A DNA stretch of 58,426 bases, counting the filler, from Sphacelaria rigidula (taxonomy: Eukaryota), in NCBI GenBank assembly GCA_964200075.2. It is 6 parts of 6 records of this genome, joined end to end, with 100 filler letters (N's around TTAATTAATTAA, not from the genome) between each part and the next. Parts side by side here need not be neighbours in the genome. Positions count along the whole stretch, not along the records: positions 1 to 9,655 come from CAXNAA020008021.1; 5 more parts are not named here. The stretch is one strand, 5' to 3'. Under the pieces are notes generated by a model. It saw only the letters and a list, made by a program, of their open reading frames with translations. It made no database searches and was not told where the DNA came from. Shown here piece after piece: positions 1 to 58,426 of the stretch. The position numbers were made by a program, and so were the translations under genes. Every line of letters begins with the position of its first letter. Position 1 is the stretch's first letter.

Positions 1-23
1 GTCAGGTAATCCGTTTTCTGACT

Positions 24-358
24 GTGTGTGTATTGTCGTCCCATCTATTCTGGACGCCAGTCTACACCTTCCGGTATATGTGGGCGCACCAGCCGGGGTC
101 GCACAGGAGGAAGGTCAACACAGGAGCTTTCTTTTTTTTTTGTTTTTAATACCCCACCTTCCTTCTGCGGTGCTTGCTTTTTTTTTGTCGCGAGAGGGGT
201 TCAGCAGGTCCTTTCCCTCGTTGACCGTTGAGCCAAATCGTGTGTACCCACGACAAAGTCGCTCTCCACTGTTGGGCATGGTGTGAGGAAGAATCCCAGA
301 TTGCTCCGAGAATTGAACCCACGACCCAGCTGTCAGAAAGTTTCGAGGCTACCAACTA
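24..358 (-). mobile_element. tRNA-derived SINE, family A (copy 1, first few 5' bases missing)
   Basis: Minus strand begins TAGTTGGTAG...GGGTTCAATTCTC (partial A box, B box). Colinear along its length with 13189-13546 and partly with 49803-49949. Ends in a (CA)-rich tail. Confidence 0.8.
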
Positions 359-559
359 AAGAGGATTTTGATAAAGGGGAGAATCCCCTTTGATAAGAAG
401 GGGCCTCATCTGTCACTACTCGTCGCGTGACCGATTTCCTTCCGTCGGCGTGTCTTCCAACCGCCAGCCCGAAAATAGAGAAGTGATCTGTATTGATTGT
501 TTCAAGTCTGGAAGTTGGTCGCTTACTTGTTCCCTTCTACTGTATGTTTAGTCCACGCC

Positions 560-768
560 GACAAATTATGAAGGGAAGAGTCTGCTATGTCGTTCGGTTC
601 GACCCCTCTTTCTGTTCCTATTATTTTCTGTTCCTTTTTTTTTTTTTTTCCCTAGAGCGTGTTTGAATTCCGTTTTTTTTGGGTAAGCACGTCTATCATG
701 AGACCACGGCTGGACCCCTGGGGGGTCAGTTAAAGTGCGACAATCAATCAATCATCAATCAATCAATC
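560..768 (+). mobile_element. Probable SINE with B box, sharing the family-B 3' tail and ending in (CAAT)n
   Basis: GGTTCGACCC at about 596. The 3' segment GAGACCACGG...AAAGTGCGACAA matches the ends of 3917-4212 and 46903-47199 and is followed by CAATCAATCAAT. The 5' boundary is approximate. Confidence 0.55.
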
Positions 769-1186
769 GGTGCGCCCGGTTTCTGTCATTTTGATCTACT
801 ATACATGATTTCTTTTCTCACCTCAAAACAGCCACTTTTCTGAGGGGGGCTATCGCGGCATCAGTCTCCACCCGGATTTTTTTTAGTGTGCGTGTTTTAT
901 GCTGTTGAATCTGCCAGAAATGCTCTCGGTAGTTCTAGTGATTCCTCTTTTTTCAAACCTGCGTTTGGTTGGGCTCGTTTTTTTGTTGTTGCAAATTTAC
1001 TCTTATTCCTGCCGGCAGAAAGGAAGGATGAGACCCTAGTGATTATTAGGTCTTGTCAAACCCGGACGCGTTCATTTCTCCTGGACTGGGAGGCCTTGGT
1101 TACAGTAGGCCAATCTTGATGGGAAATGAAGCCAAGAAGCCTAATTTCCTTGCCTCCGGCGGCCTCTCCCGCGGGCCCCCCTCGCC

Positions 1187-1260
1187 AGTCTGGGGGGGGG
1201 GGGGCGTTCTCATGTGTTGCTTGCCCTACTCGTCTGACCATTGACCACGAGTCTGGGGGG
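1187..1260 (-). mobile_element. 5'-truncated LINE 3' end with poly(C) tail and 11-bp target-site duplication
   Basis: Minus strand GTGGTCAATGGTCAGACGAGTAGGGCAAGCAACACATGAGAACG followed by a C run; homologous to the LINE end at 56594-56640 and 27887-27930. AGTCTGGGGGG is repeated at 1187-1197 and 1250-1260. Confidence 0.8.
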
Positions 1261-1735
1261 AGGGGGGCGTTTGGGACTGGAACAGCGAGCGAACTCGGTC
1301 GCGCTCGCACTTGGGGTTCGCCGATATTTATCGAATTTAATCGATATCGAACGCTGAAAAGTTCGATTTGGTCCCGAAGCGTTGAGTGGTTCGATATCCA
1401 ACATAAACTCGTACGCTTCATTAACGGAAGGTCCCGGGTTGGAATTCCGGCCCCTACCAAAAGCGACGAAAAAAATTATGCGAGGACAAAAAGATCATGA
1501 AAATGGTGAAGGAAAAGACAATTCATGGAAAACTTTGTAGCAGAGTGATGAACAGATTCACGGGAAAATGGTCTGCGGAGAGTGTTGGCTTCGGGTTATA
1601 GTTAAAATATATGTGAAAAAAAGTGTACATCCTCATCCCTAGCCGGCGAGTATTGTACAAGCTTTTTCGTGTTAAAAAAACGTACGGAGAGGCCCAAAAA
1701 GTGTGTGTGCGTGTGTGTGGGGTGATGTGGGTACC

Positions 1736-1778
1736 ATCACGTACAAGGGGGGGGCGTACTCATTATCACGTACAAGGG
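1736..1778 (-). mobile_element. Minimal (about 15 bp) LINE 3'-end insertion with 14-bp target-site duplication
   Basis: ATCACGTACAAGGG is repeated at 1736-1749 and 1765-1778 around GGGGGCGTACTCATT, the reverse complement of the LINE terminus AATGAGTACGCCCCC. Confidence 0.7.
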
Positions 1779-2046
1779 AAAACTTAAACTCCTACGAATG
1801 TACGTCGAGGGTTCACATTGACGACACCATGAGATAACTCGTAAGGTTCATGAACGCCGGGTCCCGGATTCGAACCCCGCTTCCTACTGAAAAGCGACGA
1901 AAAAGTCAAGTGGGGAAAAAGAAATGTGAAAATGGTGGGGGAAAAGACAACTGGTGAATGACTTCCACCACACATGAGGGGCACACTCACACAAGGGCCC
2001 GTCGACGAATCATCTTTTCACACAACAGTGGAGGGTTGTGTTCTGC

Positions 2047-2585
2047 AGGGTATGACATTCTTTACGGGACTTACAGAAATATCGAGTGCCGCTATGAAAG
2101 TCTTACAGAAAGTACAAAACGGTCGGGTACCGGTTTGAAAGTCTCACAGAAATTACAGAACTTGTCGGATGCGGTATGGGAGGCTTACAGAAAAACCGTA
2201 CCGGCAATCGGATATTTCTCTTTGAGCATACCCGCGCGCCGGGTACAGGCAAACATTTTGTACCGAACTCACTGAACTGTCGGGTAAGGGTATGTGAGGC
2301 TTGCAGACCTCACAGAAACTGTCGGGTAGGGTACGGAGGTTGCACAGAAAACCGTACCCGCACCCGGGCATCTTATCCAGAGCATACCCGTGCTCCCCGG
2401 TAAGGGTACGGGAGGGTTACAGAACTCACGAAACTATCGGGTAAGAGTATGAGAGTCTTACAGAGATGACAGAACCGTCGCATACCGGTATGAGAGTCTT
2501 ACAGAAGTCACAGAACTGTCGGGCACGGTAAATACCCGGGAAAATACCTCGGGTGGGTAAACAGAAGACCGTACCCTACAAAACA
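2047..2585. repeat. Minisatellite-containing interspersed repeat (about 36-bp unit ACAGAACTGTCGGGTAAGGGTATG), copy 1
   Basis: Many degenerate units of TACAGAA...CACAGAACTGTCGGGTA. The same succession of blocks, including GTACCGGCAATCG...GAGCATACCCGCGC and CGGTAAATACCCGGGAAAATAC, recurs at 3213-3903. Confidence 0.75.
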
Positions 2586-3212
2586 CAACCATGGTATTAT
2601 CATCAACCCTGTGGAACTACCTCACTACAGTGGCGAACTACAGATCACAGTTCACGGAAACTATGAACGGCTTCACGGGGTTAATAGAGAAAGACTACAC
2701 GAACACTCGTAGTAGTACATTTGCACGGGATCGTCAATATCTGCTGTCTTCACGTACACTTCCAGCGAGTATATGGACGAGCATTCACGGCTGCCTGTTC
2801 TCTGGAAGCCCTTGGGCACGGCAAAATCGTCGACGGTCTCGACGACTTCCAGCGGCAGCTCGTACTCTTTGCTGCGCATGTCGATAGCGGCCTGGGGTTT
2901 GATGACCACGACACAACCATCAACGTCGATGACGTGCGTCTTGCTACTTGATCCCCTGGTGACGCAAATGAACCGCCCCCGCTCGAGCCACCACTCGAGT
3001 CTGGGGGTGATCCATCCTGACGATCTGTAGTGCTACTCATGTTTCGTGTTTCCACTCTGCAGTACCTCGTATCCCGTTAAATTATTAAATTGAGAATTTT
3101 CCAACATTGAATTTTTGTTGGTGTGCAGTTCTCTGAATGAAGGAATTGGGTGGATTGATCGATGGGAGGTACATGTTCAGGCTTATCCGTACCTCCCCAA
3201 GGTTTATACCTT

Positions 3213-3903
3213 TGCTCATACCTGCAATCGGGTATATGTACAACGGCATACCCTAACCCGGGTAAGGGTATGGGAGGCCTGAAGAGCTCACAGAACCATC
3301 GGGTGCAGGTGCTGGATGAAAGTCTTGAATAAATTACAGAACTTGTTATATCATGACCACCACTACTGCAGCACCGCGTTGGGTACGGTATGAAATAATT
3401 AGAAACGGTACCGGCAATCGAATCTTCCTTCAAGAGCATACCCGCGCTCCGGGTATGGGTAAACATTATGTACAGAACTCACAGAACTGTCGGGTAAGGG
3501 TATGGGAGGGTTACAAGGCAGATCGAGTAGGGTATGTTCAATTGCGGGGTATTTTGAAAGTTGTACTTCAAGTACACAAATTGGGGTAGGGTGTTGGGGT
3601 CTCTTTCCGTTTTTTGGGGGGGGGGGTACGACTCCTGAAACACCCGACCCCAATTTGGGTACTTCAAGTACGATGTTCAAAATACCCCGCAATTGAGTAT
3701 ACTCTAGGGTGTACCTGTGCCCCCAGGTAACGGCACGGGAGGCTTAGAGTAATCACAGAACTATCGGGCAAGGGTATGAAAGTCTCAGAGATTACAGAAC
3801 TGTCGGGTATCTTCAAGAGTTTTACGAATGTAACAGAACTGTCGGGTACGGTAAATACCCGGGAAAATACGCCGGGTATACAGAAAACCGTACCCCGCCG
3901 GGT
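3213..3903. repeat. Minisatellite-containing interspersed repeat, copy 2, interrupted by a MITE
   Basis: Same unit and block order as 2047-2585, with an insertion at 3528-3706. Confidence 0.75.
3528..3706. mobile_element. MITE with about 68-bp terminal inverted repeats and TA flanks (Tc1/mariner-type target)
   Basis: TAGGGTATGTTCAATTGCGGGGTATTTTGAA... pairs with ...TTCAAAATACCCCGCAATTGAGTATACTCTA. TA lies at both ends, inside a unit of the host repeat. Confidence 0.8.
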
Positions 3904-3916
3904 AGCCGCGCCCCAT

Positions 3917-4212
3917 TGGTGTAATGGTCCGTCTGTCGCCATTAGGGTGGGGAGAACGAGGGTTCAATACCCGATGCGTTTTTTTTTTCCTTCGTAATAT
4001 CTGATTTCCATCGTGGAAAGCGTGAGAACGTGAGTAAAAAAATAGTCGACTGATTTTGTTTGACGTGAGTTGACGCGGTGCGGGATTGCTGACTCAACCC
4101 CCGACATCAAGATGCAAGGCGTGTACTGTACTGGGCGAGAGATGAGATGATCCCTTGAGACCACGGACTCGTCTCGAGGAAGGGGGAGGGTCCAAAGTGC
4201 GACAAAAAAAAA
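3917..4212 (+). mobile_element. tRNA-derived SINE, family B (copy 1)
   Basis: A box TGGTGTAATGG and B box GGTTCAATACCC. Colinear with 46903-47199. Ends AAAGTGCGAC plus an A run. Confidence 0.8.
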
Positions 4213-7142
4213 CAGAACGCGGCGTTGGAGCAGTCTATTTGAATGTTCGAACCAGTACACATACTATGAAGTGAGTCGCGGACGACTTGGTACGTTGTCT
4301 GCGAGATGGCCCGCAGTGACTGATTCGAATTTTGATCTCCTCGTATATACTTCACATGCAACTGGCAGCACACTGCGCACACAACAGTACAGTAGTCGTC
4401 AGTTTCTCTCTTCCTGGATCCCAGATCTGCAATCTTTGAGTACTGATTGCTGACAGTGCAGTATCGTCAGAGCACCAAGCAAACTATCTGGTGTGGTTCA
4501 CATACAGTGTATACCCTGGTTTTGTCTCGACACAATGTTAGAGGAAGCTATAGCTGTCGAGTGAAGCAAAAATTCGACGAGGACTGTGCGTAGACCCGGT
4601 GTACCACAACACATTTCGGCGGCACCGTGTGTTGCGCTCGCTCGCGCACAAGGACATCGACTGACCTAGTACACTCAGATTTCTAGACCGCTGGAAATAT
4701 GACAAAAAAAGATTCAGCGCTACATCGCCTCCCTGCATTACCTCACCTGGAGTTGCGGCTGATCACGGAAGTGCAAAGCACCATGATCCCTCCAAATACT
4801 TGGCAGATTTTCGCGGGTTTCCTAGCGGGCACCCACTTTGACCAAATCACGCTTCACGAGTCAAGTCAATCTGCAGTTGGAAGCAACCCCTGGATTCCGT
4901 GCGGCTACCGCATCCGTCTTATAGCAACGGGTCTGAGAGCATATATTGAACCGAATGTAATAGATAACAAAATAGTTGTGGTCATTTTCCAATTAATAAT
5001 TATTTCGAGGACAACGGCGGTGACGTGTATTGGGAGGGTAAACCTGGATGATTGAAAAAAAGGAGACTCCGCGACCGACTCCGCAATACTGCATGCATTG
5101 GCTTTACCATTCTCGTTTGCCTCCCCACTTCTGGCACATGTTTTGTTTTCGTATTTTCGAGTTTCCATTTGTAATTTAAACTAAATGCCGATCTCCTCGT
5201 TGCCTGGAACTAAAGGTCATACTCCTTTTTGGGAGGTGGTATCATACGGGCCGGTGTGATACACCCGGACAGGCTGTAGTAGTAGCAGCAACAGCAGCGG
5301 GCTGATTGAAACTGGGAGACAGAGAATAGAGATAATGTCGAACTACAATCGCCTGAGCTATTCCAAACGGGCATCAGTGGATGAACTTTGCAGCTTCGTG
5401 GGTTCTACAAGGGCGATGAGCATTGCACTCCTCGAGCGCTTCGATTGGAACATGGTGGTGAGGGGGAATTTAGAATTTAGCCGCAAGTACACACTAGGTT
5501 TTATGTGCAGCTGTTCAATGTGCTGCCATCGGGACCTGCTCAACAGTGCTACTGTGCAGTCGTACACTGCATTCATACGGCAGTTCGTTGTTATGGGCGA
5601 GTCACTGTGTGATGTGCTGTACTGTACATGTTCGCACCCATCCCCTTGATTTTGACACGATGCAACAGACAGCACAAGCCCATGCACGCTCCACGAGGTT
5701 TGAAAATTGCAGCCCACACTAACTTCTGCATTTGCTGTACTGTTGTCCATACCGTTGTTCTTCCGCGTGTGTTTTGATATAGAACATGTGTTAGTCATAG
5801 GTTGCTCAATAATCAGTGATCATGTTTCCAGCTGTTTTATGTTTGTGCGTGCAGCAGATGCTCGGGCATCGCGAGTGGTGCATGCGTGCCGCGCGCAAGC
5901 GTTGGGTACTCGAAAATTGTTTTTGTATGCGGACACTTGCATTTCAGAACAAAACTTTGGTGCTCTGTGACTTCGCTAGCTAATCTTCGGGAAATTATAA
6001 TATACCGAACACGACGAAAGATAGCCTCAAAAGCAGTACTCGTATTCGTATAACGCGTTGGCAAGGCGGCACGGTAGATTCCCAGGCAGATAGTACGGAC
6101 AGTACACGTACAGTACAGCAAGAGTCTTAGCATTGAACAAGACGCAGGATAAGAGCGTTTGCGGCTAAAATAAGTCCATCTGTCCACAGAATTTATCAAG
6201 AAAAAAAATCATCTGAGTACTCGTACAGCACTTGTAGATAGTATTGTTGAAGAGTAAGCTCGCTGTCCACGGTCCCGTGTGTACCGGAACCAACGTCTCC
6301 CACACACCGTGCCTCAATTTGAATATTGAATATTTTGTTTCTCTCGCGAGAGTGGTGGCAAGAACGACGGTCCAAACGGCTGTTCCTTGCTCCATCTCTG
6401 TGCACCTTTAGTCCAGACAGTATTGTAGTACTCTTCGCAATGTTTCATCAGTTTGCAAACGTTTGCTCTACTCCTAGCGTGGCTAGTATCGTGACTTCTA
6501 TCGCTAGATGGTGTGTTGGATGACCATCCTTCGTCTTACCGGTTAGGCTTTAGATGATGGATCCGTTGAATATTATGCTTCAGAGTTTTCCGTTTGAGTA
6601 TATCGTATCACGTATCAAAACGAACTCCTCCTTATATACCTACAAAAATACTCAGGAAGCTGCGGATGCTTTTTTCTCCGGGGAAGTGGACGTTGACGCT
6701 CTCATGCGAGCCTCCACGAGTCGCGCTGCTGCCTCGGCGCCCCCGGTGGACTTTGCCACTCTGGATGCTTGGTAAGGAGGCGGGATCGATATGCTATCGT
6801 TAACTATTGCACATGTTGGCTACGAGTACAGTCGCTTTCACCACTTGGTAGGCGTGGAACTTTTCGACTTGGTTTTGGTGTTGACACCGAAATCCGAATC
6901 TCCAATGGGGAGCGTGCTCGTTGCATGCGTAGGACGCGTTTTTGTCTCGATCGACGCCGCAGGCGCCGATTTGAGGTCTCGCAACGCACACTTTCCATCA
7001 GGAATACTTTGCACCGTCCTAGTTCTCGGTACGCCTTCGTTGGGATGAGGATTAGGGTTAGGCTTAGAGTTTTTCGAGATCATGACTTCCCGAGAACGTT
7101 CCACGCCAATCAAGTCGTAAACCAACCTCTCTGAGGATATAA

Positions 7143-7518
7143 TTAACCCCTGTGCACAGGGCCCCTTCTAGATAAATTACGGAATCCCCTGCTGAGATTT
7201 TTTCGGGCGATTCAGCCCCGATTTTTGCCGGAATACAGGCTTTCCCGGACTGTTTTTGTCCGTGTTTTTTGTGGCTTGTTGGAGATTTTGCTAGCCGGGC
7301 TAAAAGTAAAACTGCGTGCATGAAAGATGGGGAAAGTGTAGCATATCCTTCCGGGGTGAGACAGACCACCAAGGCCCGTATTCCGGGAAAAATTGGCGAT
7401 GAATTGGCGGAGTCGCTCAAAAGAGCATTTGTCGGAGATTTTTTGAAGGTACAATAAGAAGCGGTTTCAGCAAAGGATTCTGTATCATTTCTAAAAGTTC
7501 CCTGCGCACGGGGGTTAC
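7143..7518. mobile_element. Non-autonomous piggyBac-like element
   Basis: Left end TTAA-CCCCTGTGCACAGGG, right end CCCTGCGCACGGGG-GTTAC. Imperfect inverted repeat extends about 55 bp. TTAA followed by CCC is the piggyBac end signature; the right TTAA is degenerate. No ORF. Confidence 0.65.
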
Positions 7519-9289
7519 ATACGCTTCATGCTGTATGAATTGCAGGTGGGAAATCTGTCGTTTGATTCATACCGTATGAATGAAGGTGGCAATCATGCAC
7601 GCATCATCCACGCCCTCTGAGCGACAGTTGGGAACAATGTACGCTTGACTCATGTCGCATGAACGGCGGTTGAGGAGGAGGCACGGTCCATTCGTGCCAT
7701 ATCAATGACTGGGGAAAAGCAAGAACGAATCCCTATCATCGTAAAATCATACGATTTGAAATATCTAAGAATGTACCCTACGCGTGACTGGCGTTCTACA
7801 CCCCGCGCACCTCAAACTCATCCATTCGTTCTGAATGGTTCAGCAGGCCCTTCTCCTTCAGACATCAAGTAAGATATCATGCGTGAGATACATACATCAT
7901 CAATCGCAAGTTATCTTTATCGCAATTCGCAAAAAGTCGCGCCGCACGAATCGAGGGTGCGGAAAAACAAAGAGTCGTGCCTCACAAGGCTAGTGGTGTC
8001 GAAAGAGAACAATGAGAAGAAATTGTGACGATGATATTGATCATGACGGGTTTTTTTTTTTTCAGATCACGAGAAATTGCCCGCCCTTCCTACCGAAGGC
8101 TGCAAAAAGTGATGATGAGAATGTGATAGCGTGACGACACCCAAACAGAGCAAGGATTTTAGGAGGGCGGCAAATCACGCGCAAGCTGCATCGGCATCGT
8201 CGCAAGGTCGAACGCGCACTACCTATCGCACGAGGAAGAGAAGCAGCAGCTGGATACGGTTGGGGGTGGGGTTCAATCATACCGTACCGGCACTGCTGCT
8301 GCTCCTGCTTCTCGTAGGAGAGACGGTCCGCGTGTCGACCGCACGACTGTGTCGGTGCACCTCACGTGTGACGGCCGCCATGCTGGAAATCTCTGCCCGT
8401 ACTGCCCGCCGACGGGTCTATGCTTACCCACTTGGCGGAGTGCTGGGAGATATGGCTGTTTGCGTATCTCTTTGGTCCTGTGCACTTCTGTCCTATGTGT
8501 GATCATGAGCCGAACAGCCCACGCGTGGCAACCATCTTACGTACCCTTTGGCGTCTTCATCGGAATGTTCCTCCAGTCTTACAAAAATGAATTCACAATT
8601 ATCCAATCTCTCAGACCGACTCATACGGGAACGAATCTCGAGTCTGCGGAGACCTCAATCTGTGCGAAATGGTAGGGACTCATATGCGCGAAAGTCAGAT
8701 CCGTGGGGATCGTTTCAGGCGCTGAAATTCTAAAATGGCATTTTTATCATCAGTACGCGCAGCTTTGCGCGGGATGCCAAGGAAAAAACAAACAAATGGA
8801 AAGTTAGAAAAAACGTGTTGCACTCAGATGTTTTTGTCGCGCCCGTCGAGATTTCCAGACCTATCTCCGATTGAGTCCAGTGCCGAACGGAATACTGCTC
8901 TTCCAAGATGCCATTTGTGTGAATCCTCGTTAGGACAAGAAGTGGTTGTTGTGGGTCGGCAAGCTGCATTGCTTGGTTCTTCTTCCCGCTTCTGTCTTTT
9001 GTCTCGATAAGGCACGACTCCCGCTCGACATTAGCAGAAATAATAAGGAGAGCAGTCTGGCACGCATTGTGGCAAACGCAATGACACTAGTTTGTATAGG
9101 AAGGCGTTCTCGGCCATTTTGCTCAGTTTGGTACCCCAATGGTTTGATGCTTTTTGCAACGATACGCACACATACTGTTTGGTCGGCCAAGGACCTCGGA
9201 GGCGACGTTTGTAGTTGTGCACAAATCTTCAGCGAAACTCAGCCGATGAGCTTTCCTATTGAGTTCCCCACGCTAACATGTACATAATT

Positions 9290-9655
9290 TGTTTTTTGGC
9301 ATCTGACATATTTTTCGTCGCGAATCATACCGAGTGATCACTGCCCTTGTTATTAACCCTTTTGGAACCCTTCCCTCCCGTCCCCTGGCCAAACGCATTA
9401 TTATGAGAAGCCCTGACGAAGAGGAAAACATGGAAACAGAATAGCCCGACGGCAACCATTTTGATAATGGAAGACCGGAGAAGAATGTCTTACCTGGAGA
9501 ATTTGGGTAAGGTTTGTCCAATCATACCACGCAACGGATGAAGTGTGTCTAATTGTATCCATCGACAACAATTAGCAAGACCACCATGAAATATTCCACG
9601 GTTAGAACGAATCATCACGGGTTCGAATTACCAAATCCACGATTTCTTCGGCCTG
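9290..9655. repeat. Interspersed repeat truncated at a contig end
   Basis: CCACGGTTAGAACGAATCATCACG...ACCAAATCCACGATTTCTT (9596-9650) recurs in reverse complement at 29272-29335, also at a contig edge. The left boundary is approximate. Confidence 0.55.
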
Positions 9656-9755
9656 NNNNNNNNNNNNNNNNNNNNNNNNNNNNNNNNNNNNNNNNNNNNT
9701 TAATTAATTAANNNNNNNNNNNNNNNNNNNNNNNNNNNNNNNNNNNNNNNNNNNN
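9656..9755. other. Artificial contig spacer (N44-TTAATTAATTAA-N44)
   Basis: 100-bp spacer carrying stop codons in all six frames; five identical copies in the window. Confidence 0.97.
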
Positions 9756-10309
9756 GTTGTGCTGCACGCGTTTGTACTGTACTGGGGTGACCACCTTGTA
9801 GAGCACGAAGGGGGCTCTCTACTGCACCCATGTGCTGGTGCGGAGCAAAATTTAAACTTTTTTCAACTTCAGTCAAGTCGTTAATTTCTTGACAGCGATG
9901 GATTTCAGTGAAATCTTTTGCAACAGAAAGTTTACTTTCTCTACATGATGAAACAGCCCTCTGTATCTCTCCTGGTCGTGTAGGTCCAGCGCCATGTCCT
10001 CACATGACACCGGAGGTCAGGTTGCAGCGAGGGGGGTGATGTTCACCCTGAGCTGCACGGATTCTGCCCTAACTCGTTGCATACAGCACTGTTGCCATCG
10101 CAATTTGCGAGAGGAACTGTCTGCCTGTATATGAACGCACCTTAATTGTTCACGCGTCTCCTCCTCCCTCCTGGGCGATGCTGTCTGGGCCGCTCTTGAA
10201 CGCACAGCAGGTGTGGACTGTGCTTGCGAAATCAGGATATATGCCATCATCCAACACTTTTCACCGTTTTTCGCGGAGGCATTTAAAACACTAATAAAGA
10301 AAAGAAAAT

Positions 10310-10540
10310 TTCCCCCGGCGTAACACTGCGTCCGAAGGACAAAGCCGTGGGCAGCGGCATCTCCTCGCTTTCGTGCTGCTGACGCACAGGCGGGCCGTGG
10401 GTGGTGAAGACACTGCTCAAGTACGCATACTGGCAAGGAAATGGGAAGAATGAGGTTTTCTTGAGGTGCTTTTCTCACTACCGACACAAAGCAAGGTCCC
10501 GGTAATTCAGTACCCTAGTATTCAACAGCAGTACGAACAC
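10310..10540 (-). repeat. Decayed, probably ex-coding repeat module (QYA...FTxHGPPxR), copy B
   Basis: Reverse complement aligns with 17683-17900 (TAGGGTACTGAATTA...CCACGGCCCGCCT...CGCTGCCC). Confidence 0.6.
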
Positions 10541-12708
10541 ACGCGGCCATTCGGCTACCTTGTAGAGGAAGTTCCAAACGTCACCCTCGATTCCGTCCGT
10601 TTTGAAATCCCCCCTACAGGATCTTGGGTATTCGTAATCCTCTAGAGGATTTTCAATGTTGGGGCCCTCCAAGGTCTGGGTCAATATTTAAATCCCTGGA
10701 TTGTTCTGGAAGGCACAAGTGCTATGGAAAAATCTGGAATTTATACTGCTTCTGCTATTCGATATAAATCCTACGAATAATAGAGGTCTATGGCAAGAAG
10801 GATTTATTTACAACACTGAGAGGCTGTACAAATCCCATATACACTCGTGGATGTAATTTGTACACCAGAAACTGCTGTCCGAACTAAATCCTCATTTGCC
10901 CGCCAACACTTGAAATAGGCTGGTGGTTATAGTACACAACTTGGACGAACCTCTGACATGTAAGAGTATGTATTGTAGCCTCTGCTAGACTACATGCTAC
11001 AGTTAGTACGCCTTGGTGTATCTTGGCTAGATTATACAGGTTTTCAAACCCCGTAGTCCCGGGTCTACCATTTGTTCGAATGAACACGCGAAAAAATATG
11101 ATCGCGGTTTATTCTATACGTTGATGACGATATGACCATCACAACAACAAGCACGGTTTGGTGCTGTACTGAACTGTACAATACCGTGCAGGACGGCACC
11201 ATATCTTGCTTATCTACGTGCGATGTATTATACTGCAGAGTTAGCGCGGTATATGCGCCACGCATGGCTAACCAAAGTGGATGCCTGTAACTTTGGGTGA
11301 ATAGGGGTGTTATATACCGTCAGGTACTGAGTATGCATCACGACGCCCGTTTTGTAGGCTTTAGTTCCGTATGCGCGCATTAAGTTTAGCTTAATTTCGT
11401 TTCTTTTTAGCTTAAATAGGCCTGTTTAGCGCAAAGCTTATAATCGGCTTAATACGCTCGAGACGAGCATAAGTTGCTTAAAACGCGCACAAAACGCGAA
11501 TAAAGTTGCGATTTGTTTTGCTCGCAAGTGCTCCACGGAGGATAGATAGGTCGGGATCATCACGACATCTGGGACAGAGCCACCAAGAATTATCGGCGTT
11601 AGAACCCAAGCCGAGGGGTGGATATCATCTGGCATCTCCAGGTATCGTGTTTTCGTGATACCTCTCGGGGGTGGAGCGGTTTGCAGCACGATCCACGGCG
11701 GGGAAGAATGCGGCGGAGACGAGGTCGCAAGCACCTGAGGTCGCCCCTCCACGAATGGCCGGTTCGCTGACGGCACCCGGTTGTGATCGTGAAGGAACAA
11801 GGGGCGGGGGGGGCGCACGGAGTGGCAGCGAGGTAGTGTGGGGACGGCGACGGACGACGAGAGAGATATTGTGGCCGCCCATTGCTGGTTCCACAGTTGT
11901 CGTGTAATGCGACGATGTAGAGATCACTCCCGTGTATTACATCAGGTTTTTTGCATAGGCGAAGTAAATGACGGGTGCCTGCGGTGGCTGTGCTTTCCGT
12001 TGCATGAAGGTGTATTCCGAGGCCAACAAAGGTCTGCAGCCTTGGGCTTGCCACGCACACGAGCAGGAGGAGAGGACGCCGCCGTGCCCGAGCAATAAAC
12101 GGTGGGTTTTGAAATTATTGTGCGCTAGAATCTCAACGACAATATGTAGCGTTCAGCTTACCGAAAAATAAGCAATTATTGAATAATAATAATAAATAAA
12201 TACGTACGTACATAGTACCATTCACAAGCACCAAGTTATTAATTGGTCATAATTTACAATTGAGTTTAATATTTATTCCTACATATTTATCCCAGAATTT
12301 ATGAAGGTTAGGGTTTGGGTTAGGCGCACCACGTTTCAATGAATAAATAAGTGAATGAGAAAGTCGAAAGAAAGTCCAACACATCAAACACACACGAACA
12401 ACAAGTTTTTTTGTTTAGTAATCACCAACACAATTAATTGATAAAACGGCGCTTTATGGTCAAATAATTAATAATGAGGTATACTGATACTACTACCGCT
12501 GTGTGCTGCTACAGCTGCTACTATAAGTGACTATAGAGACATAATTATAAGGGTATGGACAACATGAATGGCGAAATGGCGTATGTAGGGCAGATGCTTA
12601 TATCCTCCAATTCACATGGTCCAGAAGCTACGGGACGGTGTTTGGGGTTTGCCGAGTAGGTTGCGAAATGTTCATTGACAGCCTGTCGCTCAACTTCCCC
12701 CCTACCGT

Positions 12709-13580
12709 TAGCCTGGTCCGACGAAACCCGGCGTGCTCTGTCTCGGCTTCGAGGGGGCGGACTCCCTTCGGGGTTGTCCGTCGGTTGACGATGACGCTGT
12801 AAAACACGCCACTCATCGCGTAAGCTAGGCAACCGGGTTACCGACTTTTTGGCGCGCTCGCATGTTTGTTGCGGTAACGATGATGGTGGTCAAGCTAGAT
12901 CATACTGTGCGGGGTGGGAGAACCTTGATTTCGCGCAAACGAGATTATCGTACCACGAAGTGCTCGATTGGTGAGACACCCATGATGCAGGGTATAAGCC
13001 ATGGCTGTCTCTGGAAATGGCGATACCAGAAAATGAAGCAACTCGTTGGAGGCTGTCATCCACATGCGAGATAATCAGTACATCAGTACGCTTCGGGCCG
13101 AGCAGTCTTCGCAGGATGCAGCCCACCCTTCATGCGACTCGTCGATCACACCACGACGCTTCGTGCATGGCGATTGATTGCCAACCTGTGTGTGTTGTGT
13201 TGTCGTCCCTTCTATTCCGGACGCCAGTCTACAACGTTTGGTGTATGTGGGCGCACCAGCCGGGGTCACACAGGAGGAAGGTCAACACAGAGCTTTTTTT
13301 TTCTATTTGTTGTTGGTACGTCACCTTCCTTTTGCGGTGCTTGAGTTTATTTTTTATCGTGAGAGGGGTACAGCAGTCCCTTTTCCCTCGTTGACCGTTG
13401 GGTCGAATTTTGTGTACCCATGACATAGTCCCTCTCCACTGTTGGGCATGGTGTGAGAAAAAATTCCAGATCACTCCGAGCTTTGAACCCACGACCCATC
13501 CGTCTGAAGGATTCGAGGTTACCAACTGAGCCACCGGGGCGCCCGACAGCCTGGTCCGTCGAAAACCCGGCGTACTCACT
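12709..13580 (+). repeat. Old interspersed repeat with recurring motif AGCCTGGTCCnnCGAAAnCCCGGCGT, interrupted by a SINE
   Basis: 12995-13187 plus 13547-13580 is homologous to 28200-28480 (minus). The motif also occurs at 12710-12733 and 35958-35983. Confidence 0.6.
13189..13546 (-). mobile_element. tRNA-derived SINE, family A (copy 2, full length)
   Basis: Minus-strand head GCCCCGGTGGCTCAGTTGGTAAC (A box) and GGGTTCAAAGCTC (B box). Colinear with 24-358. Flanked by CAACCTG and CAGCCTG, a probable target-site duplication. Confidence 0.85.
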
Positions 13581-15420
13581 ACATTCATGGATATCGAAAT
13601 ACATTAAGGAAAACTGATGTAAGTCGGGGGAAACCCCCAACTGGTGCATTGCAACGTTCTCGGATCGCCAAGAGGCGCAGGGCTCGGCAGAAAGTGCTCT
13701 TGTTTCCAAGGGGGTGTAACGGAGGCATAATGTACTCCGTGTCGATATCGACAAACTCGATGCGCGCCGCTGTGGTCGAGAACGGTGCCCGCATGCTATC
13801 TCGGACCGGTTGCCTCAGGTGAACAGTAAAGGTCACGCACAGGCTGTTCTTTGTAGGAATATGCGGCTCGTGTACCCTGTATCGTGAATGCGTGAGATGT
13901 CGTACATTCGTTTTAACCCGTCCCTCGTTCGTGGCGCCAGAATTGCAGAAGTAACCGTGAAACGTTTTTCACTTTCGATCCATGGCATGCTGCAGAGTGG
14001 GGCACGCCGTGCACACGGCTTGGGAGGACAACAAATGACAGCGCCCTTGCGGACGTGTGCGGGCATGGAGAAGCAGTACGAGCAGCAAACAAGAGTCCCC
14101 GGATACCGACGGCGACGCCGGTGTTCGCCTGCAAGGAGGACCGATGCGTGCTATGGGAGCTGTTAACAATAATAGGGGAGTGGCGAAAATGCATGTACAG
14201 ATGATGGAAAGATACGTGAAAGAGGCGGAAGCAGCGTGCGTCCGGGTGTTGCTGCGCATTGTGAAGACTAGCTAGTTTCCGGTGGGACAATCCACAAGAC
14301 TCTGTCGGGCGGTAGCCGGAGAGTGGGTCCACGTATACTACCCTATCCTAGAGGGCACGGGCGCTATTCCAGGCGCTATTCCGAGACCATAATAGCAGCA
14401 GCCTCGTGCTGGGAGAAGCCTCGGCAACTTTCACGTGGTAAGCATTCCTAGGTGTTGGTGGTGAAGTACTATCGCAACGACTTGCTCAAAGAATGAGTAT
14501 TAAAGATATCGGATATACGCTACCGGACCGATCCTTGAAATGTTGAATCTTCTTGCGAAAAGCTGGTACGTTTCACGTACTTTTCCAGCATTTTGCGGCA
14601 TGTGTTGTCGCGCTATTTGAAAATTTGATCGAAAGAGGGTTAATGCTATGCTATCACTACCCACTATTCGGTTTATCGTTCAGGCTCGTCATATATTTAC
14701 ATACGTTTCGATAGTGGTTGGGCTATGTTGTATTGGAGTTGTAACAACCGGTATTATTCTAGCTAGTTTGGCTATCCTTTTTGCGGTAGGAGGTTGACTG
14801 GAGTCTTTGGTATTGGTGTAAGTAGTTTGCCCTGTGTAGATAATTTCTTACTGCTAGTCAACATATCTTTTTTACGTACGCAGCTTCTTTTAACATTCTG
14901 AAGCTATTTACCTGAAGCTATCTAACACGTGCCGTCCCTCCCCCCCCTCCCCCCTGCGCGATGTTCGAATTGAAATCACCAGTTGAAAGTTGAGTTCATC
15001 GCGGATGGTCTCCAGGCTGAAGGTGGACGGAATGGCGAGCAATACAGTAGTCAGCGTCAGAAGAATGCAGAATTAGTAATTTCTTACTTTTTCCAAGATT
15101 TTCCAGATTTGTTTCGCTTGCCACCGCTCATCACAGTGACTGTTGGATGCCAAAAAATGGGCATCTGAAAATATTTTTATCCTCTCGACAAATATCGAAA
15201 GAAAAAATGTCGTCGATCAGTATTGAGTGACTTCGGGGCTTGACCGATCTTCGGGGGTCCTGCGAAAGTGCAACCCCAGGTTCCAGGTTTTTGGTATTTT
15301 CGGTAGACCGACTCGATCCCGATCCTATAAGTGAAGACTCAAAAATGTGTTTTTTTAATTTTATTTCACCTATTCACTGCGCTCCAGCCGGAAAACTATG
15401 TTTCTTGGACCATTCACGGT

Positions 15421-15859
15421 CAATAACACCCTTCTGATAAACGGGGTGTTTACTCCGTATCGCCCCCACAACACCAACTTAGGCATTGTGATTTGAGCAT
15501 GGTCTGCTCATTTCGCCGAAATTATCGACGCTAGCACTCTCGAGTGCTCATGGAGAATGTTGTGCCAAAACCCCCCGAAAAGAGGCCATCCGCAGAAAAT
15601 ACTTAACTGAGGTCTGTGCGGTATAAGTGGGAAACACGATCTCGATCGTTATTGTGAATTGTATACGTATTCATTTATCTGAATATTTACCGTTTCGTTG
15701 CGGAAGAGCCGGAAAACCCTTCTTATTGGAACAAAAACGATCAACAACACCCTCCTGATAAACGGGGTATCTAGTCCGTATCGCCCCAAAAACACCAACT
15801 TGGGCACTGCAGTTTGAGCGCGGCCTACGCTTTCCCCTAAATCTACCGGCGCTAGCACT
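15421..15859 (+). repeat. Direct repeat of about 118 bp (15421-15538 and 15742-15859)
   Basis: CAAyAACACCCTyCTGATAAACGGGGT...CCGTATCGCCCC...AACACCAACTT...CGCTAGCACT occurs twice, 321 bp apart. Confidence 0.8.
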
Positions 15860-17329
15860 TTCCAGAAGTGATGAAGAATAATACTCGAGAAAAAGTCAAG
15901 AACTACAACAACTACGATTTCTGAAGAATTCTGATGCTGACTACTATATCGCTATGCAGGTGGGACGACAACGCCCTTTATTCTACGGGGGTAATGCTCC
16001 TCTTGTATGTATTCTCACGTTCAGTAATCAAGCGCTTCGGCGCACCGCAGGCTCGGTGGTAATTTTGACGTCTTCTGTAAATCCTCTTCACGCCTCGCTC
16101 TTCTCCCCTCTTGCCCTAAAATTGTTCCTTTCGCGATGCTTTCTTCGCGCTTGACGTTTCCGCGGATTTGCCCTTGTTGATCGCCATAATCGGGGCGGGA
16201 CCGGACTCCGGGGTATGTTGCGTTTGACCACCACTATCATCACGTGTGATACTGCTGGGCTCGCTGATCGCCACTCCCGTGTTTGGTCGTGTGTGTGGTC
16301 ATCGCAGAGCGCTTCATCCGAACACTTTCTGAAGGCCCTGAAAATCGCGTTGTCCGCGGATTCAGGGGGAGGTGGGGCGGACGACGATGGCGTGATGCCC
16401 AGCTATGGCATCTCATTCAACTTCTGGCGAAAATCGAGGGTTGGCGAACCCCACCCATACTCCGGTTCAAATAGCGGGATGTTTCTCGGACCCGATGGAC
16501 CTCACGAGGGAAATCACAACAAGGAGTGCCGCAAAAGTACGCTGGGCTCAATAGTCGTCGGCGATTGCCCGAGGCGAACCTGAATGTGCACGAGCAGCAC
16601 CACTGAAAGCCTTTAAAGTGTTTTGCTAGCCTCACCGGTTTGACTCTCGACGCGTTCACCTTCACTACGATCTTGCTGAACGAATTAGAGAACGCCTCCA
16701 TCGACCGGCGTTCATCAGGCTTGATGCTTGGACGCACCAAGGATCACGCCACCTACCGTCAGGCAGCTTGCTGCAATGAAATGTGGGCCTATGAGAGATG
16801 CTTTTGCAGTTCGCCCGTGATGAGGTATTTTGACGCATACGGCATAATGAGCATTCAACACCCCAGCGCTCCTTACCATAGCCTCGCGGGGGGGGAGGGG
16901 GGAAGGGGGACGTGACGATGCGCACCTTGGGATAATGTTTCATATATTGCTCTATCGGCCTCACTTCACATACGGCCTCGTCCCACTTGGCTTGGATATT
17001 TAGTCGAGTGTTGTTTTGTGTGTCTCCGTCGATATTTAGGCGAGTGTTTTTTGAGGTGTTTCCGTCCCCTTTTTTATTTAGTTTGTGATTTTTCCCTGGT
17101 TTCGAATTTGACATTTATTTGTCCTTCGTTTCATCCTGATCCCTTTCTGTATTCGATGGTTTAAATTTTCTTCCCTCTGCGTTGTGCTATCTATCTGAAT
17201 TATTAGGGCCGTCTTGTGATGATAGCTGGGTTCGTCGCGGATCGATTAATGTGTGATAAATCTATCAAATCAATACATTCAAGGAAGGGACTTCATCAAC
17301 TTCAGGCCGGTACCCAGCACACCCCCACC

Positions 17330-17900
17330 TCTCGATAGTGGGGAAGTACCTTGAGTAGATGCTCTTTTTCTTGTTCCTTGAGCGGTACGCACGACAGAAC
17401 AATGACTTCACCGCCCACGGCCCACCTGTACGTGAGAAGCTAAAAAATGACGAGTTTTTGATGCTTCGCAGCCCAAACCGACGATGTTTCGCTGCCTTCG
17501 GATTTACCGCTCGGCCGCGGGTCTGAATAAAACAGCTGACGTGATGAAAACACGTGCTCGTGTATTCACGACTGACTGTCTGTAGCGGTACTGTACTCAT
17601 CGGCCATAATATTGACCGTGCGGGCAAGCGCTTCCTGGTTCTGCAACCGTCAAATTCAAACAACAAATCCTGCTGACTGAACCGTGCTGCCTTGTATCCT
17701 AGGGTACTGAATTATACCGGGATCTTTCTTTGGGTCGGTAGTGATGAAAATACGTTGAAAAAGTCTTATTTTCCATTTCTTGGCCAGTACGCGCAATGGG
17801 TCAATGACTTCACTATCCACGGCCCGCCTTTGCGTCAACACCACAAAAGTGAGGCGATTTCGCTGCCCGCGAATTTGGCGTTCGGCCACGGGTTTGAACA
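17330..17900 (+). repeat. Two tandem copies (17330-17475 and 17683-17900) of the HGPP ex-coding module
   Basis: Translations FFLFLERYARQNNDFTAHGPPVR and YFPFLGQYAQWVNDFTIHGPPLR; a third, inverted copy lies at 10310-10540. Confidence 0.6.
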
Positions 17901-17994
17901 GAAGGGCTGGTGTGAAGGCAACCACATCTAACAACATACCTCTCACCACCGCACAGTACTAGAGGCACAGCAATCAATCAAGCAGACGGACTTG

Positions 17995-18120
17995 TACTTG
18001 TTGTCGTTATTTTTGTTGTCTTCACATTAAAAACCGTTCGGATATCTGCGCGGTACATTCGTATTGGGCATCTGATGCGGACGCCTTCCGTGATCACAGG
18101 CAAGCAAAAAAAAAGAAAAA
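17995..18120 (-). mobile_element. Retroposon 3' end with (AAC)n-type tail, copy 1
   Basis: About 90 bp nearly identical to 28820-28915 (GTCTTCACATTAAAAACCGTTC...GGGCATCTGATGCGGACGCC). Confidence 0.7.
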
Positions 18121-18174
18121 GACCCAGATAAGACAGACCTGTACAATCGCGGTAATTCGAAACAGCACTGAAAA

Positions 18175-18535
18175 AGGTAGTACCCAACCTGCGAATGCAC
18201 TACCTTAAATGTCCCACCATTCAGCACGCGTAAGGTGTACAGACGGTCTTGCCGCATCTCACATCTCACAGCTCACAAGTTGACAGGAGTTGCACTTTGT
18301 AAACAGGTTGATATTTCACATCTCAAAACGCATGCCAAGGGAGGTGTATAGGTAGAACTACCCAATCTGCGAATGCATTACCTTATCATACCCTTCCATT
18401 TAGCAAGCGAAAGCAGGTGTACGGATCGTCTTGCCGCATCTCACAGCTCACAAGTTGAGAGGAGTTGCAAATTGCAGACGGTTCAATACTTCACATAACA
18501 GAACGCATGCAACAAAGGAGAGGTGCATAGGTAGG
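18175..18535 (+). repeat. Tandem repeat, two units of about 175-180 bp
   Basis: AGGTAG...TACCCAAyCTGCGAATGCAyTACCTTA...GTCTTGCCGCATCTCACA...GCTCACAAGTTGAsAGGAGTTGCA occurs twice head to tail. Confidence 0.85.
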
Positions 18536-19410
18536 GAAAAAACTTATGACCAACAAACTCTTGGAATGAAGAGGGTACAACAAGTCCGATAGCAATAGCA
18601 AGCAAGAGTCAAATAAAAAAGAGGAGTGCGGTGTGTTATATAAGCAGCCTCCGTACTTCGACTCATCTCCTAAGCAGTCCTTGTCGTTCAGCCGTCAAAA
18701 ACGCGATACATCCTCAAGCGTTGAACATGAAGCTGAACTCGCGGACTTATAATATCATGTCGCATGGTGCTCGGTACCCCAAAGGGCCGGTGACGTTATA
18801 TTCTGGGTTGATGCCTCTTGAACCTGCCGCCAGAGGAAAGAGCAAGGCTGTAGGCAAGGGTGGTTGATTCAAATCGAACCTACCCATTTTCACTCCAAAA
18901 CATCATCCGGTCACATCCACGCGGATATTTTGATCTATACTTTTTCATTTGAACAATTGCAGTTCACCCCCGGAAAATTTGTACAATTTTCCGATGAGCG
19001 AATGTTGGATTCATCTGTTTGACCTCTTGATACGGTAGACAGAACATCCTACTGCATCGAACGCATACTAAAGCGCTAAAAGCAGAGTCAGTCTTGATCC
19101 CTGAACCATCGACAATTGAGCTTGGACCCCAACGATACCTGAGACACGCCCTGTCAGCGAATGGTATCGAAGTGGGAGATGACCAAACCGACCAACATCG
19201 CAAGCAGTTTCTTCAATGATCGGCACGATTACGTTCGTGAGGAAACTTATACCGAACCTCGTAGAAGTGACTGCGCAGCTCTAAACGTTGGAAGCCTGAA
19301 CATGAGGCAGCCTTGCAGAACATGATGGTTTCTGACTAGCAGACTGAACAGTGTTTTCGTGAGATTGAGAGTAGATGATACGATTGAGAGGGAAAAGCGG
19401 TCAATTAGTG

Positions 19411-19510
19411 NNNNNNNNNNNNNNNNNNNNNNNNNNNNNNNNNNNNNNNNNNNNTTAATTAATTAANNNNNNNNNNNNNNNNNNNNNNNNNNNNNNNNNN
19501 NNNNNNNNNN
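19411..19510. other. Artificial contig spacer
   Basis: N-TTAATTAATTAA-N, 100 bp. Confidence 0.97.
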
Positions 19511-19550
19511 ACAAAGGCAAGCAACAAATGAGTCCCCCCCCCCCCCCCCC
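19511..19550 (+). mobile_element. LINE 3' end with C17 tail at contig start
   Basis: AAGGCAAGCAACAAATGAGT followed by 17 C; same terminus as 27887-27910 and 56594-56615 (minus). Confidence 0.75.
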
Positions 19551-19566
19551 ACTAAACCAGTCACAC

Positions 19567-19867
19567 CTCAAGCAGACGCGTCTTCTCTCTAAGGGGCAGC
19601 GTGTGATACTCTTGCTTGAACAAGTTGCGCCGCGCTCTGATCAGCGCCCGCCCCTGCTCCACCCTCTTCTCTTCGATCTTGGCGGCAGTATCCCGCGCCA
19701 ACTGCCCGCCGCGCCCGGCTTCCTTCGTGCCCGCAGGCGCCGCGGCGGCACAGGATGCCGAGGCCGCGCGGTCGGGCTCGGTGGGGGCAACGGCCCGCGA
19801 GTAGGGGCTCATGTGGGGTAGGGCTATAGCGAGGACGGTTTGCCATGTGAGGGGTGTCACCAGGGAG
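19567..19867 (-). CDS. DDT/WHIM1-domain chromatin protein, exon with WHIM1-like motif (last exon visible in this contig)
   Basis: TAG acceptor (phase 2) and GAG|GTGTGA donor. Encodes SLVTPLTWQTVLAIALPHM...NLFKQEYHTLPLREKTRLLE, resembling the lTWpe and Y-x-x-L-x-x-x-EK motifs that follow DDT domains. Confidence 0.8.
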
Positions 19868-20279
19868 CTAGAGTATTCATGCTGATGAGAGTCCGTGCGT
19901 CTGCTTCTGTTTCATTTTTTTTTTTTGGGGGGGGCAGGGGGGTGGATGGGGGGGGGAAGTAAAATGAACACGGCAAATATGAAGGACAAAATATATATTG
20001 AGTAGGAACAACGACGTAGCACAACACGACTCTCATTACTCACAGAGGAGGAAAAATCTAAATCTGAAAACAGACGAACCGACGGACTAAAGGAAGAGGA
20101 GGAAACCACACGCACGCAGAACATACACTGAGACGACTCTGATAAAATCAAGCCCAAAACAGCACATGAAAGAAGAGATGCATTTACCGTCACGCTCCCA
20201 GTCACACCCAGCCAACTATACACACAAGAGACATGAGCACGCGTAAAAGCACGACCACCACACACACACACACACACAC

Positions 20280-20708
20280 CTGGGGGGCAACAAGCGCGTT
20301 GCCAGGTCCGCCAGCTCTTGCTCCTCCCTAGTCATATTCGCATCTTCCCCCGCGCCCCCGCCCCCGCCCCCGCCCCCGCCGCCTCCCCCACCACCCGCCA
20401 CCCCCAGCCCTTGGAGCATACGACGACGGTGATGCGACTTGATGACATTGCCCTTGCTCTTGGGAGAAGCAGGAGCAGTGCCGGCTGCCTTGACCGGCGT
20501 TTGCTTGGTAGTGGTAGTGCCGGTGCCGGTAGCGCCGGCGCCGCTCCCACCCTCCGGGGCTGATGAATTAGAACCGGCAGCCAGGTCAGTGGCGGTGCTG
20601 TCGCTGGTGTTGGCCGGGGCTTTGGTGCCCAAGAGCTTGGGGTTGGTGGTTGGATCAGCAGGATTCCCTAGCGTATCTGGGTTCAGGTTCTTGGGGAATT
20701 TCCCGTCA
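20280..20708 (-). CDS. DDT/WHIM1-domain protein, low-complexity linker exon
   Basis: Open frame DGKFPKNLNPDTLG...EEQELADLATRLLPP. TAG acceptor at 20709-20711 and AG|GTGTGT donor are both phase 2, matching the neighbouring exons. Confidence 0.75.
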
Positions 20709-21056
20709 CTATCGGGTAGTGGTGGTTTGTTGGTGTGAGAAGATTATGTCGTCGGTAGTTGAGAACGGGAGAGGTGAGTGCGGCCAGGAAAGACGGCAGG
20801 GAGGAGGGGAAGATAATGGGTTGGGTGGCGGTGTTACTTTCGGAACAGTTCATTTATCCAACACATGCTTTGTTGTTGTGCCCAGGTGTCACCAAATCTC
20901 CCAGTGATCGTCGCGCTTGGACCTCTTCGGGGCTGAGGTCGCTAGTTACGAGTCGGTGTGGACGGGCTGGCGCGGGTGGTAATTGATCTGATTTTTTTTT
21001 ATTGCCGCACTTTTAACTGACCACCCATAGGTCCAGTCGTGGTCGCATGACGTGGT

Positions 21057-21147
21057 GGGGTGTACTTATATGTTGCTTGCGTCATTTGATCAGTGACCAC
21101 ACATTACTCGCGAGATGGAGCACCGTTCCTACCCCTAATAGAGACAC
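21057..21147 (-). mobile_element. Old 5'-truncated LINE 3' end in an intron
   Basis: GGAGCACCGTTCCTACCCCTAATAGAGACAC matches 56655-56686. The minus strand ends GCAAGCAACATATAAGTACACCCC. Confidence 0.75.
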
Positions 21148-21371
21148 GCGCGCGCGGGGGAGGGAAGATCGGAATGTGGCTTCACCAACCCGACCTCACG
21201 AGACTGTCATTTGGATAATGACCACATATCCTGTAAAAGGGCCTCCGGAAAGTTTCTGGCTGATCCTAGTGGGTGAGATTTAGCCCGTCAGGTACGGGCT
21301 CGGCCAGCCTAGACCCGAATTTGTGGTTTGTAGACCCCGTCTCCTCTCTACTTTGGGAGTTGTAGTTTCAA

Positions 21372-21568
21372 ATTTGGTACGGAGAAAGAATAGGGCATGC
21401 TAAAAAAGTGTCGAGCAGCACGTTGAGTTTGTTTGTTTTTCGTGAATTAGTGCCATTTTTCTGATCTCAACCATCGGAAAAATGCCGTTAACTCACAAGA
21501 AGAAAAAAAATATCAATGTGTTGCTTGACACTTTTTTTAGCATGCCCTATTCTTTCTCCGTACCAAAT
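21372..21568. repeat. 197-bp intronic palindrome (foldback/MITE or hairpin RNA)
   Basis: ATTTGGTACGGAGAAAGAATAGGGCATGCTAAAAAAGTGTC pairs with GACACTTTTTTTAGCATGCCCTATTCTTTCTCCGTACCAAAT (one indel). The inner arms pair imperfectly down to a loop of about 7 nt. Confidence 0.85.
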
Positions 21569-23802
21569 ATGAAAGTCCGACTCACAAAATTGAGTGGATA
21601 CGGGACGGTATAGAAACCGGGCTGGGCGAAATTCGGAACAGTATTTTGCAGGCCATTTACTGGCCAAGATTTGGTGCTTGTCTTCTGAATCTTTGTGTGG
21701 GGCCTCGCTAGGACATTACTTACCAAAAAAAGTGGGAAAGGTTGATATGTAAATATATATATTTTCACTTGTTTAGGACGTTTTATTATAATAAAGACCA
21801 TGTTTCCACGAGAACGCCCGTACCTCACCAAAACAAATGAAGAGTCAATTTTTGTTCCTCCTTCGGCATGCCCTTGCGATTCTCCATTCTAAGTTTCAAA
21901 TCTCAATTCTTCAAATTAAGCTGAAAAACTACGATGAGGTCTGAGGGGATTTTTCATTTTCCCTTGAAACTCCCATAAAAAACAAAAAAAGCGGTTTTCT
22001 TTCAATTATGCACTAACGATCTTCCTTATGAAATTTTAAAGCACAACTCTCGAAGACTGAGGCGCAATATCCAGATCTAGTGCATAAAGGGCCTTTGCTC
22101 GAAATACATTGATTTCAGTCTAAAACTTCATGTGCGCCATATCTCGAGACAGATAACGAATTAGGCAAAGGTGAGAATATCGATCGTTTCCCCGTACTCA
22201 AGGGAATGTCCAAACCAAAAATCGTCATCATTCGCTGTATACATCGTTCGGGGTTTCATGTAGAATTCAGTATGGACGCTATCTCCGTACGGTATAGGAA
22301 TTACTTTACATGGGACTTGAATCAACGAGAAAAACATTGGACAAGACTTTTGAGCACATGAGGCACCTTCCCTATGATCAGACGATGAATACGATGTGCA
22401 GATCATGGCCCAACTCGTCTGTGTCGATGAGATACTTCCTCTGTCCAATAAGTAAATTACGTTATGGGCGGCAGATCGTATCTCGCTGATGCATGTGCCC
22501 ATTATGCTATACTTGGGTTCGCTGGAAAGCTCTGGTCATGGCGATGACCACAGAAAAAAATATATATCAAATTCCGACTCGTACATACTGAGAACTTTTG
22601 GGTCGAAAATGACCAAATTTAGACCGAATTCGAGTAGTTTGAACCACTTTCGGCGTAGATTCGACGAAATTGGCCTGATATGTAGGAAACCAAGGCTGCT
22701 ACGTGCCCGAGGGGTTTTGGACGACACGTAAGTATCACACACAAGCGATGAATCGGAGAAAAATAGTCAGTCTCCGTTTTGTTGGCGATTTTGGCCATTT
22801 TTCCGCGATTCCGTCGTTCTTCTCAGCCTTCCGGAAAAGGGGCGGAATAGGGCCTTTTTTCGGCCGACTGGTGTTTTGTGGGCCGTTCGTCCATGCCAAG
22901 TAGTGCGCAAAAAAAAAGTGGGGTTCAACTAAAAAAACGCCAAAAATTAAAAAAAAAAAGTATCACCTACGGCAAAGGACACGGTTAAGAGTCTGTGTAA
23001 TCATAACGTGGTTTACTTACGGGACAGAGGAAGTATTGCTTCGAGAGCTCAAATCCGCGTCTAGGCCGGTCCAGCTCATGACACTTCGGTAACCATTTAC
23101 GTCTAACTGACGTCCGTCTAGGCCCATACAGGGGATCGTTTTCCAGTAGCGATGATGCCATCGACGGGACTATCAGCTTCCAAAGAGTCGAAGCAAAATA
23201 AATGGGAGTGTTCCACACGCGTCAACGCAGTGTCTCTCTCACCCGCACAGCAAAAATCGACATGACACAGCCAATAATAGCAATACACTGTGATCATCAT
23301 CTACTAACAATGTTTTCGTGATGTAGAGTGTAGAGCGCTGATTGAGAGTGGCTTCGGTCATTCGCTCTCACTCAGCCAAAATCTTCACTCCGTGTGTGCT
23401 TCCTTTGCTTCTATCACTGGTGTGTGCTTACAGCTACACGTCGATATCCTACTCAGGGATTATCGAGGGCCTTAGTGGCAAGCTACTACAGAAAGCGTAT
23501 AGGGCCTCGTGAAGGGGCATTTCGGAACTAAAACGATTCAATGACTATTTGTCCGCTTTTCACTCTCAATCGTATCTTCTACTTTCAATCTCACGAAACC
23601 ATTGTTTACTGTAGATACCACCCCCGTCCGTGAACAACATCACAACAAAAATAGTGAGGCCTCCTCCCAGTCTGTGCGTGCACAAGATACTCTCTCTTGA
23701 TGGATTTCACCAACAACGACAGACAGCGCACAAGTTTTTTCAACTAATAATACAACACTCTACTGTAGTACTACCTAGTCATCAACTGAGGTCACCACAT
23801 AC

Positions 23803-23918
23803 CGGAGAATGACGCTCAGTAGGCGAGTGTGCACCTCCGTCAGCATAACCGAGGGGCCGGCGCTGTAGTGCAACGAATCCGCGAAGTCGTCGAGCCCAAT
23901 CGGCGACAGCGTCAGCGC
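23803..23918 (-). CDS. DDT domain, C-terminal half exon
   Basis: CTGCAG acceptor and CG|GTATGT donor. Encodes ALTLSPIGLDDFADSLHYSAGPSVMLTEVHTRLLSVILR, matching the DDT pattern L-x-LSPF-x-LDDF...L-x-EIH-x-x-LL. Confidence 0.88.
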
Positions 23919-25066
23919 CTGCAGCAACGTTTCGTGCATTTTTCGTCGGAATAAATAATGATCACGGTTCAAAAATCAAGGCTCAACATTGAGTGCGCGA
24001 GTTGTGTGAACCTGGTTTCACGTTTCGATCAAGCTCGACATCAAGCGGCCAACAACCTGCAAGATCCGTTGTGCCGTTTTCCTTGTTGCTGGTCTCACGT
24101 GCACGTATACGCACCGCACCTCCAGCATCATCGCTTTTTCAGAACAATAATTCAAACTCGATGAAGAAAAAAAGAAAAACTCAGTCAGTAGCAACACGGT
24201 GGTGTTTCTACCGTAGGTGGGACACACAAACCTGCCGGAGAAGGTGAAGAGGGAATAGGGCTTGCGAGGGAGGAGGGGCGTCTTGGATTATAAACTGAGC
24301 AACGTATTGAACTGGTGACAATAAGACGGCGGGATAAAAGCGTATACAGTGTGTCGCGTGTGTGGCTTGTCTACACGCACGCATCCACACACGCCTACAC
24401 ACAAGCTTCGCGTGACAGGAGAAAAAAAAACGGTGTTGAAAAACTATTCCGAAACATTGTTTTCACTGTACATGCGCAGCCGCGTCCCGATGGTCATAAT
24501 TTATTAGTGGTGCACGGAAAATAGTTTTCGGGGGGACTTGACGGCTTTCAATCCCGAAAGAACAGTCTTCTGTATCCTGCTATCAGATACAGTGAACCCG
24601 GACTTATCGTATCCATATTGGGGCACATACGGCCCTAGCATGCAACAATACCCATGCTCTATAGCTATGTTCCATTCAGTAGTACGTTTTGTGCCATGAG
24701 GGGAAAAAAACATGAGCATTGTGAGGTTTTGGCGGGGGTCCACGAAGAAAAAGTGCTGCAACCGCAGAAAATCAACGAGTTTCTCAAGCACTTCCTCGTG
24801 CATACACCGCTCGATAACGAGGAACTAGGCAAGTGCTAACGGCGGGAAAATGGGTTGCGATCCCCCTGATACCACCAACTCGTCTTGCGGAACTTTTTTT
24901 TTCATTTGTTAGTATATAGGACATTCCACAAGAACAAACAAAACGAAAAAACACGAAAAAAAACAAGAAACAAAAGAACGAAAAAAAATATATATATACA
25001 TGCATGTGTATATATGTATATATATATATATATATCTTCAACCCGGTAGCGCTCGTGAATCCACAC

Positions 25067-25264
25067 CTGAGCAGTGACGTACAGGAAATCCCAGGCACGG
25101 AGCATGGGGCCGGCCACATCCGGGGCTATGCTAAGCTTCTTGCAAAGTAGGGGACGCGATACAACCGTCCCCTCCTCGCCGACGGCGGGGGGCAAGGTGT
25201 GCAACTTGTCATCATCCACCGGTAGCGTGGGCTGCGTCTTCTTCTCGGTGATTGCCTTGTGACG
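25067..25264 (-). CDS. DDT domain, N-terminal half exon
   Basis: CACAG acceptor and CAG|GTGTGG donor, phase 0/0. Encodes RHKAITEKKTQPTLPVDDDKL...VAGPMLRAWDFLYVTAQ (the DDT L-x-x-WDFL motif). Confidence 0.85.
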
Positions 25265-25872
25265 CTGTGACGATTACAGGAGAGGGGGAAAGGAAGGAAA
25301 TATATATATTATTTCCAAAAAATGAGACTAAAACATAGATCGGACCGCCCGGATATACCGGGGGAGGGAGGAGATGGAGGAAGGAGTGGATCATGACACA
25401 CTACGCTTGCGCTTTTTTTCATGGATCACTTCTAACGCTTTTCAATTTATTCAGGCCATTCACCTTCAGTCCAGGGTCCTTTTTTTGGCATCTTCTATCG
25501 GAAATCCCGCACGTAACCCTTGCCACGACCGCCACAAAAACATGTATTCGAATCGTCGGGCTACTCGCTACCGCTTCTTACCGCACTGTATACAGAAGAG
25601 AGACGCCAAACAAAAAGAGCGATGGAGAAAGCACTACAGTACGTACACGTGCGCGATCACTAGGAGGACAACAAAAATCAACTTCAGCACCCAGAACTTA
25701 CTTGGCACTGGCTGGTGAACTACCAGCTTGCGTACTGGCGCGGGCGGTGTATTGATACGGTCCGAGATTGTAACCCAGTATTCTCCGCACCGTGTATCAC
25801 TTAGATGCGGTGAATACACGCCAGACCGCTCGAGTAGATGCTGCGGGCGCACGTGTAGCTCAACCAACAACC

Positions 25873-25875
<3 letters not shown>

Positions 25876-25945
<70 letters not shown>
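25876..25945. repeat. (CA)n microsatellite
   Basis: About 35 perfect CA units just inside an intron. Confidence 0.95.
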
Positions 25946-25948
<3 letters not shown>

Positions 25949-25953
25949 TTTAC

Positions 25954-26211
25954 CTGAACAACCCTGGCGTGCTCCTTCGCGAGGCGCTTCCGTTGCTCCA
26001 ACAACCCATCGCGCTTCCGTTTAGCCGAGTCCGCCTGACGAACACGCTCCGCCAGCAAATTCTCCACGAAAACCTTCGCCCTGTCGGGGTCCGCCAGCAA
26101 TGTTCGGATAGCGTCGGGGCTCATCCCCCCACCACCGCTACCCCCGCCGCCGGTGTTCGAAGCTTTACCACCGGTTGATTGAGCCCACGGCCCTCCGATG
26201 TTGGTTCCTTT
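25954..26211 (-). CDS. DDT/WHIM1-domain protein, coiled-coil-like exon
   Basis: TTCAG acceptor and CAG|GTAAAT donor, 258 bp, phase 0/0. Encodes KGTNIGGPWAQ...MSPDAIRTLLADPDRAKVFVENLLAERVRQADSAKRKRDGLLEQRKRLAKEHARVVQ. Confidence 0.8.
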
Positions 26212-27122
26212 CTGAATAATGACGATAGAACATGAGGTGATAGGAAAGGGTGCGCGCGCGGGGGGAGGGAGTCAAAACAGGAAAAAGCAATCAGCGACGA
26301 AGAGAAACGCATGCGAAAATATCCCCCCGCTCCCCACCCCCTCTGCCCGGAAAGGGAATATCAAGGAACAGGCTAGTCGCAGGTGCCCGGGACCCGATAG
26401 CGGAACTCGGCAGTGTGGACGATACCGTAGGATGAACCAGTCCGAACGTTTCCCCATGTGGACCGATCAGGGTAAATGGTGACGACGAATGACGCAATCG
26501 CATGAAATAAAACGTACACACACAGGTTCTTAGAAAATGAAGTGAAACATAAAAACAATGTTCAAATGGTCAGGTGTGGTTCGTAGAGACCGCACGGAGG
26601 AGTTTCGGCCGACATCACTTTTTCCTTTAGTTTTCACGCAAGAGAGCTTGGACACCAGGGGAGGCTCCTAAAAAAATTGAAGTAGAAAGAGCCTAATTTT
26701 GAAGCAGTTGACTTGTCTCAGCGGACGAAAGCTGCACAGACTGCCTGGTGCACATGAAGGCATGGAGTAGCTTTCATCTACAGGGGAACAGAGGTAGAGA
26801 AGGCTATGTATACTGGGACAAAAGACAGCATCCTGGCGGCTGCACCGTGCTGTACTGTACGCTAGTTGTGCTGTGCCTAACCTTATTCAAGAAGCATCTG
26901 TCAAGAGTGACTTGACACGCCTAATACTTTGAACAACGGCGAGGGAGGAGGCGCATATGCGCATATTTCTGCAGCACAACACCATGACAACGCGGCTGGT
27001 TGTATAGTAACTCTTATCGCTTCCCCCCCCCTCTCCTCGAGCTCTCGGTCGAGAAAAACTTCAGCAGGAAATAATGCTAACCGTCTGGCCCACCAAAAAA
27101 AGCAACCTACCGCAATACTCAC

Positions 27123-27834
27123 CGGATGACTACTGGAGCCCCCGCCGCCACCACCACCGCCCCCTCCCCCCGTAGTCGTTCCCCCCGCCGCCGCAGTCGC
27201 CACGCCACCCCCCGGGGCTTCCGAAGCCACAACCCTTCGCACCTTTTTATCGGTCGCAGAGTCGCCACTGTTGCCGCTGCCGCTGCCACCACTACCGTCA
27301 CCACTGCCCTCGCTAACGGCGGCTGACGCCGCCGTTACCTGCGCTGCCGCGGCGTCCGCGGCAGCAACCACGGCCTGGACAGCCGCTATGGATCTCGGGG
27401 ACTGCGGGGTCTCCGCTGCCGCCGCTTGGGCGGGGGTTGAGGCCCGCGCGCCGCCGTCGTCACCGCCGCCGGGCACTGAACCGGCTGGGGTGGAGGAGGC
27501 CTGCTGCCAGCCGCCGACGGAAGGCCCGGCGATGGCTACCCTGAGCATAGAGGACTTCGCTTCCCTTTCGGCGTCCGTCATACCGCTGCCGCTGCCCTTG
27601 CCGCCGCTGCTGTTTTTTTTACTGCCGCTGCCGCTGCCGTTGATGTCTTTGCTCTTGCCGCCGCCTTTAGCAATGGTCGCGGCGCTAGCGTTTTTGCTTT
27701 TGCTGGTGCTGCTACCGCTCTTTTCTGCCTTATCGCTCTTTTTCCCCTTTGCGCCGCTATCGGTAGCGGACTTCGCGGTCGTTAAGTCGATTGTGTTCTT
27801 TTCCGCGCGTTCCTCGGCGGCTGTCTTCTTGGCT
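27123..27834 (-). CDS. DDT/WHIM1-domain protein, large Gly/Ser/Ala/Lys-rich exon (most upstream exon visible)
   Basis: Long open frame AKKTAAEERAEKNTIDLTT...GGGGSSSHP with CCG|GTGAGT donor (phase 0). Likely acceptor is TACACCAG at 27835-27837; the 5' boundary is less certain. Confidence 0.75.
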
Positions 27835-27860
27835 CTGGTGTAATAGCGGCCGGCAGCGGC

Positions 27861-28198
27861 GGCGGCGTGGGGGGGGGGGGGGGGGGTCGTACTCATTTGT
27901 TGCTTGCCGTAGTCGTTCGACCATTGACCAAGCATCCGTTTCGAAACGGAGCACCGTTCCTCTCCTAATAGAAACACCTCCAACATTTAGGTGCTCATGA
28001 CATTTCTTCTATACATGACACAAAAACCGTTCACGTATCTTAAACTCGCCCTGTTCCGCCGTCCGTGGCCACTGTCTATCTCCTATAATAGTACAGCCAT
28101 CGTTTTCACCCTACTATCCAATGCATCAAACGATTTCGTGCCACCTTCGTTCACGTCCCGCATTTCCTCCTCTAGGCGGCGGGGGGGGGGGGGGGGGG
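27861..28198 (-). mobile_element. About 290-bp 5'-truncated LINE 3' end with poly(C) tail and target-site duplication
   Basis: 27887-28174 is colinear with 56594-56878. GGCGGCG(T/G) plus a G run flanks both sides (27861-27886 and 28175-28198). Confidence 0.88.
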
Positions 28199-28199
28199 C

Positions 28200-28480
28200 T
28201 GGAAGGGGGGAACCCATGATTCTGCATGGCGTGGCCATGACACCATTCACCTCGCATCCCTACAAAGCTGAGACGGAGCACGCCCGGTTTTCGCCGGACA
28301 GGGATCGGAATCACCAAGCGCGAAGCACCGTAATGTGTTTGGCGAGTCGCATGGAGGGGCAGCTCATCCTGCTGAGATTGTTCGGTCCGAAGCGCACAGA
28401 ATATCTGGCCTATGGAGTACAGACTACGATGAATTGCTTCATTTTCTGGTATCGCTACTTCAAGAGACAGCCACGGGTTA
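28200..28480 (-). repeat. Old interspersed repeat homologous to 12995-13580
   Basis: Shares TGGCTGTCTCT...GCGATACCAGAAAATGAAGCAA...CTTCGG.CCGA.CA.TCT...CATGCGACTCG and the CGAAAACC.GGCGTGCTC motif. Confidence 0.7.
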
Positions 28481-28790
28481 CACAGGGGGAAAAGTGGAGA
28501 TGACACGGGGGTTCTAATGAGGCTACGATAGAAAAGAGATACAGTACTGGATTGCATGTTATAGAGGAGGCGTCAAACATGAAAATTAAGGAAAGCAGCC
28601 CCATCGGGTTGTGGTGAACACGCGTTCGACGCATCGACCAGCCATACTTGCTATTAGTGTGCGATCAATAAAAAGCTTGACGCGTGTGGTACGCATGTGT
28701 GATGGTAGGTCACCAGAGTTTGGTACTCATGTACTGAAAGGGGCAGGCTAGGAAAAGATTTTCTCTCTCCTTCCGTCGCGGTACCTTCGA

Positions 28791-28791
28791 C

Positions 28792-28830
<39 letters not shown>

Positions 28831-28930
28831 CTTCACATTAAAAACCGTTCCGATATCTGCGCGGTACATTCGTACTGGGCATCTGATGCGGACGCCTTTC
28901 GTAATCACAGGCTAGCAAAAAAACAAAATA
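28791..28930 (-). mobile_element. Retroposon 3' end with (AAC)n tail, copy 2
   Basis: Matches 17995-18120, with a perfect (TTG)n tract at about 28792-28829. Confidence 0.75.
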
Positions 28931-29164
28931 ACGGATTAGACCCCGATTAAGGCTCACAAAACGCGATACAAGCAAAACAGGAATAAATAATAAAGAAGAA
29001 AGGGAGTACATATGGCTAACCTCAGAAGATCCGGTGTCGCAGGTAGCCATTCGGACTTCAGGGGGTGTCACTCGACTTTCCAACTCGACGCGACTTGTCA
29101 GTGTTATTCCTTTTCAATATTATGGAGGCGGTATTTTCGGAGATTATGCGCCCCAACACAGTAC

Positions 29165-29264
29165 NNNNNNNNNNNNNNNNNNNNNNNNNNNNNNNNNNNN
29201 NNNNNNNNTTAATTAATTAANNNNNNNNNNNNNNNNNNNNNNNNNNNNNNNNNNNNNNNNNNNN
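29165..29264. other. Artificial contig spacer
   Basis: N-TTAATTAATTAA-N, 100 bp. Confidence 0.97.
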
Positions 29265-30468
29265 TGGGCAATCAGCCCCAAGAAATCGTGGATTTGGTGA
29301 TTAGTAGTCGTGATGATTCGTCCTAACCGTGGAAGCTTTGCTCAAAGCATGTGTGGGAGTTGAACCCACTAAGCCCCCCTGTCAACTTGGCGCAGTGCAC
29401 GCACGACCCCACTCTTATGAGCTTCGACCCTGGTTGGACAGATCTACCTCGTCCAAGGAGCGTAAGTCGGCCAGTACCTCGTCGAAGTCACATTCCCAGA
29501 AAGTGCATTTCAATCTGATTGGTGTGTGTGTGTCGGGGGGGGAAGGGGGGGGAGGGGGCGGGGTATCGCCACGATCAATCACAGAATGGGTTGATTTCGG
29601 AATGCTACTTTTTTCGTCCCGACCGATAAGAAAAAGCCTGTGCATACTGGTACTCGGCTAGACAAACATTCACACGTGTTGTACAGCAAAAAAAATGATC
29701 GGGGGAAAGACGACAAAAATTGGCTTTCCGCTTCCCCGCGGGTCGAAATTGTTTATCACCCACTTCTGCATTCCGCTTTTGTTTTTTCTGGAAAACACCC
29801 CCTATTGCGTGTTCTAGTGTAGTATGCCCACGGCAAACTGCGCCCAGTCCTCTCCTGCGGTCGCTGGCGCCCCGCTCTCGTGCACCTTCTGTGCCCCCAC
29901 ATTCTGTTGAGGTGACTATCACTCAGGTGTTTTTCAATTGCTTTTTTTTCTTCCCCCCCTGGGGCTTCGGAATTTGACGGCTTCGCGTCCACACTTACAG
30001 CGGCCGATCGCCGATATTGCCGGTTGAAATAGATTTGCTCCCTTTTTTCCGGGCAGCGCCGAACCGTACCTCAGTCGCCCAGCGCAATGCTTTCTCTGGA
30101 ATAATTCGGATTTTTGCGTCGTTAGGTAGTAGCGCAGTTCGAATATGCTCGCTTCACTTCCTGCGTTTGCTGCTTCAGTACCGCGCTCTCCTCTGAGCAC
30201 CGTACGTCAGTAGCCGTACCCTTGTAGGTTTGATCTTCTAGCTTTATCGCCACCTTTTTCCCGCGCACACACTTCCTCACCATGTACAGCTATCGATTGT
30301 CCACCGATTGGACTGGCGTCTTGATTTCCCGCCGCCCTACGACATTCGTGTAGGGATGCGAGGTCGATGGTCATATGAATACGGCATGCAAGATCATGAG
30401 TACATTCTACGACATTCATGATGACTACGGTATTTCGACCGGCCGGCTTCAATTCTGCTGAGCGCACA

Positions 30469-33400
30469 TACTGGGTGGTGCACCACTAGGCGTCTTGCAT
30501 GAGTTTTAGGGAGAAAAACTGCTTCATTGCAGTATGCCGCACAACAGCAGCACTGCCTCCTCTCCTGGGTCCCAGCACATAGGATTGCGCGTCGCTCGAT
30601 CCCCTGTTCAAGACGGAGCCCCGCCTTCGAACCCTCAACATCAATCGTTGAGCGCTGCTCAACAATCGGCTCATCTTCGAGAAGAACTTTTCAGCCCCGC
30701 TCAATCGGAAGCAGACCTCCGAGATGACTCCGTGATCGCTGCTCAGTCACCGGCAGACCTCGACGTGAACTCGCAAGCACTGCTCGACCTGTCCCATGCG
30801 TCCTTGAGTTTCACTCGACCACGATCCGACCACGCGCCCACGAGTTTCACTCGGTCGCGATCTGGGACCTAACGAGAATCCAGGAGCGCTGCTTGATCAC
30901 ACTCCAGTATACGAGGTCAGTCCTCGAGTGCTGCTCGACCGCTGTCCAACTCTTCGTCGATCCCCGAGCGCTGGTCGGCCTTCAAGCCAAGCAGAGGAGA
31001 GGCCCGCACGCCTCGCGCAGGATCTTTCCAGTCCCATCACCCACGGTGATTTGTTGCAAATTCTCGCCCTCGTACATGACGCAGCTGCACCTCGCGTCGC
31101 TGCCCGCGGCGTACTGCCCCTACGCACGGACGACAATCGGACGAAGCTATTGATTCTTGCTTCGCAACCTGTGACAGTTGAGTGCACGCCCTCGCGGGCC
31201 GCCACGTAACTGCCCTCCATGTTGGCCACGCCAACCACCTTGCTGTTGATGAGCACAGCAGATTTGCAAAGCCTTCGACACATGCACGCCGCTCACGATA
31301 CAGTACACTCTGCTGCGTCTGGCCAAGAAACCAGCCTTGCCCATGATGCTCCCGCTGCGCAGCAGCACCATCATATGCGGCCTGATCCTACAATAGCACC
31401 TCAGGGTATTCATGCATGCCTAGTTTGCAAAATTGTCGTTGATCACCAACTCACCCCCACATGGATCGTCAGGAACGTCATCTCATGATTGTGCTGCCCT
31501 AAGCGCCGAAACCCAACCTCGCCCCTCGCAAACCCCGGTCTGATCGATCCACTCGATTCCTTACCGACGCCGCAACAATTGCTGCCGCTGAATGGAACAT
31601 GACAAACCTTCAATAATTTTCAGAAACAGAACGAAGAATGGCATCCATGAGACCCATGAACGCTAACAACGACACAGCTCCGGCCACCGCTGCCCCTATA
31701 CCGAACCCAGCCGCTAACCCTCGACCTGCGCAACAGCCTAAAACATCGCCCGCCGCTGTTCCCACTAGTGGCGTGGCTACTAACGGCACACCCAGCTGCA
31801 GTCACTGATGCGGTTGCCGGCATTAAAGGGTCGGACCGTCGCACGCAAGAGACTTGGTCGGGAGGGATAATCCTACTGGTGCTTTCCTGACGAGTCCGTG
31901 CGCTGCGCTCGTGGAGAACAAGAAGCCATCATCAAGAGCGCACAACACGCGCAATTCTTCGAACGGTTTGAAGATAACCGGCGTGCTACCGATGACAACG
32001 CAGCGCTGAGTTGTCTCGCCACCTTGGGGTTACTATCACCTTCTTTTACGTTGTAAGAACATTTCTACTGATGGATTGTCATGGAAGGCCTCCACCCGCT
32101 TCTGGATCTGGCGCTGCTTGAAGTGACAAGCCCGTACCAACCTCACGACAAGCAGTACACTGGCTTGTCATCTCCACGGAAGTCCCGAACGACCCAGGGA
32201 TCCTTTTGTCTTTCGATTTTTTTGGCCTCGTATCGGTTACCGGTCGTGGCAACACCCATACCTTGCCCTTCACTGATCGTTCCAGCGCCATGCGTTCATG
32301 TACGCGGTGACCGCTGGCGATTTCACAGCTGCTGGTACCGCCGACGTTTTAGTTCACGATCACACCAAGCATCATGGCGGGCCGAACTAGCTCTTCTCTG
32401 AAAATGGCAAGCGGTTCGGCCCGACCTCTCTCACGTATTGTTCAATATTCTGGTCATTCCCGGGATAGCGACTAGGGCCTATCACCCGATGGCAACGGAG
32501 GTGCCGAGAGATTGCACCACACGGTGGCTCAAATGCTATCGATGTTCGTCAATGTTCGCCAAAATAGTTGGGACCTCAGTCTTTCACACACCATGCTGCT
32601 TTACAACAGCTCTGTCGGCCGTGCCACCGGTCTCTTGCCGAACGAACTCCACATTGGACGTGTTCCACGACTACGAGTCATCGTGTTCGAACGATGCACT
32701 TTCGACGGCCATCAACCCCTTGAGCAGGGTGAGATGTATCACTATGAACTGGCGCCATCTAGATAGCGTAAGGCCTTCAATGTTTCGCACCTCGAGATAT
32801 CCAACAGTGCTATCTATAACCTCATGCATAAACGACCGATGCGCGAGGTTGGCGATTGGGTATGGATTTACAACAGCTTGCCGACCATTCGACTGGGAAC
32901 GAGTCGAGTTGTCAACAAGACAGTTCTCGAGGCCAGGCCGACACTCCATTGGACTGAGCCAACTAAGATCCTTAAAGTTGAACCTTCACCCTCAGCATCT
33001 GACAAACAACCCGTTGGAGATAAGACATCTCTCTCTACCTTGACTTGCCGTGCGACTTTCAGGGGAAAGACCTTAAACCTCGCATCTCGGTGACCAGATG
33101 CAAACCTTGCGCCAGCCCGCATGACACCAATGACATGCCTAAATACTTCCCTGCTGGTCTTACCCGATACGTTCTCAATAGCTACTTGAAAAAATCGCCG
33201 CGTTACCACGTCACCACCGATGACGGGACCCAATATGTTCTTCACCTGAACGTGTCCAAAATCACTGAGCATCAGATTGCCCGTAGCCGCGGCGGCAAGG
33301 TTGCCGTCATGTACAAGATCCACTGGAAAGATCTTCGGGGAGCGTCCTAGGAACGCGTGTCCGATCTCGAGCCGCACCGCCGTGTAATTCTCTTGTACTG

Positions 33401-34290
33401 GACACCACCTCAAGAGCAACATCTCGCACGAAACAAAAGTGCCACAACATGCGCCGCGGTGCAGCAGCTCGGCGAGCTACCGCATGACATAGGCCTGCGC
33501 TTTGTCGCCGACGGCTACCAGCTTGTACGCTTCGAATACCGGGAAAGCGCATCCACGACGAAGAGAAAATCCCGTCCGAAGACGCCTTCTCATGGTTCAA
33601 GAGCAGCGACAGCCTTTAACGGCTTGGACAGGCCTACCTAGCCGACCTTATTGACGCCGACACCAATGCTGTGCGATTTATCGATCACCCTGGACCAGTA
33701 ACACTCAAGCTTCAGCCAGCATTCTATTCCACCAGCCTATCCGTACCACGCGGATCCTGGTGCCTTCAGCGGCCGAAACCCCCTGAGCGCCACCGCGGCG
33801 TTCAGCGCAACGTCGACGACATTCGTGATGCCAACGCGTCCCTTTGAGCTTCAAGTTTGCGTGTTTTTTCTCGTCCCGCTCGCTTCTACTCTTCCCCATT
33901 TTTCGTTTTTTTTGCAGGTAACACCGTACCTTGCAGGAACATATCTGCCTTACACTTTTTCTGGACGTCCCGGACTGCGCCGAATTTCGAGCGGAGCCTA
34001 CTTGGAGACAGTCTTGATGTACGGCTACGGATACGGCCGACACGACTTGGGCTTTTTGATCTTGCATAGCTGCCGGCGCTATCTCCGTTTTCGAAGCTTC
34101 GGCGTACTTTGTTTCCCTGTAGTCTTCAAGTCTCCCTGTAGTCTTTACAGTCGGTTGCGGCTACCACTGTTTTAATTTTTCCCCACGAGAAGGGGTTCAT
34201 TTTATGGTTTATACTGGAGTTTGGGTAGCTCCTAGTTGCTCCGTTATGCCTCGTTTTCCTGCGTTGGCCAATATGCGACCCACGCATTAC
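30469..34290 (+). mobile_element. Decayed, internally deleted Ty3/gypsy LTR retrotransposon with chromodomain-type integrase
   Basis: Broken gag-like ORFs from 30534, with a degenerate Zn-knuckle-like CLVCKIVVDH near 31415, then integrase and chromodomain remnants at 32060-33400. Many stops and frameshifts. No RT motif and no LTR pair recognised. Boundaries are approximate. Confidence 0.75.
32060..33400 (+). pseudogene. Gypsy integrase core, GPY/F-like region and chromodomain-like remnant
   Basis: Across frameshifts: IATRAYHP-GNGGAERLHHTVAQMLSMFVNVRQNSWD...YNSSVGRATGLLPNELHIGRVPRL (integrase core), EVGDWVWIYN...LHWTEPTKILKV, RISVTRCKP, VSKITEHQIARSRGGKVAVMYKIHW...ERVSDL. Confidence 0.85.
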
Positions 34291-37200
34291 CTTGATATCT
34301 CTGTTAGTCGATCCTAGATCATGGTTGCATCAGATCGACTTGTAAATCTTTGTTGCGCCATAGGTGGTTTGTCCTCTTTCATAGATTCAGCTTTCAGCGA
34401 CCGGACTGAAGCAATGCTTCTCCATTGAGATGTGGGAGGGACGGACTTCGCCCTATCGACTTTTCTTCCTGCTAGTCCTAGCCTAATATAATTTTTTCGT
34501 ACAGGGAAGAGCACCATTTTCGTTGCACCCTCGGAACTTCAGCGGCGCAATCGTATTGCCCCAGAGAGAGTTTAGATGCAACTATGATAGAGGCTCGTCT
34601 GGGTGGGCTAGTATTGAGAGGTGTGGAAGCCATGGCGTATTTTAGACCCTGTGCTGTGGTCTTTCCCAGACCCGCGAGTCAGTAGCCCTTCGTTGTAATA
34701 CCAATCTCTGATATCTTCAGTAGACTCAGGGACTAGCATGGTGATGATGAGCCGTAGGCGAAGTCTGTATCGCTCAACCGCTCACTCACCTGTCGATGCC
34801 TGACCTTGCCTACGTTCTGCCTTGGACTGATACCTTTCGGTATCCGCGACTGAGATGCAACGAACGAGATAATTCAAGCCAACACACAACCTGGGTCTGC
34901 GCTTTCGCACTTTGTCATCAACTAAATTAATATCTACCGCGTGAACCATACAGCTGATCAAAGCTGTGTTTGGGTGCGCCTTAAGTATACACTCGAAGAG
35001 ATCCCCGTGAGGCCTTACCGCGTCCTGTAGGGGTTTGCAACCCCATTTCATGTGTGCAACGGGGGGGAAACGGATGCCGGGCTGCGGCGGCGCGAGGAAT
35101 TCTATCTTGGCTGTGAGTGGCTTCCCGCTGAAGTCAGTTTTAGGGGTCGCCGAATGCTTCGAGACTTGAAGCTGCTGACGGCGGGGTTGCCGGACTGACA
35201 CTGCCGCCATCAACATATATACGAGTATATAACATAATTATATCGTCATATCAACCACCTCACGGCAGGGCTCACCGTGAACTATGCCTCGTACTCGAAT
35301 TTCGTGTCGGTTCCAGTGCCATTGTACAAAGTAGAACGTATGAGCGAGTTCGGTACCAAGACCATGAGTATTAATTTGTGCTCGAAGTATGTCTTTTGAG
35401 AGCGTGCATCGAGTAAGTGTTCAAACGTCTGTCGGACAGAACTCATGTTTTTGGAAGGCCGCCAAGGCATCGGAAATTGAGGTAAGTGGACCAAACTGGC
35501 GCAGTACCTTCAGAATGCCCTCACTCCGGGACCGCCTCCGGGAGGGGCTCCGGCGACTCTCCTGCGGAGGGTGCGTTGCCACCTAAGCGCCGCAGCCGAA
35601 GGCCCTTTTTCCCCTTGGTGTGTAACACCATTGAGCTACCAGTATTGCGCTGTCCATGATTTTTGTCCTACGCTCTCAAACACCTCCGGAATTTCGTAGA
35701 AGATGGAAAATATCGCAGGTTTAGGGCTATACAACAGTACACACTTGACCCCCAGTTCTTCAGGACAAACCACAGCAGGTGACGAGTACGTATGGCCAGT
35801 TGTGAAAACGGCTGCAATGTAATACATAAATAAGGGACAAACTCTTGTTAAAACTTTGGAGCGAAATGAGGTGGCGCGGGACGAGGGATGCCGGAGTTTG
35901 TCGCTGCTTTGGTGACTACCCCTCCCCTCCTACACAGAAGCCCCCCCCAAGGGTGAGAGCCTGGTCCAGCGAAAACCCGGCGTGTTCCCCTGGGAAGAAT
36001 TCGTGGTATCAGCGGATGAATCTGTCTCTCCCAGTACACGACGTGCATTTTGGTACCGCGGATCGGATCATGACCATCAACACTCTCGCACCAGGTCGAC
36101 TCTTGTCGAACGGCCTTCCTTCGTTACTCTCGTCCGGGGATCGAACCCGCATGCTTCAGACCTACTGCAATTGGTCTCAGTTATACCAATCAGATCACCG
36201 CGGCGCGGAGCCGATATGGAAGGTAAACTCCAGACAAACTATTATGGCGTGATATTTGCCCCAACCCTTAGACAACGAGGGTGGGTAATCCGTTAGATTG
36301 GCATCAATTTCACTTGAAAGATAATTCATGATCCAGTTGACCTACCCTCGCGATCTAAGGGTTAAGGGCAACTACAGCAAAAATATGTACCAAATGTGCA
36401 GCATGAGACTCAAAATGCTCGAATTCGCTAGTACGACCCATGTGCGGCGAAACTGCCGTTCTCACTATGTTGTATTTTGGGGATTGTGTCGGCCGCATCT
36501 TCTATGCTCAAGCACGCGGTACAGAGCTGTCATCTCTGCTCACACAACACCTATTGAGACAGGTCACCTTGTTATGCACAGTCCAGACACGTGTCATATG
36601 TGTACTGAGCCCCAACGTGATACAACGTTCAGGCTGCTTCAGGGTGAATACACGAAAAACATTCCCCACTAGATACAGAGCGAAAAACTGACCGACAGGA
36701 ACACATTATTTGGCATTATTACAGTGACCCCCACGAGCAGTTGAGCAGTGTGACATAGCAAGATTTTTTCGTACGTCCCTGCCGTGGCGCTGGTAATGAA
36801 ACTATTTCTCGGTCAATGTGGGGGCCTTCAAATTATTCTGACAAGTAATGTGCGAATTTCCGACTCAATTTGTACCCAGTCTCATCACGAATCAAACCCT
36901 AGTAGCCGCAATAGGCTAGGGATTCTAATACAGAATACAGATTTGAAAACCGTTGATATGGGATCGAGCTATACCCCAAAACATGATGCTTCGGCGATGT
37001 GTTGTTTTGGCGTCGTCGGCTTTCCACTGATGATATGCATCGAATACTCATGAATCCTCCTGACGTTTTCCCTTGAAATTTTCGTAGAAAAGCTCTGATC
37101 ATCCTCAAACTTGCCCGTTTGGTAGATATGTGCACCACGAATGAGGGGAAATCGTTGAAATAATGTTCCAAATTGTATCCGCTTTCTACCGGCGTCCGGG

Positions 37201-37515
37201 GGTACCCGCGTGGAGACCCCTAGAAGCCGGTACAAATTGATTAAAAAAAATGGCTCGTCCTGAGGTATCCCAAGGAACGTTTGTACGAAGTTTCGCTGGG
37301 TAACTCGAGAAGCTGACCCCAAAAGGTCGATTAAAGCTCAAGCGCACAAGGAAAACGTCGCTAAAAATCCATCATCACGTAATTAGGGGGATTCCGGGTA
37401 CATTTGTATACTTCAACACACACAAGGGCGATTTTTCACGCCGTTTTTTCGAGTTAGACCAAGGGTCTGTCGAGCGAAATTTTTCGGACACGTAGGCCAC
37501 CCCCCCCCCCACCTC

Positions 37516-37865
37516 CCGGAGGGCATTTTTTCGATTTTTTTTGTCGAGTTTCTCGCAAGGAATTGATCAATAAACACTGTTTTGATGATGTCTAGTAATT
37601 TTGTTATAAGAAATTGATCAATAAACGCTGATAAAAACGGAAAAATCTGATGGGCTTTGTGGGGTTCGTGTATCTGCTTCTGCTCCTTGCCCGTTCTGTC
37701 CCGATGACCTCAGATGCCGGAGGGCAATTTTCCGACAATTGAAGTTATCCTGTTTTTTTCAATATTTTCTGTTAACTTTGTTGCAAGAAATGAATCAATG
37801 AATACTGACAAAATCCGAAGAGTTTGGTGGGCTTTGCGGGGTATATGTTTGCTTTTGCTCCTTTA
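37516..37865 (+). repeat. Degenerate direct repeat (about 150-175-bp units)
   Basis: CCGGAGGGCA.TTTT...GCAAG.AAT..ATCAAT.AA.ACTG...TGGGCTTTG.GGGGT...TGCTT.TGCTCCTT occurs at 37516-37688 and 37718-37863. Confidence 0.65.
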
Positions 37866-38195
37866 CATATTTTTTTATATATTTATAATATAAAATAAAC
37901 AATATAAGTATCATATGTTATATATTATATAGCATCTATATATACTAATATCTAATTATATAAGATAGTATATGCTGCCCCTTGATGAATATTCATATAT
38001 ATGTAATTATATCATATATAAATATGTTGTCTATAACAGATACAAAATAGTATATATTAAGGAAAATAAGCATATATATGTGTAATATAGACCTATAATA
38101 TTGACCTATATTATATGGTACATAATATATTAAATATATTATATGTAGTATATAATATATAATATATGAAATATAATATATCATATATAATGTAT
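37862..38195. repeat. AT-rich low-complexity (TA-type) tract
   Basis: Abrupt, nearly GC-free degenerate TATA/ATAT sequence. Confidence 0.85.
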
Positions 38196-38850
38196 AAGGA
38201 TCTCTACTGTCTACGGCAGCTGACCACATCCGCCAACGGCTCGGCGAAAAACCAAGGGACACACGACTGGGTGTCCCCTCCCCCCCCCCTGAAAAACTCG
38301 AATTTTCGATTTCGGGGCCTACGTGTCCCGAAATTTATTTTTGACAGACCCCTTGGTTAGACCATGCAATTTTGCACGCGGGTGCTCCGGGATAATTAGA
38401 AAAGGCTGTTCGCACGGGTTGTTTCGGAAAAAATGTGTATTCGCGAGATAATATGGGGTCCCAGGAGATGGTTTCTGACGCCGCCTCCTGAGACCCCGTA
38501 TATCTGGTGGGGAAAAACATCGGAGAATCCCATCTATACAGGCTTTTCAAATAACTCAGAGCAGCTGTGAGCAATTTTCCAGGATTTAACTCGAAAAAAC
38601 GGCGTGAGTAATCGCTGGGGAGTAATAATCGTTCACCCTGTTGCCGTATATAAAAAAAGCTACACTTTTCGTGTAGGGTAGAGACGTAACCATGACCGGC
38701 AAAACTCAGTCTATTTTGCGGGATGAGAGCACAATCTTGGGCTTGAATGATAACTACGATCATGCGTTACTCGTGCGTGGAGTTACAACAGGTGTTACGA
38801 GCGATCGCGTTCCGGACTCTAGAATGGAAAATGACCGCGGCGTTAGTGCA

Positions 38851-38918
<68 letters not shown>
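38851..38918. repeat. (ATT)n microsatellite at contig end
   Basis: More than 20 perfect ATT units running into the spacer. Confidence 0.95.
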
Positions 38919-39018
38919 NNNNNNNNNNNNNNNNNNNNNNNNNNNNNNNNNNNNNNNNNNNNTTAATTAATTAANNNNNNNNNNNNNNNNNNNNNNNNNN
39001 NNNNNNNNNNNNNNNNNN
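38919..39018. other. Artificial contig spacer
   Basis: N-TTAATTAATTAA-N, 100 bp. Confidence 0.97.
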
Positions 39019-41063
39019 CTTTCGTGCAAGACAGATATGCCACTTCAGCCCCATATTTTGTATGAACCCCAAAATATAAAATCGGCTGTTTCCTCCTGAT
39101 TGAGAGTGGGATTTTTGGTCGTACGTGGAATCGGCATCACCTATCTTCACTTCAATATTACCGCGTGACCCCGGTGTGCAACCCTGACGGTCATGCAGAG
39201 GGTCAACATTCTGAAGAGTTCGTCGTTGGATGTACAATCCGAAATCAAGTGCAAATAAATGCCGATACACGATTCTTTGGAATCATGATGGGTCAGTACC
39301 CTACACACTCAAGGTATGAATCGGAAGAACATTTTTGGAATGCACGGCCTTATTATGTACAACAGGTAATCGCAACCTGCTCAACGTACAGGGGCGTGTC
39401 ATTGAGAGAAATATTTCGATGGCTGACACGCCCCATCTCCTTATTCTTCAACAAAACGAGCTATTCCCTGCTGTTGCCCGTCAGAGTTCATTAATACTAG
39501 GAATACATTAAAACAACGCGTTCCTCACAAACATCACTCAATTATAAGCTATACAGTAGACTGTAAATCTCAACAAAACCTTGTTCATGCGAGTGTTTCC
39601 GTTCGTCTATACGTTGATTGCCGGTTGAGAACGCCAACTAACTATTTACTATCTTGCGTAACAACGGCTGGACCTCTCGTGTGGCTCAATGAATGGTCGA
39701 GCGGTCGTTCGAAGAAATGGCCGCCGTGATGATGCTATAGTTAACCGAGGTTGGGCTACAAGTGTTCCTGGTTGACACAATCTTACAAGTATCGCTACCC
39801 CTTCCCCTAACCCCAACCCAACGCATACCGTGAACCCTCGGGCAAGGGCGGTATATAGTATTCCCTAGGCAATTTGCGGCCTTGGTTGACCCCATATCGG
39901 CGCCTGTGGCGCCGATTTTAACGGAAACGTGTTCTGCGCACGCGAGGAGCACACGGGACTGTCAGCCCTACTACTATGAAGATGCGATTCTCGTTGTACA
40001 CACGCGAATCAAGTAATTGTCAACCATGAACATTTGTAGCCCAACGCCAGATAACTATACTGCCAACTATTTGAATATTTGTTTGTCGTATTATTGGGCC
40101 ATGATTTGTAGGGGTACATGATGGGACGTTTGATGAATCAGAATTGTCAGAATGGTTTCTCCACCCCCCTCAGGCTTGTTGCTCGACCCAGATATTTCCT
40201 GGAAACACCCATGATGGTTGACGTAGAAAGCTTCGTCAGACGATGTCAATAATTACCCGAACAAGTTTCAGAGTCCTTTGAGAGCCCACAGACATTATTA
40301 TGGGTAATAATAGTCGAACTACAAACTGATAGGCTACGCGTGGCGCAGACGCTTCTTATTATCAAGTAAGTCAAAATGACGCCCTCTCTACAAATTGAAT
40401 GCCTATGGTATATGCCGCTTTATGAATATCAATGCTATATGGCATCGCATATACTGTATAACATCACTATTAAGAATAAAGGACAACATACTGTACCTCA
40501 TCATTGCATGAACACCCTGGAGCTACGCGGGTGGACAATATTGCAGGGGTTGAGAATTATAGGTCAATCGTTCCCGAATAGGAATAATGATCCCCCAATC
40601 ATTTCACAGCAACAACCGACCCGTGATGTGTGGTGTCTCTGACGCTAATGTGGGTGTACCAGTTATGACAGCATGATGGGGATGTACGAGTTGTCCATAC
40701 CGATACCTGTTGATCAACGGTAGCCTCCTCGACTGAAGTCTACTGTGGTATTGAAAAACAAGGAAACGCAACACGAAACGGTCAGTTTTCGACCAAACTT
40801 CGTTATTCCGACAGAAGAGGAAAGAAAGTAGACCGACCGTGCTACCAAAACCAATATTATCGCCGGTTGATCTTTCCGAGACAGACTGGAGGTATCTTCG
40901 CGCCGACTGGGGAAGACATCATCAACTTCAATCTTATGTCTAATTCCTCGCCGCTCACGACATGACGGTGAAACTCAACTCGTGCTCGTTGCCCACGTAC
41001 AGAATGTGACACAAAACAACAAAATCTGACTTGGCCACAATCCGACGTGAAGTCGAGAAACTC

Positions 41064-41213
41064 ATGTACATGGACCGGCTTCGAGGCTGGAGCAAGAGGG
41101 CGCCATCATCACCGCTGTCACTGGACGGGGGGGGTAAATCCTGCCCGCCACAGGTGACGGTGGCGGCCGCCGGTGGTGACGGCCCTGAGGAAAGACTGGA
41201 GCATCTTACCAAG
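41064..41213 (+). CDS. Possible first coding exon of the PH-domain protein
   Basis: MYMDRLRGWSKRAPSSPLSLDGGG...EERLEHLTK with AAG|GTTCGC donor and an in-frame stop upstream. The phase join to the next exon is not clean. Confidence 0.45.
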
Positions 41214-41539
41214 GTTCGCCAGTAACAGCTTGCCGATATTTCGGGTGCACATGTACTGGAGTGGATCATGCGAAATCTCCCCCTACCATGTTTATCATCA
41301 AGTTGCCGTAAGTCCGGGTCGCGCCACATAATTGTGAGATACAGCATATATACACACATGCAAATGTACGGGACTTGAATAGCAGAATCGCACGTTATGG
41401 CCTCGTCGAATCTACTACTAATATCCTCCAATTTTTTACGCTTCGCTTATGGCGCCAGCTGCATATATGCATCCGTTCCACCGTTCGGTTGTCGCTGGCA
41501 ATCTTTTGTCCTTGGGATCATGAAAGGAAATTTTCCTAG

Positions 41540-42099
41540 AGGAGGATCGGCACCAACGGGTCATGTTAGCTATCGAGAGCTCGCTCACGGGATGCGGCAG
41601 CGACGACTGGTCCGTGGATAGCGACTACGCTTTTCAGGATTTCACAGAAGATGACGGGGAGACATCGTCTCGTTACAGCAATTGCCCACAAGCTTCGCCA
41701 AAACAGGGACAGCAGCAGCTTACTGTTCGCGCAGTTGCACAAGACGACGCCACAGTAGGCACTCGTACGGGAAAGGAGATTTCCGAGGAATTAGGCGGCG
41801 TGACTGTCGACAATAACACGGGTGTCCTCAGCGGCAGCAATACGCCTGGGCGAGCAACATCGGATGGAGCTTCCGTCAGGGGTATACAGCGTGAAGCATC
41901 GAGAAAGTTGGCAGAGTTGGAGCCGGTCGGAAGTAGTGTCGATAGAGGGACAGCTTCGGATCATGATGGCCTTGTTGGGGACTTGAGAGATATGGATGGT
42001 TCACCGACGAGAGAAGACTCACGGCACCAATTCGGAGATCCCGGAAGCAGCACGGAAAACATGCACATCCTTCGCGTGGAACAGCGCATGTTTCTCAAG
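41540..42099 (+). CDS. PH-domain protein, long acidic/Ser-rich exon
   Basis: Open frame EDRHQRVMLAIESSLTGCGSDDWSVDSD...HILRVEQRMFLK with a strong AAG|GTAAGA donor and TTTTCCTAG acceptor. The 5' boundary is uncertain by a few bp. Confidence 0.65.
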
Positions 42100-43212
42100 G
42101 TAAGAATCGTGGTCTTTGCTCGGGAGAATCCTCGTGTAGTGCAGTCATTACGATGTCCGCGTCTCCCTTTTATCACCGGGGTGTCCTCGTATGTTGGTGC
42201 AGCCTGGACTCCCTAGGTAGCCGGGAAGGACGAGGACAGCAGCCCAAAGCTGGCTATGCAATCAAAATTTTCAATCACGTTACGCCTCATTTGCAATAGT
42301 AAATGGTTAACTTCCGGCGCAGATGCTAAAATAAGCAACGACGACAAGTCGGGCCGGCCAAGAGCGAGGGGATTCGCCAATATCGCCACGCGCGCTTCAA
42401 TTCTTCGAGTTGGGACCTAAATTCTGACGCGTGATTTGCAGTCACTACCCAACACATTCCGAACGATCCCCCTTCGTTATAGTTTGTTTCACCTAGATAC
42501 GATCAGCCCAACACGACATACCCAAATGCCAGTCCATTTGGCTTGGCATAATAGTGCCGCTGCGAAAACAAAAACGAGGGCCGGTCGGAATCTATCGACG
42601 CGTCCCTTGAAAATCACGTGTCAAAGCTTCAGGTGCCAAAAAGTGTAGCTGCGGGTGGCGATATTTGCAGATATTTGCACGGAAATACTGTGCAATGATA
42701 TAAAGCTTCGGCTATAACTGGCGAACGGGGATGATCACGAAATTGGACCACCGTCGCTTTTCTTCTCACGTCGAGAGTACACGCTAAAAAACTGTGGTCA
42801 CATTCCGAACAATACATGCTATTCATGGAAAAAATCCAGAGAAGAAACAGAAGAGCTAGATGGAAAAGGTGCAACCACGGAGACGCGGAATTATCAATAC
42901 CAACGGCATGGATTCCTATGCTAGATATCTGCGCGTCACCACCTTGACCAGTTAGTTACAACGATATGCTCAGCTCGCCCTGGCTCGGTGCCGTTCAGAA
43001 GATATGGCTATCTGACGCAATGTGGGTTTCCTGACTGGTCCAGCTTCGTCACAACAACGGGTGGGTATTGTTGCGTTCTAAATAGGTTGAAATTGGCTCC
43101 TTCTCGAGCTGCTGCCTCAAGCACGCATTGTGTATCTTATGTTTTGAGGGAATATCTGATTCTGATGGTTACCGTGGGAATAAGAAGTCGAGAACTGACG
43201 GGGTTCTGTCAG

Positions 43213-43306
43213 GTGATGTCACACACTACTCAGGGAACGCACACGGAGCTCGTTGATGATATTTTCAACACCAACGTGTATCAAGTGTACTTTCTTCCGG
43301 CCAGCG
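43213..43306 (+). CDS. PH-domain protein, short exon (3' boundary uncertain)
   Basis: TTCTGTCAG acceptor is in phase 0 with the 42099 donor; encodes VMSHTTQGTHTELVDDIFNTNVYQV. The donor at 43307 was chosen only for phase compatibility. Confidence 0.45.
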
Positions 43307-43616
43307 GTCATCCGCCACGGCGTCGTGAGCCGACGAGCGGCGCGGTGTATCCGAATCACCCATGAACCTTTCTGGCCTGAGACGATTCGTGGGAAGGCCA
43401 TGTGCTCTTACATGCTTTCGCAAGATCAATGCCGTTGGCATTGCCCTGTCACTAACGACCAGAACAGCGTCGATGAGATCATGTAAAGGATGCCCCGTAA
43501 CGCGAACGCAGACCTCATCAGCCCCCTTTCCCCTCCACACGTCGTCGCTAACATACTTCTCCGATACAAAAAAACACAACCGCGGAATCAAAATTAGGCC
43601 GCTTTCCAATTGCTAG

Positions 43617-44007
43617 AAGAGCGCGACCGTCGATCTACAGCAATGAACGAATCGGAGAGCCTGTTCGGCAACGTGATAGGCTCAAGCGTTGCCTCCCTCG
43701 TGGAAAACCAAACGTTTGTCCCCGGGGCACCGACGGCCAGCACTGCAGCAGGAGGCAGCGGAGCCGGGGGCAGCGCGCGGGGGAGGGGAGGTGTTGGGGG
43801 CGGAAGCACGACCGGTAAAGCGGGGGAAGAATCCAGATTCCAAGAGCCAGCTTTAAGGCGACGAGTGATAATTAGGGTGGGGACGCTGAGAAAGGCAACC
43901 GCAAGAAGTGTTGGTCGCCTGGAAACCACCACGTGGAAGACTAAGCATATTGAGCTTTCCCCTGGCCGGTTCGCTTATGCGGATGCGGGCTCGGTGCTCG
44001 GGAAAAA
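43617..44007 (+). CDS. PH-domain protein, exon with N-terminal beta strands of the PH domain
   Basis: TTGCTAG acceptor and AA|GTGAGT donor. VIIRVGTLRKATARSVGRLETTTWKTKHIELSPGRFAYAD fits the PH pattern G-x-L-x-K...WK-x-x-x-x-x-L...Y. Confidence 0.75.
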
Positions 44008-44583
44008 GTGAGTATGGAGCTAAATTATGCATATATGTGTGTGTATTATGATGCTTCGCCTCATTCGCCACTGCCGATCTTGTGAGCCTGAGCTCGGCTG
44101 GTAAGGTCGTTGGGCTCGATCCACCAGAAGTATGACGAATGCTTATTCGAATACTCACGGAAGCTTCAGACCACGATTACACACGTCGCAAGCTCCTTCG
44201 CATCAAATGTTAAGCGTCGGGAGGGCCATCTTATCCCACATATTGCATTCAAAGCCGGTTCAGGACCGCATTCCCGGCATTCTTGAAAGCACAAGTTGCT
44301 CAGCATCCAACCCTATGGCCACGAATACACGCGGCTTTCATCCCCACGCCTCCCTGTATGCACCCCCCGCGTCGTATATCCTCCCCGACTCCAAAGTATC
44401 AACTACTAATATGACGCACCGAACGTCGAAAGACTCGAAACTATGAGCGCCTCGCAATTCATATGCATTTGTGTACTCATGCCTCCTTCCTCGCAAATAC
44501 AGAAATACAAAGGTCATCCCGCTACATCTGGGTTTCTGCACGTGCCGATCAGTCAAAGCAAAAGACACACATCATTTCACCAG

Positions 44584-44818
44584 AGGCAGCATGACTCTAA
44601 GTGGCACCCTGAACCTCAGCGGTAGGGTGGCGACAAGGGACAGTGGGAGTAGGGGTGATGGTATGTCGGGTCATGGAGGAGGAGCGGGAGCAGGGGATGG
44701 GTGCATCGGGGGTAGCAACACCAGCAGCAGCACCAGCAAACATTTACTGGAAATTGTGGTGGTCGGAGCGAAGCGGAGGGTGTGGGCAGCGGAGAGCAAA
44801 CAAGAGTGTCGCCGATGG
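44584..44818 (+). CDS. PH-domain protein, exon with C-terminal strands and helix of the PH domain
   Basis: CACCAG acceptor in phase 2 matches the 44007 donor. Encodes GSMTLSG...HLLEIVVVGAKRRVWAAESKQECRRW (conserved A-x-S-x-x-E-x-x-x-W helix). TGG|GTGCGT donor. Confidence 0.75.
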
Positions 44819-45437
44819 GTGCGTAGTTTCATAGCATACGCCATGCTCAAGTGGCGGGTAGGTAGCAAAAAATTTCATGACTGGGGAGAAGAAAACCGCA
44901 TTATTTTTCTTATTTGATTCATCACCATGCGCTGATTTTCTTCTTCTCTTTTTGCACTCGTGGTCTTCATGTGCTAATCGCAAACCACTCGCATTACGTC
45001 AAGGGTGAAAAATGTGCTAGAAATTTCAGCGAGACTAATCCGTCATGCCCGACACAGACTCCTCATGCGGAACTCAGAGTTAGAAGCTTCCATCACTCGC
45101 CTCGCGAGCTGTGTTCTCGAAAATCTTTCTGACGTGCTGTCGTGGTTTGTAACATATTTACGCATGAACCACAGATCGAGGTCCAAGGGATGTACCACGC
45201 ATCCAGGGTCAAGGGATATATTATATCGCACGGCGATGATATGTTGCCCCTCCATCTATTTCTGGGGCATTTTGCCAGCTCTCGGGAAGTTAATTGAATA
45301 TTGGCAGTAAACATATTAAAAGGGGGCCCATTATGACACCCTAGTTGTGTGTTTACGTTTTTCCCCAGTTGGGCAGTCGACTGACACGTCCTTATTCAGG
45401 GCAGACTCCGTGTGACCAACCGCTCACCATCTTAGCG

Positions 45438-45658
45438 GACACTTTCTACGATAGCCCCCCCCCAAAACAGTGCATGGTTTTGGGAGGCAAAATGTTCACG
45501 TAAATCGAAATGGAAAAAGCCAAGCACAACGAGNNNNNNNNNNCGCCAATATGAGGCGCTTCATGCAGCCTGAACCCGAACATCAGGCGCTGTATGGCAT
45601 TTTTTTACGTGACAGTTTTAGCTGGTTTTTTGGGGAGGGGGCTATCGTAGAAAGTGTC
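45438..45658. mobile_element. MITE with TIR GACACTTTCTACGATAGCCCCC
   Basis: About 22-bp perfect inverted termini; contains a 10-N gap. Confidence 0.8.
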
Positions 45659-46902
45659 AACGATTTATGAAACACTTGGGACCCCAACCGCTGCGCCGAA
45701 GCTTTTCCGAACGTGATTAATCGCCACGACTATGGTACCACGGACGACGCTCAACGAACAGGTCTTCGTCACGACCCTCCTTTCCTTTTTTTCGAGGAGT
45801 CAACGTTCTTGGCGAAAGACACGGCAGTCATAGAGATCCTCTCATACGAAAGTTCCACAACGTGGTCTTGAAAACAAAATGCTTCCGTCCGTAAGGATTT
45901 CGCCGGAACCTGAAAAAACGGTTTTCTGGGCAGGGAAAATCTACGGGGTTGAAGTGGCGCATTATGTGTGATTTGGTCAGGTGAGCGCCATCAAGGGGGC
46001 AATGACAGAACGGCCTGTGGATCCCACAGAGATGACCGTGGGAAATGATCAAATGCCCACGATTCCACAAGATTCGTGTCATCGGAGTCACATGGAGAGG
46101 TGAGCCTTGAAAGCACACGAGTGGGTGGTAGAGAGAGGCACACAGGAACCAATCAACTGCCAGACGGATTAGCTACACTGCCCATGTATTTCTTGTTGTA
46201 GCAAGTGAATCTACTGCTGAGCGCTGCTGGTGGAACGGTTGGCCACTATCCTGCGAGGGCGATGGTCTCTAACGCGACTCCATGATGGGGGGCGTGACAG
46301 TAGTGAACTCTAGCGCGTTGAAATAGTGGGAGTGCTCTACTGAGAGTTTATTGCTCGGTGGAGGCCAAAGGACGTTGATCGTAACACATGGGTGCACATG
46401 CATCGGGAACGTATTGCTGTGAGCTGTTTTAATCGTATCGATCGCTATCACGCAGTTGTCATGTTTCTCCCGGATCTTGATTGCGTCTCGGATGAAGGTA
46501 AAGTGGTCTATTCGTATGCCGTGTACTGATTCACACTCTGGATAATGACAGTGGATTACATTGTCAAAAAGGTGTACTGCTTCCAGCATCGGCTATCGCG
46601 TCCATTGCAATAAACATTAGATTCCATACTGTACACAGTACGCTTTTGACAATCAAATCTGTTGTCCAGGGTGTGTACTAATTTGATTGGGAAGATCAAT
46701 CGAATGGCGTCCTCTTTCACCTCCACGAATAGTTGCCATTTCCTAGATTTAGGGTCATCTTCCACGCGTGCTGTTTCGACGACGACCACGTCCGTACACA
46801 CACGCCTATGGTGACGTGTCCGATCATATTTTCCCCGAACTCGCTCCATTTGTTGTTCCCAACCCCGGAAATATCCTGTGTGCGTATGTACATGTATACA
46901 TA

Positions 46903-47199
46903 CGGTGTAATGGTCCGACAACTGTCGCCATTAGGGTGGAGTGAACGAAGGGTTCGATTCCCGATGCGTTGGGTTTTTTCTTCGTGGAATCTGATTTCCA
47001 CCGTGGAAAGCGTGAGAACGTCAGCAAACGAAGTAGTTGTCTAAGTTCGTTTGACGTGAGTTGATGCGGTGCGGGAGTCATGATCCAATCTGCGAGACCA
47101 AAATGCAGGGCGTGTACCGGGGAGAGATGGGATGATCCCTTGAGACCACGGACTCGTCCCGAGGAAGGGAAGGGGTTCAAAGTGCGACAAATAAATAAT
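46903..47199 (+). mobile_element. tRNA-derived SINE, family B (copy 2)
   Basis: CGGTGTAATGG A box and GGTTCGATTCCC B box. Colinear with 3917-4212. Tail AAATAAATAAT. Confidence 0.82.
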
Positions 47200-47270
47200 G
47201 AAAAAATGAAACATAATAAGAGATTGAAAATTCCTACAGTAAGAACAAAAGAAGAAAGGAGAAGTAGCTG

Positions 47271-47517
47271 ACTGCTACCGAGATAGCCCCCCCCGCGAAC
47301 CGGCCAAAAAAGTGCAGGGAGGCGAGGATCATAAATGCCGTTAGAGCTGGTTTCGTGCTGCACGACGCGACACATTTGGGCGTTACAGCTGATTTCAGAC
47401 TGTTACACGCCTCTCATGTGGGCGAAATTGCTGCAAACGAGCACAATCATGGGACCGCAGCCGGTTTGTCGGACGGTCTACGGTGCACTTTCGTGGGGGG
47501 GCTATCTCGGCATTAGT
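47271..47517. mobile_element. MITE with TIR core CCGAGATAGCCCCCC, related to 45438-45658
   Basis: ACTGCTACCGAGATAGCCCCCC pairs with GGGGGGCTATCTCGGCATTAGT. A lone related end, GGGGGCTATCGCGGCATCAGT, lies at 844-865. Confidence 0.75.
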
Positions 47518-47744
47518 CGGCTCAGTCAGTAACAGCATCCTTCTGACGGAAAGAAAACGGAAGAGCTTTCCCGTCGTACAGTAACGCCCCGACGACAAAA
47601 ATAAATCCTTCCATCAGAATTCTGCAGGCCGCAAAGAAAAAGATTTTTCTTTTCTGAATTGGCCTATTACACACCCGGGTGTCTTATCCGTCCTTGTACT
47701 GAATAAAAATAGCTATCTCACGGCGAGGGCTTCACTCCGAACAG

Positions 47745-47941
47745 CTACGTCCATCGCCGCCTACATGAAAGCCCTCGATAGCTTGAGGGCAGCCTCCAAA
47801 GCCAGCCACACCGACCCACTAGGTGTCATGCGGCGCAGCGATGGAAGCACAGGGTATGATGGTGGCGACGAGGAATGTCCCCTTGGCGTGCCGGTGAAGT
47901 GGGTGAAGCAGCAGCTGCCTGGCGCAGAGAGGGCCTACCAG
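47745..47941 (+). CDS. Probable downstream exon of the PH-domain gene
   Basis: CCGAACAG acceptor and CAG|GTGGTG donor. Encodes TSIAAYMKALDSLRAASKASHTDPLG...CPLGVPVKWVKQQLPGAERAYQ. Its phase implies an unidentified exon between 44818 and here. Confidence 0.6.
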
Positions 47942-47944
47942 GTG

Positions 47945-48310
47945 GTGATGATAATATCGACGATGCTCATCGTCATGACCAATATTATGATACGACAATG
48001 ACCATGGTCATGGTCATGACAATGATTATGATTGTTGTTGTGATTGCCATCACGGTTGTAATTTATGATTATGACTTTTAATTTTGATTCTTCATTCTTG
48101 ACTACGATTATGATGATGATTGTATGTGTCACAGAAAACATTTCGATATAGTCAATAAATTATAAATTCTGACATTACTGATATTTACATCAATATTAAT
48201 GTTATTGCCATTACTTGTCACCATTGTTGTTGCCATTCATTATGTATCATTGACCATAGTACTAACAGTAGGTGCAGGAGTACTAGTGGCAGCAGCAGCA
48301 GCAGCAGCAC
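47945..48310. repeat. Degenerate trinucleotide low-complexity tract (ATG/ATT/GTT/GCA)
   Basis: Period-3 degenerate repeats immediately after the donor site. Confidence 0.7.
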
Positions 48311-48672
48311 TATATTTGTTCAACTATAAAGAAAAATAAGCATAGTGTTCTCTACGTTTCGCGATGCAAAGAAAAAACGTTGGGTGTTGGACATGCTTTG
48401 GAGTAGAGCACGCTGCCCAAGGGGGTTGTCGTCCACAGAAAGGGTGAACTGTGCCTATTGTGTACGAGATCAAAGTCGGGGGCGTTATGAGAAAACACAA
48501 GAGAATGACGTTCAATTGCAGCCCGACAGCTACATAATTAACAAGGAAATATCCGCAGCCATCTACCCGGCAGAGCGAGGCCGCGGCACCGTGGCGGTCT
48601 CATGGTACAACTGGCACCAGCGTAATGCTACGATAGGGGTGAGGGGGGTGTACTCATGATCATGCGTGCCAT

Positions 48673-48772
48673 NNNNNNNNNNNNNNNNNNNNNNNNNNNN
48701 NNNNNNNNNNNNNNNNTTAATTAATTAANNNNNNNNNNNNNNNNNNNNNNNNNNNNNNNNNNNNNNNNNNNN
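48673..48772. other. Artificial contig spacer
   Basis: N-TTAATTAATTAA-N, 100 bp. Confidence 0.97.
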
Positions 48773-49802
48773 GACTGCTATGTCAGAGGATTCTCTGGTC
48801 TTCACAAATGTAAGCCTGACCTTCATGCAACACATGTTGTGCTGCAGCCTGCGCGGCTCATGGCATGACACCTGACCACTGGTGCGGTGGCTGACTTTAC
48901 ACTCAGTAATATCGAACTCAATGGTTTCGATACTAAAGATTGTGTTTGGGCCTGCTAGCCCCGGTGCCCACTGAACTGGCATCTTCCTACCCAGGTGGTA
49001 AGTATCGTACCATGACAGTACTTCACTGGAACACCCAAGTCGTGGCTACTTGTCTATCCATGAACTAGATTGCTGCTGCCTCATGCTCGTTTTTCATCAA
49101 CGATCAATCGTAAACATGGGGCGCGCTTTTGTTTTTGGTCGCTCAAACATTCAGCTTTGTGCCTGTCCTGGTCCTGTGATGTCGGGTCGTGTTCGGTCTA
49201 CCCCGCAACGACGCAACAATCGAATGCCGGGGTGTGTCCGGCACAACTTGCAGGTTTAAATATCTCGCCTGCCTCTGACCTCGGCTATTCCACCTAGAGG
49301 GGGGGCGAAAGATAACGTTGACGGGACATTTACCAGTATCAACTTCAATTGCGACCTTCGTTCGTTCCCATTAGGAAGCATGTTCCCCATTGTCAGGGTT
49401 TCCTTTTGTGGAATTACTTATTACCGTAAGAGGCACTCAAGCACGCGCCATCGCGAGCTCAACGTTGTGTTTGACGTCGTGGATCTCCGGGACTGCGAAG
49501 TGGTGCTTCATCTCCCCCGTAGACGATATTGCTCAAACACTGAGCACGGGAGGATCGGGTAGTACATGTGAAGCATGTGCGACTTCAGCGTCAACAAGGC
49601 TACGTGCAGGGATCGATCGCGAGCGCACGATGTTGTCAAAGTACTTGTAGTGGGACTGATGGGACTATTGTTATCCCATCATCGCGCCGAGATAGTTTTG
49701 TTTTCGTCGTGTGGCTCTCCGCTCTGCAGTCACCAAGAGTACACTTAACAGTTTTTGCGAGTGTCTCTGATCCACCGTTTGCGTGCGGTAGGGATTGCTT
49801 TT

Positions 49803-49949
49803 CCTTCTGTTCTGGACGCCAGTGTACACCTTGTGGTATGTTTGGGCGCATCAGCCGGGGCCACACAAGAAGACCAATATAGTTTATTTATATTTCATCC
49901 AACATTTCACCTTCTAGAGTGTTTTCCTTACTTTTTGTCGCGAGAAGGC
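49803..49949 (-). mobile_element. SINE family A, diverged 3' fragment
   Basis: TTCTGGACGCCAGTGTACACCTTGTGGTATGTTTGGGCGCATCAGCCGGGG...TTTTGTCGCGAGA matches 48-197. Confidence 0.7.
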
Positions 49950-51074
49950 GTGTCAGGGAGAACATAGAGCCGGTACGTACACAACAGGGACAAAGCGAAA
50001 ACACTCAGCAACCTACCAATAAAACACACTGACAAACGTGAGTATCACCAACTCAAACCTCTAGTCCTATAAATAGACATCAGCGTCACCCAAACGAAGC
50101 TAATGGCATGCCATTAGCCGTAGTCTATCCTTCTGCCGTTGGGGCAGAAAAATGCGACAACACGAGGCAGGTAACTCAACGGCAACAAGGAGTTTTGACA
50201 TCGAGAACAAAGCGTGATTTCGCATTGTTCTGGACCAACTCAGCATCGACGCCAATCGTCGCACTGTTGACATGTGTACCTATAAGAGCATGATTAAACT
50301 TTCATGATAGGTTGAGGTCCATCAGTTTTATTTTGTGGTTCATGGCGAACTACATCCTACTCCATCCCTGCCAACGAGATTCACGGCGGCAAAACGAACA
50401 GCAGTACGTACGCTCATGAAACAACCTATTTCGTTTGTACATGCGGAACGTTTGAAGTCGTAACACCTAAAAAAAGGCACCCGACTATTGTCGACTATTA
50501 TCACACGCCAAAGGTTTCGACTAGTCTCCAAAACCCTTGCAATACATATACGATCAACATATAATCGTCATGCGAACAAGTTTATCAAGAAACATCACAC
50601 GACACGATGAGGAATACCACACACACACATGAGCACAAGCGGCCGACTCCAGAGAGCAAGCGTACGACCCTAGAGGGTAAGCTAATCAAGCACGCGTGTA
50701 TTTCAGCCTCGAAATCAAATTGACCACGCGAGGTCACTTAACCCTAAAATGGGACATAATCATCTTCTTTCATGTACTCTCCACACCTCACCACGCGTTC
50801 AGAAGCGAACGTCAAGAAACTACGAGCTGGGCCAGCCCAAAAGCTCACATTTCTCTGGCACGCGATACCTTCTTCTTTTTTCCATTTTCTCCTGAATTGA
50901 ATGTATCACTGTGAACTGCAGACCAACCTGCTGATGCACGCTCCGCCGCTCAAGACGAAAAATAAAAAAATGTATGACAACGACGTGCAACGGTGTTTAT
51001 ATGTGTAGTCTACATGTTGAGTGAAGCCATTTGTACGTTCAGAATCTTCAACTACAACTGACTCTAATTGACTG

Positions 51075-51125
51075 GGATTCTCGTTGTATTACCTTGGCTA
51101 TGTCGGAACAGTTTTTTATCTCAAG

Positions 51126-51179
<54 letters not shown>
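51075..51179 (+). repeat. (AAC)n microsatellite, probably the tail of a diverged retroposon end
   Basis: GCTATGTCGGAACAGTTTTTTATCTCAAGACAACAAC resembles GCAGATATCGGAACGGTTTTTAATGTGAAGACAACAAC of 28791-28860 (minus). Confidence 0.65.
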
Positions 51180-51448
51180 TCTGCCAAACATTTTCCCAGT
51201 TTCCAACTCTTAGAAACGGGTCGTGGAAAGCTGGTCAAGCGCCAAACATTTATTAACGCTGGCCCAGCTCGTACCCAAGATGTCCGTAGATGACCCCTCT
51301 GCTTTTTTCCTGAATGCACCCATTCCCACCCATTTAGTACAGCAGGACGAAGCTCCATCGCCTAGCTTCGGGGTGTTTTAAGCGGCACCATTGAACATAA
51401 ACAGGGAGAGTTTTATAAGCGCGTTGTTCTTGAAAATATATCCCTGCT

Positions 51449-51613
51449 CTACTTCGTGTGCTTAGCGATGAAGGCAGCGACCTTGGGCTCTTCAGTGACA
51501 GTCTTGATGAGGGCCACCAGTGCAGGGTAGGGGGCGACGATGTCTGGAGAGATGTGGTCCACGTTAGTGGTGAAGGTGAGCCTGGTCACTACCGCCAGGT
51601 CTGCCACGGTCAA
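51449..51613 (-). CDS. GST: Glutathione S-transferase (sigma-like), terminal exon
   Basis: Encodes LTVADLAVVTRLTFTTNVDHISPDIVAPYPALVALIKTVTEEPKVAAFIAKHTK then TAG; carries the GST C-domain N-capping motif T-x-AD. Phase-0 acceptor, 165 bp. Confidence 0.92.
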   Translation of the reverse strand: MTVADLAVVTRLTFTTNVDHISPDIVAPYPALVALIKTVTEEPKVAAFIAKHTK

Positions 51614-52444
51614 CTACGCCCCACGAGAGGAGCACAGCACGAAGCGAAGCGAAAAGAAAACAGGTCAACATGGACATGTTTCACGAGTGACAAAGACAGG
51701 TGTCCACAATCAATACTGCATAGAATCGGTTATTCCTGGGCATTCCGATGTTTAGATCTCGACATTATATGCATGTGTGAAAAGCAGAGCTGCCTACCTT
51801 CTCAGAAACGGATGATTCCTCTCGGCTCGGCCCAGCCATGTACCCAAGCCCACCCCCCGATGACTAGCGCGGCAATCTCATTTCATTATTTTCAATTATG
51901 GGCTCGGGCACTTTAGGTAAAAGTGGATTCACCGAATCACCTGGACCCCGTTGTGAGGATTCTGGTCAAATGATGGTGAAATTATCGGCTGTGTTATCAC
52001 TGCACACAGAGAAGAGCACTCGGGAAAAATGATGCGCATGGTCCCGACAGTCGCCATGAACGTGACGTGCCTCACGGATTTCAGAGTAACTCGACAACTG
52101 CGATGCAGTTTTGATTGACGCCTGGGTCGCTGGATGTACCTGACATTGGCGATATATGGCTTATACGAGCCGAGGTCTCTCTCCTGGCCGTAAATCCAAG
52201 CCGTGCACCCAATGACGCCTTAGTGCTTACCTAGGACTGCAGGGTATAACCATCAACACAGCATCAAACTCCTCTTCAACGATCATGCCCGGAAGTTCCA
52301 CAGAGATTGATTTTGATCCATAAAAATTATGTTTACGCTCGTGCTCAAAATCGCTTTCCAGGGATTAACACTTTATATAGTCTGGCGTCACGACTTCTGT
52401 TGGAAAACCAAGATTATATTATGTACGGTGTACTCTCGTCCTAC

Positions 52445-52508
52445 CTTTCCGGACACGAAGTATTTCCCACCGCCGTCCTCTAGTTGCTTGGACATGTTGC
52501 TCAGCCAC
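52445..52508 (-). CDS. GST: Glutathione S-transferase, internal exon
   Basis: Encodes WLSNMSKQLEDGGGKYFVSGK. TAG acceptor in phase 2 and AAG|GTAGGA donor in phase 0. Confidence 0.88.
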
Positions 52509-53660
52509 CTACCGGAATCAGGAACGAAGAGGCGAAAAAGGAACAAAAATATGCCAATGCACGAACTCAGCGGACCGTCGTGTAACCTGATGTGTGACTC
52601 TGATGCTGCGTGTCCACCACTCCTGCAAAATAAAAACAACTATTTGGGCTCCACGATGCTACATGAAGCGAGAATTGGCGACAACACAATGCACTATATC
52701 TCGTCATTTCGGATTATCTTCGCGAACGGAGAGGTGACGTTCAACCGTACAGTAACGTCGAGATTGCCGACGTTGAGGCGCACCCAGTAATCTTGTGTCA
52801 CCTTCACTCATACGTGCAACACCATCACCGACGTCCGGTGAAATATGTTCAAAGGTGTCTAAATAAAACCTCCCACGTACCGCTCGTAAGGTGAACCATG
52901 TTCATGTGCAACCACCCGACACATTTCATATATATGAACGGCCACATGGGAAGCAACCCTAGAGAACAATAACCTTATGGTCCTCGTCCCGAACAGCCAT
53001 CTGATGAATTTTCCGATCAACTTCGGCCAGCCCCCGAACGTTTCCCATCCCAGATCGCATAAGATTCGCCGTGCGGCTAGAGTAATGTGGAAACTTGAAC
53101 AATACCATAAGCAATTGAATACGGAAATTGAAAAATTACATGGTACACATGGCGAAAACACTTGCGTTCCGCTCCGAACCCTACCAGCGGACGCTTGCAA
53201 GCATGCATCGAGTTCGAAACGTTTCGCACGTACCAGGCTCGTTTTTTGGTGTCGGGGTACGCGAACGAAAAAGCCCAGTGGTGCCTCGATGGATTTTATC
53301 TGCTAGATGAGCTTCTTCGTCAGCAAGCAACAAGGTGGTCAGGGCTCGCTACCATGTGAAACGCAGCCGTGCCCTGGTTGTCAATTAGTACAAAACCAAG
53401 CTTCTCAGGTGTACGCATGCGGCGGCTTTTTACCAGAACAATAGTGCACTTCACCCTCACAAGCTATAACACGATCCCCCCCAAGAAACGAGCACGCCAG
53501 TGACAATATCAAAGATCACCAATATGACCGGAGAATCTGCAAAACGTACGGCTACAGGACTGATTCTAGACCACAAGACCGGTTCTACGCCCCAGGATCG
53601 TTATCCAGGTCACGAGGGAAAACCGGGCCAGCAAACGTTCTACCTCGACCAAGCACTCAC

Positions 53661-53701
53661 TTCGGTAGGTAGTCGACCGAGAAATCTTTGAGCATCGCCA
53701 C
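53661..53701 (-). CDS. GST: Glutathione S-transferase, 41-bp exon
   Basis: TTTCTGTTTACAG acceptor, VAMLKDFSVDYLP(K), AA|GTGAGT donor. Bridges phase 0 to phase 2 exactly as required. Confidence 0.85.
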
Positions 53702-54017
53702 CTGTAAACAGAAATAGAAGGAGGAGAAAACGCACCGGTTCACGACGAGTACGTAAAGAAAGTATAATAGGTGGACACTCAAGACGAATGAAACACGATA
53801 ACTTGACCGACTTCGTCAAAATGCCGGATTCAAACGCAACGAGTGACAACTTCACTGACTTTCAACGCGGGGTGGAACGGTTCAATCGACCGGGTCAGAA
53901 CCAAACAACAAAACATTTGGAAAGAGCTTCTTCGAGGGGGTGCCATAGGTGATGCAGGTGTAATGCGTGAGAGTACCGCGTGCTTAGAGGACCGCTTCGG
54001 AATTTGAACATCCCTAT

Positions 54018-54053
54018 GGTTAGGGTTAGGGTTAGTGTTGGGGTTAGGGTCAG
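54018..54053 (+). repeat. Short interstitial telomere-like (TTAGGG)n tract
   Basis: GTTAGGGTTAGGGTTAGTGTTGGGGTTAGGGTCAGG; similar shorter tracts lie at 7052-7070 and 12307-12324. Confidence 0.7.
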
Positions 54054-54603
54054 GGGCGTGGTACCTGCAGGGACCGGCCCGATTCGTTTTGAAAAACATC
54101 GATCCTAAGGTGTTTTGAACTGCGGCGAGGTTCTGAAAGCACGCGGTCCTCTCACGCATTACAACAGGAACCTAACACCGCAAGACTAAGATATGTGTCC
54201 TACACAATATCAGTCAGGTCGTGTTTCCAACAGCCACTTTAGCCGTGGGCCTGTCATGGCGTGTGTTCCAACGGCATGACCTAGCAGCTTCATCGTTCGG
54301 GAGCGATAAAAGATTACATATGCGGCAACAGGCACAGTGAGTATTTCACAGATGCAGAACAGCACATCGTTCTCAGCTAAAGCCTGATGAAATGTCAGAT
54401 TGTCGGGTTTGTAACTGGAGAATTTACTACTTCGCATTAAACGAGGTCCCCTACGCATTGACAGTCACTGTATAACGGCCACGAAATCGTGCAGTCGAGG
54501 TGTTTCCACACTATTGAGAGATGTCGCGGTAGCTCCCCACGCCCCAAACCAGCATCAAAACTGTCACGAAGAAAATGGCGATATTTATTGTTTGCTTGTG
54601 CAC

Positions 54604-54719
54604 CTTCCTCTCCTCGTCCTTCTCGAACAACGAAGGTCGAAGTTTGTCCACCAGGTCTGTGCAGGAGTCCATGACGGCGTCGCACTTTGCAGCCTCTAGA
54701 CCGTCCGTTGGATAAAGCG
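54604..54719 (-). CDS. GST: Glutathione S-transferase, internal exon
   Basis: Encodes LYPTDGLEAAKCDAVMDSCTDLVDKLRPSLFEKDEERK. CAG acceptor in phase 1 and AAG|GTGCAC donor. Confidence 0.92.
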
Positions 54720-55068
54720 CTGATTTCGAACAATATAATAAAATTGATACAAGAGTCCGCACGGCAGATCGCAATGGGTACGCCAAAATTGGAATAATTC
54801 AAAAGACGTGGTGTTGTACTCGACGTAAGGACAAAAACAACTGTCTTTTCAACTCAGATGCGTGCACATATACATGTATGTCATGTTTCTTGTACACGAG
54901 AGAGGGGGGAAGGAATCAAACATAAATTTTGCTACGTGCTATCTCGTGACAAGTCAGAAACACAAGTGCTTTGTGAAACAGATGAGTTTGGTCCCGATCC
55001 ACACAAGTAAAATCTCTACTGTACCGCTTCACCAACGTATCGAGGGGTCTTGTAGTTGACGTCCTCAC

Positions 55069-55161
55069 CTGCCTTCTTGCCGACGAAGCGCAGGATAGCC
55101 GAGCTCTGGGCCAGTGTGTAGCCGTCCACGTCTAGTACTGGCACCTGTCCATTGGGCAGAG
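55069..55161 (-). CDS. GST: Glutathione S-transferase, exon with glutathione-binding motifs (most upstream exon in the window)
   Basis: Encodes LPNGQVPVLDVDGYTLAQSSAILRFVGKKA (GQVP cis-Pro loop and QS-x-AI motif). TTCGCAG acceptor and G|GTGAGG donor. Confidence 0.93.
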
Positions 55162-56593
55162 CTGCGAAGCAGAAGACATATGACGGAGGTGCAGGGGAAG
55201 AACGAAAAGGAAACGAAAGGAAGAGAGTTGGCGGCCTCGAAGGAACTGACGTCTTGTGTGTGCATTTGACACTTAACAAGTGTATTCAGAATATTTGTTT
55301 GTAACAGACGTCGTTACCGGCATGCAACAGTCCACGACAACAGCCATATTGCCAGCTATCCATAAACGAGGAAAAAGGCGGTTGACCGCTCAAACTCATT
55401 TGCGCTACATCTGTTTCAACCTGCAACGACGTTACCCGTAACAGAAACCGTTGCTGCTGCGAGCCCGCGAGGATTGACCGAGCAAGTAGAGCGTATTTCG
55501 TACAAGCCAGTCTTCCCGAAGAGCCCAGCAGTTTTGAAGAGCTGACTAGTTTGAGATGCACACGAATTGGACAAATATGGCACACCGCATATGTCCATTT
55601 CACGCCGGGAATGTGGTGGATAGAACCCGTGCTCGCGATCGTCCGCATACCTTTCGCTTCTAGAGATCACGCTGCCACCCCGACAGGCACTGTCCGAACG
55701 AATAATCCGCGGTATATTTGTGAGTACCACTTCGAAAGGCATTCGAGTTTGGTTCGTAGCGTTTTCATCACGGAGATGAGGAGATGAGGACACTTGGAGT
55801 AGGCAGAGAAGGGTCAAATTTCTAATCCGGCTCCCGTTTCGAATCGTAGCCTTGGATGTTCATCATTGAATAGTCGCGGCAGCACAGAAAAATCTACGGT
55901 ATAAGGGTTTACAATCCAATGGTCGGTGTAGCACTCAGTCCAATGGTCGTTGTAGCACCATGTCCGGTGGTGCAGGATACAAGCTGAAGCTTTTACACCA
56001 TGTTCCCACCCATGGCGAAGAGCAGAGCAGGTGTTCTCACGAGCCCTGCCCGAAAATCCCACATACGTTGCGAGTGAGGTGCGAGGGGTACTATGCACGC
56101 CACTGTAGTTTTCCACCTTATCAGAGTTACTCCCAACCATCCATCCAGGAGCTGAGGGAAATCCAACTTTCACCACATCTGATGGGAGGGAGGAGGGGGG
56201 GAAGGGAAGTCAGGAATATATGAGCCCGCTTCCCAACGCGCCAACAACTATGCTGTCTCACAAAAAAAATGGTGTTTGGGATCGGGCAACACGAAAGAAA
56301 TTTGAATAATCACTAGAACAAAATCACTACGGTACACAAACAAATCGACAAATTCGACCCAACGGACGAATTTCAAGTTGCAGATGCTTGAAACACGCCT
56401 TTACACGAGCTTACAACCCCCATGAAAAAATGAACACGGACATTGTGCGAGCTTGGACTGATGTAGGGGGTAGAAATTCCTCATCTGCCGATAAAAGACG
56501 ATCCCGTGACACTGTGGTCGAGTTTGAGAATGGAGCTGAAGTCACCTTCTTCAAAAAATTACATTTTCTCCGGAACAGTTTTGCAACACGAGA

Positions 56594-58426
56594 GCGTACT
56601 CATTTGTTGTTTGCCTCGATTGTTTCACCAGGGACCACGCATCCCTTTCAAGACGGAGCGCCGTTCCTACTCCTAATAGAGACACCTCCAACATTCCGGG
56701 GCTCATTACGTTTCTTCCATACATTACACAAAAGCCTCTTACATATCTTATCTCGGTCCTGTTCCTCCGTCTCTGGCCACCATGTATCTCCTAGTATAGC
56801 CATCGGTTTCTCCCTACTGTCTAATGCATCAAATGATTTCTTGCTACCTTCGTTCACGTCCCGCATTTCACCCTCTGGCACGTCCCGTTCTTCCTTGTAC
56901 AGTTCACATCTTGCCACTACATGATTTCTGTTCTCTATTCCCCTGCCACAGAGGCAGTTCTGTCAACCTACCTCCTCCTCCACACGACCACTGGTATGTA
57001 TCGTATTTCTGGCAGGTCCAGGTCTCCCATCCGAAATCGCAGTTTCGTATTTTACGCAGCGTCCATTGGGCCATGCAAATATGATTTCATCCCTATCCTT
57101 ATTGGGCCATGCAAATAAGATTTCATCCCTATCCTCTCTCTCAACCGCCCGTATATCTCCAGGTGTTCTTCCACGCCTACTTTACGTCTGAGCGCCCCTT
57201 TTCTCCTTATTTCTATCATGTCTCTTACTTTTGCCTTGTACCCCGTGTCTTCATCTATGGACAGTATTTCGTCTTGGTTTCCTCCTATATCCTTCCATAT
57301 TTTCTCGACACCTCTATCCCACCTTATTCCAGCATTCCCTACCGTACTTTTCTTCCATACAGCCCTATCACCTATAGCTGGCAATCTCTTTCTCTGCATG
57401 TTCTTTACGCTATATTGCCCTCGCAATTTCCTCATATCTCTTTGTTTTGAGTGATTACATTCCCAACTCTGCTGTCAGTGGCAATCTCTTTCTCTGCATG
57501 TTCTTTACGCTATATTGCCATCGCAATTTCTTCATGTCTCTGTTTTAAGTGGATACATACCCAACTCTGCTCTCAAAACTGTATTACTCGTCGTTTTCGA
57601 GAATCCGAGTATCTTCTTAGCTGCTACCATCTGTACTGTTTCCAACCTCTCCACCAACTTCGCGTTCCCCTCCCATACTTCTCCTGCATATTCCAGCTTT
57701 GGTGCGATCACGTTCAGTAGGATACATCTCTAAATCCTAGTGTCTAGGCGCGGGTGTCTGAGGATCACGTCCAACCTGCCTATCTGTGCCTTATCCTTTT
57801 CTATTACTGTTGATGTGTGCATCCTAACAGCAGTTTCTTGAGATCTCTACGCCAAGGTATGTATACTGGTCTACGATAGACCTTCTCTCTTCTCCCCACT
57901 TCCATTTCGACTGTACAGGATTTTTCTTATCTTCGTTACAAACGAGTACCGCGCATTTGTTGACGTTCGCTGTCATTCTCCATTTCCTGGTGTTTTCTAG
58001 CGCCTTGTCTATCTGTGTCTGTAATCCTTTCGCTGTTCCTGAAATCCCCACAAAATCATTCGCGAACATCAATCCTGATACCATATCTTCACCCACCTTG
58101 ATCCCTTGCTTTGCTGCTTCTATTGCTATTATCAAGTTATCAATTAAAACCTAGAACAAAGTGGGTGATAAAGTACATCCTTGTGCAACTCCTTGTAAGA
58201 TATCGAAATGGTTCGATATTCCCCGTCTAGAATCATGGCACTTTTGGCACATTCTGTCATCTTCTTCACCCTTCTCCACATCTTTCCTTTAATCCCAGCT
58301 TCCCACATCTTTTTCCACAACCCATTTCTCCATACTGTGTCATGAGCCTTTCGCACGTCCAGAAAGAAACAGTACGTTGTCCGCCTGGTGTCTTTCCTAC
58401 CCTGAATAATCTTACTTAGTGTGTTC
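56594..58426 (-). mobile_element. Non-LTR retrotransposon (LINE): RT domain and C-terminus, inactivated, cut by the window end
   Basis: FFLDVRKAHDTVWRNGLW, GVAQGCTLSPTLF, LMFANDFV (catalytic DD altered), NVNKC, YTYLGV and a Cys/His C-terminal region. Stops, frameshifts and internal tandem duplications. Ends GCAAACAACAAATGAGTACG. Confidence 0.93.

Follow-up and report, generated by a model that had tools for sequence, protein, structure and literature searches.

Copies of a LINE 3' end in the window

The window, by which is meant the whole stretch of 58,426 nucleotides of Sphacelaria rigidula DNA that was analysed, is made up of six pieces, each ~9.65 kb long, with N44-TTAATTAATTAA-N44 linkers between them (9656-9755, 19411-19510, 29165-29264, 38919-39018 and 48673-48772), and the piece edges artificially cut the features that touch them, such as the LINE copies at 19515 and 48650. 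The DNA is eukaryotic and non-coding-looking, with a GC content of 44-58%. Contigs of the public sequencing runs that match piece 3, among whose labels is 'algae metagenome', sum to 500-940 million letters, and their alignment to the piece indicates that much of it is a very high-copy repeat. Two of the pieces contain a (GTT)n microsatellite, at 28795-28830 and 51100-51179, and the flanks of the two resemble each other.

Nine copies of one LINE 3' end are distributed across the window. The six termini reported by the first-pass annotation are all real: five were recovered by BLAST with the long copy as query and by an nhmmer profile (1205-1249(-), 19515-19533(+), 21062-21147(-), 27888-28173(-) and 56594-58426(-)), and the 10-nt insert was identified by direct reading. 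Three copies were added to these (28211-28484(-), 30350-30404(+) and 48650-48672(-)), the second of which was located via an external copy, L119. The 21-mer terminus matched four times in the window at up to 3 mismatches, compared with no matches in 100 shuffles. Since 28211-28484 was among the sequences from which the nhmmer profile was built, its nhmmer match arises by construction; its terminus aligns with that of 30350-30404, a pairwise likeness that is readable in the alignments. The copies are listed below, with their 3' flanks on the sense strand.

1205-1249, minus: copy 1, a 45-nt 5'-truncated 3' end, ...GGCAAGCAACACATGAGAACG (21-mer, BLAST, nhmmer); 3' flank C13
1755-1764, minus: copy 2 (mini copy), a 10-nt insert with extreme 5' truncation, sense AATGAGTACG (read directly); 3' flank C8
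19515-19533, plus: copy 3, cut by a piece edge, end ...ATGAGT (21-mer, BLAST); 3' flank C17
19534-19550, plus: the C17 run directly 3' of copy 3 (run scan)
21062-21147, minus: copy 4, old, 77% identity (BLAST, nhmmer), flanks G-rich on both sides but decayed, GTGGTGGGGT / GCGGGGGAGGG; 3' flank ACCCCACCAC, decayed
about 27887-28174, minus: copy 5, a ~287-nt 5'-truncated 3' end whose terminal 21-mer equals the consensus; 3' flank of the copy (27888) A, then C18
28211-28484, minus: copy of a related subfamily, 'B', high-copy by contig depth (nhmmer), with G6 at 28205-28210; 3' flank C6, then TTCCAG and C18
30350-30404 within 30337-30419, plus: copy 6, no C run (nhmmer); 3' flank ATT, then a run-less duplication
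48650-48672 within 48636-48672, minus: copy 7, cut by a piece edge, sense ...CATGATCATGAGTACA; 3' flank A, then C6TCAC4
56594-58426, minus: copy 8 (long copy), a 1.8-kb 3' part with the RT frame decayed by frameshifts and stops, end GAGTACG; 3' flank CTCTCGTG, no run

In the subfamily 'B' copy, the 3' end (...ATGCAGAATCATGGGTT) shows homology to the LINE terminus, and C6 comes after it. Across the copies the terminus is variable, the forms being GAGT, GAGTACG, GAGTACGA and GAGTACA, and a fixed tail is lacking. When the final ~90 nt from six copies were folded as a consensus, 14 pairs were predicted with 0 compensatory changes, and we propose no structure on this basis. Within the decayed frame of the long copy, a stretch of 99 nt is duplicated in tandem at 90% identity (57379-57477 / 57479-57575).

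Reading frame, domains and clade of the element

A search with the long copy's decayed RT led to full-length proteins, 1360 and 1328 aa long and 66-70% identical, whose domains are an APE endonuclease and an RT, with a CxCx8Hx4C (CCHC) motif at the C-terminus. In P0007 and P0008, PF03372 (E 3e-12 and 8e-15) is followed by PF00078 (E 1e-30 and 2e-32), and L119 carries one intact 1382-aa frame (999-5147). The layout that characterises RTE-X, a single frame with an N-terminal APE endonuclease and then RT, is thus found in P0007, P0008 and L119. In L119 and in window copy 5, where it occupies 27893-27895, the TGA stop codon lies inside the 21-mer terminus, 5 nt before the element end. RTE-type LINEs typically have a 3' UTR of very few nucleotides that ends in a simple repeat, and here the element ends 5 nt past the TGA, with a C run following.

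The 90%-identity cluster of P0008 includes proteins named from Ectocarpus, one of which, P0021, ends ...VVNGQMTTASNK, the same as the frame in the window; this membership and the common C-terminus identify the family as a brown-alga LINE. In a PDB search the RT gave similar scores to L1 ORF2p (7e-21) and R2 (9e-20), and neither this search nor the Atlas returned a clade. The element is probably a brown-alga non-LTR retrotransposon of the RTE-X type.

Association of the terminus with C/G runs

A C run of at least 6 begins within 1 nt of the terminus in 6/9 window copies (binomial P ~6e-17, against a background of 55 runs of C>=6 counted on both window strands). One of the remaining copies has a decayed C-rich flank and two have no run, which places 6-7 of the 9 copies, a small sample, in the target repeat. 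Past the runs, the flanks of seven copies have nothing in common, so the element ends at the run. The association is also visible from the side of the runs: the window has four G/C runs that reach 12 or more, and every one of them stands at a LINE junction. G/C runs that reach 8 or more number 20, where 1.4 would be expected and 200 first-order Markov simulations gave 6 at most. The run lengths given at first pass were borne out (G13 at 1192-1204, G8 at 1747-1754, C17 at 19534-19550 and G18 at 27869-27886), as was its caveat that the long copy passes from GAGTACG into CTCTC with no run.

Two further observations concern runs elsewhere in the window. Three more C7-C9 runs follow a common ...CGAKATAG sense motif (45443-45463, 47275-47294 and 47495-47515), two of them facing each other 200 nt apart, and the copies of this motif may represent another family ending at C runs. 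A 180-nt self-inverted repeat, 73% identical (3528-3706), has a T6-G11 tract at its centre (3616-3626).

Target-site duplications

Flanking repeats could be read around four copies.

1187-1204: left duplication of copy 1, AGTCT + G13, adjoining the LINE 3' end
1250-1267: right duplication of copy 1, AGTCT + G6AG6, the 13-nt run again with one mismatch; the following CGTT also matches
1736-1754: left duplication of the mini copy, ATCACGTACAAGGG + 5 extra G at 1750-1754
1765-1778: right duplication of the mini copy, ATCACGTACAAGGG, G3 only
27861-27886: left duplication of copy 5, GGCGGC(GT) + G18
28175-28198: right duplication of copy 5, GGCGGC + G18
30337-30349 and 30407-30419: 13-nt duplication of copy 6, CTACGACATTCRT, 12/13 identical, no run

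The flank repeats are target-site duplications, because their unique prefixes (AGTCT; GGCGGC) match; that of copy 5 requires a 2-nt (GT) gap within low-complexity GGC sequence. They measure 13-26 nt overall and 18-26 bp for the run-bearing copies 1 and 5. In these two, the only informative copies with a run and two readable flanks, the run has the same length left and right of the insert (13 vs 13 and 18 vs 18), so the whole run was already in the target and was duplicated within it. As in LINEs specific to simple repeats, the target repeat accordingly stands in the duplication on both sides, in copies 1 and 5 and also in a contig with a tandem run-copy-run order. The 10-nt copy at 1755-1764 differs, with C8 on its 3' side vs C3 in its 5' duplication, that is, 5 extra C; the junction run therefore exceeds the duplication run in 1/3 copies whose duplications contain C. 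The C tract is not obligatory, since the copy at 30350-30404 has a clean 13-nt duplication without any run. An automated search for run-containing duplications recovered the 1755 copy, and its other three matches were at chance level or lay across piece edges.

These results separate the parts of the first-pass annotation, which had proposed that the family targets G/C homopolymers, ends in its own poly(C) tail and thereby spreads G/C runs through the genome. Targeting is supported, as the duplications begin with a C run on the sense strand. The 11-bp duplication AGTCTGGGGGG described around copy 1 exists, although its length was underestimated: it spans 18 nt, or 22 nt when CGTT is counted. 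A distinct poly(C) tail finds no support, given the equal run lengths in two copies and the run-less copies (2/9 in the window, 1/3 outside it), and the equal runs inside the duplications of copies 1 and 5 speak against a long, separately made tail. The spread of G/C runs by the family stands, by way of target duplication rather than of a tail. The original interpretation was thus half right, and its association between the LINE and G/C runs is confirmed.

Copies and runs outside the window

Two of the three external copies end at a run. L050, which ends GAGTACG + C8, came from a 16-mer metagenome scan whose pattern was too short (118 loci, of which 1 was the element and 117 were chance matches). 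L119, the single locus of a scan of genome contigs with protein alignment, ends GAGTACG + C13 and contains, in addition, an old 3' fragment that is inverted and run-less. A search for further copies in the MAG of L119 matched only the same contig, and no target-site duplication around the full-length copy was found within that contig, which probably ends inside the element. An 18-mer scan of viral contigs gave one match, which was due to chance. Both L119, on a 5259-nt contig of an 'uncultured bacterium' MAG, and the protein P0003, labelled Hyphomicrobiales at NCBI, are copies of the brown-alga LINE and look like eukaryotic contamination of bacterial bins.

Contigs of four public runs were also aligned to piece 3, and the following figures come from the best-supported of more than 7,400 alignment rows. 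Among the rows listed, contigs with loose ends just before G18 numbered at least 593 in X1, at least 501 in X3 and at least 29 in X6, and X4 had no such row. The consensus of the loose ends in X1, X3 and X6 continues for 11-12 more G past G18, after which agreement falls to 0.39-0.43; many runs are thus ~29 or longer by contig consensus at piece 3. Some contigs carry run, 45-nt copy and run in tandem, and G15, G18 or an impure G-rich tract stands ahead of other copies. The association of LINE and run therefore holds genome-wide in the contigs. Among the rows listed, neither an empty allele nor a run-length polymorphism was found. Runs of ~29 or more are not explained by target duplication alone, without slippage, and run lengths beyond 18 argue for slippage or some addition of C; they form the main point against a pure target model.

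Tail or target

It is unlikely, though worth serious weight, that the element has a true (C)n tail, in which case its RNA would end in a templated or slippage-extended C repeat, pairing of this repeat would select G-rich nicks, and the junction run would be mostly element-derived. The curators of the Ectocarpus elements give '(C)n 3'' as a terminus (PMC12477816), and short-repeat tails such as (CA)n, (CAA)n and (TTG)n are known in RTE and RTEX (PMC3747384, Table 3). The 5 extra C at the copy 1755-1764, the hundreds of contigs with runs beyond 18 and the runs on both young, intact-looking external copies (C8, C13) point in the same direction. Such a tail would nevertheless be expected on every copy and would make the junction run longer than the duplicated one, whereas run-less copies exist, one of them with an intact duplication, and run lengths are equal in 2/3 copies whose duplications contain C. 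A stop codon 5 nt from the end of a variable terminus with no fixed tail also speaks against it.

Homopolymer G tracts are break-prone, and the LINE might simply have used fragile G runs (stalled forks, G-quadruplex-like breaks) without endonuclease specificity. This passive association is improbable: the regular 13-26 nt duplications and the junction exactly at the run edge fit staggered enzymatic nicks, and the APE endonuclease domain is kept in intact frames. Homopolymers are also error-prone in sequencing, and poly-G or poly-C errors at repeat edges could imitate the pattern in reads or assemblies. An artefact of this kind is barely credible for runs that are internal, lying between matching unique duplication halves, and that recur in contigs of three studies' runs and in two unrelated metagenome/MAG contigs.

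The best explanation, which we hold to be reasonably probable, is that an RTE-X-type LINE prefers G/C homopolymers and that the whole run is duplicated with the target, with no long separate poly(C) tail. Integration would then take place preferentially at G/C homopolymers. In copies 1 and 5 the base past the run on the far side lies outside the run, which would put the first-strand nick directly 3' of the G run, at its exact end. The 3'-OH of the G run would prime reverse transcription at the RNA end ...UGAGUACG, possibly aided if the RNA carried a few C, transcribed from the run next to its source copy, with which the G run could pair. A second nick 13-26 nt away, past the run, would enclose the whole run in the target-site duplication, the arrangement observed in copies 1 and 5. 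Each insertion would turn one run into two, and the doubled runs would provide new targets, producing tandem or nested copies and most long G/C runs.

A read-through model exists for target-specific LINEs. Given the C8 vs C3 of the mini copy, a few C at the RNA's 3' terminus are possible, and RNA with such read-through C would explain both the 5 extra C and a heritable link to runs.

Comparison with known LINEs

The trait has a precedent in Ectocarpus. In supplementary file 1 of a 2025 study of the Ectocarpus transposon landscape (PMC12477816), RTEX-1a_Ec32 is described as 'single EN-RT ORF; (C)n 3'' with a 'C-rich' TSD, RTEX-2_Ec32 is annotated '(C)n termini/TSD', and the non-autonomous RTEX-N1/N2 have a C-rich TSD and 'can be present in tandem'. 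For the remaining autonomous LINEs of Ectocarpus that file gives (CAA)n (RTE) or (CA)n (CRE), and it gives (C)n for RTE-X only. In the available text of the paper, 'C-rich' occurs 0 times in the main text, and neither a mechanism nor a tail-versus-target analysis appears. As far as this source extends, the trait is already catalogued for Ectocarpus RTE-X families, as a curation note only, and what is new is another element and the question of its mechanism. Additionally, a young RTEX-1 has been reported in a kelp, in an account that, in its available part, comes without tail data (PMC4421812).

The present element resembles RTEX-1_Ec32 and RTEX-2_Ec32, as these are annotated, in its single EN-RT frame, in the C runs at its 3' end and TSD, and in its tandem copies; it may belong to these families, being likened to them by annotation and protein cluster rather than by consensus alignment. 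According to the same annotation, Ectocarpus RTE-X elements have abundant non-autonomous partners with a common 3' end. Unlike them, the present element resides in another, much larger genome (run contigs of ~500-940 million letters).

A tRNA-headed SINE occurs in two copies, 85% identical, both on the minus strand (23-357 and 13189-13540). It ends 3' in a repeat rich in CA, ...ACAACACAACACACACAGG, as would suit another LINE as its partner; the Ectocarpus RTE and CRE are annotated with (CAA)n and (CA)n.

Microsatellite-specific LINEs belong to other clades, namely R1, Tx1 and R4. The APE-type examples listed in PMC3812793 are Waldo (ACAY), Mino (AC), Kibi (TC), Koshi (TTC) and Dong (TAA), and no mononucleotide G/C target is found among the repeat-targeting LINEs listed there. 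As these elements are described, the present one resembles them in its insertion into a simple repeat, in the repeat adjoining its 3' end and in the lack of poly(A). It differs from them, with their di- to tetranucleotide targets, in that its preference is not absolute, 2/9 window copies lying outside runs.

Mammalian L1 nicks at TTTT/AA and has a poly(A) tail, the nick falling at the homopolymer 3' end on the primer strand. The geometry of the present element is the same, with a nick at the homopolymer 3' end and a duplication whose sense strand begins with the complementary homopolymer; unlike L1, it uses G/C rather than T/A, adds no long tail, and has a single frame and a 5-nt 3' UTR. The L1 consensus is quoted as 5'-TTAAAA in PMC3812793.

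Short tandem-repeat tails occur in RTE and RTEX LINEs: in Table 3 of PMC3747384, the tails of green-alga RTEX include (CA)n, (CAA)n and (CCAT)n, and plant RTE has (TTG)n. Like RTE/RTEX LINEs with such tails, the element combines a 3' UTR of very few nucleotides with a simple repeat at its 3' end. It differs from them in its single-base unit, which is target-derived in the informative copies.

Implications

The matches listed by the literature search included no paper on a poly-C-tail retrotransposon and, by title or abstract, no G/C-run-targeting LINE. It is possible, and we propose it only tentatively, that the lineage of this element is the first among LINEs for which homing to mononucleotide G/C tracts is shown, with the endonuclease or the priming reading the G run; such a lineage would make its own targets, and the long G/C homopolymers and tandem LINE/SINE arrays of brown-alga genomes would stem mainly from it. 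The element offers a natural case for weighing primer-template pairing against the endonuclease in LINE target choice. A self-copying preference for G/C-homopolymer targets would explain the ~14x excess of G/C runs here, and it would also explain the tandem pile-up of LINEs and their dependants.
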